A stretch of 64,000 nucleotides of DNA from Spirochaetia bacterium (GTDB taxonomy: Bacteria > Spirochaetota > Spirochaetia > SZUA-6 > Bin103), in contig CBDAOI010000003.1 in assembly GCA_965198005.1 (NCBI GenBank), positions 704,001 to 768,000 on the forward strand, read 5' to 3'. The translations under genes were made by a program, and so were the position numbers. The notes beneath the pieces were generated by a model. The model was not told the origin of the DNA. It saw nothing but the letters and a program-made list of their open reading frames with translations, and did not search any database. Shown here piece after piece: positions 1-64,000 of this stretch; within the stretch, counting starts at the first letter, position 1, and every line of letters begins with the position of its first letter.

Positions 1-84
1 GTTTAAATGAAAACAGAACTTTTTTTTAAAAAAAAACCCCATGTCATGCCCGCAAGTAGTATGGGGTGGCCCCGGTTCGTTGGA

Positions 85-1055
85 CAGCCCGGGGGGTAAG
101 TTAAGGTGTATTCCGTTGGTTGTCAACCTACCCCTCCCTCTCAAGAACAGGTGGCGGTAACAGGGGGTGGGGGTCTGGGGGAGTGCAGCGAGGCTAGCTG
201 TTGAACTTGCGGGTGAAGGTCCCGCCGGCGCAAATCCCAGTGTGGCGCCGTAGTTATATCCGGCAGCCGACAGGGGCGACTCTGACGGCTGAAAGCCCGG
301 AAGTAAACGTACTTAGGGAAGGGCGCGAGCCCGACCGACCAACCTAGGAGGCTAACAACCAGAAGGGCCGTAGCGAGAGCGAACGGACGAATCGCCGAAA
401 TCCCCCCCAGCGGGAAGTTGGTTGCTGGATATTGGAGTGCCAAGGGTTTCCTCCCCTTACCCGATGGCCAGTGCTGCTGCGGAAGATACTGGGAAGTGCA
501 CGCAGCAGGCTCCCGGCGGAAGTTGAAGGCGGCAATTCTGGATAGTTCAACAGTGAAAGCCCGGAAGGTGTGCTGCTCAGGCAGGATGATCCTTGAATGC
601 CAAGGACCGGACCTATAACCGTCGGATGGCGGGAAGTGGAACGGAGAGTAGCAGACTGGCGGATGAGGCCGGCAAGCGAAGATGGCCGCGACAACATAAC
701 GCGGCTGGAGCGAGGGCCTCAGGGCTCAGGAGGAGCCGGTGGAAATGCACCGCCCGGACACTGAGCCGGGGAACGGTGGATACAGCCGTTGGCTCGAAGC
801 GATGGTCAAACCGGGGACAGCGCCCACGTAGCAAGGGATCAGGCTGAGCGTGGTTGCTATCGTACCGGGAAGGGCAGTCGTGAGCTTAAGGGCACCTGAG
901 CTTTGAGCCGTACCGTGGGAAAACCCGACGTACGGCATCTCAGGGGGGGCGCTGGAAACGTGACCTATGGTGGAATTGTGAACCCATCTCGCTACCGAAA
1001 GGGCGGGACTGGAAACCCTCCACCTACGGGTGCGCGCGCCAGCGCTCTACCCGAC
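85..1055 (+). mobile_element. Group II intron, ORF-less (copy 1; 5' end lost in degraded window start)
   Basis: Domain V-like GAGCCGTACCGTGGGAAAACCCGACGTACGGCATCTC at ~905-940. DVI ends ...GCTCTACCCGAC at 1055. Id3-like GCCAAGGGT-loop-ACCCGATGGC at 439-468. No RT ORF. Near-identical to 1950-2848. Confidence 0.85.
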
Positions 1056-1163
1056 GGGGGGCTTGATCCTGTGGACATTGTGGATAACTCCCCGCACCTG
1101 GATCGCACACCCGCTCGCCCTCTGACCTCGGAACCCGCAATTGCCACCTGCTCCCCATGTCCG

Positions 1164-1833
1164 TTACGCCACCTCCCGTCCGGGCGCCGCGACGCCGCGG
1201 TAGGCCTCGGACGGCGTCCGGCCACCGAGTGCCGAGTGCGGTCGTACCTCGTTGTAGAACTCGATCCACTCGTCGATCACCCGCTGCGCCACGAAGCCGT
1301 CCGCCAACTCGTGCAGGTAGACCGCTTCGTACTTCAGGGACCGCCACAGCCGCTCGATGAACACATTGTCCAGGCAACGACCGCGACCGTCCATCGAACA
1401 GCGTATCCCCGCCGCCACCAGCAGCTCCGTGAACGCGATGCTGGTGAACTGGCTCCCCTGATCGGTGTTGAAGATCTCCGGGTTGCCGTACATCTCCAGC
1501 GCTTCCTCCAGTGCCTCGACGCAGAACCGGGTGTCCAACGTGTTGGACAGCCGCCACGCCAGCACCCGCCGGCTGGCCCAGTCCATGATCGCCACCAAGT
1601 ACAGGAACCCGCCCTGCACCGGGATGTAGGTGATATCCGCGCACCACACCTGATTCGCGCGCTCGATCGTCAGCCCCCGCAGCAGATAGGGATACACCCG
1701 ATGCTCCGGGTTCGCGACGCTGAGCCGCGGCTTGCGGTAGATCGCCTCCAAGCCCAGCAGCCGCATCAGCCGCCGCACCCGGTGCCGACCGACGGTCACC
1801 CCCTCACGCGCCAGATGGCGTACCATCTGCCGA
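1164..1833 (-). pseudogene. IS3-family transposase OrfB (integrase core), 5'-truncated
   Basis: NQVWCADITY, FNTDQGSQFTS, DNVFIERLWRSLKYE, YNEVRPHSAL motifs; N-terminus missing. Confidence 0.92.
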
Positions 1834-1834
1834 G

Positions 1835-1882
1835 TGCGCATTCCGGTGAACCTTTCCAGTGAATCCGGTGGAACGTTACCAC
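1835..1882 (+). mobile_element. IS21-like terminal repeat remnant
   Basis: TGCGCATTCCGGTGAAC...GAATCCGGTGGAACGTTACC resembles the reiterated IS21-family ends, and istB fragments lie nearby. Alternatively GTGCG at 1834 is the intron 5' end. Confidence 0.45.
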
Positions 1883-2848
1883 CGCCGACGCGTGAGGCGT
1901 CATCTCGATGCTGGTTAGAAGTGGTAAGTTTGGTCCTCCCCCGGAGGGTAGGTCAAGGTGTATTCGGGTGATTGTCAGAGCACTGCTCCCTCTTAAAAAC
2001 AGGTGGCGGTAAAAGGGGGTGGGGGTCCGGGGGAGTGCAGCGAGGCTAGCTGTTGAACTTGCGGGTGAAGGTCCCGCCGGCGCAAATCCCAGTGTGGCGC
2101 CGTAGTTATATCCGGCAGCCGACAGGGGCGACTCTGACGGCTGAAAGCCCGGAAGTAAACGTACTTAGGGAAGGGCGCGAGCCCGACCGACCAACCTAGG
2201 AGGCTAACAACCAGAAGGGCCGTAGCGAGAGCGAACGGACGAATCGCCGAAATCCCCCCCAGCGGGAAGTTGGTTGCTGGATATTGGAGTGCCAAGGGTT
2301 TCCTCCCCTTACCCGATGGCCAGTGCTGCTGCGGAAGATACTGGGAAGTGCGCGCAGCAGGCTCCCGGCGGAAGTTGAAGGCGGCAATTCTGGATAGTTC
2401 AACAGTGAAAGCCCGGAAGGTGTGCTGCTCAGGCAGGATGATCCTTGAATGCCAAGGACCGGACCTATAACCGTCGGATGGCGGGAAGTGGAACGGAGAG
2501 CAGCAGACTGGCGGATGAGGCCACCAAGCGACGATGGCCGCGACAACATAACGCGGCTGGAGCGAGGGCCTCAGGGCTCAGGAGGAGCCAGTGGAAATGC
2601 ACCGCCCGGACACTGAGCCGGGGAACGGTGGATACAGCCGTTGGCTCGAAGCGATGGTCAAACCGGGGACAGCGCCCACGTAGCCAAGGATCAGGCTGAG
2701 CGTGGTTGCTATCGTACCGGGAAGGGCCGCCGTGAGCTTGCGGGCACCTGAGCTTCGAGCCGTACTGTGGGAAAACCCGACGTACGGAATCTCAGGGGGG
2801 GCGCTGGAAACGTGGCCTACGGGCGCGCGCGCCAGCGCTCTACCCGAC
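1883..2848 (+). mobile_element. Group II intron, ORF-less (copy 2; shortened DVI)
   Basis: DV GAGCCGTACTGTGGGAAAACCCGACGTACGGAATCTC; ends GCTCTACCCGAC at 2848; no ORF; 5' boundary uncertain (1834 or ~1883). Confidence 0.85.
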
Positions 2849-3039
2849 GGGGGCGCTTGATCCTGTGGACATTGTGGATAACTTCCCTCACCGGATTGTG
2901 CTCCCGCTTGTGCTCTGCCCTCGGAACCCGCAATTGCGACGTGCTCCCCATGCCCGCTACGCCATCTGCGGTCCGGTCGCCGCGACCCCGCCGCAGGCCG
3001 GCGCCGGCGTCCGACCATCCAGTGCCGAGTGCGGTCGTA

Positions 3040-3330
3040 CCTCTGGACTGGAAGGAGAAGTCGAACTCCTCGACGGTGTTCAGGAACGGGAAGCGAGCCT
3101 GTCTGACCGAGCGCTGGATGCGGGTCTGTTGGCGATGGGAGATCTCCTCGATGATCCGCACGCCGAGGAACGCCCGGCACGACCAGCCATGAATCTCCGC
3201 GCGATCGAGCAACTGCCGCCAGCGGCGGCGGGTGTTGGCCACCGGGTTGAGCCGGCGCAGCAACGGATCGAACTCCACGGTGGCCGGATCGTAGGGCAGC
3301 GAGTGCGAGGTGGCGGTGCTCATCGCCAAG
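3040..3330 (-). pseudogene. istB: IS21 helper ATPase IstB, N-terminal fragment (joined to an IS3 3' remnant at 2849-3040)
   Basis: EEISHRQQTRIQRSVRQARFPFLNTVEEFDFSFQ. Confidence 0.75.
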
Positions 3331-3574
3331 GCAGCTCCTGAGAAACTACCTGTTTCTGCCATGCCTGCACCGGCCCCGGGCCGGTGGGTAGCTCCTGAGA
3401 TGGTGCGGATGCGCGCTCGACAGGCCCCGTGAGCGCCCGCTGCACGCGAATCAGGTAGGTCACGGAGAAAAAATCGTCCATAGCGGCCCTGTGCGGCGTT
3501 TTCTGAGGGGAGGTGGTGTTGCAACACCCCCTGGAAATGCCGGGACAACCGCCGATTCAGGAGAGGCCAGACTC

Positions 3575-3823
3575 TCATCGCACCTCCTCGGCAGCCTGCG
3601 GCTTGTGCAGCGACTCCCCCTGGAGATCGATCCTGACCGAGTGGTGGATCAGGCGATCGCAGATAGCATCGGCGATGGTAGCATCGCCGATGACCTGGAA
3701 CCAGCTAGCCACGGGCAGTTGGGAAGCGAAGACGGTGGAATGGCGCCCGACCCGATCTTCCAAGACCTCCAGCAGGGTGAGCCGGGCCGGGCCATCAAGG
3801 TGCTGGAGACCAAAATCATCGAG
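3575..3823 (-). pseudogene. istB: IS21 helper ATPase IstB, C-terminal fragment, cut by the RIT element
   Basis: LLDDFG Walker B, LLEVLEDR, SQLPVASW, ADAICDRLIHHS. Confidence 0.88.
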
Positions 3824-3995
3824 TAATGTGCAGCTGCACATTACTCGATTAATGTTGAGCACCTATTAATGTGGAGTTGAGCCCGTAGGTCCTTGCTAAC
3901 GCGAGATTTAGTGGGTACCAACTCAACATAAATCGGTCGAGTAAGCTGGCGATCGGCGCCACTGCTGGCGCCTACCAACCAATCCGGAGGTCGCG

Positions 3996-5225
3996 ATGCT
4001 TATCGATCTATTTCCGCGGGCACATGCCCGCTTTGCCGCTCTGCCACTACTCGGTCCCCAGCTTGATAGATTTGTCCGCTGGCTTGACGCACTGGGGTTT
4101 GCGAGGATTCCGATTCGCCAGCGCATTCGCAAGACGCCCCGTCTCGACAACCTGCTGCACTGCGGTGGCATCCGCGAGTTGAGCAAGCTCTCCAGGGCGA
4201 AGCTGCTGACTTTCGCGCCACGCCGTTGCTATGACGACGTCTACCTATCCGCTCTCGTTCGTTCCCTGACGGCCTATCTGGAGGAGCGAGGGACGCTCGC
4301 TGCCCCCAGTGCCACGCCCAGCGAACGCTTGGTCGGTGCCTATCGAGACTACCTCGACCATGTGAGGGGACTGACCGCATTGACGGTGCAGCAGCACGCC
4401 ACCAGTGCGTCGGAATTCCTTGGCTTCTTGCACTTCGACGACGATCCGACGGTGCTGCCGAAGCTCACCGCATCACAGCTTGAGCGATTCGTGAAATCGG
4501 TCGCGGCACGGCTGAGTCGAGCCACTCTCCAGCACAAGGCGGCACATCTGAGGTCGTTCTTGCGATTCCTGGCGGGCCGAGGCGAGGCCGCTCCCGGTCT
4601 GGACGCCGCAATTGAGCAGCCACGGGTGTACCGCGGCGAGCGGTTGCCACGGGCACTGCCTTGGGAAAGCGTGCAGACGTTGCTTGCCTCCGTCGACCGG
4701 ACAACGGCAATGGGACGCCGCGACTACGCCATACTCCTGCTGATCGCCACCTACGGCCTGCGCGCCAGTGAAGTGGCCGCTCTGCGCCTGGACCACATCG
4801 CTTGGCGAGCCGGACGGTTTCAGGTTCCGCGTCCGAAAATCCGGACGCCGATCGCCCTGCCGCTAACGCTGGAGGTTGGCGCGGCCCTGCTGGACTACCT
4901 GCGACATGCCCGCCCTGCATCTGCGCATCGTGAAGTGTTCCTGCGCGTCCGCAAGCCTGGAGGGCCGTTGGTAGCCGCCAGCGTCGGTGATGCGTTCCGC
5001 GTTTGGGGCAGCCGTAGCGCACTGAACATTCGATCCGGGGGAGCGCACTGTCTGCGCCACTCTCTGGCCCTGCATCTGCTGCGCCAGGGAACCTCTCTCA
5101 AGGCCATCGGTGATCTGCTCGGCCATCACAGTATGGAGAGCACCTGCGTATACCTACGGCTGCACGTGGACGATCTTCGAGCCGCCGCGCTCGACCTGCC
5201 GGCACAGACGGAGGCCCAACGATGA
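3996..5225 (+). CDS. ritA: Tyrosine recombinase RitA
   Basis: RRDYAILLLIATYGLRASEV, HCLRHSLA, LLGH...TCVY catalytic motifs. Confidence 0.9.
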   Translation: MLIDLFPRAHARFAALPLLGPQLDRFVRWLDALGFARIPIRQRIRKTPRLDNLLHCGGIRELSKLSRAKLLTFAPRRCYDDVYLSALVRSLTAYLEERGTLAAPSATPSERLVGAYRDYLDHVRGLTALTVQQHATSASEFLGFLHFDDDPTVLPKLTASQLERFVKSVAARLSRATLQHKAAHLRSFLRFLAGRGEAAPGLDAAIEQPRVYRGERLPRALPWESVQTLLASVDRTTAMGRRDYAILLLIATYGLRASEVAALRLDHIAWRAGRFQVPRPKIRTPIALPLTLEVGAALLDYLRHARPASAHREVFLRVRKPGGPLVAASVGDAFRVWGSRSALNIRSGGAHCLRHSLALHLLRQGTSLKAIGDLLGHHSMESTCVYLRLHVDDLRAAALDLPAQTEAQR

Positions 5226-6208
5226 ACGCGTGCTCCACGTTCCACTCAGCTCTCGGCCCGTCTATCGCCGCCTATCTCCAACTCAAACAGGCTCTCGGTC
5301 GTGAATACCGGAACGAGACTGTCGTCCTGGCTGACCTCGACCGCTTTCTGGTCGCGCAACGTGCGCCCACGCTGACCGCCCCCAGCTTCGCCGCCTGGAC
5401 GCTTACCCTGACCCACCTCACGCCGACGGTGCGGCGAGCGCGCATGCGCATCGTGCGCAATCTGTGTCTCTACCTGCAACGGACCGATCGACACTGCTTC
5501 GTGCCCGAAGTGAGCGGGTTTCCGGCACCGAGCGCGCCGCGCCGGCCATTCATCTTCTCCAAAGAGCAAATCGCTGCGCTCATGCGTGCGACCGCGAAGC
5601 TCCCCACCACCGTTGTTTCCCCGCTCTGCGCCGAGGTCTACCGGGTGGCGATCGTGCTGCTGTATACGGCCGGTCTGCGCCGCGGCGAACTCATCCGGCT
5701 GATGATCAGCGACTACAGCCCAACACAGCGGACCCTCCTGGTGCACGCATCGAAGTTCCACAAGTCCCGCGTCGTCGCACTCTCCCAGGATGCCACGCGG
5801 GAAGTAGATCTCTATCTTGCCGCACGGCGCCAACTGCCGCTTGCGGTCGACGGACCCCTGCTGGTCAATAGCCTCGGCCAACAGCAGGCCTATACCGGAG
5901 CGGGCCTTGCCCAAGGACTCCGTCGTCTGTTTCGTGCCGCCGAGGTCCGCACCGCGGCGGGAGAGCTGCCTCGGGTCCACGATCTGCGCCATACCCATGC
6001 CGTCCACGTCCTGCTGCGCTGGTACCACGCCGGGATCGATGTGCAATCCCAACTACCGACGCTGGCAACCGCCATGGGACACGTCTCGGTGGTCTCTACC
6101 GCCTACTACCTGAGCTGGCTCGAACCCGTCGCCGAAGCGGCCAACGAACGCTTCTTGCGCCATGTACAGTCCATCTTCGGTCCGGCCGGGGGAGCTGACC
6201 ATGAGTAA
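5222..6208 (+). CDS. ritB: Tyrosine recombinase RitB
   Basis: LYTAGLRRGE, SKFHKSR, PRVHDLRHTHAV, MGH...TAYY; ATGA overlap with ritA. Confidence 0.9.
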   Translation: MNACSTFHSALGPSIAAYLQLKQALGREYRNETVVLADLDRFLVAQRAPTLTAPSFAAWTLTLTHLTPTVRRARMRIVRNLCLYLQRTDRHCFVPEVSGFPAPSAPRRPFIFSKEQIAALMRATAKLPTTVVSPLCAEVYRVAIVLLYTAGLRRGELIRLMISDYSPTQRTLLVHASKFHKSRVVALSQDATREVDLYLAARRQLPLAVDGPLLVNSLGQQQAYTGAGLAQGLRRLFRAAEVRTAAGELPRVHDLRHTHAVHVLLRWYHAGIDVQSQLPTLATAMGHVSVVSTAYYLSWLEPVAEAANERFLRHVQSIFGPAGGADHE

Positions 6209-7058
6209 TATCCGTCCCAATGCGCTCGGTCGAGCCCTCCGTGGCTTCTTCACTGATGATCTACCCCAGGTCCGTGGCGTCAGCCGCCATACCCTGCTCA
6301 GCTACCGCGATGCGATCACGTTGCTGTTGCGATTCCTGGCGGCACGTCATCAGCGGCCGGTGGCGGCACTCGATTTTCCCCACCTCGCGCCCGCGCATCT
6401 GCTGCCGTTCCTCGCGCACCTCGAGACCGAGCGGGGCAACAGTATCGCAACCCGCAACGTACGACTGGCGGCGGTGCATGCCTTCGTCCGCTACGCAGCG
6501 CAGCACCACCCCGAGCACCTCGAGCTGTGTCAGCAGATCCTTGCGGTACCGTTCAAGCGCGCGCCGCAGAACGTCGTGGAGTATCTCGAAGCGGACGAAT
6601 TGCAAGCCCTGCTGGAGGCCCCGGACTGCACTACCCGGGACGGCCGGCGAGACCGCACCCTGCTACTTACCATGTTCAACACCGGCGCACGAGTGCAGGA
6701 GATCCTCGACCTGCGTCCCTGCGACCTGCAGCTCGAACGGCCTCCCCAAGTCCGCCTCCGCGGGAAGGGGCGCAAGGAGCGTATCTGCCCCTTGTGGCCG
6801 CAGACGGTGCAGGCACTGGACGCCCTGCTGCAAGAGCAAGGCGACCAGCCCGCCGCCACGGCACGCATGTTCCGCAACCGTCGTGGGCAACCGTTGACCC
6901 GTTTCGGCGTGGGCTACCTGCTGCAAAAACATGCGCGCACGGCATCCGCATCGGCGAAGACCCTCCGCAGCAAACGGGTTCACCCACACCTGCTGCGGCA
7001 CACCACCGCCACCCACCTGCTCCAAGCTGGCGTCGATCTGGTCACCATCAGCCATTGA
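6201..7058 (+). pseudogene. ritC: Tyrosine recombinase RitC, truncated before the LGH motif and catalytic Tyr
   Basis: TRNVRLAA, NTGARVQE, GKGRKER, HPHLLRHTTATHLLQAGVDLVTISH, then an abrupt junction with an IS 3' end. Confidence 0.88.
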
Positions 7059-7061
7059 GCG

Positions 7062-8207
7062 CTACCCGGACAGCGGCTGCGGCGGCGAGTTCATCCGCAC
7101 CAGCACCTGGTCCCACGACGGGAACAGGAATAGCCGGAACGTGGCGCGGACCGCGCCCCAGAACTCCCGGCGCGGGGTTGCCGTTCAGCGGCACCCCGGT
7201 AACCCACGTCGATGGTGGAGCGGTGGTCCAGCAGCCGACCGCGGCGCAGCCCGTCGATATCCTGGTACAGGCTTGGTGTGATCCTCCGGCTTGGCCACCA
7301 GCAGAAACGAGAAGCGGGCGGCGCGCACCTGTTCGATGAACGGTTGCTTGGAGTACGGACTATCGGCGACGATCACCGCAGCCAGCCGGGGATGGTCGTT
7401 ACGGATGCGCTGCACGGCACGGTAGCCGGCTTTTGGTTCACAGTCCTGCTTGCGGCGTTTGGCGCTCTTGGCGCCAGAGTCATCGGCGTTGTGAATGAAC
7501 ACGGGAGCCAACGGCAGCACCTGCCGCTTGTCGGGGTGGACGATGGCGGTCTGCAGGATGTCGTGGTGGTAGCGTACGGTGCCGTTGTTGGTGGCGGTCA
7601 GACAGCACTCACAGTTCACCTGGTACGAGCTGAAGTACTGGGAGCCGTCCATGGTGATGAGGTAGCGACCGTCGAGGAACTGGTAGTGCTGCAGCCATTT
7701 GGTGTACTGCATGCGCCCTATCCAGTCGCCGAAGCAGCCGAGCAGCGGTTCATAGTCATGGCTGTCGAGCAGATCGCGGAACTGGGAGTCGGCAGGGATC
7801 CGAGCGACGCCAAACGTAGCGTTGAGGTTGTTGGTGCGGAGTTGGTCCTGGAAGCGGCGTTGGAACTCCAGCACGGAAGGGTCTTGGAGGTAGAACAAGG
7901 CGAAACCACACACGTAGCAATCCTGCAGGGAGTACCGGACCTTGCTGGCTTGGCGGGTATCGACGACCTTGGCGGCGTGCAGGTTCAAGGAGACCAGGAG
8001 CGCACGAAAACGAAGTAATAATGGACCTCTGCGGCGACCTCTTGCCATAGGAGACAGCATGACAACCCTGGGATCGAGTGTCCAGCCGGTAGGCAACTTA
8101 TTACATACTCATGACCTATACGACCACTTACGTGCCGTCCCGTGCCGTCCCGCCCGCCATTGCCCCCTACGCCGACCCTCTCAATTTTTGTTCACCGAGA
8201 ATTGCTG
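7062..8207 (-). mobile_element. ISNCY-like DDE transposase element, internally deleted
   Basis: FYLQDPSVLEFQ, ITMDGSQYFSS, KQDCE, IVADS motifs; C-terminus RREFWGAVRATFRLFLFPSWDQVL (stop at 7062); terminal motif CAGCAATTCTCGGTGAAC at 8190-8207. Confidence 0.75.
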
Positions 8208-8252
8208 TTCGGTGGCTTCGGTGGTAGCGACGCGGGGACGAGTGGTCACGGA

Positions 8253-8891
8253 TCACCGTGCCCATGAGAACGCAGTCTGCCACCCACGCGGCATGCGCTC
8301 AAGCGCTGATCCACTCTCGTCACTCTCGATGAGCGACTGTGCGAAGCGGGCGATCGCCCGGTCGATATCGCCCGGGTCTTCGATCGGCTCCCCGCGGGCG
8401 GCTCGGAGGTAGAGATTCAGCGGGTACTCGCAGCAGGAGGCCACGTAATCGATGAATTGCGCCGGGTCTTCGGTCCGGTCGACTCGTTCCAGCTCCTCCA
8501 GGTAGCGGTCCCGCGCTTCGCGTTGGACGATGGCCACGGTGTAGCCGTGCCTGAGCAGGATCAGGTTCATCAGCAGTCGGGCCATGCGGCCGTTGCCGTC
8601 GTCGAACGGGTGGATGCGGACCAGGCGGTAGTGGAAGATCGCGGCGATGATCACCGGATGCTCGCCGTTCGCTTCCTGCGCGCGGCACCAGTCGATCAGG
8701 TCGCCCATCTCCTGCTTCACCTGCTCCGGGGGCGTAAAGTAGTAGGTCTCGCCGGTCGAGGTAACCACGTTGTTCGGAGTGGTCTTGTACTGGCCGATGG
8801 TGATGCGGCGGCTCGTGCGCTCACCGTCCGGGGTAGTCGCCGCAATCGACGTGCCCGTGTACGTGCAGTATGCACGCTGGATCGGGACCAT
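8253..8891 (-). pseudogene. Fic family protein, probably truncated at both ends
   Basis: HPFDDGNGRMAR Fic motif; GQYKTTPN. Confidence 0.85.
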
Positions 8892-8928
8892 CTGCGGGAT
8901 CTGTATCGTGACCTGAAGTGGAATCCGA

Positions 8929-9117
8929 TTATCTAACGGTTACGGAATCAGCCACAACGGTGGTGGGCTCCGGGATTGGATCCCCGGTTTCACGCATGAA
9001 CTGCAGGTGTGCCACAATGGCGTCAGTCATGTTGCGCTTGGTTTCCTCAATGGTCATACCCGTGGCGATGCATCCCGGCAAGTCAGGAGCGTATCTCATA
9101 CCGGTAATATAGTCCAA
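8929..9117 (-). CDS. hicB: HicB-family antitoxin (N-terminus possibly truncated)
   Basis: YAPDLPGCIATGMTIEET...GDPIPEP. Confidence 0.8.
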   Translation of the reverse strand: MDYITGMRYAPDLPGCIATGMTIEETKRNMTDAIVAHLQFMRETGDPIPEPTTVVADSVTVR

Positions 9118-9203
9118 AGACTACAGCAATCGACGGATTGAGCGCCAACCGCGACGAACTCTCCACCACGCTGGCGATGGGCGTCACCATCGATCACGTC
9201 TTC

Positions 9204-9533
9204 TCAATGACGGTGCCCGTTGCACCACGCACTGAAGGCAAACAGTCTGATCGGCGGCGTGGCCAGCCCGAAGATGGCGACGCTGCGTCCGACATAATCG
9301 CCCAGGGTGCCCTGGCGCACCGCCGAGTAGATGCCGACCGGCAGCGCGATTACCAGGCCGATGAGCAGCGCCGCCGCCCCCAGCTCCAGCGTGACCGGCA
9401 CTCTGGCGAGGATCTCGGTCCTGAAACGGACGCCGTCCGCGCCGCGTGGGTATCCGGCCTCGTCGAGCAGTCGCTCGGCACCTTCAGGGTCGTAGACCCA
9501 GTACTGCTTGATCTCCTCAATGTAGTAAGCCAC
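9204..9533 (-). pseudogene. Chimeric remnant: SBP fragment fused in frame to a DppB-like permease fragment
   Basis: YDPEGAERLLDEAGYPRGADGVRFRTEIL joined to ARVPVTLELG...GLATP. Confidence 0.85.
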
Positions 9534-9708
9534 GTGGTTTACTCACGGCTATACGATACCTGACAACAACAGCTCTCGTCGTCCCCGGTTGGAAGAAGCT
9601 GACGCACCGCCTTGGCGGGGGTGATCAAGGGGCCGGCATCGCTTATGACACGAGCCACGGAGAGATACCGCCGGTTTCGTTGCTCGTGGTTTGGCGCCCC
9701 CGTGTCGG

Positions 9709-10671
9709 TCAGTTGCGCGACGAGCGCGCCCGCACCGCTCGCCTGAGCGCCTTGCCCCCCTGGGCACCCATGCGTCCCACCCCGCCGCGCAGGCGGGGGT
9801 CGAGCAGGTCGCGCACCGCGTCGCCGAACATGTTGTAGCTGTACACCACGATGGTCAGGAAGATGCCGGGCCACATGGCCAGCCACGGCGCCACCAGCAT
9901 GTACTGGCGCCCCTCGCGGCTCAGCAGCCCTCCCCAGCTCGGAACGCTCACCGGCAGCCCGAAGCCCAGAAAGCTCAAGCTGGCTTCGGTGATGATGACC
10001 GTACCGATGGTGATGCTGAAGATGATGATGATGGGCGCCATCACGTTGGGCAGCACGTGGCGCAGCACCGTGTGCCAAAGCGAGCTGCCCACCGCCTGTG
10101 CGGCCTGGAAGTAGGCGTTCTCCTTCACCCCGATCACCGCGCCCCGGACCACACGCGAGTTGCCGATCCCGAAGGCCAGACCCAGCACGATGATGACCTG
10201 CAGCGCACCGGTACCCAGAATCGACATGACCGTCATGAGTAGAAGCAGTCCCGGAAAGGCCATCCAGGCATCGACGAATCTCTGCGTCACCAGGTCGAGC
10301 CGGCCACCGACGAACCCCGACAGCCCGCCGACGACGGTGGCCACCACCACCGCCACCGCGGTTGCCGCGAAGCCGACCAGCAGCGACACTCGCGCGCCGT
10401 AGATGTTGCGGCTCAGGAAGTCGCGTCCCACATGATCGGTGCCCAACAAATGCTCGGCCGAGGAGCCCTGCAGTCGCCGGGTCACCTCCTGGCGCTGCTC
10501 GGGGTCCGGTGCCAGAAACTCGGCGAAGATGCCCACCAGCACGAACAGCACGATGATGACGGCGCCGAGCAGGCCCAACGGCTTCTCCCGTACCAGGCGG
10601 TAAAAGAAGTCCGCAAGAGGGCCGCGCCGGCGTCCCGCTTCTGTGCCGACGGGATCAGCGATTTTGCTCAC
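9709..10671 (-). CDS. Peptide/nickel ABC transporter permease, DppC/OppC-like (module 1)
   Basis: LGTDHVGRD, RHVLPNV, EASLSFLGFG, GDAVRDLLDPRLRG. Confidence 0.93.
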   Translation of the reverse strand: MSKIADPVGTEAGRRRGPLADFFYRLVREKPLGLLGAVIIVLFVLVGIFAEFLAPDPEQRQEVTRRLQGSSAEHLLGTDHVGRDFLSRNIYGARVSLLVGFAATAVAVVVATVVGGLSGFVGGRLDLVTQRFVDAWMAFPGLLLLMTVMSILGTGALQVIIVLGLAFGIGNSRVVRGAVIGVKENAYFQAAQAVGSSLWHTVLRHVLPNVMAPIIIIFSITIGTVIITEASLSFLGFGLPVSVPSWGGLLSREGRQYMLVAPWLAMWPGIFLTIVVYSYNMFGDAVRDLLDPRLRGGVGRMGAQGGKALRRAVRARSSRN

Positions 10672-11395
10672 TGGTAGCGAATCCTCGGGTCCGGATAGGC
10701 ATACAGCAGGTCGATCAGCAGGTTGTTGAACAGGACGTCCGCACGTAGTCCTGCCGCAGCACCTCCAGCATCATGGTACGCGTCATCCGCATGGTGACGG
10801 CGGACAGGTAGGTGCCGAGGATGAGGCCGGGGATGATGAACATGCCGATGTGGGCCAGCGCATCCTCGCTGACGGGAAGCAGTCGGAGCGGTGGCGCCCA
10901 GCCCCACCAGGCGCCGGGAAAGATGAGGACCATGAGAGCCAGCCAGAAGTTGGGAGTGGCCAGCCCGAAGATGGCAACGCTGCGCCCGAGATAATCGCCC
11001 AGGGTGTCCTGGCGCAACGCCGAGCAGATGCCGACCGGCAGCGCGATCAGCAGGCCGATGCTCAGCGCCGCCGCTCCCAGCTCCAGGGTGACAGGCACTC
11101 TGCCAAGGATCTTCTCCTCCACGGGTGTGTGGCCGCGGAGCAGGGACTGACCCAGCGTTCCGCGCAGCAGGATGCCCGACATCCAGCGCACGTACTGGAT
11201 GTGCGCTGGCACGTCCAGCCCCATGATCTCGCGCAGCCGCTCCATGTCGATCTCGACCGCGGCGAACTCTTGGCGATGCGCCAGGAGGTCGGCGGCGTCG
11301 CCGGGCAGCAGGCGCACGGAAAAGAACACCAGCATGCTCAGGATGAACAGCGAGGGGATGAACAGCAGCAGGCGTCGAATGACGTACGTACGCAT
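10668..11395 (-). pseudogene. Peptide ABC permease, DppB/OppB-like (module 1), internal deletion
   Basis: MRTYVIRRLL...LRQDYVRT, then a jump to NNLLIDLLYAYPDPRIRY in another frame. Confidence 0.85.
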
Positions 11396-11449
11396 GGAAA
11401 CAGAAAGGTCTGGGGCCGCTCAGGCGGCCCCAGACCCAAAGGCAGGGAG

Positions 11450-12850
11450 CTAGTTGTATTCGGCCTTGGTCTGACTATCGATCCACAGTCGCGACCAGGC
11501 CTGGGTCCATCCGCAGTTACCGACACCCTGCTCACCGTTGTAGCCGACGACCCACGGCTGGCTAACGACGAAAGAGGGTACCCGCGGACCCCAGATGTAG
11601 GAGTGCTGCTCGATCGCGTACATATCGAGCGCCTTGGCGATGCGTCGCTGCTCGTCACCAGTGGCAGCGTTCAACTCATCGAACATGGCGTGATACTTCG
11701 GATCGACGATACCGCCGGGGAAGGCAGAGTTCTGGCGTAGACTCTGGAACACGTCGAAGAGAGACGAGTGATCAGCGCCAGCGGTTTGTGGCCACAATCC
11801 TTCGTATCCTTCTGAGATCCGCGCGTTGTAGGCCGCTGCGTCGACCGTTTTGATCTCGGCCTCCACGCCGATCTCCTTCCAGTAGCCGGCGATGAGCTCC
11901 CGGTAGCCGACGTCATGCGAGGGTCTGAGCAGGATCTCGGTCCTGAAACGGACTCCGTCCGCGCCGCGAGCGTATCCGGCTTCATCGAGCAACCGCTCGG
12001 CACCTTCGCGGTCGTAGGACCAGAGCTTCTGCAGCTCCCGAGGCCAGGTATCGAACGGGTTGGAGACGCCAAAGGGGGCCCACGCCGGCCCTGCCAGCCC
12101 CCACGGCTGCCACTCGCCGAAGCCGGAGAAGTAGCTGTCGTTGACCTCCTCCAGGTCGATCGCCATCTGCAGCGCGTGACGCACCCGAACATCGTCCCAC
12201 GGCGCCAGATCCTGTTTCATCGCAAAAACCTGCGTGGATCGAGCCACGAGCGGCCATAGTGCCAACTCTGGGTTGCGCTCCTTGAGATCCTTCAGGGTGT
12301 CGATCCCGTTGATCTGCGCAACACCAATCTGTGTGATATCACCCTGACGCGAGCGCAGCGCCGCGACCCTGGTGGCCTCATCGGCCGTCATCAGCAACAC
12401 GAGCCGGTCGACGTAGGGTTGGCGGTTCCCCGGGAACTTCTCGTCGTCCTTCCAGTAATCAGGGTTCTTGTCCAACGTCATCGAGACGCCGCTGACGTAC
12501 TCGTCGATGATGAAGGGCCCGGTGCCGATGACGTTACCGGGGTCGTCGAGCATGTCGAAGGTCTCCGGCGGGTACGCCCGGACCAGGCAGTCCTGAAACA
12601 TCGTAAAATGGGTGGTCGGAAACGGCTCCGACAGCTTGATCTCCATCGTCAGCTTGTCGGTGGCCGTTACCGACTCGAAAGGAATAGCGCCGGTCGTAAA
12701 CGTGAGCGCCGAGGGCCCCTTGTCGGCAAACTCACCGAGGCTTTTCAGTCGCCGGTAGTTCGCGGCCATGTCTTCGGCGGTGAACTGGCGACCGTTCACC
12801 GGCGGCTTGTCGTGGAAGAACACGTCGTCGCGGAAGTGGTAGATGTAGTA
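11450..12850 (-). pseudogene. Peptide ABC substrate-binding protein, family 5 (module 1), N-terminus deleted
   Basis: FHDKPPVNGR, VIGTGPF, KNPDYW, DVRVRHAL, SRLWIDS; no signal peptide. Confidence 0.88.
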
Positions 12851-13015
12851 CGGTATGCGGATATCGAGAGAGAGCTGCGAGCGTTGGACTCGCATCCGCT
12901 GCCACCGGCGAAGCTTTTCTCGACGCTACCAAGCACCCTGCGCAGTGGTCAACGAACTGAACGAACTGAACGAACTGCGCCTTCCGCGCCGGGTCTGTGC
13001 TACTATGCTGCGCTG

Positions 13016-15838
13016 ATGCAGATCGCCGTGGCCGCATCACGTCCCTTTCTCGCCAGCGTCGCCGCTAAACGCCGCGTCGTCGGCGTCGTCCTGCTGCTCG
13101 TCATCCTCGTGCCATTCGCGGCGCTGAACCGGCTCCCCAAGCTGGATACGGTACGCGAGGACCTCGGCGCCGCGCTCGCCCCCACCGCGCAGTGTTTTCA
13201 GGGGTTCTGCATCGAGGACCCCGACAGCGCGAGCGAACGGACCGGTTTCTTCGGCCGTTGGTGGCGATTCTCGGTGACCTACCTGCAGCTGGTTGCCATC
13301 GGGATGTTGTTTGCCTTTGCGGCCGCCGCCATTGCCGAGGCGTTCCTGGTCGCCGACGTGTCGGTGGGTGCAGGCCTCGCTACCGCCGACGTTCGCCCCG
13401 GGCGCTGGCGGCGCATCCTGAAGGGCATCGGTCTGGGCCCGGTGCTCAACTTGTGTTCGGCATGCATCGCTCCGGTGTCCAGCACGCTCCGGCGCGGCGG
13501 AATGGGAGTCGAGGGCGCCCTCGCGCTGGTGCACGGATCGGCCACGCTCAACGTGCCCTCACTGCTGATGATCGCCGTGGTCTTCACCCCCCTCCTCGGT
13601 GCGAGCCGGCTCACTCTGGGGCTGTTCGCGGCGCTTTCGCTGGGGCCCCTGGTCGCCTGGGCGACCCGCCGACGAGGCGAGGGTGGCGCGGGTGGCGCGA
13701 GTGTCGACGACGGCGCGAGCACCGAGGTCGCGTGCGAGGTACCGGTCGCGGTAACGGTAGCGGCGACTGCGACGTGGTCGGAGGTGCTGCGGACCGGCGG
13801 CGCGAAATGGCTGCGCTCGTTCGCGCGCCTGGTGCGGCGCATGTTACCGCTCATGATCGTGGCCGGCTTCGCCAGCGGCGCGGCCATCCAGGCGCTGCAG
13901 CCCGAGACCGTTACCGCCTACCTCGGCGACACCGTCCTAGGGGTCGTCATCGCCTCGACGCTCGGCGTTCTGATCAACGTACCGTTGCTGTTCGAGATCC
14001 CGCTGGTCGCGCTCCTGTTGCTGCTCGGCGCCGGCACCGCGCCGGCTGCAGCCCTGCTGTTCGCCGCCGCCGCCGGGGGGCCGGTTACCTTCCTCACGCT
14101 TGCCAAGGCGCTCGGTCGTCGCGGCGTCGCCGTCTACGCGGGCGGCACCTGGGCTATCGCCGTACTCGGCGGTGGCGCGGTGCTGCTGGTGGGGGCACTG
14201 CTTGGGCCCCAGCGGACGGCGCTGCGACTCGACGGTGGTGCAGCTACCGACCGCGCCAGCGTTGGCGCCGTGCCCAACTCCATCGTGCGCCACGTGTGCC
14301 AGCGAGCGGCGCTCTGCCCCGACCGGAGCGGCCTTCGTTGGCCGCACACCCCGACCGTCCATGGGCACTCCGTGGTGAGTGCCGGTGGCGCGGTCGGCGA
14401 CTTCGACCGCGACGGTTGGCAAGACCTGTTCGTGCCGTCGGGCGGCACCACGCCCGACCGGCTGTACATGAACAACGGCGACGGCACCTTCACCGATCGC
14501 GCCGCCGAGGCCGGAATTGCGGCCCGACATCACGGCTACGGGGCGGCCGTGGGCGACGTGGACAGCGACGGCTGGCTCGATATCTTCGTCATCAGCTATG
14601 GCACCGTAGACCAGCGCTTCACCATGCCCGGCAACCACCGGCTCTACCGCAACAACGGCGACGGCACGTTCACCGACATCGCCGCCCGGGCGGGGGTGGC
14701 TACCACCAGCCTCAAGCAGCCGACCGGCACCGGGGCCAGCTTTGGCGACTACGACCTCGACGGCGACCTGGACCTGGCCATTGCCTCGTGGTTCTACGGC
14801 GAGGGCGGCAACGCGCTGTTCCGCAACAACGGTGACGGGACGTTCGAGAACGTGACGTCACTGCTGCCATTCCAGGGCAACCGCGCCCCGATGGGGTATA
14901 CGCCGCTGTTCGCCGACATGGATGGCGACCGCTATCCCGAGCTGCTGTGGGCCGGCGACTACTTCACCAGCCGCTACCTGCGCAACGATGGTGGTCGCGG
15001 CTTCACCGACATCACCGCGCAATCCCAGACCGGGCTGGACGCCAACGGCATGGGCGCAACGGCAGCCGATCTCGACAACGACGGCAGGCTCGACTGGTTC
15101 GTCACCTCGGTGAGCACGCGGTTTGCGATCGAGAAAGCGCCGGGTACCGGGAACTTCCTGTATCGCAACCAGGGCGACCATCTCTACGAGTCGGTCGGCG
15201 CCAGCGCGGGGGTCGAGGAGGGCGGCTGGGGATGGGGTGCCGTGGCGGTGGATCTGGACCACGACGGCTGGCTCGACCTGGTGCAGACCAACGGCTGGGA
15301 GGGGCACAACAGCCGGGGCGATGCAGAGTGGCAGTCCGAGACCACCAGGGTGTTCCGCAACCTCACTGCCGCCTCAGCGGCGCTGGCCTTCGCCGACGTC
15401 GCCGAACAAGCGGGCCTGGTCCACCGCGAGCAGGGCCGAGGGCTGGTCCATCTCGACTATGACAACGACGGCGACCAGGACCTCGTCATCTTCAACAACG
15501 GCGGGCTACCCACGTTGGTGCGCAACGAGCTAAACCCCGGCAGCGACGGCAGCGACGGCAGCGAGCGCTGGCTGCGCGTGTTTCTGGATACGGCAGCGCG
15601 TGCGGACTTGGCGCCTGACGGTTTCGGCACATTGGTGGCCGTGCGCACCGGCGATACGCGTCAGGTGCGCTACATCGGCGCAGCGGCCGGCTACCTCGGT
15701 CCGTCGGAGCTGTCCGCCCACTTCGGTCTGGGCGCCGCGCCGGTAGTGGACGAGTTGCAGGTGCACTGGGCCGACGGCAGCACCTCCACCTTCCACCAGG
15801 TGCCCACCAACCGCACCCTCACGATCACAGCGCGCTAG
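13016..15838 (+). CDS. DUF318/ArsP-like permease fused to an FG-GAP repeat + ASPIC/UnbV (CRTAC1-like) domain
   Basis: Hydrophobic N-half with CSACIAPV; C-half with repeated GD(F/Y/V)DxDG(W/D)xDL and YRNNGDGTF; C-terminal HFGLG...VHWADG...NRTLTI. ATG at 13016 chosen within the ORF that opens at 12419. Confidence 0.85.
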   Translation: MQIAVAASRPFLASVAAKRRVVGVVLLLVILVPFAALNRLPKLDTVREDLGAALAPTAQCFQGFCIEDPDSASERTGFFGRWWRFSVTYLQLVAIGMLFAFAAAAIAEAFLVADVSVGAGLATADVRPGRWRRILKGIGLGPVLNLCSACIAPVSSTLRRGGMGVEGALALVHGSATLNVPSLLMIAVVFTPLLGASRLTLGLFAALSLGPLVAWATRRRGEGGAGGASVDDGASTEVACEVPVAVTVAATATWSEVLRTGGAKWLRSFARLVRRMLPLMIVAGFASGAAIQALQPETVTAYLGDTVLGVVIASTLGVLINVPLLFEIPLVALLLLLGAGTAPAAALLFAAAAGGPVTFLTLAKALGRRGVAVYAGGTWAIAVLGGGAVLLVGALLGPQRTALRLDGGAATDRASVGAVPNSIVRHVCQRAALCPDRSGLRWPHTPTVHGHSVVSAGGAVGDFDRDGWQDLFVPSGGTTPDRLYMNNGDGTFTDRAAEAGIAARHHGYGAAVGDVDSDGWLDIFVISYGTVDQRFTMPGNHRLYRNNGDGTFTDIAARAGVATTSLKQPTGTGASFGDYDLDGDLDLAIASWFYGEGGNALFRNNGDGTFENVTSLLPFQGNRAPMGYTPLFADMDGDRYPELLWAGDYFTSRYLRNDGGRGFTDITAQSQTGLDANGMGATAADLDNDGRLDWFVTSVSTRFAIEKAPGTGNFLYRNQGDHLYESVGASAGVEEGGWGWGAVAVDLDHDGWLDLVQTNGWEGHNSRGDAEWQSETTRVFRNLTAASAALAFADVAEQAGLVHREQGRGLVHLDYDNDGDQDLVIFNNGGLPTLVRNELNPGSDGSDGSERWLRVFLDTAARADLAPDGFGTLVAVRTGDTRQVRYIGAAAGYLGPSELSAHFGLGAAPVVDELQVHWADGSTSTFHQVPTNRTLTITAR

Positions 15839-15918
15839 GCTAGACCCGATCACGCTGCAGAACTTCTCCATCGTCGCAAGCCGGTGCCAGACTTATGAGT
15901 TATTGGTAAAATGGCTAC

Positions 15919-16130
15919 ATGAAGACCACGCTGGAGCTACCCGACGAGCTGATGCGCGAGCTGAAGGTTCGTGCCGCCATCGAGGGAAAGAAGCTGAGGG
16001 AAGTGGTGGCAGAGGCTCTCAGAGTGCGGCTGCTTTCGACGAGCCACGTGCATCCGGAATCGAGACGCGTCAGTGTGAAGACAGATCCCACAACCACACT
16101 TCCGGTGGTGGCTGCGGTTACAGATTCGCT
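15919..16130 (+). CDS. Ribbon-helix-helix VapB-like antitoxin (orphan; 3' end overwritten by module 2)
   Basis: MKTTLELPDELMRELKVRAAIEGKKLREVVAEAL. Confidence 0.7.
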
Positions 16131-16147
16131 AGCTGGGCGAAGCCGAG

Positions 16148-17078
16148 CTACGCCTGCTTCTTCACCGGCTCGCGGCCGAGGCGCCCCCCGCCACCCCGCA
16201 GCCGCGGGTCGAGCAGGTCCCTGATCGCATCGCCGAACATGTTCAGGCTAGTAGACCAGCACGGTAAGGAAGATGCCGGGCCAGAACGCCAGCCACGGCG
16301 CCTGCTCCATGTACTCGCGCCCTTCGCGGCTCAGCATCCCACCCCAGCTGGGAACCTCCAGTGGCAGACCGAAGCCGAGAAAGCTCAGCGAGGCCTCACT
16401 GATGATTACCGCACCGATGTTGATACTGAAGACGATGATCACCGGCGCGACGATGTTGGGCACGACGTGGCGAATCAACGTCATCCCCCTCGATGACCCA
16501 ATCGCCTCGGCCGCCTGAAAGTAGACATTCTCCTTGATGGCGATGACGGCGCTGCGGACCACCCTCGAGCCGCCGATGCCGCCGGTTACGCCGAGGACCA
16601 CGATGGTCTGCACCAGCCCCTGCCCGACGATGGACATGATGGTCAACAGGATCAGCAGTCCGGGTATCGACACCCAGGCATCGACGAATCGTTGGGTCGC
16701 CAGGTCGACCTTACCGCCAACGAATCCGGAGGCACCGCCGATCACCAGGGCGACCACGACGTTGAGGGCGGTCGCGGCCAGGCCAACGGTCAGCGAAACA
16801 CGCGCGCCGTAAATCAGGCGGGTCAGCAGGTCGCGTCCGACATGATCGGTGCCGAGCAGAAAGCGCGCCGAGGGGCCGCTGAGCCGATCGGCCAGGCTCA
16901 TCTCCAGCATTCCGTAGGGAGCCAGCACGTCGGCGAAGATGGCGGTCAGAACGAACAGCACGATGATGATCCCACTGGCGGTTCCCAGGGGTTTCTCCTT
17001 CCACAGCCGAGCGAAGAAGTAGGCGGCGCCGGTGCGGGTCTTCGGCTCGCTCACCGCGGTGGTCTGTCTGTCACTCAT
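16148..17078 (-). CDS. DppC-like permease (module 2), with a 1-nt insertion at ~16250 relative to its paralogs
   Basis: Near-identical to 29644-30573 and 33937-34866; CAGGCTAGTAGACC vs CAGGCTGTAGACC. Confidence 0.9.
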
Positions 17079-18027
17079 AGCGGATTCTCGGATCGAGGAA
17101 CCCGTACGTCAGGTCGATGAGCACGTTCCCCACCACGACGAAGCTGCCAAACAGCAGGTTGATTCCCGAGACCACTGTGTAGTCTCGGTCTTCGAGAGCA
17201 TTCAGCATCAGACGACCCAGCCCAGGCAGATTGAAGATGTTCTCCATGATGACCGAGCCGCCCACCAGGATGGGCAGCTGCAAGCCCACCAGCGTAATCA
17301 CCGGGATGATGGCGTTCTTGACCGCGTGCCGCACGACCACCGCCCGCTCCTTCAGACCCTTGGACCAGGCGGTGCGGACATAGTCCTGCCGCAGCACCTC
17401 CAGCATCATGGTGCGTGTCATCCGCATGGTGGCCGCGGCCATCGCCGTTCCCAGGATGGCGCCGGGAATGATGAACATCCCCAGGTTCCCCAGCGGGTCG
17501 GCGCTGAACCGGATGAGGCGCATCGGTGGTGACCAGCCCCACCAGATTGCCGGGTAGAGCATGACCATCACCGCCAGCCAGAAGTTGGGCGTTGCCAGGC
17601 CGATGACGGCAACCGAGCGTCCCACGTAGTCGGCGGCGGTATCCTGGCGGATCGCCGAGTAGATGCCCACCGGCAGGGCGATCAGCAGCCCGATCACCAG
17701 CGCCGTCACGCCGAGCTGAATCGTCACCGGCAACCTACCCGCTATCTTCTCGTTTACGGAGAAGCGGCCGAGCAGGGATTGACCCAGGCTCCCGTGCAGC
17801 ACGATGTCGCCCAGCCAGCGCGCGTACTGCACGGGAATGGGCTGGTCCAAGCCGAGCTTGCGCTCGAGAGCTTCGCGGTCGATCTCGCCGGCGGTGAAGG
17901 CGTACTCTTCCTGCATGGCGTCGATGACATCGCCGGGGATGAACCGGACCAGCAGAAAGACGATCATGCTCAGGATCAGGAGCGTGGGGACGATCAGCAG
18001 CACCCTTCTGATGACGTACGCTCTCAT
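17071..18027 (-). CDS. DppB-like permease (module 2)
   Basis: MRAYVIRR, LATPNFWL, LRQDYVRTAWSKG, DPRIRYE. Confidence 0.94.
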   Translation of the reverse strand: MRAYVIRRVLLIVPTLLILSMIVFLLVRFIPGDVIDAMQEEYAFTAGEIDREALERKLGLDQPIPVQYARWLGDIVLHGSLGQSLLGRFSVNEKIAGRLPVTIQLGVTALVIGLLIALPVGIYSAIRQDTAADYVGRSVAVIGLATPNFWLAVMVMLYPAIWWGWSPPMRLIRFSADPLGNLGMFIIPGAILGTAMAAATMRMTRTMMLEVLRQDYVRTAWSKGLKERAVVVRHAVKNAIIPVITLVGLQLPILVGGSVIMENIFNLPGLGRLMLNALEDRDYTVVSGINLLFGSFVVVGNVLIDLTYGFLDPRIRYE

Positions 18028-18065
18028 GGCAGATACCTGGCTGTTATCACGCGGCGTGCGGAGAT

Positions 18066-18100
18066 GAGAGGGGAGCCGGGATAGCGCCCGACTCCCCTCT
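18066..18100 (-). terminator. Hairpin between SBP and permease genes (also ~31563-31594 and ~35856-35899)
   Basis: AGAGGGGAG(T/C)CGGG...CCCG(G/A)CTCCCCTCT inverted repeat; no U-tract, so more likely an mRNA stabiliser. Confidence 0.5.
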
Positions 18101-18131
18101 AGGAGGTCACGATTGACTAGCGATAGCTGAG

Positions 18132-19904
18132 CTAGCCGCCCATTTCCCTCTTCAGCGCCTGATCGATCCAGAGACGGGCGTAGACGGCGTTCTTGTTCCA
18201 GACCCCCATGTAGAAGTCACCGTCGAAGCCCTGCAGCCACGGCTGGGTGACGTTGAACCATGGATTCAGGCCTCCCCACATGAAGATGTGGTTCTTGACG
18301 AGCCAGTAATCGGCCTCTCTCGCGAGCCGCTGATGTTCCTCCGCGGTGGCAGCCACTTTCAGTTGCTCGATCAGTGCGTCGTACTCCGGGTCACTGAGTC
18401 CTGGGACGTTGTTCGGGTGGCCCGACGACGTGGCGTTCAGAATTACCAGAGGGCGATACGGAGTGCCCTGACTCCAGTTGCCGATGCCGTCATACTCGCC
18501 CTTGCCACCCCCGAAGCTGGCCTGGAACGTAGGCCAATCCTGTTGCCGGATCTCGACCTGGACCCCGATCTCGGCAAGGTAGCCCTGGACGATCTCACGA
18601 TGCCCGATGCTCTGGGGGTTGGTGATCATGTCGCTGATCGTGAATCGGATGCCGTCGGCGCCGCGCGGATACCCGGCCTCGTCGAGGAGCTTCTCGGCAG
18701 CTTCCGGGTCGTACCGGTAGTACTGCCTGACCTCCTCGGGCCACTCAGCAAACGGAATCGCAAATCCGGTGGCGGGATTTATCGTCCCCATGGGTTCGGG
18801 CCGCATCCAACCCTTGTAGTAGGTAGTGTTGATGGTTTCGAGGTCGACCGCCATCTGTATTGCGTGGCGCACGCGGATGTCGTCGAAGGGTGGCTTGGTC
18901 ACGTTGAAGGCAGCGCTCTCCCCCGCCCGAAAATAGTACGGGTTCACCCTCAGCTCGGGGTTGCTCCGCTGCAGGCTGTCGATCGGGTCCACCGTCTGAA
19001 AGTGTCCCCGGCCGTTGTGAGCAAGGTAGTCGATCTGGCCGGTACGCATGGCCGAGATGCGTGTCGCTTGGTCTGGCATGATCAGTCTGACCAGCTCGTC
19101 GATGTAGGGCAGGCGGTTCTCGGGGTACTTCTCGTCGTGGCCCCAGTAGTCGGGATTCTTGACCCAGGTGATGGCGCTGCCGTCGACCCAGTCCGTCAAC
19201 ATGAAGGGACCGGTACCGACCAAGTTCCTCCAGTCGGCGACGTCGCCGTGCTGCTCGATCACCTCGGGCGCGTTTACGAACCCCATACTGTCCTCGATCA
19301 GCACCAACAGCGCATCGAGGGGTGGATCGACCAGCTTGACCTCGACCGTGTATCTGTCGGTGGCGGTGACCGATTCCCATGACATCCCGGGGTATCGGGT
19401 GTTCTTGTCGCTGGTGCGCCAGCGCGCGATGTTGTACACCACGTCGTCGGCCGTCAGCTCGCGACCGTTCATCGGTGCCTTGTCGTGCCAGCGAACGCCC
19501 TGCCGGATGTGGAAGATATAGGTCGAAGGGTCGGGGATGTCCCAGCTTTCGGCCAGAGCGCCGATAAACTGGTCCTCGAGCAGGTACTCGTTGGCGAGAT
19601 TGTTCACGCTCCGATCGATGCCCCAGTTGGCGATGCTGAGCTTCTCGACCACGCCGCTGGCGGCAGCTCCTGCCCCGATATCACCGACCATCGCGTCGGA
19701 GTTCGGAGGCTCCGACGAGGAGCCGTACGTCAGCGTCCCACCATACTCCGGTGCCGTGTACACCTTGCCGTTGGTGGGGTCGGTGACGTACTTCTTGTCG
19801 GCCGCGGCTGCCGCGCCGGCGCTATCGCTTTCGCCGGCGGCGAACGAAACGGTGGCCGCCAGCGCGAACGCCAGTGCCATCGATACGAATCTGGAAAAAA
19901 CCAT
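18132..19904 (-). CDS. Peptide ABC substrate-binding protein (module 2)
   Basis: GGAGG RBS; signal peptide MVFSRFVSMALAFALAATVSFA; APEYGGTLT, WHDKAPMNGR, LVGTGPF. Confidence 0.93.
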   Translation of the reverse strand: MVFSRFVSMALAFALAATVSFAAGESDSAGAAAAADKKYVTDPTNGKVYTAPEYGGTLTYGSSSEPPNSDAMVGDIGAGAAASGVVEKLSIANWGIDRSVNNLANEYLLEDQFIGALAESWDIPDPSTYIFHIRQGVRWHDKAPMNGRELTADDVVYNIARWRTSDKNTRYPGMSWESVTATDRYTVEVKLVDPPLDALLVLIEDSMGFVNAPEVIEQHGDVADWRNLVGTGPFMLTDWVDGSAITWVKNPDYWGHDEKYPENRLPYIDELVRLIMPDQATRISAMRTGQIDYLAHNGRGHFQTVDPIDSLQRSNPELRVNPYYFRAGESAAFNVTKPPFDDIRVRHAIQMAVDLETINTTYYKGWMRPEPMGTINPATGFAIPFAEWPEEVRQYYRYDPEAAEKLLDEAGYPRGADGIRFTISDMITNPQSIGHREIVQGYLAEIGVQVEIRQQDWPTFQASFGGGKGEYDGIGNWSQGTPYRPLVILNATSSGHPNNVPGLSDPEYDALIEQLKVAATAEEHQRLAREADYWLVKNHIFMWGGLNPWFNVTQPWLQGFDGDFYMGVWNKNAVYARLWIDQALKREMGG

Positions 19905-20391
19905 ACTGGTTCCTCCGCTCGGGTCGCCACGGGGCGACCCACTTGTGCGCTTGTTGCCGGCAACGCCGGCCGGTGTGGCTGGTGGATGGGGGAGATGCGG
20001 GGGGCTGGCCGAGGTGCTCGACCGGTGGATGTACGGACGCGTGTCCGCTGCCGTCCCGCGGATCGATGGTGCCGCGGTCAGCATCGCTGCCGAGCTGTCG
20101 GAACGGCGGGGCTAGGGGGGCTAGGGTGAGCGGTGAGCGGTGCTGGTCCCGCGACGCATCATGTCATCATACTCTCATACTCGCCACGATTGTGCAAGAG
20201 GAGAGGCAGTAATTCTACGACCCGATTACTCCAGGGCGGGTAGCGGTACCGGGGCGCCGGTGTCGAGGCTGCGATAGATCGCCGCCGCCGCTATCGGCCC
20301 CCGGCTGTCCGCCGCACCGTCGCACCGCCACCAACCGGCGCAGCATTTGGCGCAAGATTGGCGCAAGCCGTGGCGCAAGATTGGCACAAGC

Positions 20392-21438
20392 CTACACACC
20401 GGCAACGGACGGGCGGTACTCCAAGCGGCTCGTGCGCCCCGAGCGCAAGAGCAGGCCCTTGTCGACCAGGACCTTGAGGTCACGCTGCAGGGTCCTGCGC
20501 GGAGTTCCCGCACACAGCCCCTCGAGTTCGACGATGGTGGTCCGGCCGCCGTCAAGCACATGCCCCAGGATAAGTCCCTGGCGAGCCGTCAGGCCGTGCC
20601 GGCTGGCGAGCAGGTCGCGCCGGATGGCCAGTTCTCCTCGTCGCTTCACCTCCGTGAGCTGGGTAGCGAGTCCCTCGGTGAAGAATTCGATCCAGCCGGT
20701 CATGTCCATGTTCGCTTGACGTACGCCCTGAAGCGCTCCGTAGAAAGCCAACCGGTCGCGGTCGTAGTACTCGCTGATGGTAAAGAGTCGCTTGAAGTCG
20801 TAGCCGGCGCGGTAGAGACACAGCGTCGACAGAAGTCGGGAGGTGCGTCCGTTGCCATCGAGGAACGGATGGATGTGCACGAGCTGGAACTGGGCAATGG
20901 CACTTACGATGACGGGATGGATATCGCGATGACCGTTCAGCCAGGCCACCAGGGCGCGCATGAGATCCGGCACCTCGCCGGGCGGTGGAGGCGTGTAGAT
21001 CGTCTCACCGGTGGCCGAATTCACTACGTAGTTCTGCACTCGCCGGTATTCCCCCGGCGCAGCCGCACCGCCTCGAACGCCGTCTACCAGTTGCCGGTGG
21101 ATCTCGCGGATGAGCCGCTCCCTGATCGGTGTTCCTGCATTGAAATGAGTGCTCACGAACTCGAACGCACGGCGATAGTTCAACAACTCGCGCGCGTCGT
21201 CCGGATCGGCACCGGGAACCTCCTCTCCTCCCAGTACCCGCGCAGCTTCGTCGAGCGTGAGTCGAGTGCCCTCGATATGTGTCGTGTGATGCGCTTCGAG
21301 CAGGAAGGCTCGCGAGCGCATCGCACCGATCCAGTCCTCCGAAAGCGTGGCCGCCTCCAGGAATCCGCGAGCCCGCTCGATCTGCGTGAGAGCTGAGGCA
21401 ACGGCGTTCGTGATGGAGAATCGCGGAGTGAATGTCAC
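20392..21438 (-). CDS. Fic family protein with C-terminal HTH
   Basis: [31 protein letters not shown]. Confidence 0.93.
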
Positions 21439-21685
21439 GTCATCCTACATCGACATCCAAGCTCGGTTCCGAGGGACCTCGGCGGGTTGACGGTTCGACT
21501 CCCGGTCCACCGGCGCGCCTCGAATGCAGGCGCAGTTTCGCCACGGGCTGCTATACCAATGTGGATACGCTTGCAGAGGGGCAGTCGACTGTCAACCGCG
21601 CCGGCACCGAACCACCCGCCACAACCCGCCACCCGGAGCCTGACCACCAAGCGAGGATCCGCCGGCGGGCCTTGCATGCGGTCCC

Positions 21686-22020
21686 TTACTCAGGGCTTAC
21701 CAACTCCGTGGCGGCGGGACCTGAGCCCCCGTAGCGGCCGGAGGTGCCGCGCAGCCGCGGGTCGAGCAGGTCGCGGACCGCGTCGCCCACCATGTTGAGG
21801 CAGTACACCGTCACCGTGAGGAACAGACCGGGCCACAGCGCCAGCCGCGGCGCCAGCTCCATGTACCTTCGCCCCTCGCGGCTCAGCATGCCGCCCCAGT
21901 TCGGCACGTTCACCGGCAGGCCGAAACCGAGGAAGCTCAAGCTGGCCTCGGCGATGATCACGCTGCCGAGGCGCAACATATACGTTCGTCCCTCGAGGCT
22001 GAGCATGCCGCCCCAGCTCG
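21686..22020 (-). pseudogene. DppC-like permease 3' fragment with internal rearrangement
   Basis: EASLSFLGFGLP...DAVRDLLDPRLRG; partially duplicated WGGMLS segment. Confidence 0.8.
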
Positions 22021-22464
22021 GCGGTGGCGGCGGTATGCCGAAGCCACTTCTCCGGTAAGAGGTTAGCCGATCCCGTCCGTGCTCTCCGGGGCGGCTGGTG
22101 ATGGGCCGGCCAGCGCGGTGCGGGCCGCCTGCAGCAGTTCGATCAGCACCGGACGCGCCTGGTCGGGGCCGGTGAGCGGCGCGGGAAACGGCAGCCGGGC
22201 CAGCCGCGGTCCGGGCGGGGTGTGGATGCGCAAGTCACGCCGTAGCGGTCCTGCGGCCGCTGAGGTCGTCAACTATCGAGCAGCCAAGCCAGCAGCGCTA
22301 CCGGAATGGCTGCAACCTCGGGATCGTCGAGGTTCAACTCGGAGCGCGTGGCCACAATGCCGCGCCATCCGGTGTCCTGGGCGGGCCGATCGCCATCCAT
22401 CTCCTCGCCGCACTCCGGTCGCTGATCTATCCGCCCCGCAAATACCATCGCCAACAGGGGAGCA

Positions 22465-22760
22465 ATGGCTGACGCACAAATGGACTACCTCGATGACGAG
22501 GAACGAGAGCTCATAGAGAGTATCGAGGGAGCACCCCACTCCGGCGAGCGGCTCGATCCAGAGAACGACAACAGATTCCGGGAGTTGCTGAAGGTCGCCG
22601 CGCGCAGGAAGCCGAAGGACACCAAGATCACCCTGCGGATAGCGTCCGCGATCTGGTGGCTATCAAGGCACTGGCGCGTCGGCTCGGCGTCGAATACCAA
22701 CCGCTCATCGTAGAGGTGATTCACCAATATGCGCGCGGCCAGCTCAAACGCTCCGGCTGA
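22465..22760 (+). pseudogene. CopG/BrnA-like antitoxin, frameshifted
   Basis: LDDEERELIESIE...KDTKITLRI, continuing in another frame as LVAIKALARRLGVEYQPLIVEVIHQYA. Confidence 0.65.
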
Positions 22761-23140
22761 CGCCGACGAGTCTTGATGTCAGCGTGGCGTAACGGCGCCC
22801 TGCAGCGTTAACCGCACGCGCCCGTTCGCACGCTATCAGTACCAGCTCCCCCGGTTGGACGAGTTCCGAACCTACTGCTACAGCCATCACTTGGCTGAGG
22901 TGCCGGCAGCGTCGCGCGCGACGTAGAGCGAGCACGAGCTGAACTGTGCGCCAAGGCCCCTTGAGAGGAAAGGAGGTCGTCGAGGGCGAGGTGGGGAAGG
23001 GTATGTCGTAACGACCCGCGAGGGCTATCAAGTCCTTCCGAGAACGCGCACACTGTCCGCAAATCGGTGTCGTCACGTCGAGTTGCTGCAATTGCAGAAG
23101 CGGCGCGATAGGTCCAGCGGTGTAATCTGCAGAGAAGATT

Positions 23141-23421
23141 GTGGTGCTAACGTTCGAGTGGGATGACGGGAAAGCGGACGCCAACGCGCGGAAGCACGGC
23201 GTACGCTTCGAGGAGGCGGCGCCGGCTTTGGCGACGCGCTGTCGGTGACGGTTGCTGACCCGGACCAGTCGCTTGATGAGGATCGGTTCATTCTATTGGG
23301 TGTCACCGAGCGAGACCGGCTGGTAGTTGTCGCTCACACGTTGCGTGGCGACACTATCCGCATGATCAACGCTCGACTGGCGACAGCCGGAGAACGGCGA
23401 GACTATGAAGAAGGAAGCTGA
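23141..23421 (+). pseudogene. brnT: BrnT-family toxin (one frameshift)
   Basis: Manual translation: FEWDDGKADANARKHGVRFEEA / FGDALSVTVADPDQSLDEDRFILLG...LVVVAHT...IRMINAR...ERRDYE. Confidence 0.8.
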
Positions 23422-23616
23422 CAAAGCCGGTGCCGACGAGCTGCGCGAGGAGTACGACTTCTCGCGTGGAGTCCGTGGCAAATATGCCCTTCCGAGGGCA
23501 CCAACATCATCATCCTCGATGCGGACGTCGCCAAGGTGTTTCGTGACTCGGAGTCGGTAAACAAAGCACTGCGCGCACTGGTGGAGGTGGCGAACAAGAC
23601 GGCAGCTGGTAGCTGA
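23405..23616 (+). pseudogene. BrnA-like antitoxin (small deletion or frameshift)
   Basis: DELREEYDFSRGVRGKYA / ILDADVAKVFRDSESVNKALRAL; overlaps the toxin stop. Confidence 0.75.
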
Positions 23617-23789
23617 CTATCGCTGGCCGCCGGCCGTCGGGAAGAAACGGGCCTGCCGCCAGACCGTTACCAACTCCCTGGTCGCGCCGCTCAGCGACGG
23701 CAGTCCGGGCTTCGCGGTATCTCTGCCCTCACATCACAAGCGGCTACGGGGCTCCGATACCAAGGCCCACGTGCGCCGCTTTGAGCTGA

Positions 23790-24626
23790 CTGGTGAGCTC
23801 GTTGGCTGCCAGCCGGTGCCCTGTCGATAGAACACGTAATCCGGCAGCGCGAAGTCGTTGCCCGACACGATGTCGAGGAGACCGTCGCCGTTCAGGTCGA
23901 TAATCGTAACCGCCAGTGCTTGCGACGCGCCACTCAGCCGCAGCGGCAACAGGGCCGAACCGTTGTTCTCGTAGACGAACAGCCCGCCGTGCGCCGGCAG
24001 CTCGCGTTGACCGCCGGTGGCTGTGTACGGCTCGCGGGCGAGCAGCTCGCTGTTGTACGACGCGCCGACCATGTCGAGGTCTTGGTCGCCGTCCAGGTCG
24101 GCCCAGGCCATGGCGTAGATGGGAAAGCGCCCCGCGAAGTCCGTCTCGTCGACGCGCGCGAACATCCGCGCGCCACCCCCACCGCGCCACCAGGATGGAG
24201 CGGCACTCGCGCGGGTGAACACCAGATCGACGGCGTCGTCGGCGTCGACATCGACCGCAGCGACGGCGCGGGTGGCCGTCTCCTCCAGCACGGCACGCTC
24301 GAAGGCGAGCCCACCGCTGCCACCGCGGTTCCACAGCAGCGTCACCGGCGTGCGCAACCCGGCCAGGGCGATGTCGATGCGACCGTCGCCGTCGAGGTCG
24401 GCGAGCGCCACCGGCGCCCCGTTGCTGTCGAAGAAACGAGCCGGCTGATCGGTAGCCTGCGTCGTGTGGAGCAAAAGGTGGCGGACGAAGCGCCCGGTGC
24501 ATTCGCCGGGATCGGCTAGCGGCGAGTGCTCCACCGTAACCTGCCCCCCACCCACCGAGCGGGAGCGCCCAGCCCCCTACCAGCAGGAGAGCGATCAACA
24601 GGATACGCCGGCCGGCGCTACCCACC
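23790..24626 (-). pseudogene. Secreted FG-GAP repeat (CRTAC1-like) protein, 3'-truncated
   Basis: ADLDGDGRID, ADLDGDQDLD, DLNGDGLLDI..GNDF; signal peptide RRILLIALLLVGG split by a homopolymer frameshift; overlaps the dppC stop. Confidence 0.75.
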
Positions 24627-25514
24627 CCTGAGCCGCGGGTCGAGTAGATCGCGCAGCGCATCGCCAAACATGTTGAGGCTGTAGATGACGATGGTGAGGC
24701 ACAGCCCCGGCCACAGCGCCAGCCAGGGCGCCGACTCCATATACTGCATTCCCTCTCGGCTGAGCATCGTGCCCCAGTCCGGCGTGCTCGGCGGCAGGCC
24801 GTAGCCGAGAAAGCCCAGCGATGCAGCCGACAGGATGTTGCCGCCAATGCCCACCGAGAACACGATGAGCATCGGCGCCATGATGTTCGGCAGGACGTGT
24901 CGGAACAACGTCACCCTTAGCGGGGTGCCGATGGCGCGCGCCGCCTGGAAGTAGTCGTTCTCTTTGATCGCGACCACGGCTCCCCGCGGCACACGCGAGC
25001 CGCTGATGCCACCCGAGACGCCGAGCACGACAATGATCTGCACCAGGCCGGGGCCGGTCAGCGACACGATCGTCAGCAGCAGGAGCAGGCCCGGGAAGGC
25101 CATCCACGCGTCGACGAACCGCTGCACCGCCAGGTCAATCCTGCCGCCGACGAAGCCCGACGTGCCGCCAACCAGAATCGCGACGACGATGTTGAGCGTA
25201 GTCGCCGCCAGACCGACGAACAGCGAGATGCGACCGCCGTTGATGAGCCGACTCAACAGATCGCGGCCGACCTGGTCAGTGCCGAGCAGGTACTTCGCCG
25301 ATGGGCCCTGTAGCCTGTCGATCACGTGCAGCTCGTTGTGCGGATACGGCGCGACGGCGTCGGCAAAGATGGCAACGAAGATCAAGATCAGAACGACCAC
25401 GGCTCCCGCCGTTCCCAGTGGCTTGGTCTTGAGCAGCCGAGTCGAGAAGTCGATCAGACCGGTGCGCCGCCTTGCCCTGCGCGTCGTGACAGAGGTCGTT
25501 GTCGAGTCACTCAT
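24618..25514 (-). CDS. DppC-like permease (module 3)
   Basis: LGTDQVGRD, RHVLPNI, DALRDLLDPRLRGG. Confidence 0.93.
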   Translation of the reverse strand: MSDSTTTSVTTRRARRRTGLIDFSTRLLKTKPLGTAGAVVVLILIFVAIFADAVAPYPHNELHVIDRLQGPSAKYLLGTDQVGRDLLSRLINGGRISLFVGLAATTLNIVVAILVGGTSGFVGGRIDLAVQRFVDAWMAFPGLLLLLTIVSLTGPGLVQIIVVLGVSGGISGSRVPRGAVVAIKENDYFQAARAIGTPLRVTLFRHVLPNIMAPMLIVFSVGIGGNILSAASLGFLGYGLPPSTPDWGTMLSREGMQYMESAPWLALWPGLCLTIVIYSLNMFGDALRDLLDPRLRGG

Positions 25515-25526
25515 CGGTCGCCGTCC

Positions 25527-26489
25527 TCACCGGTACCTGACTCTCGGGTCCAGGAACGCGTAGACCACATCGATGAAGATGTTGTTCAAAACCACGACGG
25601 TCCCGAACACCAGATTCACCCCTGATACGACGGTGTAGTCGCGGTCCTGCAACGCGAGCAAGATCAGCCGACCCAGTCCCGGAAGATTGAAGATGTTCTC
25701 CATGATCACCGAGCCACCTACCAGGATTGGCAGCTGGAGGCCGATGAGTGTCACGACGGGAATCAGCGCGTTCTTGATGGCGTGTCTCACGACCACCACG
25801 CGCTCGCGCGCCCCTTTGGCCCACACGGTGCGAATGTAGTCCTGCCTCAGCACCTCGAGCATCATCGTGCGCGTCATGCGCATGACGGCGGCGGCGCCTG
25901 CGGTGCCGAGGATCAGACTGGGAATGAAGAAGCCCGAGAGGTTCCGTAACGGGTTCTCGAAGAACGAGACCAAACGGAGCGGAGGCGACCACCCCCACCA
26001 GATCGCCGGGTAGATCATCACCATGACGCCCAGCCAGAAGTTGGGCGTGGCCAGGCCAAGGATCGCCACCGATCGTCCGATGTAGTCGCCCACCTTGTCC
26101 TGCCTGATAGCGGAGTAGATGCCGACCGGCAGCGCGATGATCAGACCGATCAAGATCGCCAGGAAACCCAGCTCGAACGTGACCGGCACCCGTCCGAGAA
26201 TCCGCTCGCCGACCTCCCAGCCGTGCAGTAGGGATTTGCCGAGGCTGCCGCGCAGAATGATGTCGCCAACCCAGCGCCCATACTGGACGTAGATGGGCTG
26301 GTCGAGCCCGAACGCCTTCTCGACCGCCGCGCGATCCGCATCGAGAATGCCGCCGGTCCGCATCATCTGCTCCATCATCACATCGACGATGTCGCCGGGG
26401 ATGAAGCGGACCGACAGGAACACCAGCATCGACAGGATGACCAGGGTCGGAATCGCAAGCAACAGACGGCGGATTAGGTACGCTCTCAT
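25527..26489 (-). CDS. DppB-like permease (module 3)
   Basis: MRAYLIRRLL, LATPNFWL, DPRVRYR. Confidence 0.94.
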   Translation of the reverse strand: MRAYLIRRLLLAIPTLVILSMLVFLSVRFIPGDIVDVMMEQMMRTGGILDADRAAVEKAFGLDQPIYVQYGRWVGDIILRGSLGKSLLHGWEVGERILGRVPVTFELGFLAILIGLIIALPVGIYSAIRQDKVGDYIGRSVAILGLATPNFWLGVMVMIYPAIWWGWSPPLRLVSFFENPLRNLSGFFIPSLILGTAGAAAVMRMTRTMMLEVLRQDYIRTVWAKGARERVVVVRHAIKNALIPVVTLIGLQLPILVGGSVIMENIFNLPGLGRLILLALQDRDYTVVSGVNLVFGTVVVLNNIFIDVVYAFLDPRVRYR

Positions 26490-26709
26490 CTCACCTGGCA
26501 GCCGTAGATGTTGTGTGGCACGCGGATCCCACTGCTATCTCTCACGGCGAGCCCACATGGCTTGCTTCATTAGAACGGATCGCACCGTCTGTGAGAAATC
26601 CGCGGAAGCGTGATCTTACCGGAGACCACGCTCCCGCCATACCGGTCCTTGGGAAATTGCAGAGTCCGCCCTGATGCGGGTCCACTGCAGACCGCCAAAG
26701 GCGGTTTGC

Positions 26710-28190
26710 TCAGAATCCCATTTCCCGCTTCAGATCCTGATCGATCCAGAGGCGCGAGTAGATCAGGGAACGGTCCATGTCGCCGGGGTCGGCCTCGCCG
26801 TTGTAGCCCTTCACCCATGGCCAGAACACGTTGAACTGCGGCACGCGCGCGCCCCAGATCGCAACGTGCTGACGGTTGAGATAATCTGAGGCCTCCCTCG
26901 AGAGCCTCTGGCGCTCCTCCAACGTGGTGGCCGCCTGCACGCGGCTGACCATCTCGTCGTAGACCGGATCGTTGAGGAATGTATGGCTCAATCCCGCGTA
27001 GCTGACGTGACTCAGGAGCTGACCCGTGGGATTCCATTCGTATCCAGAAACCAACATGCGGAGGTCGTAGTCCTTCGCGGCGCGCCGAGCGTTCACTACA
27101 GCCCCCTCGAGATAGGAGATCGTCACATCAATGCCGATCTCTCGCCAGCCCGCCGCCAGGAGCTCATTCCAGCCTTGGTCGCCCCACGTTGGTGTAGAGA
27201 TCATCTCCATCTCGAAGCGGGTCCCGTCGGCGCCGCGCGATAAGCCGGCTTCGTCGAGCAGCCTCTCGGCCTCGGCCGGATTGTAGGAATACGCCGCCTT
27301 GAGGTCCGCCGGCCAGTCCTCGTAGCGAGTCATGTAGGGATACAGGGCACGCCCCATCCACCCCTGTGGCTGGGTGACTGCATAGCCCTTGAAGTAGGTC
27401 TCGCCCCAGCCCTCGATGTCGAGGGCCAACTGCAGGGCGCGGCGCACGCGGACGTCGTCCAAGGGGGGCTTGCTCGTGTTGACTAGGGGGGACGTCTCAG
27501 ATCGGTACGAGTAGGCCTCCACGACGATGTCGGGGTTGGTGCGCTGCAGGCTCTCCATCTGGTCGATTGACGTGATCTGCGCATTGCCATGGAAGCCGAG
27601 GAAATCGACCCTTCCGGAGCGCAAAGCCGCCAGACGCGTCTGCGACTCCGGCATCACCTGCATGTTGATCGTATCGATGTAGGGCAGCCGGTTCTGTGGG
27701 AACTTCTCGTCGAAGCCCCAGTAGTCAGGGGCCTTGTCCCAGGTGATGGAGCTGCCTTCCACCCAGTCGGTAAGCTCATAGGGTCCGGTGCCTACCAGGT
27801 TTTGCCAATCGCCGATATCGACTCCGGTCCCCGCCTGAATCACCTCTGGCGGATAGATGAACAGCACGTTTTGCGTCAGGAGCGTCTTCAGCGCGTCGAG
27901 GTTCTGCTCCGCCAGCTTGAAGACGACGGTGTTGCCCTGGGCCGTTACGGAGGTGATGCCGAGGTCGTCCACGGACGCCACGGCGGCGACGCCTTCCGGT
28001 ACCTCGGTGAAGCCGCTGCCGAGCCCGAGGTAGCGGTGGAAGTTGAACTCCACATCCTTCGCGGTCAGCGCGCGGCCGTTCATCGGCGCCTTGTCGTGCC
28101 AGTTCACGCCCTGACGGATGTGAAAGACGATGGTGGTCGGGTCGGGCTGCTCCCAGCGCTCGGCCAGGCGGCCGACGATGATGTCGTCGG
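26710..28190 (-). pseudogene. Peptide ABC substrate-binding protein (module 3), N-terminus deleted
   Basis: GRLAERWEQPD, WHDKAPMNGR, LVGTGPY; joined directly to the leader element, with no signal peptide. Confidence 0.88.
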
Positions 28191-28195
28191 GCGAA

Positions 28196-28347
28196 GCGGA
28201 TTGCCGCTCCCTGGCTACTCTCACGCGCGCAACGCTTGCTGCCAGTCTGAGTCAAATTCTCAGCAGCGCGCGGCGTGTGACTCACCGGGTTCACCCGGGC
28301 TCACGTCGCGCGCGCGTGCGGTTCTTTCAGTATCATCTTCACCTCCT
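28196..28347 (-). promoter_or_regulatory. Conserved leader A with SD + 11-aa uORF MILKEPHARAT (28301-28336) and a GC hairpin
   Basis: Homologous to 56776-56930, which lies upstream of the module 7 SBP. Confidence 0.55.
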
Positions 28348-28764
28348 TCTTGGGGCACAGGGTGCCCTGCCAGATGCCTGACGTAAGATGGGATACGCGT
28401 GCGCGGCCCATCATGCAAACGCCCACCGCTCGGCGGGCGTCGGGACCTGCGTCACAACGCCACGCGGGGCGGTGGTCGACGAAGGAGCGAGTCTGAATGG
28501 CCGGCAACGCCGGCGGTGGGTTTTGCTGGCAGTCGGTCGCGGGCGGGGATCCGCGACGGTTGCGGTCGCCGGGAAGGGCGCGCGCGGTCTGCATGCCGGT
28601 TCGGCGATGGACGGAGCCGGTGCCACCGACAGCTACGGCGGTGGTGAAGGCGACGGCGTGCGCGGGGTCGCGTAGGGGGCGATCAGCCCGAGCGGTTAGT
28701 TGTTTCTCGGTTTGAAAAAGTGGGGGGGGGGGGGGGGGGTATGATGCAACTGTCGCGTCACAGC

Positions 28765-29247
28765 GAACCGATCACTGCGCTGCCTGTCATCGTGACGCTT
28801 CATGACCATCCGTCAAACCCCAGGTGAGGCACGCTAGCATAGGCGCGGCGCGCCGTCAACGACTCGTGGGGGTCACCGGGGTGAGCGAAGGTCACCGGCA
28901 ACCCGTCACTGCGCTGACTGTCATCATGGCGCTTCATCGGCATCCGTCGACCCCAAGCCAAGCATGATAGCGTGGGCGCGGCGCACTGTCAACGACTCGG
29001 AGCTCACCAAACGTGACCGCCAACCGGCCACTGCGCTGACTGTCATCATGGCGTTTCATCACCGTTCCATCGGACCCCAAGCGAAGCAAGCTTCGCTCTG
29101 GACGCGGCCACCCTGTCAACGACTCGGACGTCACCGACCGTGACCGCCAACCGGTCACTGCGCTGACTGTCGTCATGGCGCGTCATCATCGATCGGTCGA
29201 ACCCCAAGCGAGGCAAGCATGCTATGGACGCGACCACCCTGTCAACA
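28765..29247 (-). repeat. Tandem array of four ~122-134 bp repeats, each with a sigma70-like -35 box
   Basis: Core CACTGCGCTG(A/C)CTGTC at ~28773, 28907, 29029 and 29156; TTGAC(A/G) on the minus strand at 28859, 28992, 29119 and 29245. Confidence 0.85.
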
Positions 29248-29249
29248 GC

Positions 29250-29614
29250 GCCGACCCGTGCAGCCCCGCCGCCTCGAACCGGGCGACCATGGTGTCGGCC
29301 TCCGCCAGGCTGGCAGCCATCGGCTTCTCGCACACGACATGCGCGCCATGATCGGCGGCCAACAGCGACAGTGCTGCGTGGCTCGACGCATGCGTCGCGA
29401 TGGCGACGATGTCGAGATCCTCCGTGCGGAACATCTGCGCCGCGTCGGCGTAGCTCGTGACGCCCGGCCAATCCTGCTCGGCCCGTGCGCGCGCCTCCGC
29501 TACCTCATCGGCGACCGCGACCAGGCGGATGCGCTCCAGCCCAGCCATCACCTCCGCGTGGCGGGCCCCGAGGTTGCCGTAGCCGACCCCGGCGCCGCGA
29601 TACCTGCTTTCCAT
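29250..29614 (-). pseudogene. Gfo/Idh/MocA oxidoreductase, N-terminal fragment
   Basis: GVGYGNLG..H, DIVAIAT..SSH, HVVCEKPMA. Confidence 0.85.
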
Positions 29615-29643
29615 TCGGCGAGCGGTAGCTGGGCGAAGCCGAG

Positions 29644-30573
29644 CTACGCCTGCTTCTTCACCGGCTCGCGGCCGAGGCGCCCCCCGCCACCCCGCAGCCG
29701 CGGGTCGAGCAGGTCTCTGACCGCGTCGCCGAACATGTTCAGGCAGTACACCAGCACGGTCAGGAAGATGCCGGGCCAGAACGCCAGCCACGGCGCCTGC
29801 TCCATGTACTCGCGCCCTTCGCGGCTCAGCATCCCACCCCAGCTGGGAACCTCCAGTGGCAGACCGAAGCCGAGAAAGCTCAGCGAGGCCTCACTGATGA
29901 TTACCGCACCGATGTTGATACTGAAGACGATGATCACCGGCGCGACGATGTTGGGCACGACGTGGCGAATCAACGTCATTCCCCTCGATGACCCAATCGC
30001 CTCGGCCGCCTGAAAGTAGACATTCTCCTTGATGGCGATGACGGCGCTGCGGACCACCCTCGAGCCGCCGATGCCGCCGGTTACGCCGAGGACCACGATG
30101 GTCTGCACCAGCCCCTGCCCGACGATGGACATGATGGTCAACAGGATCAGCAGTCCGGGTATCGATACCCAGGCATCGACGAATCGTTGGGTCGCCAGGT
30201 CCACCTTACCGCCAACGAAGCCGGAGGCACCGCCGATCACCAGGGCGACCACGACGTTGAGGGCGGTCGCGGCCAGGCCAACGGTCAGCGAAACCCGCGC
30301 GCCGTAAATCAGGCGGGTCAGCAGGTCGCGTCCGATATGATCGGTGCCGAGCAGAAAGCGCGCCGAGGGCCCGCTGAGCCGATCGGCCAGGCTCATCTCC
30401 AGCATTCCGTAGGGAGCCAGCGCGTCGGCGAAGATGGCGGTCAGCGCGAACAGCACGATGATGATCCCACTGGCGGTTCCCAGGGGTTTCTCCTTCCACA
30501 GCCGAGCGAAGAAGTAGGCGGCGCCGGTGCGGGTCTTCGGCTCGCTCACCGCGGTGGTCTGTCTGTCACTCAT
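29644..30573 (-). CDS. DppC-like permease (module 4)
   Basis: Permease motifs; near-identical to modules 2 and 5. Confidence 0.94.
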   Translation of the reverse strand: MSDRQTTAVSEPKTRTGAAYFFARLWKEKPLGTASGIIIVLFALTAIFADALAPYGMLEMSLADRLSGPSARFLLGTDHIGRDLLTRLIYGARVSLTVGLAATALNVVVALVIGGASGFVGGKVDLATQRFVDAWVSIPGLLILLTIMSIVGQGLVQTIVVLGVTGGIGGSRVVRSAVIAIKENVYFQAAEAIGSSRGMTLIRHVVPNIVAPVIIVFSINIGAVIISEASLSFLGFGLPLEVPSWGGMLSREGREYMEQAPWLAFWPGIFLTVLVYCLNMFGDAVRDLLDPRLRGGGGRLGREPVKKQA

Positions 30574-31522
30574 AGCGGATTCTCGGATCGAGGAACCCGT
30601 ACGTCAGGTCGATGAGCACGTTCCCCACCACGACGAAGCTGCCAAACAGCAGGTTGATTCCCGAGACCACTGTGTAGTCTCGGTCTTCGAGAGCATTCAG
30701 CATCAGACGACCCAGCCCAGGCAGATTGAAGATGTTCTCCATGATGACCGAGCCGCCCACCAGGATGGGCAGCTGCAAGCCCACCAGCGTAATCACCGGG
30801 ATGATGGCGTTCTTGACCGCGTGCCGCACGACCACCGCCCGCTCCTTCAGACCCTTGGACCAGGCGGTACGGACATAGTCCTGCCGCAGCACCTCCAACA
30901 TCATGGTGCGTGTCATCCGCATGGTGGCCGCGGCCATCGCCGTTCCCAGGATGGCGCCGGGAATGATGAACATCCCCAGGTTCCCCAGCGGGTCGGCGCT
31001 GAACCGGATGAGGCGCATCGGTGGTGACCAGCCCCACCAGATTGCCGGGTAGAGCATGACCATCACCGCCAGCCAGAAGTTGGGCGTTGCCAGGCCGATG
31101 ACGGCAACCGAGCGTCCCACGTAGTCGGCGGCGGTATCCTGGCGGATCGCCGAGTAGATGCCCACCGGCAGGGCGATCAGCAGCCCGATCACCAGCGCCG
31201 TCACGCCGAGCTGAATCGTCACCGGCAACCTACCCGCTATCTTCTCGTTTACGGAGAAGCGGCCGAGCAGGGATTGACCCAGGCTCCCGTGCAGCACGAT
31301 GTCGCCCAGCCAGCGCGCGTACTGCACGGGAATGGGCTGGTCCAAGCCGAGCTTGCGCTCGAGAGCTTCGCGGTCGATCTCGCCGGCGGTGAAGGCGTAC
31401 TCTTCCTGCATGGCGTCGATGACATCGCCGGGGATGAACCGGACCAGCAGAAAGACGATCATGCTCAGGATCAGGAGCGTAGGGACGACCAGCAGCACCC
31501 TTCTGATGACGTACGCTCTCAT
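30566..31522 (-). CDS. DppB-like permease (module 4)
   Basis: Protein identical to module 5 and one residue different from module 2. Confidence 0.94.
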   Translation of the reverse strand: MRAYVIRRVLLVVPTLLILSMIVFLLVRFIPGDVIDAMQEEYAFTAGEIDREALERKLGLDQPIPVQYARWLGDIVLHGSLGQSLLGRFSVNEKIAGRLPVTIQLGVTALVIGLLIALPVGIYSAIRQDTAADYVGRSVAVIGLATPNFWLAVMVMLYPAIWWGWSPPMRLIRFSADPLGNLGMFIIPGAILGTAMAAATMRMTRTMMLEVLRQDYVRTAWSKGLKERAVVVRHAVKNAIIPVITLVGLQLPILVGGSVIMENIFNLPGLGRLMLNALEDRDYTVVSGINLLFGSFVVVGNVLIDLTYGFLDPRIRYE

Positions 31523-31622
31523 GGCAGATACCTGGCTGTTATCACGCGGCGTGCGGAGATGAGAGGGGAGCCGGGAAACGCTCCCGACTCCCCTAGGTCA
31601 CGATTGACTAGCGATACCTGAG

Positions 31623-33407
31623 CTAGCCGCCCATTTCCCTCTTCAGCGCCTGATCGATCCAGAGGCGGGCGAAGACGGCGTTCTTGTTCCAGACCCCCAT
31701 GTAGAAGTCACCGTCGAAGCCCTGCAGCCACGGCTGGGTGACGTTGAACCATGGATTCAGGCCTCCCCACATGACGATGTGGTTCTTGACGAGCCAGAAA
31801 TCTGCCTCTCTCCCGAGCCGCTGATGTTCCTCCGCGGTGGCAGCCACTTTCAGTCCCTCGATCAGTGCGTCGTACTCCGGGTCACTGAGTCCGGCGATGT
31901 TATTGGCGGCGCCGGACGCCGTGTGGTGCAGCATAATGAGAGGGCGATATGGGGTCCCCTGACTCCAGGTGCTGATGCCGTCATAGTCGCCCTTGCCACC
32001 CCCGGCGTTGGCCCGGATCGTAGACCAGTCCTGTTGTCTGATCTCAACCTCGACCCCGATCTCGGCAAGGTAGCCTTGGACGATCTCACGATGCCCGACA
32101 CTGGTGGGGTTGGCGATGATGTCGCTGATCGTGAATCGGATGCCGTCGGCGCCGCGCGGATACCCGGCCTCGTCGAGGAGCTTCTCGGCAGCTTCCGGGT
32201 CGTACCGGTAGTACTGCTTGACCTCCTCGGGCCACTCCGCATACGGAATCGCAAATCCGGTGAACGGCTGTAACGAGCCCATGGGTTCGGGCCGCATCCA
32301 ACCCTTGTAGTAGGTGTTGTTGATCGTTTCGAGGTCGACCGCCATCTGTATGGCGTGGCGCACGCGGATGTCGTCGAAGGGTGGCTTGGTCAGGTTGAAG
32401 GCAGCGCCCTCCCCCCCCCGAAAATAGTACGCGTTCACCCTCAGCTCGGGGTTGGTCCGCTGCAGGCTGTCGATCGGGTCCACCGTAGAGAACTGACCGT
32501 GGCCGTTGTGCGCAAGGTAGTCGATCTGGCCGGTGCGCATGGCCGATACGCGCGTCGCTTGGTCTGGCATGATCAGTCTGACCAGCTCGTCGATGTAGGG
32601 CAAGCGGTTTTCGGGGTACTTCTCGTCGTGGCCCCAGTAGTCGGGATTCTTCACCCAGGTGATGGAGCTGCCGTCGACCCAGTCCGTCAGCATGAAGGGA
32701 CCGGTACCGACCAGGTTCCTCCAGTCGGCGACGTCGCCGTGCTGCTCGATCGCCTCGGGGGCGTTTATGAACCCGATATTGTCGTCGATCAGCACCAACA
32801 GCGCATCGAGGGGTGGATCCTGTAGCTTGACCTCGACCGTGTATCTGTCGGTGGCGGTGACCGATTCCCATGACAGGTCGGGGTATCGGGTGTTCTGGTC
32901 GCTGGTGCGCCAGCGTTCGAAGTTGTACACCACGTCCTCGGCGGTCAGCTCGCGACCGTTCATCGGTGCCTTGTCGTGCCAGCGAACGCCCTGCCGGATG
33001 TGGAAGATATAGGTCGAAGGGTCGGGGATGTCCCAGCTTTCGGCCAGAGCCGGGGCAAACTGGTCTTCGAGCAGGAACTCGTTGGCGAGATTGTTCACGC
33101 TCCGATCGATGCCCCAGTTGGCGATGCCGAGCTTCTCGACCACGCCGCTGGCGGCAGATCCCGCCCCGATCCCACCGATCATCGCGTCGGAGTTCGGAGG
33201 CTCGAACGAGGCGCCGTAGGTCAGCGTCCCACCATACTCCGGTGCCGTGTACACCTTGCCGTTGGTGGGGTCGGTGACGTACTTCTTGTCGGCCGCGGCT
33301 GCCGCGCCGACGCTATCGCTTTCGCCGGCGGCGAACGAAACGGTGGCCACCAGCGCGAACGCCAGTGCCATCGATACTGCGATTGCTTTTGCTAAGAATC
33401 TCATCAA
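31623..33407 (-). CDS. Peptide ABC substrate-binding protein (module 4)
   Basis: Signal peptide, APEYGGTLT, SBP family 5 motifs, GGAGG RBS. Confidence 0.94.
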   Translation of the reverse strand: MMRFLAKAIAVSMALAFALVATVSFAAGESDSVGAAAAADKKYVTDPTNGKVYTAPEYGGTLTYGASFEPPNSDAMIGGIGAGSAASGVVEKLGIANWGIDRSVNNLANEFLLEDQFAPALAESWDIPDPSTYIFHIRQGVRWHDKAPMNGRELTAEDVVYNFERWRTSDQNTRYPDLSWESVTATDRYTVEVKLQDPPLDALLVLIDDNIGFINAPEAIEQHGDVADWRNLVGTGPFMLTDWVDGSSITWVKNPDYWGHDEKYPENRLPYIDELVRLIMPDQATRVSAMRTGQIDYLAHNGHGQFSTVDPIDSLQRTNPELRVNAYYFRGGEGAAFNLTKPPFDDIRVRHAIQMAVDLETINNTYYKGWMRPEPMGSLQPFTGFAIPYAEWPEEVKQYYRYDPEAAEKLLDEAGYPRGADGIRFTISDIIANPTSVGHREIVQGYLAEIGVEVEIRQQDWSTIRANAGGGKGDYDGISTWSQGTPYRPLIMLHHTASGAANNIAGLSDPEYDALIEGLKVAATAEEHQRLGREADFWLVKNHIVMWGGLNPWFNVTQPWLQGFDGDFYMGVWNKNAVFARLWIDQALKREMGG

Positions 33408-33439
33408 GATTCCTCCATCTAAATATGCAATGTGTCATA

Positions 33440-33565
33440 GAGCACTGATTCCACTGCCGGCCCCTCGCCTGCTCTACTCGAGCGAGGGCGACACCTTCTA
33501 GCGGCCTGCCTCGGCCGCTCGGTCCCTGCGTTAGTCCTGTATCCCGTGCCTCCTTTGACGCGCGT
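33440..33565 (-). promoter_or_regulatory. Conserved leader B (also 37752-37877 on - and 44284-44400 on +)
   Basis: GCGTCAAAGGAGG...TAACGCAG.GACC...GGTGTCGCCCTCGCTCGA...GAGCAGGCGAGGGGCCGGCAGTGG shared upstream of three SBP genes. Confidence 0.55.
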
Positions 33566-33936
33566 CGCGCCGACGGCATGCAAGCGATGACGTGACTCGC
33601 GTCACTCGCAACGTCATCGCTAGCCGGCCAGTGGGACCGATGGCATCAGCTCCCATGCGCGGACGATTGTAAAGGGCGGACGACCACATTCCGGTTAGCG
33701 CCGTTAGCGAAGGATAGCACGGCTCGTCTGGTCCCGCACACCCGCGCCCTTGCCCATCAGCAGTTCTCGGTGAACGGGTAGTGGTGGTGGTAGGATGCAC
33801 CGGCTGCGTTACCGCTAACCGGTGGGACCGCTGGGACGTGTCGTCACGCATCACGGTGCCCATGAGAACGCAGTCTGCCGCACGCGCGGCAAACAGTCAA
33901 GCGGGTCGCGGCATCTGCTTCCCTCGCGCCCCCGAG

Positions 33937-34866
33937 CTACGCCTGCTTCTTCACCGGCTCGCGGCCGAGGCGCCCCCCGCCACCCCGCAGCCGCGGGTCG
34001 AGCAGGTCCCTGATCGCATCGCCGAACATGTTCAGGCTGTAGACCAGCACGGTCAGGAAGATACCGGGCCAGAACGCCAGCCACGGCGCCTGCTCCATGT
34101 ACTCGCGCCCTTCGCGGCTCAGCATCCCACCCCAGCTGGGAACCTCCAGTGGCAGACCGAAGCCGAGAAAGCTCAGCGAGGCCTCACTGATGATTACCGC
34201 ACCGATGTTGATACTGAAGACGATGATCACCGGCGCGACGATGTTGGGCACGACGTGGCGAATCAACGTCATTCCCCTCGATGACCCAATCGCCTCGGCC
34301 GCCTGAAAGTAGACATTCTCCTTGATGGCGATGACGGCGCTGCGGACCACCCTCGAGCCGCCGATGCCGCCGGTTACGCCGAGGACCACGATGGTCTGCA
34401 CCAGCCCCTGCCCCACGATGGACATGATGGTCAACAGGATCAGCAGTCCGGGTATCGACACCCAGGCATCGACGAATCGTTGGGTCGCCAGGTCGACCTT
34501 ACCGCCAACGAATCCGGAGGCACCGCCGATCACCAGGGCGACCACGACGTTGAGGGCGGTCGCGGCCAGGCCAACGGTCAGCGAAACACGCGCGCCGTAA
34601 ATCAGGCGGGTCAGCAGGTCGCGTCCGACATGATCGGTGCCGAGCAGAAAGCGCGCCGAGGGCCCGCTGAGCCGATCGGCCAGGCTCATCTCCAGCATTC
34701 CGTAGGGAGCCAGCACGTCGGCGAAGATGGCGGTCAGAACGAACAGCACGATGATGATCCCACTGGCGGTTCCCAGGGGTTTCTCTTTCCACAGCCGAGC
34801 GAAGAAGTAGGCGGCGCCGGTGCGGGTCTTCGGCTCGCTCACCGCGGTGGTCTGTCTGTCACTCAT
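33937..34866 (-). CDS. DppC-like permease (module 5)
   Basis: Permease motifs; near-identical paralog. Confidence 0.94.
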   Translation of the reverse strand: MSDRQTTAVSEPKTRTGAAYFFARLWKEKPLGTASGIIIVLFVLTAIFADVLAPYGMLEMSLADRLSGPSARFLLGTDHVGRDLLTRLIYGARVSLTVGLAATALNVVVALVIGGASGFVGGKVDLATQRFVDAWVSIPGLLILLTIMSIVGQGLVQTIVVLGVTGGIGGSRVVRSAVIAIKENVYFQAAEAIGSSRGMTLIRHVVPNIVAPVIIVFSINIGAVIISEASLSFLGFGLPLEVPSWGGMLSREGREYMEQAPWLAFWPGIFLTVLVYSLNMFGDAIRDLLDPRLRGGGGRLGREPVKKQA

Positions 34867-35815
34867 AGCGGATTCTCGGATCGAGGAACCCGTACGTCAG
34901 GTCGATGAGCACGTTCCCCACCACGACGAAGCTGCCAAACAGCAGGTTGATTCCCGAGACCACTGTGTAGTCTCGGTCTTCGAGAGCATTCAGCATCAGA
35001 CGACCCAGCCCAGGCAGATTGAAGATGTTCTCCATGATGACCGAGCCGCCCACCAGGATGGGCAGCTGCAAGCCCACCAGCGTAATCACCGGGATGATGG
35101 CGTTCTTGACCGCGTGCCGCACGACCACCGCCCGCTCCTTCAGACCCTTGGACCAGGCGGTGCGGACATAGTCCTGCCGCAGCACCTCCAACATCATGGT
35201 GCGTGTCATCCGCATGGTGGCCGCGGCCATCGCCGTTCCCAGGATGGCGCCGGGAATGATGAACATCCCCAGGTTCCCCAGCGGGTCGGCGCTGAACCGG
35301 ATGAGGCGCATCGGTGGTGACCAGCCCCACCAGATTGCCGGGTAGAGCATGACCATCACCGCCAGCCAGAAGTTGGGCGTTGCCAGGCCGATGACGGCAA
35401 CCGAGCGTCCCACGTAGTCGGCGGCGGTATCCTGGCGGATCGCCGAGTAGATGCCCACCGGCAGGGCGATCAGCAGCCCGATCACCAGCGCCGTCACGCC
35501 GAGCTGAATCGTCACCGGCAACCTACCCGCTATCTTCTCGTTTACGGAGAAGCGGCCGAGCAGGGATTGACCCAGGCTCCCGTGCAGCACGATGTCGCCC
35601 AGCCAGCGCGCGTACTGCACGGGAATGGGCTGGTCCAAGCCGAGCTTGCGCTCGAGAGCTTCGCGGTCGATCTCGCCGGCGGTGAAGGCGTACTCTTCCT
35701 GCATGGCGTCGATGACATCGCCGGGGATGAACCGGACCAGCAGAAAGACGATCATGCTCAGGATCAGGAGCGTAGGGACGACCAGCAGCACCCTTCTGAT
35801 GACGTACGCTCTCAT
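34859..35815 (-). CDS. DppB-like permease (module 5)
   Basis: Permease motifs. Confidence 0.94.
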   Translation of the reverse strand: MRAYVIRRVLLVVPTLLILSMIVFLLVRFIPGDVIDAMQEEYAFTAGEIDREALERKLGLDQPIPVQYARWLGDIVLHGSLGQSLLGRFSVNEKIAGRLPVTIQLGVTALVIGLLIALPVGIYSAIRQDTAADYVGRSVAVIGLATPNFWLAVMVMLYPAIWWGWSPPMRLIRFSADPLGNLGMFIIPGAILGTAMAAATMRMTRTMMLEVLRQDYVRTAWSKGLKERAVVVRHAVKNAIIPVITLVGLQLPILVGGSVIMENIFNLPGLGRLMLNALEDRDYTVVSGINLLFGSFVVVGNVLIDLTYGFLDPRIRYE

Positions 35816-35929
35816 GGCAGATACCTGGCTGTTATCACGCGGCGTGCGGAGATGAGAGGGGAGCCGGGATAGCGGTCGGCTGCCCGACTCCCCCCTCCCC
35901 TAGGTCACGATTGACTAGCGATACCTGAG

Positions 35930-37719
35930 CTAGCCGCCCATTTCCCTCTTCAGCGCCTGATCGATCCAGAGGCGGGCGAAGACGGCGTTCTTGTTCCAGA
36001 CCCCCATGTAGAAGTCACCGTCGAAACCCTGCAGCCACGGCTGGGTGACGTTGAACCATGGATTCAGGCCTCCCCACATGAAGATGTGGTTCTCTACGAG
36101 CCAGTAATCGGCCTCTCTCGCGAGCCGCTGATGTTCCTCCGCGGTGGCAGCCACTTTCAGTTGCTCGATCAGTGCGTCGTACTCCGGGTCACTGAGTCCT
36201 GGGACGTTGTTCGGGTGGCCCGACGACGTGGCGTTCAGAATTACCAGAGGGCGATACGGAGTGCCCTGACCCCAGTTGGTGATGCCGTCATACTCGCCCT
36301 TGCCACCCCCGAAGTTGGCCTGCATCGTAGGCCAGTCCTGTTGCCGGATCTCGACCTGGACCCCGATCTCGGCAAGGTAGCCCTGGACGATCTCACGATG
36401 CCCGATGCTCTGGGGGTTGTAGATCATGTCGCTGATCGTGAATCGGATGCCGTCGGCGCCGCGCGGATACCCGGCCTCGTCGAGGAGCTTCTCGGCAGCT
36501 TCCGGGTCGTACCGGTAGTACTGCCTGACCTCCTCGGGCCACTCAGCAAACGGAATCGCAAATCCGGTGGCGGGCTTTATCGTCCCCATGGGTTCGGGCC
36601 GCATCCAACCCTTGTAGTAGGTAGTGTTGATGGTTTCGAGGTCGACCGCCATCTGTATGGCGTGGCGCACGCGGATGTCGTCGAAGGGTGGCTTGGTCAC
36701 GTTGAAGGCAGCGCTCTCCCCCGCCCGAAAATAGTACGGGTTCACCCTCAGCTCGGGGTTGCTCCGCTGCAGGCTGTCGATCGGGTCCACCGTCTGAAAG
36801 TGTCCCCGGCTGTTGTGAGCAAGGTAGTCGATCTGGCCAGTACGCATGGCCGAGATGCGTGTCGCTTGGTCTGGCATGATCAGTCTGACCAGCTCGTCGA
36901 TGTAGGGCAGGCGGTTCTCGGGGTACTTCTCGTCGTGGCCCCAGTAGTCGGGATTCTTGACCCAGGTGATGGCGCTGCCGTCGACCCAGTCCGTCAACAT
37001 GAAGGGACCGGTACCGACCAGGTTCCTCCAGTCGGCGACGTCGCCGTGCTGCTCGATCACCTCGGGGCGTTTACGAACCCCATACTGTCCTCGATCAGCA
37101 CCAACAGCGCATCGAGGGGTGGATCGACCAGCTTGACCTCGACCGTGTATCTGTCGGTGGCGGTGACCGATTCCCATGACATCGCGGGGTATCGGGTGTT
37201 CTTGTCGCTGGTGCGCCAGCGCGCGATGTTGTACACCACGTCGTCGGCCGTGAGCTCGCGACCGTTCATCGGTGCCTTGTCGTGCCAGCGAACGCCCTGA
37301 CGGATGTGGAAGATATAGGTCGAAGGGTTGGGGATGTCCCAGCTTTCGGCCAGAGCCCCGGTAAAGTGGTCTTCGAGCAGGTACTCGTTGGCGAGATTGT
37401 TCACGCTCCGATCTATGCCCCAGTTGGCGATGCCGAGCTTCTCGACCACGCCGCTGGCGGCAGCTCCTGCCCCGATATCACCGACCATCGCGTCGGAGTT
37501 CGGAGGCTCCGACGAGGAGCCGTAGGTCAGCGTCCCACCATACTCCGGTGCCGTGTACACCTTGCCGTTGGTGGGGTCGGTGACGTACTTCTTGTCGGCG
37601 GCGGCTGCGGAGTCGTCGCTGTCGCTTTCGCCGGCCCCACCGGCGAACGAAACGGTGGCCACCAGCGCGAACGCCAGTGCCATCGATACTGCGATTGCTT
37701 TTGCTAAGAATCTCATCAA
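35930..37719 (-). CDS. Peptide ABC substrate-binding protein (module 5), 1-nt deletion at ~37067
   Basis: ORFs 37057-37719 and 35930-37177 join to give a paralog of the module 2 SBP; CTCGGGGCGT vs CTCGGGCGCGT. Confidence 0.88.
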
Positions 37720-38069
37720 GATTCCTCCATCTAAATATGCAATGTGTCATAGAGCACTGATTCCACTGCCGGCCCCTCGCCTGCTCTACTCGAGCGAGGG
37801 CGACACCTTCTAGCGGCCTGCCTCGGCCGCTCGGTCCCTGCGTTAGTCCTGTATCCCGTGCCTCCTTTGACGCGCGTCGCGCCGACGGCATGCAAGCGAT
37901 GACGTGACTCGCGTCACTCGCAACGTCATCGCTAGCCGGCCAGTGGGACCGATGGCATCAGCTCCCATGCGCGGACGATTGTAAAGGGCGGACGACCACA
38001 TTCCGGTTAGCGCCGTTAGCGAAGGATAGCACGGCTCGTCTGGTCCCGCACACCCGCGCCCTTGCCCAT

Positions 38070-38909
38070 CAGCAGTTCTCGGTGAACGGGTAGTGGTGGT
38101 GGTAGGATGCACCGGCTGCGTTACCGCTAACCGGTGGGAGCGCTGGGACGTGTCGTCACGCATCACGGTGCCCAGAACGCAGTCTGCCGCACGCGCGGCA
38201 AACAGTCAAGCGGGCATTCAGGTGCCCCCGCCAGCCGGTGGGAACTCTCCCACACGATCGCCTCATGCCTCGCTCCGCTCCGCGGCCAGCCACTCACCGA
38301 GACTAACAGCACAATAAGGATTGTAAGGCTTATTCCGGCGGTTGTCAAACCTGAATTCGGTGACGTGGATGGGACCCGTTCGGCATCTGCTTCCCTCGCG
38401 CCCCCTTCCGTAGAGCTATCTGCTTACTCTGTCATAAAATACCGAACACTGCCCGCGTCCCTTCATCCCCAAGAATAGTTCAGTCGATTGCCCTGCGAGG
38501 GGTCGGAGGTGGCGGTGGGCGACCCGGCACAGGCAGCGTCGTGTGCTCAGCTGGCAGGGCGCGCCGGCTGACCCACACCGGAGCCCAGGGTGGAGCCGTG
38601 CACCAAGCGCCTGCTGGCGGCGCAGGGAGCACACCAGCCCCCCGGCCAAGTCTCCCGGCGCGGTTACCCGGACGCGGTATGCGCGGTACCCGGTCCGACG
38701 CAGGCACTAATCAGGGATGATAACGTTCAGCGCTACCCGGACAGCGGCTGCGGCGGCGAGTTCATCCGCACCAGCACCTGGTCCCACGACGGGAACAGGA
38801 ATAGCCGAAACGTGGCACGCACCGCGCCCCAGAACTCCCGGCGCGCCCCGAACCCAGCCCGCACCTGCTGATACGGACCGTCCACCAGCTCGAATATCTG
38901 GTGCATGAA
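38070..38909 (-). mobile_element. ISNCY-like 3' fragment with probable right end
   Basis: FMHQIFELVDGPYQQVRAGFGARREFWGAVRATFRLFLF (38733-38909); CAGCAGTTCTCGGTGAAC at 38070. Confidence 0.6.
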
Positions 38910-38915
38910 ATAGGC

Positions 38916-39044
38916 ATGGAGCAGACGCCCTGGCTGGCGCTGTGGCCCGGTCTTTGCCTGACTATTGCCGTTTACTGTCTAAACATGCTCGGCGACGCCA
39001 TGCGGGACCTCCTCGACCCCAGGCTCAGGGGCGGCGAGGGGTGA
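38916..39044 (+). pseudogene. DppC-like permease 3' tip (copy of the module 6 end)
   Basis: MEQTPWLALWPGLCLTIAVYCLNMLGDAMRDLLDPRLRGG. Confidence 0.8.
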
Positions 39045-39170
39045 GGGGGGCTAGGGCGGACATCCGCCTGAGGCGGACCCCTGTCCGAATTTGTCATTGA
39101 CAAGGACCCAAATCAAGTATCTAGTTCGCTGACTACTTTGACACCCAAATATTCGAATGGAGGAATTGAC

Positions 39171-39737
39171 GTGAACTCATCTAATGAACAAGTTATTTTT
39201 GAAGACCGCTTCGATGGGGCGCTAGACGAAGGCTGGTCATGGCTGAGGGAGAACCCGGACCGTTGGCGTATTCGAGACAGCGGGCTGGAGATTTGCGTCG
39301 AGCCCGGTGACGCTGCTACGGTCAGGAACGCGTTGCTCAGGCCCGCGCCAGACCGCGGCGCTGGCACATTTGCCATCGAAGTGACCGTTACCAACCACAC
39401 CTATCCAACCCAGCCGTATGAGCAAGCGGGGATCACCTGGTACAATGACGGCAAGCCGGTATTCAAGGAGGTGAAGGAGCTCCTTGACGGCGAGCTTTAC
39501 ATCATCCCCGGGCGGCAGCCGATGCCGGCGAAGAGCGTCCGACTGCGCTTGCTGGTTACCGCGGATTCTTGGGAAGCACAATATCGCCCCGAAGATGCGA
39601 CAGAATTCCAAACGGCGGCAACAGGCGACCTTCCCCCGCCGGGCGACGACCAGGTGAGTATCCAGTGCTATAACGGCCCGGCAGATGCGGCGCATTGGAT
39701 TCGGTTCGAGAAATTCAGCATTAAGTCATTAACCTAG
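39171..39737 (+). CDS. DUF1349 / concanavalin A-like beta-sandwich protein (copy 1)
   Basis: FEDRFDGALDEGWSWLRE, YEQAGITWY; GGAGG RBS before GTG; near-identical to 48356-48922. Confidence 0.7.
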   Translation: MNSSNEQVIFEDRFDGALDEGWSWLRENPDRWRIRDSGLEICVEPGDAATVRNALLRPAPDRGAGTFAIEVTVTNHTYPTQPYEQAGITWYNDGKPVFKEVKELLDGELYIIPGRQPMPAKSVRLRLLVTADSWEAQYRPEDATEFQTAATGDLPPPGDDQVSIQCYNGPADAAHWIRFEKFSIKSLT

Positions 39738-39855
39738 CTAGGTACATACCAACTCATGTGCCAGACAAGTACCGCAGGATTGCAGGTGCGGTAACTGTTT
39801 GGTCCCGGACATTCCGGCTTGCGGCACCATGGCGACTACTGACAGGAGCTCATAG

Positions 39856-40368
39856 ATGACACAGACACTTCCGACGGCGGTTCTGGGTCGTACTGGGCTC
39901 GAGGTCTCCAGACTGGGATATGGCACCGCGCTTCGTAACCAGCCCAACCACGAGCAGTGGGGAAGGCTTCTCAACACCGTCCTGGACTCGGGAATCAACT
40001 TCATCGACACGGCGAACGACTATGGCGTTGCGGGCATCACTCGATCGGCGAGCGGCCCCGCGCGGGTGATGCTCCCGGTCATTCGTGAACAGGGAGCTGC
40101 CTACGTGATTGGCGGCATCTTTTCCGTGCCTGGCAGAGGTGTCGTCAACGGCGCGCTGTTCAGGGACGAGCGCCTCCTCGAGTTGGCCCGAACGACCGGT
40201 ATCTCTATTGCGGCGCTGAGTGTGCGCTTCTTGCTGGCGAATCGGGAGATTACGACCATCCTGGTGGGTGCGTCCACACCCGAGGAGCTCGAGGAAAGTG
40301 TCGTGGCGGCGCAGGCCGGTCCACTCCCGCCGGATATTCAGCAAACTCTGGAGGAGCTCGCCTCGTAA
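39856..40368 (+). pseudogene. Aldo/keto reductase, internally deleted
   Basis: LGRTGLEVSRLGYG, GINFIDTANDYG, jumping to C-terminal TILVGASTPEELEE. Confidence 0.8.
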
Positions 40369-40379
40369 CGGCCCCGACT

Positions 40380-40702
40380 TGACCGCGAGGACGCTCTGAG
40401 TAATGCGTGCGCAGCGCCCCGAGATCACCGCTCGCACGATCGAATCGTACCTCCACAACCTCTATCGTGCGCAGCCTGACTTCGTCTACAGCGTGTCCCG
40501 CGACTTCGCGCGATCGTGCCCCACGCCGATCCTGGTCATGCCCGATGACGCACCGTCGCACCCCTACCAGACATCCATGGACATTGTCGAGCTGGCGCCA
40601 CACGCCGAAGTTACTCCCTTCCCCTGGGCAGACCAACCCGAAATGCTAGCCCAGACCATCCAACAGGTGCGCGATTTCCTGCACGCCCATGAACCCAGGT
40701 GA
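40380..40702 (+). pseudogene. Alpha/beta hydrolase-like C-terminal fragment
   Basis: DFVYSVSRDFARSCPTPILVMPDD..HP...APHAEV..W. Confidence 0.6.
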
Positions 40703-40876
40703 GAAATTTGGGCATGTTCCTGGAGTCCCTGGGGGCCGTAACCGAGCTGCGCCCGCTGAGTTCGGCATTGGCATAGATGGGGCCCCAACTGAAGTAACTG
40801 AAGTGCGCACGATTGACAGTGGGCATGGGCGGCGGTGAGCGGGACCAGACGGCGTGCTGTCCTTGGCCGGCTTAGA

Positions 40877-41251
40877 TTAGGTCACGCGCGCCAGCGGTAC
40901 CCGCGTCGACTTCAGCATCTGCCGGTCTCGAGTCAGCAGGGGGATGTTGTGCACCACGCTGGTCGCCGCGATCAGCTCGTCGGCCGGGTCGCCGCGAAAG
41001 TCCAGGTCGATCGAGGCCCGGGCTACGTCGAGGTCGAGCGGCCAAACGTGCAGGCTGGCCAGCACACTCTGGACCTCGGCGTCGCCGAGATCGACGTCGA
41101 GCCGGCCAAGCTGCGACAACTTCGCCAGCTCCCAGAAGACGATGGCCGCCACTCCCCAGTCGTGCTCGATCAGCATCGACTCCTCCGTAGGTCTCAGGTC
41201 GCCGGTGAGGGCGTGCACGAGAATGTGCGTATCAAGATTCAGCAGCGGCAT
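40877..41251 (-). CDS. vapC: VapC PIN-domain toxin
   Basis: LDTHIL, FWELAKL, GDPADELIAATS, LLTRD. Confidence 0.9.
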   Translation of the reverse strand: MPLLNLDTHILVHALTGDLRPTEESMLIEHDWGVAAIVFWELAKLSQLGRLDVDLGDAEVQSVLASLHVWPLDLDVARASIDLDFRGDPADELIAATSVVHNIPLLTRDRQMLKSTRVPLARVT

Positions 41252-41462
41252 CCCACGTCACTCCCGTGGTGAGGATGTCACCGCGTACGGCTAGCTTCCC
41301 TCGTAACGCGCCGATCAGCTGGCGCGGTTGCACTGGATAGCGCACAACCCGTGCCACCGGCTTGCCGTGTTTGGTAACGATCAGGCCGTCGCGGGGGAGG
41401 TCGTCGAGAAGCGCCAGGCACTGCTCCTTGAATTTCGCTGCACCGATCGTCCGCGTGTTCAT
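41232..41462 (-). CDS. Phd/YefM-family antitoxin
   Basis: IGAAKFKEQCLALLD...IVTKHGKPVARVV; overlaps vapC. Confidence 0.9.
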   Translation of the reverse strand: MNTRTIGAAKFKEQCLALLDDLPRDGLIVTKHGKPVARVVRYPVQPRQLIGALRGKLAVRGDILTTGVTWDAAAES

Positions 41463-41779
41463 AAGTGGTCATATAATACGACCAGGCGGAAATTATGACC
41501 AGTGCCGACCACCCGCCGCCGGCCTACTCGCGTAGCTGGCGCGGCCAGTTCCGACCACCCCCCGCCGTTGGCCACTGCCGCGGCAGCTAATGGTCTGGCG
41601 AGGCGGCGCCGAGGCGCTGTATCACGCCGACGGGTCGATGGACCTCGAGCGCAACGAAGCGCTCCGGCAATTTCTCGGCAAGGCCCCCAGCCCCGTCGAC
41701 GAGGAGACCCTGCGCCGCGTTCTCCGGGAAGAGTTCCATACAACAGACTGAGGCGAGTCAGCGTAGATGGCGAGCCTAG

Positions 41780-43643
41780 GAGTCTGTCGGATTGACCGTA
41801 CGGGGCAGGCGGAGGAGAACGGCAGCGGTCTCCAGAGCGAGTAGCGGCTGTGTGAATTTCATGCTGTCACGGATCGTTGGGTTGTGCCGCCGCTTGATCA
41901 GAAGGAATGGCCACAGGGATCAGTCGAGAGTGCCCATCACGGACCCGGAGTGGCCTGCTGGCACTGTTGTGGTGATGGCTGGACATGGTTTTTGATTTCG
42001 GTTAGTGTTGCAGGCACATACTCTGCACACGAGGTGTTCATGGCCGAGGATTTTCGTGCGCTTGATCGAGACACGCCGATGCTGCTGCCGGCGTCCATTC
42101 AAGAGTGGCTACCGGAGCAGCACATGGCGCGCTTTGTAGTGGAAATAGTGGAGCAACTGGAGCTCGGTGAAATAACGAGCCAGTATGGAGGTAGCGGCGG
42201 CAAGCAGGCGTATCATCCGGCCATGCTGGTGGCGCTGTTGTTTTATGGCTACGCTACCGGGGTGTTTTCCAGTCGCAAGCTGGAGCAGGCGACGTACGAT
42301 TCGGTGGCGTTTCGCTACATCACCGGAGGTGAGCATCCGGACCATGATACGATAGCTAATTTTCGCAAGCGGTTTCTGGCGGAGTTACAAGGGCTGTTCA
42401 AGCAGATTCTGGTGCTGGCGAAGACGCTGGGGACGCTGCGGCTGGGACGGGTGAGCCTGGATGGGACGAAGGTGCAGGGGAACGCGAGCAAGCACAAAGC
42501 GATGAGCTGGGGGCATGCGACGAAGCTGGAGCGGCAGTTGGAGGGGGAGGTAGAGAAGCTGCTGGAGCTGGCGGAGCGAGCGGACGCGGAGGGGGAGCAG
42601 GAACAGCAGGAGCTGGACATTCCGGAAGAATTGCAGCGCCGGGAGGAGCGGCTGGCAGCGATTCGGGAAGCGCAGGAGAAGATCAAGGAGCGGGCGGAGG
42701 AGCGGCATGCGGCGGAGCAAGCGGAGTACGAAGCGAAGCTGAAGCGACGGCAGGAACGGGAAGCGGAGACCGGCAAGAAGCTGGGAGGGAGACCGCCGAA
42801 GGAGCCTGAAGCAGGACCGAGAGAGAAAGATCAAGTGAACTTCACGGATGAAGAATCACGGATCATGCCGGGGGCGAACGGGGCGTTCATACAGGGCTAC
42901 AACGCGCAAGCGGTGGTGGAGCAGGACAGTCACATGGTGGTGGGCAACCACGTCAGCCAAGCGGCCAACGACAAGCAGGAAGTGGCGCCGGCGCTGAACG
43001 AGTTGGGAAAGGTGGCAGACGAGCTGGGCAAGCCGGAGGCGCTGGTGGCGGATGCCGGGTACCACAGCAAAGAGAACGTGGAGCGGTGCGTGGAACAGGA
43101 CATCGAGCCGTATATCGCGGGGAGCCGGGAACGCCACAACCGGTCGCTGGAAGACCGTCTGAAAGCACCCCCGGAGTGTCCTGCTGATGCGGATGCGGTG
43201 ACGGCGATGCAGCATCGTTTGCAGACGGCTGAGGGGAAGGCGATCTATAGCAAGCGGAAGTCCACGGTGGAGACGGTGTTCGGGGTGATCAAGGAGGTGC
43301 TGGGATTCCGCCGCTTTCATCTGCGCGGGTTACGCGGCGCCGAGGGGGAATGGAGTCTGGTGTGCACGGCGTGGAATCTGAAGCGGATGTATGCTCTGGC
43401 AGGAGGATAAGTGGGGTCAGTGGGTCCCGATGGTCGAGCTGTGGCGCCGGAACGGGCGCCGGAGCCACCTTGGAGGGTGTTGCTGGCGTCACGATCCCTC
43501 CCGAAGGGCCTCAATCCCTCCCGGAGGGCCTGTCTTGACCACTCGACCGAGCGCAACCAAGCGCTGGCGAGCCAGGCGGCCGCTACGGCGTTCCCTTGGG
43601 CTCGCTCACTTCATAACCCCGCGATCATGACTCCGACAGACTC
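41780..43643 (+). mobile_element. IS1182-family insertion sequence, intact
   Basis: TIRs GAGTCTGTCGGA / TCCGACAGACTC, flanked by a CTAG duplication (41776-41779, 43644-43647). Confidence 0.92.
42040..43410 (+). CDS. IS1182-family DDE transposase
   Basis: YGYATGVFSSRKLE, PDHDTIANFR, LDGTKV, TDEESR, ADAGY, RKSTVETVFG. Confidence 0.95.
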   Translation: MAEDFRALDRDTPMLLPASIQEWLPEQHMARFVVEIVEQLELGEITSQYGGSGGKQAYHPAMLVALLFYGYATGVFSSRKLEQATYDSVAFRYITGGEHPDHDTIANFRKRFLAELQGLFKQILVLAKTLGTLRLGRVSLDGTKVQGNASKHKAMSWGHATKLERQLEGEVEKLLELAERADAEGEQEQQELDIPEELQRREERLAAIREAQEKIKERAEERHAAEQAEYEAKLKRRQEREAETGKKLGGRPPKEPEAGPREKDQVNFTDEESRIMPGANGAFIQGYNAQAVVEQDSHMVVGNHVSQAANDKQEVAPALNELGKVADELGKPEALVADAGYHSKENVERCVEQDIEPYIAGSRERHNRSLEDRLKAPPECPADADAVTAMQHRLQTAEGKAIYSKRKSTVETVFGVIKEVLGFRRFHLRGLRGAEGEWSLVCTAWNLKRMYALAGG

Positions 43644-43894
43644 CTAGCCGCGCGCATCGACGGCAGCGGTGCCTCGCCTCCCGCGTCAGACTGTCACTCG
43701 TCGTCGGGTAGCTGGAGCAACCGCTCGCTCCGCCACACACCAGTGGGATCCATGCGGGACTTCGCCTCGCTGCTCCGCCTGCCCACGGTCTGAATGGACA
43801 CGCTACCACCTAAAGTGCGCCTGTAGAACAATGGGCGCCGGCGTGCGTGTGCGGGACCAGACGAGTCGTGCTCGCCTCGCTCACCGAGAAGTGC

Positions 43895-44065
43895 TTGCCC
43901 TCGCGTGGCCGGCCGGCCATACTCCTCGTTCGCCTATGGGGACCGACGCCATCCACTCCAGCCGCCGGCTAGCGCTGACGCGGCGCCACGACCGCGGTGG
44001 GTCGCGCTTGACACCGATTTCGGCCGGCCGTTATACTCGTTCGCCTATGGGGACCGACACCATCC
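43895..44065 (+). promoter_or_regulatory. Two tandem promoter-bearing repeats upstream of module 6
   Basis: TTGCCC-17-CATACT (43895) and TTGACA-18-TATACT (44008), each followed by CGTTCGCCTATGGGGACCGAC. Confidence 0.6.
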
Positions 44066-44424
44066 ACCGACTACCTAACCGCGCGACAGCCAGCCGCTCG
44101 GCGCCGGTGCTGAGCGCGGCACCATTGATGCGTGTGGCACACAGCCGCCACGCATCCGTGCGTCCAGCGGCCGACCCCGTCGGCCGCCACTTCCACCAGT
44201 CCGGACCAACATGCGTAGCGACGCTTGCCGGCCGCCACCACGCGTGGCGTGCCCAGGCATGCCCTTTCGGCGCGGCGCGCGGGCGTCAAAGGAGGTACGG
44301 CCTAGAGGATTAACGCAGAGACCGGGCGGCCGCGAAAGGGTGTCGCCCTCGCTCGACTAAGGGAGCAGGCGAGGGGCCGGCAGTGGCAACAGCGCTCTCG
44401 AAATTTTTTGTGAAGGAGATCTCA

Positions 44425-46239
44425 ATGAGATTTTTCAAAACAGGCGTCGCGATAGTGTGCGGCCTCATGCTGACCGCGACCGGCCTCTGGGCCACCGGCG
44501 CGGACGAGGAGCCCGCAGCCGTTGCCGACAGAGAGACGGTGTTCGACCCCGCCAGCGGCATAACCTGGACCGCGCCAGAGTATGGCGGGACACTCACGTG
44601 GGGCGCTAACGGTCTGCCCAAGAATACTGATCTGTGGGCGCCTGGTGGCTGGACGCCTCACCTCATCAGTGGCGTTAATGAGAAGCTAGTCCACGGCAAC
44701 TGGGCAATATCCAGGGAAAAGGTGGCTGAACTAGCTTGGATTTATTCGAGCCCAGAGATGTACAGAGGGGCTCTGGCTGAAAGCTGGGAAATGCCCGACG
44801 ACACAACGTGGATCTGGAACATCCGCCAGGGCGTTTACTACCATGATAAGGCGCCGATGAACGGTCGGGAGTTCGATGCTTATGACGTCGAATGGAACTA
44901 TCACCGCTTTTGGGGTCTGGGTGATTTCACCGAAAACGGACCTACCCCCAACCTGGCTGTAAGAGGTTTTGGTCTAGAGCTCGAATCGGCAACGGCCACC
45001 GACAAATGGACGGTTGAGCTTAAGCTGACGAAGCCTTACCCCAATACGGTGTACTTGATGTCCCACAACCTGACTTGGATGTTAGCCCGCGAGGTAGTCG
45101 AGGAATACGGCGACTATGGGGATTGGAGGAACGTGGTCGGCACGGGGCCCTATCGACTGACTGACCTTGTCGAGGACACCTCGGCAACCTGGGAGAAGAA
45201 TCCCAACTACTGGGGCTACGACGAGAAATTCCCGGAGAACCGCCTACCCTATATTGACACGTTAAGGAACCTCGTTATACCCGACGAGGTAGCACGCCTG
45301 GCGGCAATGCGCACGCGTAAGATTGACATGCTGAGTATGACCGGCGACGCTCGGATATTCAGCGTCGACAATATAGAGAGCCTCCAGAAGACCAACCCTG
45401 AAATCGAGGTGTGGCCCGTTTATGCCTTTTCGAGTGGCTCTCATATTTTTAACCAGTCTCTGCCACTCATGCAGCACGTCAATGTGCGCAAGGCACTGCA
45501 GATGTCAGTGGACCGCGAGACAATTTCCGCTACCTTCCTTGGGGGTTGGGGAGATCCAGCGCCTAATGGGTTAATAAGTCAAAGGCAGGTAGGGTGGAGC
45601 TGGCCATATGAAGAATGGCCCGAAGAGGTCAAGGCAGGCTATAGGTATGACCCGGAAAGGGCAGAAGCGTTGCTTGATGAGGCCGGATATCCACGAGGCG
45701 CCGACGGCGTTCGATTCACGCTCAAGATAGGCCATGCCGGTTGGTCCGATCCGGCCTATCCAGAAGTCGTCATAGCGTACTTCGACGCCATTGGTGTTAA
45801 AAGCGAGCTGGTTGTGGTTCCTGGCGCTGAGGTGGGACATTACATGTCTACGGAAGCGCACGAGCTCCACATGGTTAATTGGGTGGCATATCCGTCATTT
45901 CCCCCCTCGCCCGATGTATATAGGCTAACAAGTAACCCCTGGAGTCGAACACTCGGTCGTCACTGGAGCAAAGCGAAGGACCCGGAAATGGACGCCCTGA
46001 TTGCCGAAATGCAAGCTACTACCACCGCGGAGGAGTGGCAGAGCTTACATGTACAGGTCGATGAGAAAACTGTAAGGGAGCACTGGGGCCTAGTTAAACC
46101 CATCTCCCCTCAGTTTAGCGTGACGCAGCCGTGGGTCGAGGGCTATTTCGGTGAAGCAGGTCTGGGATACGCTGAACGTAATACCTTCAAGGCCCGCCTC
46201 TGGATTGATAGTGCGCTGAAGGCAGAAATGGGCTACTAG
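44425..46239 (+). CDS. Peptide ABC substrate-binding protein (module 6)
   Basis: AAGGAG RBS; signal peptide ...TATGLWA; APEYGGTLT; SBP family 5 motifs. Confidence 0.94.
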   Translation: MRFFKTGVAIVCGLMLTATGLWATGADEEPAAVADRETVFDPASGITWTAPEYGGTLTWGANGLPKNTDLWAPGGWTPHLISGVNEKLVHGNWAISREKVAELAWIYSSPEMYRGALAESWEMPDDTTWIWNIRQGVYYHDKAPMNGREFDAYDVEWNYHRFWGLGDFTENGPTPNLAVRGFGLELESATATDKWTVELKLTKPYPNTVYLMSHNLTWMLAREVVEEYGDYGDWRNVVGTGPYRLTDLVEDTSATWEKNPNYWGYDEKFPENRLPYIDTLRNLVIPDEVARLAAMRTRKIDMLSMTGDARIFSVDNIESLQKTNPEIEVWPVYAFSSGSHIFNQSLPLMQHVNVRKALQMSVDRETISATFLGGWGDPAPNGLISQRQVGWSWPYEEWPEEVKAGYRYDPERAEALLDEAGYPRGADGVRFTLKIGHAGWSDPAYPEVVIAYFDAIGVKSELVVVPGAEVGHYMSTEAHELHMVNWVAYPSFPPSPDVYRLTSNPWSRTLGRHWSKAKDPEMDALIAEMQATTTAEEWQSLHVQVDEKTVREHWGLVKPISPQFSVTQPWVEGYFGEAGLGYAERNTFKARLWIDSALKAEMGY

Positions 46240-46274
46240 GGGCTCCACCCCTTGGAGCTTAGCTCAGGGAAAAA

Positions 46275-46306
46275 GGGAGCTGGGGGGTTCACGCTTCCCA
46301 GCTCCC
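46275..46306 (+). terminator. Hairpin after SBP (also 58795-58825)
   Basis: GGGAGCTGGG...CCCAGCTCCC. Confidence 0.55.
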
Positions 46307-46380
46307 ATACTCCTGGAGAGGGCGACGAGATTGCCACGCCCCGATAAATCGGAGCTCGCAATGACAGGGAGGAGTGTGAC

Positions 46381-47382
46381 ATGAGAGCCTATATCATAAG
46401 GCGGCTATTGCTCATAATCCCCACCCTGCTTATTCTGAGCATCCTGGTCTTTCTCTTGGTCCGCTTTATCCCAGGTGATATAATAGACGTAATGGCGGGA
46501 ACTATAGATTCGACGCAAATGGACCTGGACCGTGAAGCTGTTGAGCGTATTCTGGGATTGGACGTGCCTGTCTACGTACAGTACGGACGCTGGATAGGAG
46601 TGTTGCCTACCCCTGACTGGATTACCAAGAAGTCTCACTTCAACGGTATCCTCCAGGGCACCCTTGGCAAATCACTGATTGGCGGCCAACGCCCGATAGA
46701 GGAGCAGATAATAGCTAAATTGCCAGTTACCATACAGCTTGGCGTCATGGCAATCGTAATCGCGCTGGTGATAGCCCTGCCCGTCGGCGTCTACTCGGCG
46801 ATTCGCCAGGATACGGCCACCGACTACGTGGGGCGCACCGCGGCCGTCATCGGCCTGGCGACGCCTAACTTCTGGCTGGCAATTATGGTAACGCTCTACC
46901 CGGCAATCTGGTGGGGCTGGTCGCCATCGGTAGAGTATATCCCTCTTGTCGAAGACCCGCTGGGGACCCTGGTGATGTTTCTCATTCCCGCCGCAATTCT
47001 GGGGACGGCCATGTCGGCAGCCACCATGCGGCTGACACGCACCATGATGCTGGAGGTGCTCAGGCAGGACTATATCAGGACAGCCTGGTCCAAGGGTCTC
47101 AAGGAGAGGGTAGTTATTGTGAGACACGCCGTCAAGAATGCCCTTATCCCGGTGGTTACGTTGATAGGCCTGCAGTTGCCTCTGCTGGTAGGTGGCTCCG
47201 TTATCATGGAGAACATATTTAACCTGCCGGGGATAGGTCGTATGTTTCTGGATTCACTCGAGGCCAGAGACTACCCGGTGATCCAAGGAGTAAACCTGTT
47301 TTTCGCCACCGTAGTTATGCTTATCATTCTAGTTATCGACGTGATTTATCCCTATTTGGACCCCAGGGTCCGCTACAGCTAG
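46381..47382 (+). CDS. DppB-like permease (module 6)
   Basis: MRAYIIRRLL, LATPNFWL, DPRVRYS. Confidence 0.94.
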   Translation: MRAYIIRRLLLIIPTLLILSILVFLLVRFIPGDIIDVMAGTIDSTQMDLDREAVERILGLDVPVYVQYGRWIGVLPTPDWITKKSHFNGILQGTLGKSLIGGQRPIEEQIIAKLPVTIQLGVMAIVIALVIALPVGVYSAIRQDTATDYVGRTAAVIGLATPNFWLAIMVTLYPAIWWGWSPSVEYIPLVEDPLGTLVMFLIPAAILGTAMSAATMRLTRTMMLEVLRQDYIRTAWSKGLKERVVIVRHAVKNALIPVVTLIGLQLPLLVGGSVIMENIFNLPGIGRMFLDSLEARDYPVIQGVNLFFATVVMLIILVIDVIYPYLDPRVRYS

Positions 47383-47391
47383 AGGGAGCAT

Positions 47392-48312
47392 ATGAGCGAC
47401 GCCACACGGATACCATCAGCAGAAATTGCGCCAAAGAGACGTTCCCGGCCGGCTGCGTTCTTTATCAGGCTGGTCAAGGAGAAGCCGCTGGGTACTGCCA
47501 GCGGGATTATCATATTGATATGGATTGTCATCGCAATCTTTGCCGATGCTCTGACCCCTTATCCACCTTTTGAAATGAACCTGCCAGACCGGCTGCAGGG
47601 CTCATCCGTCCAGCATCTCCTGGGGACGGACCACATAGGGCGAGACTTCTTGAGCCGCCTGATCCTCGGGGCGCGTATTTCGATACTGATCGGTCTGGCA
47701 GCGACCGCTCTGAGTACGGTGATCAGTACTTTGATAGGCGGAACTTCAGGATTCCTTGGTGGTAAGTTTGACATTATGGTGCAGAGGGTTGTCGATGCCT
47801 GGATAGTTTTCCCGGGACTGCTCGTGTTGCTAACCATAATGTCTATAGTGGGGCGGGGTATACCACAGATAATACTGGTCCTGGGGATATCAGGAGGCAT
47901 TGGCGGCAGCAGACTAATCCGAAGCGCCGTTATCGCCATCAAGGGGAGTGACAATTTTCTGGCAGCAGAGGCGGTTGGCAACACAAAATGGCGTTCATTC
48001 ATCCGACATGTCCTGCCCAATGTTATGCCTGTCGTCATCATCATGTTCTCGATAACCGTAGGAGGCGTAATCCTGAGTATTGCTTCTCTGAGCTTCCTCG
48101 GTTACGGTCTGCCCCCCACGAGTCCTGACTGGGGAGGTCTGCTCAGCCGGGAAGGGCGTCAATACATGGAGCAGGCGCCCTGGCTGGCGGTCTGGCCCGG
48201 TCTTTGCCTGACTATTGCCGTTTACTGTCTAAACATGCTCGGCGACGCCATGCGGGACCTCCTCGACCCGAGGTTGCGTGGCGCAACCACGCTCAGGGGC
48301 GGCGCGGGGTGA
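47392..48312 (+). CDS. DppC-like permease (module 6)
   Basis: LGTDHIGRD, RHVLPNV, DLLDPRLRG. Confidence 0.94.
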   Translation: MSDATRIPSAEIAPKRRSRPAAFFIRLVKEKPLGTASGIIILIWIVIAIFADALTPYPPFEMNLPDRLQGSSVQHLLGTDHIGRDFLSRLILGARISILIGLAATALSTVISTLIGGTSGFLGGKFDIMVQRVVDAWIVFPGLLVLLTIMSIVGRGIPQIILVLGISGGIGGSRLIRSAVIAIKGSDNFLAAEAVGNTKWRSFIRHVLPNVMPVVIIMFSITVGGVILSIASLSFLGYGLPPTSPDWGGLLSREGRQYMEQAPWLAVWPGLCLTIAVYCLNMLGDAMRDLLDPRLRGATTLRGGAG

Positions 48313-48355
48313 GGGGGGCGAGGCACCTGCGATTCATTCGAATGGAGGAATTGAC

Positions 48356-48922
48356 ATGAACTCATCTAATGAACAAGTTATTTTTGAAGACCGCTTCGAT
48401 GGGGCGCTAGACGAAGGCTGGTCATGGCTGAGGGAGAACCCGGACCGTTGGCGTATTCGAGACAGCGGGCTGGAGATTTGCGTCGAGCCCGGTGACGCGG
48501 CTACGGTCAGGAACGCGTTGCTCAGGCCCGCGCCAGACCGCGGCGCTGGCACATTTGCCATCGAAGTGACCGTTACCAACCACACCTATCCAACCCAGCC
48601 GTACGAGCAAGCGGGCATCACCTGGTACAATGGCGGCAAGCCGGTATTCAAGGAGGTGAAGGAGCTCCTCGACGGCGAGCTTTACATCATCCCCGGGCGG
48701 CAGCCGATGGCGGCGAAGAGCGTCCGACTGCGCTTGCTGGTTAGCGCGGATTCTTGGGAAGCACAATATCGCCCCGAAGATGCGACAGAATTCCAAACGG
48801 CGGCAACAGGCGACCTTCCCCCGCCGGGCGACGACCAGGTGAGTATCCAGTGCTATAACGGCCCGGCAGATGCGGCGCATTGGATTCGGTTCGAGAACTT
48901 CAGCATTACGTCATTAACCTAA
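48356..48922 (+). CDS. DUF1349 / concanavalin A-like protein (copy 2)
   Basis: Near-identical to 39171-39737; GGAGG RBS. Confidence 0.7.
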   Translation: MNSSNEQVIFEDRFDGALDEGWSWLRENPDRWRIRDSGLEICVEPGDAATVRNALLRPAPDRGAGTFAIEVTVTNHTYPTQPYEQAGITWYNGGKPVFKEVKELLDGELYIIPGRQPMAAKSVRLRLLVSADSWEAQYRPEDATEFQTAATGDLPPPGDDQVSIQCYNGPADAAHWIRFENFSITSLT

Positions 48923-48929
48923 CTTTTCT

Positions 48930-49916
48930 ATGACAGGGACACTGGAACAACGCCCCTTCGGGCGTACGGGTCAGACGGTCAGCGTCATCGGGCTGGGTGG
49001 CGCCGCTCTCCACAAGCACAGCTATCAGCACGGGCTGGCCACCGTCAAACATGCGCTCGAGCTGGGGATCAGCTATTTCGATACCTCTCCTTTATATGGC
49101 ATAGCAGGCCCTGATGGTAAGTGGATCAGCCAGGGTGAGTCGCAGCGCATTGTCGGCGAGGGGCTCGAGGGGACGAGCAAGCCGCATCTGCTGGCGACCA
49201 AGATCGGTGCCTGGCAGAGGCACAATCACACGGTAGAAGATTGTCTGGCGGAGGTGCGCGATAACCTCCGTATCCTGCGTCGTGACCGCGTCGACGTGCT
49301 CCTGGGCCACGATATGGAGCAGCGGCGATTCTGGAGGCCGGACGCGAACACGGGGGAGCTGCTGGAGATCGATGAGCCGCTCGACTACGAGAATGCGCCG
49401 GTGATGCAAGCCCTTCGTGAAGCAAAGGCGCAGGGGCTGTGCCGATACATTGGCCTCAGTTCAAACAAGTCCGCGCCCTTGGCTCACGTCCTGAACCGGG
49501 TAGAGCTGGACATGTGCCTGTCGGCCCACGAGTATTCGCTGCTGGCCCGCCGTTCCCCGCAGGTGATGCTGCCGGTCATTAGTGAGCAGGGGATTGCTTA
49601 TGTCGTGGGAGGGATTTTCTCCAACGTTGGTCTGGGCGTGTCAAATGAAGCCTCGCCGTTTCAGCTCGCCCCCAAAGGTCCTCTGGCTCGGGTTGGCGGG
49701 ATATTCTCAGATGAGCGCCTCCTCAAGTTGGCCCGGGCGACCGGTATTTCGATCGCAGCATTGACGGTTCGCTTTTTGATCGCTAATAAAGAACTACCGA
49801 CCATCCTTGTGGGTGCGTCCACACCCGAGGAACTCGAGGAGAGCGTCGTGGCCGCGCAGGCAGGTCCGCTACCGCCTGATATTCAGCAAACCCTGGAGGA
49901 ACCTGAAAGACTATAG
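48930..49916 (+). CDS. Aldo/keto reductase
   Basis: RPFGRTG..VSVIGLGG, GISYFDTSPLYG, LATKIG, GLCRYIGLS. Confidence 0.9.
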   Translation: MTGTLEQRPFGRTGQTVSVIGLGGAALHKHSYQHGLATVKHALELGISYFDTSPLYGIAGPDGKWISQGESQRIVGEGLEGTSKPHLLATKIGAWQRHNHTVEDCLAEVRDNLRILRRDRVDVLLGHDMEQRRFWRPDANTGELLEIDEPLDYENAPVMQALREAKAQGLCRYIGLSSNKSAPLAHVLNRVELDMCLSAHEYSLLARRSPQVMLPVISEQGIAYVVGGIFSNVGLGVSNEASPFQLAPKGPLARVGGIFSDERLLKLARATGISIAALTVRFLIANKELPTILVGASTPEELEESVVAAQAGPLPPDIQQTLEEPERL

Positions 49917-50160
49917 AGACAAAGTCGCGGTGATCACCGGCGCAGGGCGCGGCATCGGCCGAGGGATTGCCCTCCACTGTGCCAAGGAAGGGATGAAGGT
50001 CGTCCTGGCCGGATTCGGGATGGAATCCCTCACCAATACCGCCGCCGACCTGAAGGCGCTCGGGGCCGAGACGCTGATCGTCCAGACGGATGTATCCCAG
50101 GTAGAACAGGTGGAAGACCTGGCAGCAGCCACGGTCGAAGCATTTGGGCAGGTCGACCTC
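49900..50160 (+). pseudogene. Short-chain dehydrogenase N-terminal fragment
   Basis: KVAVITGAGRGIGRGIA...TDVS...FGQVDL. Confidence 0.85.
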
Positions 50161-50259
50161 CAAGACTTGCGACGCCTTGAACGCAAGATCCGCAGACAAG
50201 CCCACTCCCTCGGTTATGACCTTGTCCCGGAGGTCGCCTCACTGGTTGTTTCTAAGAAG
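50160..50259 (+). mobile_element. Possible IS110-family transposase 3' tip and right end
   Basis: KIRRQAHSLGYDLVP followed by GTTTCTAAGAAG; weak recognition. Confidence 0.4.
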
Positions 50260-50924
50260 CTTCCCACCGGTCGGACTGGTCGGCGGCCGGAGTTGCCATG
50301 CAAGAAACAACGCAGCTATACTGTATGCGGGATCGGATGGCGCGCGAGGAGGCCGTCGAGTCACTGGTGTGCCGCCCTACGGGGCGAACCCGTTAAGAAG
50401 CTTGGTCCCGGGGCTTGTGAAGTTGACATTGGTGAGATCGCAGACTGGCATTGTCCGGTCGCGATCATCCCGTTCAGAAGAATACCTGTTGTTCACGCCC
50501 CGCCGCACCATCCACCCATCACACAGGAGGACGCAGGACGCCACAGACAGCCATTCAGTTCCTTGAACGCTCATCCTGACTTGATTGTTTCTCAGAAGAA
50601 GAAGAAGGCGGTTTCGACGAGCAGGGCACCTTCGTCTACATACCTCTTGGCCACCTCGAGACTATGACCGAGCTCCTACGCCGCCGAGTGATCGCGTTGC
50701 TGGGCGCTTGCCCGCGCCCGCTGCCCGCCGGCGGCGGCGGCGTCTTCATCGAGCCTCATCCAGCCCGCTTCGGCCTCCCTAGCCGCGGCAATCTTGCCAC
50801 ACCCGCCTGCGACGGCCGTCGCGACCGCGACCACCGCCAACCCCTCGCCCTCGTCCTGATCAGTCACGACCACGACGCGGCTCGCGGTGCTTTACGCTCG
50901 TTCGGGTTCTCGATTACTGTTCCT

Positions 50925-51730
50925 ATCACTTCATTATAGCCTGTGAGCCACGGCTGGGTCGCCGCATAGGTCGGGGCGATCGGACCAAATATCGTCCAGT
51001 ACTGCTCTATCGCATACTGATTCAGCTCTTTAGTAATGTTATTTGCTTCCTCCATAGTGGAAGCGGCCAACTTCTCCGCATGCTTGGCGTTATACCATGG
51101 GTCGTCGGTATTGGAGGTGTTCCGCCAATTCCACATAGTCCGTCTCGTAGCGGCCTAGATGCATAAGGTCGGTCTTGAATCGGATGACAGCCTGTGTAAT
51201 ATGCCGACTAAGCTGCCCCTGAGGTATTATATCGGCATAACCCTTATAGAATGCGTTGTTGATCTCTTCGAGGTTAATTGCCATCCGCAGCGCCTTGCGC
51301 ACCCTGATATCGTCAATCTGCGCCAACTGAACGTTCATGCCAATACTGTTATGCCCCGCATCGGAAGCCGGCCATATCCCGAGCTTGGAGTTGGTATTCA
51401 GGAGGCTTTCTACCTCCTCGAGAGTCTGTATCGGGGTCACGCCGAGAGAACCTAGGTAATCAAGCTGACCCGATCGCAGCGCCGCCATAGGTGTCGGCGG
51501 TTCCGTCATATTCAGGGTCCTTACCTCGTCAACATAGGGCAGGCGGTTCTCCGGATATTTTCGTCGTGGCCCCAGTAGTCGGGATTCTTCGTATGAGTGA
51601 AAGAGCTGCCCTCGACCCAGTCAGTCAGCATCATGGGTCCGGTGCCGACCAGGTTCCTCCAGTCGTTAGCGTGTCCGTCTTCCTCGATGACGTCGGGCGG
51701 GTATATCAAGCCGAACTCATCGTCCAAGAT
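50925..51730 (-). pseudogene. Eroded SBP remnant with multiple internal deletions
   Basis: WRNLVGTGPM, ALRSGQLD, DIRVRKAL, QPWLTGYN in disjoint pieces. Confidence 0.85.
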
Positions 51731-51823
51731 AGTTGGTCGGGTCGTCGGGTAGTCGGGTAGTCGGGTAGTGTCACCGTACGCGGGCAAGCGTAAGTACCGC
51801 GCGCCTTTGTGCAAGCGGCCACC

Positions 51824-52217
51824 CCGGGGCCGCGGGTACCGCTACACGGGCAAGATCTCTACACTGCCGAGCAGGCCGCCGAGTTGCTGCGGGTGACCAA
51901 CAGCACCGTGATCCGCTGGGTGGAAGCCGGTATGCTCCGCGGTACGCAGGTCACGGCGGGGGCACCTTGGAGGATCGTTGTCACCGACGAGGACATCGCC
52001 AAGCTCAAGCCTACCGATCACACCGACGGATGGCTCTCGCTGAAGGCGGCAGCGGCGGCGCTGGGCACCAGCCCGAATGCCGTTTTGCAAAGAGTCAGTC
52101 GCGGCGAGCTCGAGGGTGGTCGGGTTCGCTCAGGCCGTCGCATCGGTTGGAGAATTCGTTTACCAGAAACGACTTACGCAGATCAACCGGCGCTCTTTTC
52201 AAGCTCCGATGACCAAC
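51824..52217 (+). repeat. Duplicate of the 3' end of the serine recombinase gene (HTH repeats)
   Basis: Near-identical to 55448-55879 but without the 38-nt duplication. Confidence 0.9.
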
Positions 52218-52544
52218 TTACACAGTGCATTCCAGACTACTTATGACGATGATGATCTGCCCGCCCAGGTCCTGATTCTGTACCGGCCCCACCCGCTGGC
52301 TGGGCAGCAGGTGAGAGTCATCCAGCGACGACGTCATGGCCACCAGACATTCTGGCGGGTGCTTCTGCCAGACGGCTCGCATGCCGAGCTGCCGGCCGCG
52401 TGGACCGATCAACCAACTACCGAGTCCGCGTACTCCGCCGTGGATAATGGCGAACGCCCCGCGACGCCGCAGGCGCTCAGAGAGCTCCTTACCGTGGTGG
52501 AGCCGCTTGTTGGCAGCTCTAGCCAGCGACGACTTGTATTGTAG
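52209..52544 (+). CDS. DUF5372 (Y4bD/Y4pK)-like small protein of the recombinase element, interrupted near its 3' end by IS1595
   Basis: YRPHPLAGQQVRV...LPDGSHAELPAAWTD. Confidence 0.65.
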   Translation: MTNLHSAFQTTYDDDDLPAQVLILYRPHPLAGQQVRVIQRRRHGHQTFWRVLLPDGSHAELPAAWTDQPTTESAYSAVDNGERPATPQALRELLTVVEPLVGSSSQRRLVL

Positions 52545-53427
52545 GGCATGCCACGTCCTTCCTTCCCGGTGGGTCTGCGTGAGTTCCAACGCCAGTTTGC
52601 GACCGAGGAGGCTTGTTACCTGGGCGGTCGTTGGCCTGACGGGTTCATTTGTCCGCGATGTGATCACCGGCGCGCGTACGTTGGTGAAACTTCGCAGTGC
52701 ACGGCCTGTCGGTACCAGGTGTCTCTGACATCGGACGATTCTGCACAATACGTGCCCCTGACGGTGTGGTTCTGGGCCGATCATGACCACCATACGCGCG
52801 GGATACCAGCGAGTGCGACGATACGAGACCGTGGATGATGCTTCACAAGCCGACGAGGATGGTCAATGATCGCGAACGGTGACATAGAGATCGACGACAC
52901 GATCGGAGGCACTCAGGCCGGCGCGGGAGCCGCCGCTCAGAGAAGCGTGGCAATAAGACTGGACGGGCTCGTATGACGGTGATCCCCGATTTCAAGGCCA
53001 TCACGCTCAAGAGTTTCATCACGCAGAACGTGGCGCCAGGATCGAGGATCTACACCGACGCAAGACCTTCACCGGCCTGGAGCAAGCGGGATTCAAGCAC
53101 ATCGCCCGCTCGCAGCCGCTGAGGATCGATCTGCGGAAAGGCGCCCAGTCGGTGGTGCCCCTGGCTGACCGAGCGATCGGCAACCTCCAACAGTGGCTGA
53201 TCGGCACCTACCACGGTGTCAGTCGCGCTCAGCTGCAGGTGTATCTTGATGAATTCGTCTTTCGATACAATCGCCGCAAGCACCCTATGGCGGCTTTCCA
53301 AACGCTGCTCGGCCTTGGCACAGGCCAGACGCCCACGACCTACAATCGCATTCGTGGCGCCCGTGACCAAGAAGCGTCGTCGACTTATCGTCGGCTGAAA
53401 CAACCGTATAAGCTAGTGGCAGCTACC
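52512..53427 (+). mobile_element. IS1595-family element, heavily frameshifted
   Basis: EFQRQFATEEAC, RWPDGFICPRC, IYTD, GTYHGVS..LQVYLDEFVFRYNRR; right end GCTAGTGGCAGCTACC. Confidence 0.8.
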
Positions 53428-53472
53428 AGCTGAGAGAGCCTTGCCCCGAGGATTTATCCGGCGGAGGCAGCG

Positions 53473-53643
53473 ATGGGAAAGCAGCTGGAACTGTTCGAAC
53501 GGGAGGATCGTTGGGTGCTGCGGCTGTGGCAGACGATCCCAGCGGGGACCAAGGAGTGTGTGATGGCCGTGCTGACGCAAATCGGCAAAGCCGCGCTCGC
53601 CAGGAAGGGGACCGAGCACAAGAAGGTCGACGATGACGGCTGA
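53473..53643 (+). CDS. Small hypothetical protein coupled to the recombinase
   Basis: GGAGG RBS; MGKQLELFEREDRW...DDDG*; overlaps the recombinase start. Confidence 0.6.
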   Translation: MGKQLELFEREDRWVLRLWQTIPAGTKECVMAVLTQIGKAALARKGTEHKKVDDDG

Positions 53644-55887
53644 TGGGATCACCACGGGTCAGCGTAACCGTCTGGCGGTCGTCTACATCCGTCAGTCCTC
53701 GCCGCAACAGATAGCGCGCAACCCGGAGAGTCAGAGACGGCAGCGTGGGTTTGTGAACCGGGCGGTGCAGTTGGGCTGGCCGGCAAACCGTATCCGCGTC
53801 ATCGACGAGGATATGGGGCAGTCGGGGGCGCGATCGGGCAGCCGCCAGGGCTTCCAGCAGATGGTGGCCATGGCGGCGCTGGGCCGTATCGGGATCATTC
53901 TCGCTTTGGAAGTCTCGCGGCTGGCCCGCAGCAATGGCGATTGGTACCAGCTGCTGGACGTCTGTGCGGTCGCAGGTATCCTCATTGCCGATGAGGAAGG
54001 GCTCTACGATCCGGCGGCCTACAACGATCGGCTCCTGCTGGGGTTGAAGGGTACGATGAGCGAGGCCGAGTTGCACCTGATCAAACAGCGGCTGGTGGAA
54101 GGGATGCGGGCGAAGGCCCGGCGAGGCGAACTACGCCGCCGTCTGCCAGCGGGGTTTGTATGGGATCAGGCCGGACGGATTGTCAAAGATCCCAACGAGC
54201 AGGTGGTAGCGGCGATTGACGAGGTGTTCCATCGCTTTCGCAGAGTGGGCACGATTGGTCAAACGCAGCTGTCGCTGATCGACCAAGGGGTGGAGATTCC
54301 GGCACGGACCGAGCAAGGGACGTTGCGCTGGAGCCGCCCCAGTATTGGAGCGGTGGCACGGATGCTGAAGAATCCCACCTACGCCGGAGCCTACGTCTAT
54401 GGTCGCCGCCAGGTAGAGGAGCAACTGGACGGGTCTCTGAAGCCGCAGAAGCGAATGCGGGAAGTCGAGCCGCAGCGGTGGCACGCATTGCTGAAGGATC
54501 ACCACGAGGGCTACCTGAGTTGGGAGCAGTTCGAACACAACCAGAGGCAGATCAGGAGCAACCGGCGGGCGCCCGGCGAGGCTGGCGCACCCCGTGAAGG
54601 CGATGGGCTGCTGCAGGGCTTGGTGCTCTGTGGGATCTGCGGCAGGCGACTGCACATCGCCTACGGCAAGGGCTCCAAGCCATCGCGTTATTGGTGTGTC
54701 CAAGCTCGCCGCCAGAGTGGTGAGCCGACCTGCCAGAGCTTCGGGGCGCGGCGGCTCGAGCAGGCCGTCGAGCGGTTATTGCTGCAGTGTCTGTCGCCGT
54801 TAGGAATGCAGGCGATGTTGGAGGCGGCCCGGCTGCATGCCGAGGATGCTCAGCTGGAGCAGCAACGCCACGAACAGCGACTGGAGCGGGCACGCTACGA
54901 GGTGAGCCTGGCCCGCCGCCAATACGATGCGGTGGACCCTGAGAATCGGCTCGTGGCTCGGGAGTTGGAGAGCCGATATGAGAAGGCGCTATGTACCGAG
55001 CGCGATGTTCAAGCCGACGTCATGCGCGAGCTCGACAGGCTCCAGGAGCCCCTCAGCGCCGAACAGGAGCAGCTTCTGGAGCGCTACAGCGAGGACCTCC
55101 AGCCGTTGTGGAAGGCACCCACCACAGGAGCTGCCGATCGCAAGCGTATCGTGCGCTGCTTGATCGAGGCGGTGGTGGTCAGCGCATCTCGCGACAGCTC
55201 GACGCTCACGGCAAAGGTTCACTGGAAGGGCGGGTAGGTCACAGCGATCGAGCTGCCCAAAGGCCGCCCGGGCGTACATCGCTATGTCTCGCCTCCGGAG
55301 TTGGTGGAGCTCATTAGGACACTGGCAGCCGAGTTCACTGACGCCCAGATCGCGAGGATCCTAAGGCGCAAGAAACTGCTCACGCCCAAGGGCCACTCCT
55401 TCATGGCCTATCACGTGGCCAACGTGCGCCTCAAGCACGGTATTGCACCGGGGCCGCGGGTACCGCTACACGGGCAAGATCTCTACACTGCCGAGCAGGC
55501 CGCAGAGTTGCTGGGGGTGACCAACAGCACCGTGATCCGCTGGGTGGAAGCCGGTATGCTCCGCGGTACGCAGGTCACGGCGGGGGCACCGGTATGCTCC
55601 GCGGTACGCAGGTCACGGCGGGGGCACCTTGGAGGATCGTTGTCACCGACGAGGACATCGCCAAGCTCAAGCCTACCGATCACACCGACGGATGGCTCTC
55701 GCTGAAGGCGGCAGCGGCGGCGCTGGGCACCAGCCCGAATGCCGTTTTGCAAAGAGTCAGTCGCGGCGAGCTCGAGGGTGCTCGGGTTCGCTCAGGCCGT
55801 CGCATCGGTTGGAGAATTCGTTTACCAGAAACGACTTACGCAGATCAACCGGCGCTCTTTTCAAGCTCCGATGACCAACTTATGTGA
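53633..55887 (+). pseudogene. Large serine recombinase (resolvase, recombinase and Zn-ribbon domains plus C-terminal HTHs); in-frame TAG at 55235 and a 38-nt duplication at 55551-55626
   Basis: VYIRQSS, LEVSRLARS, LLGLKGTMSEAEL, NPTYAG, CGICG, VDPENRLV. Confidence 0.9.
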
Positions 55888-55904
55888 GGTATAGCAGTAT
55901 GAAC

Positions 55905-56032
55905 CGCATTGTCCGTGCTGCGGCTCAGAGATGAGGGTGATTGCCCTCATTCACGACCCGGTGGAGATCAAGCGCATCGTTGACCATCTAATCAAAAGTG
56001 GCAGAGCGCCTCCAGGGCTGAAGGTGTCTTGA
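55905..56032 (+). pseudogene. IS91-like transposase C-terminal tip
   Basis: CPCCGSEMRVIALIHDPVEIKRIVDHL...RAPP. Confidence 0.65.
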
Positions 56033-56349
56033 GTGAGTTGAGCTTCGACATCCTCGCTGCGCCCCCTCTCTGGCCTTAGCGCCCGCGAAAGCTGCCCTCC
56101 GTCTTTCCAGTCAGCTCACCTGCAGCGGTTGCAGAACACACCAGTTGACAGCTTTGGCGCTTTCACCTAAGGTCGGAGCGTTCTGGTGGGGGGCCGAGAT
56201 GAGGGCAGAGATGGGTATTGACAGATCGACAGCTTGGGCCCATGGTTCACCCATGTTGAGAGTTGATGCGGGGGGAGTGGAATCTGCCAGGGCGCGCTCG
56301 TCCGATCCCGCAGGCTCTGTCGGGGCCAACTTGCCAGCCTGCAGCAGCT

Positions 56350-56775
56350 CCCGTCCTTGTTCGCGGGTTTCCCAGGTACTATGGGCCTGTCCGACTTCCC
56401 AGCTCCGTTCATCGTCGGCGTACGTCCTTGGACTTCCCGACACGGCCTGCGACGCCATCCGCCACAGGCGAAGCTGGGATCTCCCGGCTCCCGCGCAAGG
56501 TGTTTCCGTACGTGCCCGGGGTCTTGGACCGCGCAGGGTCCCGTGGCGCCTCGCGATATCGGCGCCCCGGGTGTGGCCTTCCGCATCCTCCTACGGCGTC
56601 GGCACCCCAAAGTAATTCCTTTCGCGGCTCGATACCCGGCCCGCACGTACCCCTGTCAACGCTTCACCCCCGCCCTCGCGGGCGACGGCGCATGACTCGG
56701 GGCCGCCGTGGGTCGCTAACCCTTCGACGTATGACTCTTCCATTCACAACACCCTGCCGGTTTGTGCCGGCGCAC
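56350..56775 (-). mobile_element. Group II intron 5' fragment (DI to start of DIII), class E-like
   Basis: Begins GTGCGCCGG at 56775; GAAGGGTTAGCGACCCACGGCGGCCCCGAGTCATGCG; GAAGCGTTGACAGGGG; DIII GGAAGTCGGACAGGCCCATAGTACC; EBS1/IBS1 pairing. Confidence 0.85.
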
Positions 56776-56930
56776 AGGAGGTTCGAATGATACTCAAAGA
56801 ACCGCACGCGCGCGCGGCGTGAGCCGGGGTGAACCCGCTGAGTCACACGCCGCGCGCTTTTAGTGAATTTGACTCTGACTGGCCGTCCGCGTTGCGGGCA
56901 TGAGAGTAGCCAGGGAGCGGTAATCCGCTA
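56776..56930 (+). promoter_or_regulatory. Conserved leader A with uORF MILKEPHARAA (56787-56822)
   Basis: AGGAGG SD; homologous to 28196-28347. Confidence 0.55.
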
Positions 56931-56967
56931 CGCAATACTCTCGAAAAATCTACATACGGAGCTACGT

Positions 56968-58791
56968 ATGATTACTGTACAAATTACAATCATAAGGACC
57001 TTCGCGTTTGCGTTGGTCCTGGTCATGACCGCAACCGGCCTCTGGGCGGGTGGCGCAGAGGAGGAGCCGACAGCCGCCGCCGACAAGAGGTACGTGACCG
57101 ACCCCACCACCGGCAAGGCGGTGACCGCACCGGAGTATGGCGGGACATTGACCCAGGTCCTGAAATGGGGCGATGTCGACTTTCGACCGGATGCCTATAT
57201 TGGCGGTAATTTATCGTTACTCATCATCAGTGGCGTTCTAGAGAAGCTGGCCATGGTGGACTGGGCAATAGATAGGGACATATATCCTTTTTTCGGCGGC
57301 TACATGGCGCCTGTATTCGCCCTGACGGGGGCGCTGGCGGAAAGCTGGGAACAGCGTGATGACACAACTTATATCTTACACATCCGCCAGGGCGTTCACT
57401 GGCATGATAAGCCGCCGGTGAACGGGCGTGAGCTAACTGCCAAGGATGTAGAACATTCCTTTCACCGCATGTTGGGAAATAAATTGACAGGGACCGAGTT
57501 CAGTGAAGCCGAACCTTCCCCAGGGGGAGGTCACCTCGTAGCTTTGCCTTGGGAATCGGTAGAGGCCACCGACAAGTGGACGGTTGTTATGAAGCTGAAG
57601 GAGCCAAAAATCCTTGCCCTGGGTTATATCTTGGACTGGTTCAGTATGGTTATACAGCCCCCCGAGCTACTCGAGGAATACGGGGACGATTGGGATTGGC
57701 AGAATGTGGTCGGCACCGGGCCCTATATGATAACTGACTTGGTCCCGGTCAGCTCTGTGACCTGGACCAAGAATCCCAACTACTGGGGCTTCGACGAAAA
57801 ATACCCGGAGAACCGCCTGCCCTATATTGACACGTTAAAGGGACTTGTTATCATGGAAGTGGGCACATTTCTGGCGGGACTGCGCACGGGTAAGATCGAT
57901 TTCATAGGTTGGCCGGGCTCCTCTCAATTAAACGCTATAGACCAGGCAGAGAGCCTCATGCGGACCAACCCCGAACTCGTACTCCACACGTGGTCAGAAC
58001 GGTCGAATGCTGTTAGCGCGTTGAACCAGCGCCAGGCGCCCTATGACGACATCCGGGTGCGCCGCGCAATGCAGATGGCACTGGACCTCGAGACAATTAA
58101 CAATACCTACTTTAAGGGTTATGCAGAAACGTTACCTCGGGGGATGGTAGGCCTGGAATTCAAGGGGTATCACGTCCCATTTGAAGAGTGGCCCGAAGAG
58201 ATCAAGGGATACTATACCTATGACCCAGCAGGGGCCGAGAAGCTGCTTGATGAGGCTGGGCTTCCGCGTGGCGCCGACGGCATTAGATTCAAGACCACGT
58301 ACCTGCACCACCCGCGGCGTGATGTGAGCCTCACAGAATTACTGGCAGCACACTGGCGTGACATTGGCGTTGATGTGGTTATTGACACACCTAGCGGTGC
58401 AGAATTTAATACTAGAGTGAAAGTTGGAGATTTTGGTTTGTCCACGGATGTTGGGGGCGTCAAGGCTGATCCATTTTGGCAAGTCGGTAAGTTTCTCTCG
58501 GGCTCTGGAACGAACAGAGCTGGACTCTCCGACGCGCAATATGACGCCCTGTATGAAGCCGCCCCGGTGGCTACCACCATGGAGGAGCACGTGAGGCTGA
58601 TTAAAGAGATGGACTGGCGCATCATAGAGCAGCACTGGATGATCTGGGGGCCTTTGGCCCCAGCGTTTACCGTGCACCAGCCGTGGGTGATAGGTTATAA
58701 CGCCGAAGGCGGCTTTGGAGGAATGCAAAACCATGTTGTCTTCTCCCGCCTCTGGATTGATAGTGAGCTGAAGGAAGCAATGGGTCATTAA
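56968..58791 (+). CDS. Peptide ABC substrate-binding protein (module 7)
   Basis: Signal peptide ...MTATGLWA; APEYGGTLT; SBP family 5 motifs. Confidence 0.93.
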   Translation: MITVQITIIRTFAFALVLVMTATGLWAGGAEEEPTAAADKRYVTDPTTGKAVTAPEYGGTLTQVLKWGDVDFRPDAYIGGNLSLLIISGVLEKLAMVDWAIDRDIYPFFGGYMAPVFALTGALAESWEQRDDTTYILHIRQGVHWHDKPPVNGRELTAKDVEHSFHRMLGNKLTGTEFSEAEPSPGGGHLVALPWESVEATDKWTVVMKLKEPKILALGYILDWFSMVIQPPELLEEYGDDWDWQNVVGTGPYMITDLVPVSSVTWTKNPNYWGFDEKYPENRLPYIDTLKGLVIMEVGTFLAGLRTGKIDFIGWPGSSQLNAIDQAESLMRTNPELVLHTWSERSNAVSALNQRQAPYDDIRVRRAMQMALDLETINNTYFKGYAETLPRGMVGLEFKGYHVPFEEWPEEIKGYYTYDPAGAEKLLDEAGLPRGADGIRFKTTYLHHPRRDVSLTELLAAHWRDIGVDVVIDTPSGAEFNTRVKVGDFGLSTDVGGVKADPFWQVGKFLSGSGTNRAGLSDAQYDALYEAAPVATTMEEHVRLIKEMDWRIIEQHWMIWGPLAPAFTVHQPWVIGYNAEGGFGGMQNHVVFSRLWIDSELKEAMGH

Positions 58792-58829
58792 GAGGGAGCT
58801 GGGGGGCTCAAGCCTCCCAGCTCCCACAC

Positions 58830-59222
58830 AAGATGTCATGGCGAGGCGCGCCTTCTTACTGTCATTGCGAGGAGTCCTTCGCAGAAGGACGACGAAGCAA
58901 TCTGGTTGAGGCAACGGGATCGTCTAAGTGGATTCCGGCTTTCGCCGGAATGACGGGGAGAATCAAGGGGGACACCCCCTTGAACCCCCGTTTCAAAGGG
59001 GTTTCACCCCTCTGGACTCTCCAAAACGGTGAGAGGCGAGTTTCTTCGCAGGGGTCATTCGCACCTTAGAGAGTGCCGCGCCCTTCAGTGGAAGGGGCCG
59101 GAATGACGTGGAAGGTGGATTCCGGCCCCGTATCCAGTCCGGGACCGGCTTTTCGCGGGAATGACGTGGAAGGTGGATTCCGGTTTTCACCGGAATGACG
59201 AGTGAAGTGGCAATGACGGGGG
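58830..59222. repeat. Cluster of REP-like palindromes
   Basis: GTCATTGCGAG...GAAGCAATCT; several GTGGATTCCGG...GGAATGACG units; related element at 46328-46365. Confidence 0.75.
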
Positions 59223-59244
59223 AAATCGCGATGATGAGTGTGAC

Positions 59245-60255
59245 ATGAGAGCCTATATCATCAGGCGGTTATTGCTGATAATCCCCACCTTGTTTATATT
59301 GACCATCCTGGTCTTTCTCTCGGTCCGCTTCCTCCCGGGCGATGTAATAGACCGAATAGAAGCTAAAATGGAAGGCTTTGGCTCCACCATCAATATCGAG
59401 ATAGACCGTGAAGTTCTTGAGCGTATACTGGGATTAGACGTGCCTGTTCACGTGCAGTATGGACGCTGGATAGGAGTGTTGCCCACCCCTGACTGGGTTA
59501 CCGGTGAGTCCCACTTTAAAGGTCTCCTCCAGGGCACCCTTGGCGACTCACTGTTTGTTGGTTTTGCGGTAGAGGAGAGAATAATAGCTAGCCTGCCGGT
59601 AACCATTGAGCTTGGCGTCATGGCACTCGTAATCGGGTTCCTGATAGCCCTGCCAGTCGGCATCTACTCGGCGATTCGCCAGGATACCGCCGGCGACTAC
59701 CTCGGGCGCACCATCGCCATCATCGGCATGGCAACGCCTAACTTCTGGCTTGGAATTATGGTCATGATCTTCCCGGCAATCTGGTGGGGCTGGTCGCCAC
59801 CGATGGAGTGGATTCCTTTCACCGAAGACCCGCTGGGGAATCTCGGGGTGTTCATCATTCCCAGCCTGATTCTGGGGACGGCCATGTCGGCCGCCACCAT
59901 GCGGATGACGCGCACCATGATGCTGGAGGTGCTCAGGCAGGACTATGTCAGGACGGCCTGGTCCAAGGGTCTGAAGGAGAGGGTAGTTGTTATGAGACAT
60001 GCCATCAAGAATGCCCTCATCCCGGTAGTTACCCTCGTAGGCATGCAGTTGCCTATCCTGGTAGGTGGCTCCGTTATCATGGAGAACATCTTTAACCTGC
60101 CGGGGTTGGGTCGTCTCATGGTGAATGCCCTCAATGACAGAGACTACCCGGTGGTCTCCGGAGTCAACCTGGTTTTCGCCAGCGCGGTTATGGGGGCCAA
60201 TCTAATGATAGACATGATTTATCCTTATTTAGACCCCAGGGTCCGTTATAGATAA
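59245..60255 (+). CDS. DppB-like permease (module 7)
   Basis: MRAYIIRRLL, ATPNFWL, DPRVRYR. Confidence 0.94.
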   Translation: MRAYIIRRLLLIIPTLFILTILVFLSVRFLPGDVIDRIEAKMEGFGSTINIEIDREVLERILGLDVPVHVQYGRWIGVLPTPDWVTGESHFKGLLQGTLGDSLFVGFAVEERIIASLPVTIELGVMALVIGFLIALPVGIYSAIRQDTAGDYLGRTIAIIGMATPNFWLGIMVMIFPAIWWGWSPPMEWIPFTEDPLGNLGVFIIPSLILGTAMSAATMRMTRTMMLEVLRQDYVRTAWSKGLKERVVVMRHAIKNALIPVVTLVGMQLPILVGGSVIMENIFNLPGLGRLMVNALNDRDYPVVSGVNLVFASAVMGANLMIDMIYPYLDPRVRYR

Positions 60256-60273
60256 AGGAAGGAAATCGGGAAT

Positions 60274-61203
60274 ATGAGTGATGCCACAGGGAGACCATCA
60301 GCAGTAAGTGAGCCAAAGAGACGTAACGCGCTGGCTGATTTCCTTATCAGGCTGTGGAGGGAGAAGCCGCTGGGTACTGTCAGCGGGATTATCGTATTGC
60401 TCTTGATTCTTGTGGCTATCTTTGCCGATGTTCTGGCCCCTTATCCATATGATGAAATACACATGGCAGACAGGCTGACTGGCTCATCAGCAAAGTACCT
60501 GCTGGGCGCGGACCAGTTGGGGCGAGACTTCCTGAGCCGCATTATCTACGGGGCTCGTCTTTCCATAGTTGTCGGTCTGGCCGCGACCGCTCTCAATGTT
60601 GTGGTGGCTCTCCTGATAGGCGGCATTTCAGGATTCCTTGGCGGTAAATTGGACCTGGCTATGCAGAGATTTGTCGATGCCTGGATGTGTTTCCCGGGCC
60701 TGCTCCTGTTGTTAACCATCATGTCCATAGTGGGGAAGGGTATACCACAGATAATAGTGGTCCTGGGGATATCAGGAGGCATCGGTGGCTCAAGAATAGT
60801 CAGAGGCGCCGTTATCGGCGTCAAGGAGAATATGTATTTTCAGGCGGCAGAGGCGATTGGCTGCAAAAAATGGAGAACACTTATCAGACATGTCCTGCCC
60901 AATATTATGCCTATCGTAATCATCATATTTAGCATCAACATCGGGGGGGTGATTATCAGCGAGGCGTCCTTAAGCTTCCTGGGATTCGGTCTGCCGCCGA
61001 GTGTACCCAGCTGGGGAGGTCTGCTCAGCCGGGAGGGGCGTGTGTACATGGAAATGGCGCCACGGCTGGCTCTCTTGCCCGGTCTTTGCCTGACTGTTGT
61101 TGTCTACAGTCTGAACATGCTCGGCGACGCGCTTAGGGACCTGCTCGACCCGCGGCTGCGGGGCGGTGGTAGTCTCGGTGCCGGAGCCGCCGGGTCGGTC
61201 TAA
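60274..61203 (+). CDS. DppC-like permease (module 7)
   Basis: LGADQLGRD, RHVLPNI, DLLDPRLRG. Confidence 0.94.
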   Translation: MSDATGRPSAVSEPKRRNALADFLIRLWREKPLGTVSGIIVLLLILVAIFADVLAPYPYDEIHMADRLTGSSAKYLLGADQLGRDFLSRIIYGARLSIVVGLAATALNVVVALLIGGISGFLGGKLDLAMQRFVDAWMCFPGLLLLLTIMSIVGKGIPQIIVVLGISGGIGGSRIVRGAVIGVKENMYFQAAEAIGCKKWRTLIRHVLPNIMPIVIIIFSINIGGVIISEASLSFLGFGLPPSVPSWGGLLSREGRVYMEMAPRLALLPGLCLTVVVYSLNMLGDALRDLLDPRLRGGGSLGAGAAGSV

Positions 61204-62225
61204 GGAGAGCGCGCCTGCGGCGGCCTCGGGGCCACGCGCCTGCTGCGGGGCCGTGCACCCCACCGAGCAAGGCAAGGTGCGACGGGTCGGCCCCAGATGT
61301 CTTCCCGCTCGATCACCCCGACGCGGGCATCCTTCGGCTTCGCCACCACCGCCGCACCGACCCGTGCGTGCGCGGCCGGCAACCCGCGGGTCACGCCGGA
61401 TGCACGGTGACCTCCACCCGACGGCGCCATCCCTGCCGCCACGGGTGGCATGTAGCTCCCGGCCCGCGACAGGGACGTCGCGGGCTGGGAGCCCATCGGC
61501 CACTCCGGAGGCGCGCCCGGAACGCGCCCGACCACGTCAACGAGCGCCGGGCTGTGGATGGGCGTGACCTGGCCGGTCAGCTCGAAGCGGCGCCAGGCAC
61601 CGTACTGTCGGCGCATCATCGGGCACCGCAGACCGAGTCGGCGAAGTGCACGGGTAACTCATCACACGACTGACGCGTCGTCCGTGCATCGGAGAGAAGT
61701 GGCGGTCGCGGCCGAGCGACGCTGACGAAAAACGTCGGTCGCCGTCGTGCTCTGGCGCGATAGGAGACCAAGGAAGGATGGCGCCTCGCCGCGGAGAGCA
61801 GGCCGAGGTTGGTCTGCACTCCGCTTGTCGAAGGGGCCTTCGGACACGTTCTGAATCGGCCAATGGGCCCTTGTGCCGGATCGCAGGTATCGCCATTGTG
61901 CTGATGTCGCGGGCGCACCGCTAGTGACGGTTGGCCGGTGGTGCCGGCGTGGATCGTGGCGGCGTGAGAGGTAGCGCTGCCACGTCATGCCGCCGCTTCA
62001 TCGGCCGCGGCAGAGTTCGTAACCGGTGACCTGCACCCGTGGCGCCCTCCCTGGCGCCACGGCTGGCATACGGCCCACAGACCACGACACGAGGTCGGGG
62101 GCTGTGGGCTGCTTCGCTGGTCCGGAGGGGGGGCCGGAAGGCGACCGAGCAGGTCGGCGAGCGCCGGGTTGTGCATGGGCGTGGCCTCGGCGGTCAGCGG
62201 GAAGCCGATACTCCGATCTCGACCC

Positions 62226-62822
62226 TCAGTACTCGTCGTCGCAGAGGCCGTCGCGGAACGTATGGGGCACCACCCAGTAGCCGTCGACCGTGGCGAACAG
62301 GTCGGCGGCCGCCACCCGACAGAACGCCGGAGCGACAGGCGGCCGCGAGGCCACCACGAAGGTCGGCTTGAGGTGGTAGAGCGCCGAGCGATAGGCAAGC
62401 CGCGAGCCCGGACCCCACTGCCGGTCGGCAGGGCGCTCGGGGAACAGCACCACCAGCGAGCTGCGCTTGACCAGCCACAGGGTACGCCGCGCCAGCGCTG
62501 CGTTGGGCGGGATGCCCTCGGGCACCACCGCCGAGGCGAACAGCCCCTCGGCCCGGCAGCGCCGTGCGCGCTGGCCGAACGCGCAGCCGACGAACACCTC
62601 GTCGGGGCCGCACGCTGAGTGGGCCAGCGCCGCGCGGAACGCCGCATCGACGCCGGTCGCGCAGCCCACGAAGAACCCGAACCCGTGGCGGCGGAACCGC
62701 TCGACCAGCGCGCGGCAGACCGGCTGCTCCACCTGCCCGCGGCGGCTGCCGGCAAACAGCACCGCGCGCGCCGCCACCTTGAACCGCAGCGCCGGCTGAC
62801 CGGAAACCTGAAAGCTCACCAT
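62226..62822 (-). CDS. Hypothetical protein, SLOG/DprA-like Rossmannoid fold
   Basis: VLFAGSR, VGCATGVD, LARRTLWLV..S.LVVLF, GPGSRLA; GGAGGT RBS. Confidence 0.55.
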   Translation of the reverse strand: MVSFQVSGQPALRFKVAARAVLFAGSRRGQVEQPVCRALVERFRRHGFGFFVGCATGVDAAFRAALAHSACGPDEVFVGCAFGQRARRCRAEGLFASAVVPEGIPPNAALARRTLWLVKRSSLVVLFPERPADRQWGPGSRLAYRSALYHLKPTFVVASRPPVAPAFCRVAAADLFATVDGYWVVPHTFRDGLCDDEY

Positions 62823-63039
62823 CGATCGCACCTCCTGGTACTTGGTGCGGCGCCTAATTCGCACTCGGTTCCCAGCCGTCAAGCACTTTCTTCGCGCGAT
62901 CTGCGCTCTCGGTTCCCTCTCCCTACGGCAGCTCCGGCTCGGCGGCGCTAGCGATCAGGCGCTCCTTCTGGGCCGCGTGCGTCATCACGCTGCGCAGGTA
63001 CGCCTTGATGATGGTGCGGTACTCGGCCGGCAGCGGCCG

Positions 63040-63255
63040 TCAGGTGCCTTGTGTGGGGGATGTCCCCTTGCCGTCTCCACGAGAGGTCCGCTCGCGGGGG
63101 TGGTAGAGGCTGTGCACGCGCTTCAGATCGCCGATCTCCACCCGCAGGTACTTCTGCGTGGTCTTCAGCGAGGCGTGGCCGAGCAGCTTGGCTATGTGCA
63201 TCACGTTCGCATCGGCTCGCAGAAGATGGGTCGCCACCGAATGGCGAAACGTCGC
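63040..63255 (-). pseudogene. XerC/D-like tyrosine recombinase C-terminal fragment
   Basis: TFRHSVATHLL...KLLGHASLKTTQKY. Confidence 0.85.
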
Positions 63256-63922
63256 CACGTTTCGGCTATTCCTGTTCCCGTCGTGGGACCAGGTGCTGGT
63301 GCGGATGAACTCGCCGCCGCAGCCGCTGTCCGGGTAGCCGCTCCCTCGGAAACTGAACCTGCTCCCTGAACGATCCCTGACGGGGGCCGCGGCGCAGGTG
63401 TGCCGGCCGCGTCCGGGCAACCGCCCCCGAAGGGCCGATCGCCGCACCGCGCCAGCCCGCGGCATCGGCCGAGCGGCGGTGGCTGACGGTGGTCAGGTCA
63501 TCGCACGGGGCTGGCTTGACGGTGGCTAAATACTTCACCTGCAATCAGTTACAGAATTTCGGCCGGGTCGGACCGTGCGTGCATTCACTCGGTGGGCCAA
63601 CAGGTGGGCATGGTCGCGTTTCACACACTCGGAGGGCTTGAGCTTATGACAGGGCTTGCGATCTCGCCCTCAAGACTTTTTCTGTAACCTTTCGCCCGCA
63701 ATGTTGGTTTACTGTTTGGTTTACTGTTTATGATGCTTTGCCGTTCCCCGAGAATTGCTGCCCGTGGCCGTCCGGTGCTTGTCTTTCACGGGAGGAATGG
63801 GTATTATTGGGTCGTGCATTCACGCGGTGGGCCAACAGGTGGGGCATGGTCGCATTTCACATACGGAGGGCTTGAGCTTATGACACTCTGCCCCTCTACC
63901 AGCCGTTCACCGAGAATTGCTG
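63254..63922 (+). mobile_element. ISNCY-like 3' tip with duplicated right end
   Basis: ATFRLFLFPSWDQVLVRMNSPPQPLSG*; ~72-bp direct repeat (63579-63651, 63814-63885), each copy followed by CGTTC(C/A)CCGAGAATTGCTG. Confidence 0.65.
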
Positions 63923-64000
63923 AACTTGCCAGATGGGTATTGACAGATCGACAGCTTGGGCCCATGGTTCACCCATGTTGAGAGTTGATGCGGGGGAGTG

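Follow-up and report, generated by a model that had tools for sequence, protein, structure and literature searches.

A serine-recombinase element whose DUF5372 gene is probably cut by integration and whole when the element ends are joined

INTRODUCTION

Can one end of a mobile element carry the start of a gene whose body lies at the other end? The question is raised by a locus in the window (the whole 64,000-nt stretch of DNA from a Spirochaetia bacterium that we analysed), where an open reading frame (ORF) of the DUF5372 type stands at the left end of a serine-recombinase element and an SD sequence and an ATG stand at its right end. According to the original prediction, joining the ends at a shared AAC would complete the gene, and the arrangement would act as a genetic switch. 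In our reading the locus is a serine-recombinase element whose DUF5372 gene is cut by integration and is whole when the ends are joined, and we put the probability of this at roughly 0.7. The element ends, the frame relation between them, its conservation and the presence of the joined frame in public assemblies are direct observations.

RESULTS

The element and its genes

Within the window lies a decayed copy of a mobile element that is small, carries no cargo and depends on a large serine recombinase (LSR) for its movement. Without a later insertion sequence (IS), the element measures about 2.7 kb and carries three genes, DUF5372, a 56-aa ORF (orf2) and the LSR gene; it is inserted in what is left of the 3′ part of an IS91/ISCR-type transposase gene. 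The features, with the basis for each in brackets, are the following:

51824 to 52220, plus strand: partial second copy of the LSR 3′ end with two HTH_17 regions, cut at 51823/51824 (direct repeats; HTH_17, E 6.2e-13)
52209 to 52211, plus strand: in-frame ATG from the duplicated LSR 3′ end (four codons ahead of the left end)
52220 to 52221, no strand: left junction, crossover position reading AC (comparison of the left flanks of related insertions)
52221 to 52544, plus strand: body of the DUF5372 ORF, from the first base inside the element (Pfam PF17342; 99 relatives)
52511 to 53416, plus strand: 906-bp insertion with frameshifted pieces of an IS1595-family transposase (Zn_ribbon_IS1595 and DDE_Tnp_IS1595 matches)
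53473 to 53643, plus strand: orf2, a conserved 56-aa ORF overlapping the LSR start (same place in relatives)
53633 to 55887, plus strand: LSR pseudogene (Resolvase, Recombinase and Zn_ribbon_recom domains)
55886 to 55913, plus strand: right arm with SD-like GAGG, ATG at 55899 and four more codons (homologous arms in 11 other elements)
55913 to 55914, no strand: right crossover dinucleotide CC (best inverted-repeat register)
55915 to 56033, plus strand: 3′ remnant of the IS91/ISCR-type transposase gene, beginning at the CPxCG zinc-finger codons and ending with the stop at 56031–56033 (translation)

No sigma-70-like promoter was detected in the element part of the window; one site was found in 4.4 kb, compared with 1.1 expected, and it lay inside the IS.

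The DUF5372 ORF matched Pfam PF17342 with an E value of 3.9e-7 and 30.5 bits (cut-off 25) over profile positions 6–75 of 78, and 99 cluster representatives were related to it at E ≤ 1e-3. Its AF2 model consisted of a beta-barrel and a helix with a core pLDDT of 76–85, the fold being a generic small KOW/SH3-like barrel (Z about 6). Judged from these relatives and this model, the DUF5372 protein, about 110–180 aa in size, looks real. No Pfam or NCBIfam match was obtained for orf2. Counterparts of orf2 with 30–43% identity occupy the same position in the related loci L005 and L010, and an ORF is annotated at this place in seven fetched plasmid loci. The LSR (53633–55237) contains the domains PF00239 (E 3.4e-20), PF07508 (E 1.1e-12) and PF13408 (E 5.2e-10), and Resolvase, Recombinase and zinc beta-ribbon domains are also present in its homologue P0103. 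Residues R20, Q21 and S22, in a region near the N-terminus that we take to be the LSR catalytic motif, were invariant in 39 aligned LSR sequences, that of the window included.

When LSR(1–534), orf2 and DUF5372 were folded together, a contact score of 0.42 was obtained, with 0.00 for the best of three controls. The contact mark is reached by 58 of 80 solved complexes and by 2 of 110 mismatched pairs; only 7 of the 80 complexes, but both of the mismatched pairs that passed, reach it with a score of 0.60 or below. The runs agreed in at least 31% of contacts and the partner pLDDT was at least 56, with alignments made for this analysis. The model lends weak support to a contact of DUF5372 with the LSR and orf2.

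Element ends and crossover position

We mapped the left end with the help of independent insertions of near-identical or related elements (P0001, P0003, L009, L015 and L010). Their left flanks differ up to the base before CACAGTGC, and the left end of the element therefore lies at 52220/52221. The window, P0001 and P0003 have near-identical DUF5372 genes preceded by three different sequences that end at one common base, and L009 and L015 have element DNA in common and different IS91-type flanks. The AAC at 52215–52217 was rejected as the left end of the element; it is part of the duplicated LSR 3′ end. On the right side, inverted-repeat scoring of the two arms gave CC at 55913–55914 as the crossover, with 14 of 25 matches, the highest of 75 positions tried, and this placement agrees with the geometry of 11 other elements. 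The true crossover dinucleotides are thus 55913–55914 on the right and 52220–52221 on the left. Relative to the shared AAC, the junction is thus shifted rightwards by 9 nt at the right end and by 6 nt at the left end. The left recombination arm covers approximately 52222–52246, with the conserved CAGACTAC inside it at 52233–52240. The left target arm is absent from the window, where the crossover position reads CC at the right end versus AC at the left end.

In the relatives the dinucleotide is common to both junctions (AA in nine loci, TT in two). The flanks of L051 rebuild a group II intron RT motif around the common AA, and those of L062 and L063 rebuild IS66 TnpB around TT, a pattern that points to a two-base exchange without duplication in these relatives. 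The targets of the mapped elements are genes for an IS91-type transposase, a group II intron RT or IS66 TnpB. The right flank of the window encodes 45 aa with a weak match to ISCR_clade_Ia (E 0.0045, far below cut-off). The upstream part of the IS91/ISCR-type target gene is absent on the left side of the window, and no second copy of the target remnant was found in the genome. L010, L015 and L009 have the target motif in their left flanks too, and it is also present at L046, the empty site of an IS91-type gene in the same genome, the gene at L046 matching Y2_Tnp above cut-off and transpos_IS91 with E 7.3e-7. The N-terminus of P0003 is a +1-frame reading of an IS91-type gene. The window adds a target class, the zinc-finger codons of an IS91/ISCR transposase.

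The DUF5372 gene is split between the two ends

As predicted, the DUF5372 ORF lacks a start codon of its own where it begins at the left end; the first in-frame start inside it is a GTG at codon 31. At the right end, GAGG at 55886–55889 overlaps the LSR stop codon TGA (55885–55887) and is followed by the previously described ATG (55899–55901) and AAC (55902–55904), the ATG standing 14 nt ahead of the crossover. On the left side, the ATG at 52209 is followed by ACC AAC TTA CAC AGT GCA in the DUF5372 frame. At both ends the next codon begins on the second base of the crossover dinucleotide. The frame relation between the ends on which the split gene had been proposed is thus correct, with the end positions off by a few bases: at the corrected junction the right-end SD, the ATG and four codons stay in frame with the start-less DUF5372 ORF, and the predicted joined N-terminus is MNRIV followed by HSAFQ.

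This layout was found in all 12 elements for which both ends were mapped, comprising the window and 11 of the 15 plasmid loci fetched, and in three target classes. In each of them the right end provides an ATG, 14 or 11 nt before the crossover and in the DUF5372 frame, and a G-rich SD-like motif 4–9 nt upstream of it, so that at the sequence level the expression signal is split between the two ends and whole only when they are joined. All 14 ATGs within the last 30 nt of the 12 right arms were in the DUF5372 frame, compared with a chance expectation of about one third, although the 12 elements are related and do not represent 12 independent trials. The identity between right arms of different target classes was only 0.37–0.57. 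The right arm of the window has homologues in the arms of elements that use other targets, and for this reason it is part of the element and not of the target.

That the gene is completed only in a circle or tandem holds for the layout of the 12 elements but not strictly in the IS91-targeting subgroup. In 8 of the 10 loci other than the window, the open stretch upstream of the left end contained no ATG, GTG or TTG. The exceptions were L061, with a GTG at −48 codons, and L063, with an ATG at −11 codons; the window has integrated-state starts at −48, −35 and −4 codons. The Tyr-Glu codons (TAT GAR) of IS91-type targets give an in-frame ATG eight codons before the junction, which was seen in L009, L015 and six representative proteins with an eight-residue lead, and translation in the integrated state is therefore possible in this subgroup. 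The homologous DUF5372 genes were also checked for internal starts: an in-frame ATG is present at codon 19 in L057 and L059, and TTG, GTG and ATG are present at codons 14–18 in L062, just ahead of the conserved core, all of which count against a strict start-less rule.

The conserved ATG could serve recombinase binding and not translation. It lies within a motif that is mirrored in the left arm of the window, L051, L062 and L063, in the window by CAGACTAC, and the arms match at 12–14 of 25 positions. Together with the target-supplied ATGs and the flank starts of L063 and L061, this would fit an explanation in which DUF5372 is translated from the integrated copy, using flank or non-canonical starts, while the right-end ATG is merely part of a half-site and its frame a by-product of the geometry. 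We consider this explanation unlikely. In elements that target group II introns the ATG is found at −11, −14 or −8, that is, at no fixed position of the half-site, and is always in frame; a half-site role also leaves aside the SD-like run common to the 12 elements and the eight integrated loci that have no start at all. Moreover, the target ATGs of L015 and L009 are not preceded by a well-spaced SD.

The joined form in public assemblies

Public assemblies contain a predicted protein that corresponds to the joined reading frame. The metagenomic protein P0001, 93% identical and encoded on four contigs, consists of the five right-end codons (MNRIV) followed by the left-end ORF and matches DUF5372 with 30.8 bits. 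Exactly five residues before the boundary were counted in 7 of 60 representative proteins bearing the motif. The longest P0001 contig is 33.7 kb; P0001 does not come from a free circle, and the joined form there is probably chromosomal (a tandem). The junction itself, proposed earlier as something to search for in sequence data, was not seen for the window element (55913 joined to 52221, circle or tandem) in the assembled contigs of four sequencing runs, and assembled contigs drop rare forms.

MNRIV in P0001 could also be read as a left junction in an IS91-type gene in which the corresponding residues are YEPHC, the right flank of the window then being an uninterrupted target. In the transposase frame the right end of the window reads QYEPHCPCCGSEMRV, which resembles a continuous zinc-finger motif, and the N-termini of P0003, L009 and L015 do come from IS91-type targets. 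However, all four IS91-type left arms (L046, L010, L015 and L009) have eight codons from Tyr to Cys/Tyr and not five, and the MNRIV stretch comes directly after the LSR stop and is homologous to the right arms of elements that target RT or IS66 genes. In addition, a TAG stop precedes QYE and no transposase-like sequence is present upstream. We regard this reading as very improbable.

Decay of the window copy

As described earlier, a second copy of the LSR 3′ end is joined to the left end and provides the in-frame ATG at 52209. The segment 51824–52220 corresponds to 55448–55882 with 99–100% identity and abuts the left end. No SD-like motif was found upstream of this ATG, and the left junction lacks 31 nt of the right copy that hold the LSR stop, SD, ATG and right arm. 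A 5′-truncated SBP_bac_5 pseudogene on the minus strand lies to the left of the second LSR copy.

The LSR gene is not intact. An in-frame TAG interrupts it at 55235–55237, a position occupied by E in the consensus of 38 homologues, and a 38-bp tandem duplication within 55550–55628, confined to the right LSR copy, shifts the frame. Contigs of the sequencing runs X12 and X16 that cover the TAG show 1 and 0 mismatches to the window, respectively, with no difference listed at the TAG, and the 38-bp duplication is absent from contigs of the runs X11, X12 and X2. An IS1595-type insertion, flanked by the 8-bp direct repeat TGGCAGCT (52511–52518 and 53417–53424), has displaced the native 3′ part of DUF5372 after 52510; the form without the IS occurs in contigs of all four runs (52510 joined to 53417, eight shared letters). 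With the LSR broken twice, the left site non-canonical and the IS in the 3′ part of DUF5372, the window copy is not the working genetic switch that had been envisaged, and since its LSR is inactivated no switching takes place in it now.

A repeated element in an assembly of four contigs and 90% completeness, with two copies 99–100% alike, raises the question of whether the left-hand arrangement is an assembly artefact. This is highly doubtful: the copies differ by a few substitutions and by the 38-bp duplication present in only one of them, the lack of 31 nt at the left junction is unlike the result of a collapse or repeat error, and P0001 shows a related arrangement elsewhere with the 31 nt present. 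The joined arrangement was probably once present in the chromosome as a partial tandem, from which a later loss of 31 nt would have taken the SD, the ATG and the right arm, leaving the ORF fused to the ATG of the LSR 3′ end. The window adds a decayed chromosomal relic of the joined form.

DISCUSSION

We propose that the LSR recognises a conserved coding motif of another mobile element, in the window the CPxCG codons of an IS91/ISCR-type transposase, and that the attP-type site of the element itself lies within codons 5–6 of its DUF5372 gene. Joining of the ends, in an excised circle or a head-to-tail tandem, would give the order orf2, LSR, DUF5372, with the DUF5372 SD and ATG 1–16 nt behind the LSR stop and the gene complete; in this state DUF5372 is probably translationally coupled to the LSR. 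Integration would cut the gene, so that the right end would retain the SD and the ATG together with four codons and the left end would receive the body, which lacks a start. By this translation logic DUF5372 would be produced in the joined state and, in general, would not be produced in the integrated state.

DUF5372 may act on the recombination reaction. As a guess, we favour a role in promoting integration, or in preventing re-excision after the element has left its site; orf2 would be a candidate excision factor. More speculatively, DUF5372 might be a sensor of the physical state of the element, a built-in two-state switch without a regulator that turns the LSR–orf2 pair to integration. The chromosomal state would in that case make only orf2 and LSR, favouring excision; joining of the ends would complete the final gene of the operon, which would be translated in step with the LSR, and DUF5372 would bind the LSR–orf2 complex and direct it to insert the element into the next copy of a conserved gene from a mobile element.

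In the literature searched we found no published description of a gene split across the ends of a serine-recombinase element. The closest parallels concern promoters. Tn4451 and Tn4453 of Clostridium, transposons with GA ends that carry cargo, are moved by the LSR TnpX, and their joined ends reportedly form the promoter of the recombinase gene. As in these transposons, an LSR would move the present element via a circular form and joining of the ends would create an expression signal that is lacking in the integrated state. Unlike their promoter, the signal formed at the joint described here would consist of a ribosome-binding site, a start codon and five codons brought up to the body of a gene other than the recombinase gene, and the elements of the window family lack cargo and use CC, AA or TT within conserved codons that belong to other mobile elements. 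In the IS3 family and other insertion sequences such as IS911, which use DDE transposases, the −35 and −10 halves of a circle-junction promoter are said to lie at the two ends. A state-dependent signal is likewise split there between the ends and assembled on circularisation, whereas here the recombinase is a serine recombinase and the split runs through coding sequence. Integrases of the SSV1 type and Mx8 intP have attP inside a tyrosine integrase gene that is split or altered by integration. The likeness is that a recombination site within an element's own gene leads integration to partition or alter that gene; the difference is that the gene split here, at codons 5–6, is the accessory DUF5372 beside a serine recombinase.

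SprB of SPbeta and GirX of the gin element are small directionality factors encoded beside LSR genes. In position, the only feature compared, orf2 resembles them, being 56 aa long, directly upstream of the LSR gene and overlapping it, whereas DUF5372 is larger and is the split gene. In ICEKp1, which has a tyrosine integrase, promoter switching of int is reported to depend on the state of the element and to act on transcription (PMC13023037). In the window family, too, recombination genes would be expressed differently before and after excision, but ICEKp1 is not known to involve a split reading frame.

The family is large: at least 8000 LSR relatives were scored and 34 plasmid records contain a DUF5372 match, and intact elements are carried by, for example, Mesorhizobium and Pseudomonas plasmids. 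Its members appear to reside in genes that belong to other mobile elements, namely those for IS91/ISCR transposase, group II intron RT and IS66 TnpB. In the plasmid searches, most DUF5372 matches had no annotated feature beneath them, as listed in an incomplete gene table, and the split gene is often left unlisted by standard annotation. LSRs are major tools of genome engineering, for which the control of direction is a central practical problem. An accessory gene that is whole only in the excised state would be a simple way to make direction state-dependent, and DUF5372, with orf2, is a candidate protein to test. If the tentative sensor reading were true, these elements would be a widespread, undescribed class of hyperparasitic insertion elements and would show how, in nature, gene topology can set the direction of recombination.

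Organization of the element in the window

The stretch from 51824 to 56033, with the serine-recombinase element and its borders, contains the following features.

51824-52220, plus strand: partial copy of the 3' end of the large serine recombinase (LSR) gene
from 52221, plus strand: body of the DUF5372 open reading frame (Pfam PF17342, E 3.9e-7; score 30.5 bits, cut-off 25)
52511-53416, plus strand: 906-bp insertion with frameshifted pieces of an IS1595-family transposase
53473-53643, plus strand: open reading frame of 56 amino acids (orf2)
53633-55887, plus strand: LSR gene, with Resolvase, Recombinase and zinc-ribbon domains and two C-terminal HTH_17 regions
55915-56033 (119 bases), plus strand: apparent C-terminus of an IS91/ISCR-type transposase, from a CPxCG zinc-finger motif to the stop codon at 56031-56033

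The signals named in the original prediction are all present in the window sequence: a GAGG at 55886-55889 overlapping the LSR stop codon, an ATG at 55899 and an in-frame ATG at 52209. The left end is fused, as had been described, to a second copy of the LSR 3' end, and the left and right copies are 99-100% identical. The LSR gene is disrupted at two points, by an in-frame TAG (55235-55237), at which the consensus of 38 aligned LSR homologues has a glutamate, and by a frame-shifting 38-bp tandem duplication in its 3' part (within 55550-55628). The left partial copy does not contain this duplication, which is either strain-specific or an assembly error. The copy in the window is a relic, unable to switch.

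An SBP_bac_5 solute-binding-protein pseudogene (51090-51823, minus strand), frameshifted, 5'-truncated and covering only profile positions 102-241, ends at 51823/51824; an intact paralogue lies at 56863-58791. Because this truncated pseudogene stands to the left of 51824, we read 51823/51824 as a deletion scar. A short 8-bp tandem repeat was seen in the pseudogene region at 51736-51767. The IS1595-type insertion is bordered by an 8-bp direct repeat, TGGCAGCT, and a scan for sigma-70-like promoters gave one site, within this insertion, versus 1.1 expected. The element is single-copy in its own genome, which has in addition one LSR fragment of 72 amino acids.

The region was found in marine, sponge and coral metagenome runs, and the contigs of four runs (X11, X12, X16 and X2) were aligned on 51000-57000. 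The form without the 906-bp insertion also occurred in contigs of all four (joint 52510 to 53417, with the 8 common letters TGGCAGCT), which means that the populations sampled contain both alleles. The 38-bp duplication was absent from the contigs of three of the runs (X11, X12 and X2). The TAG is also present in X12 and X16, since contigs spanning 55235-55237 (1 and 0 other letters, respectively) show no difference there. A 971-bp internal deletion was detected in one run. Contig cover over 51804-52205 was near zero in X11 and X12, from which we draw no inference.

The left end and the target genes

The original prediction had placed the junction at an AAC shared by both ends. This does not hold, as the AAC at 52215 is part of the second LSR 3' copy. 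The left end was placed at 52220/52221 because independent insertions differ before this point. The window and two metagenomic proteins near-identical to its DUF5372, P0001 and P0003, have almost the same sequence from HSAFQ onwards, preceded by MTNL, MNRIV and an 18-residue lead, respectively. Two further loci, one in a Spirochaetales MAG (L009) and one on a metagenome contig (L015), have the element DNA in common and different left flanks, and a third left flank occurs in L010. Each of these flanks derives from the C-terminal part of an IS91-type transposase gene, with the CPxC codons at its end. The lead of P0003 is a +1-frame reading of such a gene, and an uninterrupted IS91-type gene of this type is present in the window's own genome (L046). 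In the IS91-targeting subgroup the DUF5372 frame and the transposase gene have the same orientation. The TAT codon of a conserved Tyr gives an in-frame ATG in L009 and L015, with no well-spaced SD seen before it in either locus; L010 has TAC at this position and then a stop.

Matches to the element were obtained in 4 of 61 relatives' genomes, its own included, and in a phylum sample of 401 genomes only in its own. Genome contigs gave six loci, none with a right end, metagenome contigs gave one locus, and the viral contigs searched gave none. The Spirochaetales MAG locus (6001-6900 in L009, the same as L005) is a remnant with DUF5372, the small ORF and the first ~94 LSR codons, followed by unrelated genes.

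The right end and the crossover

Plasmids provided elements with both ends. A tblastn search with the DUF5372 of the window gave 8 plasmid records, and one with a Pseudomonas homologue gave 34 records with 44 places; the lists partly overlap, and 15 of the 42 listed plasmid hits from both searches were taken. Both ends could be mapped in 11 of these 15 loci. Candidate carriers of an intact element are plasmid MesoLjLa2 of Mesorhizobium sp. L-2-11, the megaplasmid of Mycetohabitans rhizoxinica B12, and Pseudomonas mandelii JR-1. Three loci (L050, L052 and L058) had lost their right parts, and L064, from a plasmid of Pseudomonas mandelii JR-1 (61549-68860), is rearranged and was left out. L064 is the second copy in this plasmid. 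A recombinase gene lies there on the opposite strand, left of DUF5372 and the small ORF, with none downstream, and the arrangement may be an inversion between copies.

The flanks of plasmid locus L051 rebuild, around a common AA, the FFD codons of a reverse-transcriptase (RT) gene from a group II intron, located on the opposite strand, and those of most other AA-type loci read likewise as a group II intron RT gene. The flanks of L059 (4480-4500 and 7239-7260, Mesorhizobium huakuii plasmid) do not read as an RT gene, yet have the same TTCGAC core and could represent a secondary target. For L062 and L063, IS66 TnpB is restored when the two flanks are put together around their common TT. Such a two-base exchange, which leaves no target duplication, is characteristic of serine recombinases.

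A spacing of 11 nt from the crossover to a CAGACTAC-type motif is constant in the IS91- and RT-targeting elements and the window; the motif is absent from the IS66-targeting pair. The two arms are imperfect inverted repeats of each other, with 12-14 matches out of 25 in the four loci scored. For the window, the best register among 75 positions tried (14/25 matches) places the right crossover at 55913-55914 (CC); the left counterpart of this dinucleotide reads AC. In X11, X12 and X16, contigs stop at 55902, a position that would suit a right end at the originally predicted AAC; this sign was set aside, as a variant base 30 nt upstream would produce an identical stop.

The DUF5372 gene is split by the recombination site

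One order is common to the 12 elements for which both ends are mapped, namely that of the window and those of 11 plasmid loci: the LSR stop codon is followed by an ATG. This ATG lies 1-16 nt after the LSR stop and 14 or 11 nt before the crossover, and is preceded at 4-9 nt by a G-rich, SD-like motif in each of the 12. The next codon begins at base 2 of the crossover dinucleotide, and at the left end the DUF5372 frame begins at that very base (12/12). As a control, all ATGs in the final 30 nt of each of the 12 right arms were counted, and 14 of 14 were in the DUF5372 frame. As the elements are related, we take this as conservation and not as 12 independent events; right arms of different target classes are only 37-57% identical.

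In the integrated state, no ATG, GTG or TTG was present in the open frame leading up to the left end in 8 of 10 non-window loci (L055 left out), the exceptions being a GTG at -48 codons in L061 and an ATG at -11 codons in L063. Within the element, the first in-frame start is found at codon 14 (L062), 15 (L061), 19 (L057 and L059) or 31 (window), at codon 37 or later in four others, and nowhere in L051. No gene is listed on the DUF5372 frame in the plasmid loci that were closely inspected, which is a hint only, the gene table being incomplete.

The recombination site of the element lies in codons 5-6 of DUF5372. Integration parts the SD, the ATG and four codons, at the right end, from the body of the gene, at the left end, and joining of the ends restores an orf2-LSR-DUF5372 operon with a short LSR-DUF5372 spacer.

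The DUF5372 frame of many relatives runs ~50-70 codons past the conserved core, overlapping the small ORF in another frame (for example L053 4971-5439, L057 4501-4987 and L005 1468-2019). The predicted proteins cluster at 172-184 amino acids.

A metagenomic protein with the N-terminus expected of the joined ends

When the ends of the window were joined at the true crossover, translation gave M-N-R-I-V followed by H-S-A-F-Q, exactly the N-terminus of P0001. This protein of 118 amino acids, from public metagenome assemblies, is 93% identical to that of the window and was found on four contigs. Its first five residues could instead come from an IS91-type target, as the transposase frame of the window's right end reads QYEPHCPCCG. 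The stretch in question, however, directly follows the LSR stop, it shares homology with the right arms of RT- or IS66-targeting elements, and eight codons, not five, separate the conserved Tyr from the crossover in all four IS91-type left arms seen. For the same reason of right-arm homology in elements with other targets, the idea that the right-end ATG and the next codons are themselves IS91-type target sequence was dropped. On the strength of LSR-stop adjacency, arm homology and the eight-codon spacing, P0001 is best read as the right arm joined to the left arm. Since its longest contig is 33.7 kb, it does not represent a free 2.7-kb circle, and a chromosomal head-to-tail junction is more likely.

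The contigs of the four runs showed no joint linking the right end of the element to its left end, and assembled contigs cannot exclude rare circles. The one joint, in X16, that goes back from 55447 to 51824 reflects an intact LSR 3' end on a copy without the duplication, not joined ends.

The left junction of the window equals the joined junction minus 31 nt (55883-55913), comprising the LSR stop, SD, ATG and right arm. This loss leaves the DUF5372 frame fused to an SD-less ATG from the LSR 3' end. The missing stretch stops inside the crossover dinucleotide of the joined ends, which hints at a recombinase-linked event; the AC core fits no clean recombinase exchange.

A wider set of DUF5372 relatives comprised 99 representatives at E<=1e-3, with a recognisable QTT-type motif in 60. 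Seven of these 60 have exactly five residues before the boundary, the length of the joined form, and six of the seven begin with M. Another six have an eight-residue lead with an M-K/S-S/L-T start, which corresponds to target Tyr-Glu-x-Asp codons in the DUF5372 frame. This latter group matters as evidence against a strict rule that the gene is completed in the circle only. The original interpretation is partly supported: the split-gene layout is conserved and the joined form exists. Switching, circles and a function of DUF5372 are putative, and the copy in the window is dead.

Properties of the encoded proteins

The LSR belongs to a family of ~730-amino-acid proteins with the same domain order, and all 8000 scored candidates were significant (a family of at least 8000). 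Of the 120 LSR relatives listed (P0102-P0221), 84 have a longest contig of no more than 3.7 kb, comparable in length to the element, which fits a multi-copy or a circular element without telling which. The 56-amino-acid orf2 is conserved in both position and sequence, and its position makes it a candidate small directionality factor.

The predicted fold of DUF5372 is a small four-strand barrel followed by a helix (mean pLDDT 69.6, core 76-85). The best Foldseek match in the PDB had an E of 0.018. The VIA structural search returned KOW, SH3 and Tudor barrels at generic Z values of 5-6, among them a NusG KOW domain (Z 6.0, with an rmsd of 2.7 A across 51 residues). The searches with DUF5372 gave no usable match in the ESM Atlas and no match in NCBIfam.

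A predicted complex of LSR(1-534), orf2 and DUF5372 scored 0.42, the best of three controls scoring 0.00. In the calibration, 58 of 80 solved complexes passed the mark, as did 2 of 110 mismatched pairs; at scores of <=0.60, passes came from just 7 of the solved complexes and from both of these mismatches. These counts hold only roughly here because the alignments were our own. The runs agreed in at least 31% of contacts, with a partner pLDDT of at least 56. The model thus lends weak support to a putative contact between LSR, orf2 and DUF5372.

A possible mechanism and its relation to known systems

We propose that translation of DUF5372 would be confined almost entirely to the joined state, and that the protein would act on the recombination reaction. 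In the reading that we prefer, orf2 and LSR would favour excision, and DUF5372, made only after excision, would turn the system towards integration.

Our literature search found no description of DUF5372, of the element family or of the split-gene arrangement, subscription journals and preprint supplements being outside its scope. Nothing related was found on a serine recombinase combined with a group II intron RT gene or with IS91, the latter as judged by titles and abstracts. The nearest known principle is an expression signal created at the joint of a circular form. The joint of Tn4451/Tn4453 reportedly forms a promoter for TnpX, and IS911 is likewise said to have a junction promoter; in those systems a promoter arises at the joint, whereas here an accessory gene has its reading frame divided at codon five. 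In SSV1-type integrases the gene is partitioned by an internal attP, so that the integrase gene itself is divided there and an accessory gene of a serine-recombinase element here. Unlike these systems, the present family inserts into conserved codons of genes of other mobile elements. The difference from what is known therefore lies in the splitting of an accessory-gene reading frame at its fifth codon, together with the use of mobile-element genes as targets.

Follow-up and report, generated by a model that had tools for sequence, protein, structure and literature searches.

Bacterial group II introns have been assigned three target specificities: homing sites, terminators, and attC sites (PMC4424553). 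Group IIC introns insert after intrinsic terminators, as B.h.I1 does (Robart, Seo, and Zimmerly 2007, as summarized in PMC4424553 and PMC12584367). Like the lineage that we describe, they have no endonuclease, they use a generic, genome-wide expression signal in intergenic DNA, and they have many targets per host. However, they are described as reading a DNA hairpin with a 3- to 4-bp EBS1 and without an EBS2, whereas the present lineage has an EBS1 of 5 to 8 bp on the complement of a Shine-Dalgarno (SD) sequence and, at the sites of the relatives, does not need a hairpin. It also differs in matching the Rfam D1D4-6 model and in lying antisense to the gene whose signal is read. Membership in class C (IIC) was considered and rejected because of the 5- to 8-bp EBS1, because the insertion lies about 25 nt past a leader hairpin (minus strand), and because the relatives lack a common hairpin.

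Group IIC-attC introns (S.ma.I2 type) come closer in geometry. They also lie on the opposite strand, just upstream of a downstream gene, at a recurrent short motif (PMC3001079, PMC4424553). Their target is the integron attC recombination site, whereas that of the present lineage is an SD with a start codon. In addition, outward promoters are reported for them, whereas a simple sigma-70 scan found none in our introns. RmInt1 and RmInt2 of Sinorhizobium meliloti (class D) have an endonuclease-less (En-less) IEP and home into multicopy DNA (PMC4615759), two features shared with the present lineage. In head-to-tail copies of RmInt2, the EBS3/IBS3 pair is satisfied by the first base of the intron itself (PMC4615759), and the same logic matches the 2,016-nt tandem repeats with a +1 G that we found in one genome (G020; see below). 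However, the targets of RmInt1 and RmInt2 are IS elements, which both introns recognize by extended pairings of EBS1 and EBS2, and neither is described as having an SD-like EBS1 or an association with start codons.

Finally, a IIB1 lineage is monophyletic and tied to translation signals of protein-coding genes, as the present one is. Its members have 300 to 700 nt inserted at the domain I base; those in groEL interrupt the stop codon of the gene (PMC12584367). In contrast, the present introns total 1.9 to 2.0 kb. Their domain I is compact, and they are located 5' of the SD, on the strand opposite to the gene. We rejected membership in this start/stop-codon lineage, whose introns are expected within or right beside the start or stop codon of a housekeeping gene, because the domain I model starts 37 nt from the intron 5' end, the introns are 1,931 to 2,016 nt long, and their strand is opposite to that of the gene.

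We could not find a description of landing-site choice at antisense ribosome-binding sites (RBSs) in the literature searched. A full-text search, without supplements or the Zimmerly intron database, returned no account of SD- or RBS-directed insertion. Here we analyze a locus that probably represents this behavior. We consider it likely to be a dead 5' fragment from an endonuclease-less intron lineage whose members carry at least nine phylum labels and land antisense at translation-initiation regions.

The window carries a 5' fragment of a mobile group II intron

The window is the whole 64,000-nt stretch of DNA that was analyzed, and it comes from a genome (G000) of 4.9 Mb in four contigs with 66% G+C. 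On the minus strand, the exon reads ...TCATTCGAACCTCCT and is followed by intron sequence GTGCGCCGGCA... from position 56775. The 5' splice-site motif GTGCG (56775-56771, minus strand) was read directly, and the boundary is identical in all aligned copies. From there, a 439-nt 5' fragment of an intron of family A occupies 56337..56775 (minus strand) with 96 to 98% identity to intron nucleotides 1 to 439 of other copies. Similarity to the sibling copies ends at 56337, which is intron nucleotide 439. Everything past that nucleotide has been deleted, and what is left comprises domain I and the beginning of domain IV.

The domain I core at 56738-56519 (minus strand) matched Rfam RF02005 (group-II-D1D4-6) with 184.2 bits and an E value of 6.5e-54 over model positions 1 to 225 of 225. 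In this copy, the model starts 37 nt past the intron 5' end. We take this model to have been built from bacterial class F introns. The features of the present introns that are relevant to class are their compact ribozyme, their En-less IEP, and the RF02005 match; no named class F references were compared. No match to domain V (RF00029) was found at an E value of ≤1 within 50000-60000.

Comparison with two other copies (L061, the full-length family A sibling in G000, and L143, a copy in G020) showed that only the first 25 codons of the intron-encoded RT (MNGAGKSDRPIVPGKPANK...; 56412-56337, minus strand) remain, the rest having been cut off by the deletion. The DNA past the deletion (56336-56209, minus strand) is 98% identical to G000:C3:768056-767931. 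That sequence sits 102 nt from the insertion point of an empty copy, at C3:768158, of the leader repeat described below. In other words, 56336-56209 corresponds to DNA that lies, in gene orientation, about 100 nt in front of a different leader copy. Therefore, a single deletion took intron nucleotides 440 to 1931 and, with them, some 100 nt of the 3' exon.

The structure line of the Rfam alignment places an Id3-type hairpin, GCCGACGCCGUAGGAGGAUGCGGAAGGC, at 56603-56576 (minus strand), with GUAGGAGGAU in its variable loop. The loop contains EBS1, AGGAGG (56592-56587, minus strand), which co-varies with the 5' exon in relatives. By direct reading, the final six bases of the 5' exon are IBS1, CCTCCT (56781-56776, minus strand). 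On the plus strand, these six bases are the AGGAGG SD motif of a leader uORF. The element is a fragment, without domain V, of a mobile group II intron: it has the domain I fold with an EBS1 hairpin and a 5' GUGYG boundary. The window copy has lost its own 3' end, and the 3' AY boundary is that of the full-length sibling, whose insertion was shown to be precise by empty sites.

An earlier note on this DNA had placed a group II intron at 56350-56790. The RF02005 match upholds its identity as an intron, but the element is incomplete, being a 439-nt 5' fragment without an RT gene or domain V. The same note had put EBS1 in an Id3 hairpin at 56587-56592, and the coordinates proved correct, with the loop placement coming from the RF02005 alignment. 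It had also claimed a perfect 6-bp match to a 5' exon ending at 56776-56781, which we confirmed and which exceeds the shuffled expectation in relatives. Its claim that the intron is inserted antisense at the AGGAGG of a leader uORF was right as well, because TTCGA and an ATG ORF (56787-56822) lie beyond the AGGAGG.

A leader repeat adjoins the intron fragment

Genome BLAST identified a conserved leader of about 190 nt that precedes paralogous substrate-binding protein (SBP) genes, and the window has one copy at 56776..56967 (plus strand). The gene behind it (56968..58791, plus strand) encodes an ABC-transporter substrate-binding protein (Pfam SBP_bac_5; E value, 4.4e-65). The 124 nt upstream of the intron had 81 BLAST matches in G000, and 70 of these extended to the insertion point. 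The genes preceded by the leader are paralogous and encode lipoprotein-like substrate-binding proteins.

The leader is ordered as AGGAGG, 5 to 7 nt, ATGATACTSAAAGARCCG..., a long GC hairpin with a T-run, a second hairpin, and the GGAG and ATG of the SBP gene. In the window, AGGAGG (56776-56781) and TTCGA are followed on the plus strand by an 11-codon uORF that runs from ATG to TGA at 56787..56822 (MILKEPHARAA). The long GC-rich hairpin and its T-run, read directly and conserved in leader copies, are at 56806..56857 (plus strand). AGGAGG is present in 60 of the 70 leader copies, and the uORF starts with ATG in 65 of the 70. Across the copies, uORF codons 2 to 6 have 43 synonymous third-position differences and 10 nonsynonymous ones. 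This synonymous excess fits a translated leader peptide, so that the leader AGGAGG is plausibly, on comparative evidence, a working SD of a translated uORF.

Insertion sites in a sister genus

Of 61 related genomes searched at the DNA level (a set that includes G000), 12 contained the intron. In three genomes of a sister genus (G020, G018, and G023), the copies share 87% identity with the window fragment. These copies have different EBS1 loops, and each loop pairs with its own 5' exon (UGGAGG with CCTCCA, CGGAGG with CCTCCG, and GGGAGA with TCTCCC). Another loop in a relative, AAGGAG, matches the exon CTCCTT.

In G020 there were 27 matches. Loci were obtained for 25, and these comprised 17 unique sites and 8 head-to-tail repeats with a period of 2,016 nt. 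Read antisense, 15 of the 17 sites, which are unrelated to one another, have an SD-like hexamer (NGGAGG-like), N4-9, and a start codon. The same was true of three of the four sites in G018 and G023, which brings the total for the sister genus to 18 of 21. The sites share no common hairpin. For one copy in G020, orthologous loci without the intron were identified. The G020 3' exons have only their first base in common, and it was a G in 15 of the 16 that could be recovered. Because the intron itself also begins with G, an occupied site remains a target, which accounts for the head-to-tail arrays in G020.

We called gene starts from Pfam coordinates rather than from junction frames. Open frames across the reconstructed junctions were uninformative, because in this GC-rich DNA long frames occur on both strands. 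Six of 10 downstream ORFs tested in the sister genus had Pfam matches. For IU_nuc_hydro, Amidohydro_2, and Hydantoinase_B, the alignment set in at profile position 1 and began among the first 13 residues of the ORF. At four G020 sites, however, the ATG opens merely 13 to 39 codons. One G020 site lies inside a "fucosidase" gene. Here the Pfam alignment sets in only at profile position 81, and the reading frame runs on into the 3' exon. In seven sister genomes, this site is the uninterrupted ...CCGCCA/GAGGATC... (the slash marks the insertion point). Therefore, the TGGAGG-N6-ATG at the fucosidase site is an in-frame look-alike within the gene, an internal pseudo-RBS.

Relatives in other phyla

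We scanned one genome per species with the intact G020 protein and obtained 80 loci with 56 to 97% identity. A domain I profile located the intron 5' end in 70. Before sites were counted, duplicates were removed, as were copies directly behind another intron and sites whose flank was shorter than 25 nt. Where the IEP was 64 to 100% identical, there were 48 unique sites, of which 34 had an SD-like EBS1 matching the exon, 39 had a start codon 3 to 11 nt past the hexamer, and 32 had both. (The SD-like count in this group comes from an automatic criterion that misses several evident cases.) Where the IEP was 56 to 63% identical, only 2 of 13 unique sites had an SD-like EBS1, 1 had a start codon at that distance, and 1 had both.

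Pooled with the sister-genus sites, the set came to 80 unique sites under nine phylum labels. An ATG lay at an offset of 10 to 15 nt from the insertion point at 47 of the 55 sites with a GGAG core versus 6 of the 25 others, and this offset was 12 or 13 in 39 of 48 sites. The 6-bp EBS1-IBS1 match is not due to chance. We examined pairing in the 73 of 80 unique sites whose hairpin was found by pattern and counted contiguous pairs from exon position -1. There were at least five pairs in 64 of the 73 and at least six in 54. When loops were paired instead with the exons of sites having a different loop, 200 shuffles gave a mean of 21.6 sites with at least five pairs and a maximum of 30.

An IEP tree was built from 36 of 74 candidates, the others having been dropped for lack of an ORF of at least 380 aa with Y[AV]DD within 2.3 kb. 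In this tree, a clade with 99/97 support contains 18 SD-type rows and 3 purine-rich, near-SD rows under nine phylum labels. RVT_1 is the sole Pfam match of the IEP, which has no endonuclease domain. Domain V of the relatives scored 38.4 to 43.2 bits.

The sites again adjoin varied genes. Long downstream ORFs from different phyla had Pfam matches in 8 of 10 cases tested (14 of 20 for both ORF sets together). Matches to adh_short, Sulfatase, and Iso_dh began at profile position 1, and two ORFs were binding proteins with signal peptides. One site (L122) is in an AAA_15-like frame (31 bits), and its ATG is out of frame. In an intron on plasmid NZ_CP068711 of Burkholderia thailandensis, GGAGAAA serves as EBS1, and TTTCTCC forms the end of the exon. 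This intron starts 11 nt from the annotated start codon of an enoyl-CoA hydratase/phosphate acetyltransferase gene, on the opposite strand. Plasmid matches had only generic "ltrA" annotations and no class name. Two copies from more distant relatives have other targets. One, on a Klebsiella IncL/M plasmid (53% identity), is inserted in the LexA box upstream of umuD, and the other, in Ralstonia, lies in sense inside an IS5-like transposase.

The earlier note had inferred that the intron recognizes the antisense strand of RBSs. It had suggested examining relatives and their flanks for antisense placement at an SD and start codon, and it had named other EBS1 sequences, or sites unrelated to start codons, as grounds for refutation. 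The placement was found at all 16 sites examined in the genus of the window, at 18 of 21 in the sister genus, and, as judged by the start codon, at 39 of 48 close cross-phylum sites. The inference holds for the lineage, on the strength of the 18 sister-genus sites and the 47 GGAG-core sites, but in the genus of the window it has to be narrowed to one leader. Exceptions do occur in the close group. Most of its sites are SD type, but some close relatives have an unrelated EBS1 (AUGCAU, CGAUAG, or CCGAAG), and 8 of the 55 GGAG-core sites have no ATG.

What the intron may read at its target

It is quite possible, although we propose it only tentatively, that this cross-phylum lineage reads the whole translation-initiation signal on DNA, by means of an SD-mimicking EBS1 and a second contact on the complement of the start codon. 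The mechanism beneath this proposal is one that we consider likely. The EBS1 loop, an SD look-alike such as (A)AGGAG(G/A), pairs with the complement of the SD of a gene. The intron RNA then reverse-splices into the template strand, immediately 5' of the SD in gene orientation, so that it is directed away from the gene. Target choice also depends on a single 3'-exon base (G in G020 and T in G000), and a short, variable EBS2 may pair weakly with the spacer between the SD and the start codon. The CAT that is almost always present 12 to 13 nt upstream of the insertion point is probably read directly, by protein or RNA. Direct reading of the CAT is an inference, and so is replication-primed synthesis of cDNA, whereas the anatomy, the pairing and its co-variation, the precise insertion, and the site statistics were observed.

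The alternative that fares best is that only a 5- to 7-nt EBS1 match and the +1 base are read and that a filter produces the enrichment at initiation regions. Insertions elsewhere could be purged, or the DNA at gene starts could be easier to open for a protein without DNA-binding and endonuclease domains. The majority of the sites are indeed true gene starts. Also, the occupied sites in G000 belong to a highly redundant paralog family, in which silencing should be cheap. However, a gene should be silenced to much the same degree whether an antisense insertion lies between its promoter and its SD or within the gene itself, which leaves little to filter.

The G020 copies are informative here, because they are near-identical and therefore recent. 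In the G020 background, CAT occurs 4 to 9 nt upstream of CCTCCAG in 156 of 2,784 cases (5.6%). In contrast, CAT is present at N4-9 in 9 of the 10 occupied sites with the exact hexamer CCTCCA. This difference is hard to reconcile with a filter, and so is the presence of an ATG without a gene start inside the fucosidase gene, at the out-of-frame AAA_15-like site, and at the four sites that open only 13 to 39 codons. From the same observations (the 9 of 10 versus 5.6% in near-identical copies, the short-ORF sites, and the fucosidase and AAA_15-like sites), we infer that direct reading of the CAT is favored. The internal pseudo-RBS of the fucosidase gene and the out-of-frame ATG at L122 also suggest that it is sequence, rather than RBS function, that seems to be read.

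Direct evidence for a CAT contact was not obtained, and in this respect the filter explanation keeps some support. No conserved AUG-bearing single strand or RNA element that could be the partner of CAT was found among 80 introns. The ATG offset varies much as natural spacing does, with a standard deviation of 1.09 versus 1.15 for the distance from SD core to ATG. Because this spread is no tighter than that of SD-ATG spacing, a contact at fixed distance is not demonstrated. A scan of the 80 introns for an EBS2, using 5-mers complementary to exon positions -22 to -7, gave weak enrichment only at the internal loop before Id3 (18 observed versus 8.1 expected in one bin). By eye, pairing of this internal loop can be made out in some families (e.g., AACCAU with ATGGTT in L181 and L193), and the G020 family is inconsistent. 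Contacts this far into the 5' exon have a precedent. In EcI5, distal positions around -14 to -18 are known contacts (PMC8643678). A protein or single-base RNA contact with CAT is therefore plausible. On balance, we consider recognition of the hexamer alone, followed by a filter, to be unlikely.

Family A and the leader repeat in the genus of the window

To return to the reading of an SD together with a start codon, the genus of the window provides the narrowest case. Of the 37 RF02005 matches in G000, 33 exceeded the gathering score; the matches fall into two families (A and B). The 5' end of family A is kept at twelve places. The sole full-length copy is L061 (C4:411884-409954; 1,931 nt), which has the 3' end ...CCAAC and a domain V of 37.1 bits, against a gathering score of 40. 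Its 3' exon, TCTTCTCTAGAT..., is the sequence that follows CCTCCT in unoccupied leader copies. Therefore, the insertion was precise. Compared with the sister-genus copy, the L061 RT lacks 30 residues between RT blocks 3 and 4, and its RVT_1 match is in two pieces; the G020 copy has an intact RVT_1 (125 bits). With this 30-aa RT deletion in the only full-length copy, we found no evidence of family A activity in this genome, and judging from its sequences the family looks decayed there.

Family B has about 20 near-identical copies in G000, which start with GAGCG. It has GUACUC as EBS1 and is preceded by 5' exons that end with GGGGTAC or GGGGTAT. An EBS1 that is different and yet matches its exons confirms the identity of the EBS1 loop. 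"Type 3" elements at the leader position were first read as a second intron lineage, but they appear to be family A 5' remnants of about 40 nt fused to an upstream repeat.

In G000, family A, a truncated form of it, or a remnant of about 40 nt occupies 18 of the 70 leader copies, always at one position. All 16 copies examined in this genus (4 in G000 and 12 in four congeners) lie antisense, directly 5' of AGGAGG-N5-7-ATG in the leader. Because every one is in the same paralogous leader, G000 alone cannot separate homing to an RBS from homing to a repeat. The intron could simply home into the multicopy SBP leader, much as RmInt1 homes into an IS element, and the SD look of the six bases would then be incidental. 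In addition to the 16 of 16 placement, such homing would fit the pattern of empty sites. There are 2,927 AGGAGG sites in G000, and 643 have an ATG or GTG at N4-9, yet only leader copies are occupied. Moreover, about 31 of the approximately 88 empty CAT-N4-9-CCTCCT/T sites are leaders, so that the leader is preferred beyond the generic motif. Ordinary repeat homing is nevertheless very unlikely and is contradicted as a full account, because the 87%-identical sister-genus relatives lie at 21 unrelated loci with the same antisense SD-N-ATG pattern, because that pattern recurs in relatives under nine phylum labels, because the relatives' sites are not one repeat and their ORFs are in different Pfam families, and because the leader position is itself the SD-ATG of a uORF with coding-type substitutions.

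What the empty sites do indicate is that family A is narrower than "any RBS" in this genus, because many nonleader motif sites remain unoccupied. In the scheme that we prefer, with the SD and start codon read together, a family with EBS1 AGGAGG and a +1 T would have settled here on the uORF initiation region of the leader, before about 70 paralogous SBP genes. We also considered 16S rDNA as an ancestral target and rejected it. Although the target core of family A is present in the single 16S 3' end found by pattern in G000 (...CACCTCCTTTTAAC), no intron is inserted there.

Possible consequences of antisense insertion

If it is true, specificity for antisense RBSs would join long homing sites, terminators, and attC as a fourth target strategy. 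Any bacterium that uses SDs would offer thousands of such targets, and this would account for the spread of the lineage across phyla. A universal motif would be a simple reason for the occurrence of one lineage in Spirochaetota-labelled MAGs, Acidobacteriota, Planctomycetota, Pseudomonadota, and others. For annotation, start codons would predict intron 5' ends, and vice versa. For gene-targeting vectors, the lineage would be a natural case of very short, degenerate target rules. Also, because EBS1 is complementary to the 16S rRNA 3' end, the same SD-like loop might conceivably let the intron RNA bind to 30S subunits.

The intron copies face the 5' end of the target gene. An outward intron promoter driving that gene, which would have explained why insertions are tolerated, was considered and is not supported. 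A simple scan found no sigma-70-like promoter on either strand in the first 600 nt of the copies, with none in 56300-57050 of the window or in L143 1-700. The scan was crude, and such a promoter is therefore not excluded. Each insertion puts about 2 kb between the SD and the upstream DNA, on a strand that cannot be spliced from the mRNA of the gene. From this geometry, we infer that insertions should act as gene or operon silencers, cutting their targets off from their promoters. About a quarter of the 70-member SBP family in G000 carries the intron or a scar.

Leader and intron remnants

A conserved leader of ~190 nt (window positions 56776-56967, plus strand) precedes the paralogous SBP_bac_5 genes, and there are ~70 further copies of it in the window's own genome. 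It contains a uORF (MILKEP...) and then two hairpins, the first of them long, GC-rich, and followed by a T-run, and the leader matched no family in Rfam. This may be a cis-regulatory element, not yet described, that serves a very large family of paralogs.

The same genome carries remnants of ~40 nt from the 5' end of family A, the group II intron family of the window's fragment. They are joined to another repeat and occupy the same leader position (C4:1379987, C4:1735505, C1:4928, C3:502587, and C2:457723, where C1 to C4 are the genome's contigs). These remnants are probably deletion scars.

Target site in a sister genus, and intron arrays

In G020, a genome of the sister genus, the intron-bearing site inside a "fucosidase" gene (L110/L133) reads CCTCCA, whereas seven sister genomes in which this site is uninterrupted (L230-L236) read CCGCCA. 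The difference is a synonymous change of an Arg codon in the gene, and CCTCCA creates a perfect match to EBS1.

Introns of G020 were also seen arrayed head to tail, repeating every 2016 nt, at eight loci (L101, L106, L111, L112, L114, L116, L119, and L120). Re-insertion at the 5' junction accounts best for these arrays, since the intron itself begins with G, the base required at +1. In a MAG labelled Marinacidobacterales (locus L205, 1757-8395), domain I matches repeat every ~882 nt, and ORF-less copies of an intron appear to lie there in tandem.

Other introns and elements

Besides family A, the window's genome contains another intron family of the RF02005 type, family B, with the 5' start GAGCG and the EBS1 GUACUC. 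Copies are found at C4:168056, 170321, and 173304 and in ~17 other places. They are nearly identical to one another and lie in repeats of their own, some spaced by only 2.2-3 kb.

A related intron is present on a Klebsiella pneumoniae IncL/M plasmid (NZ_CP065954; L226, locus position ~1140), with an intron-encoded protein (IEP) that is 53% identical and the EBS1 ACUGU. Its 5' start falls within a LexA-box-like palindrome, CTGT-N8-ACAG, at 34 nt upstream of umuD, which is on the opposite strand. Among the 5000 best-scoring tblastn records for relatives of this IEP, at least 3701 are Klebsiella plasmid records.

Within the window, Rfam RF02003 (group-II-D1D4-4) has two identical matches of 50.8 bits on the plus strand (207-378 and 2059-2230), with the loop CCUAGGAGGCUAAC. 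These are the "ORF-less introns" named in the earlier note. The window also holds a large serine-recombinase-like ORF (534 aa) that continues in a separate ORF; the ORF and related parts are at 51809-52246, 53633-55237, and 55301-55887 (plus strand). The window has two copies of the 3' part of the large ORF, and ~38 nt are duplicated in tandem near 55560-55640.
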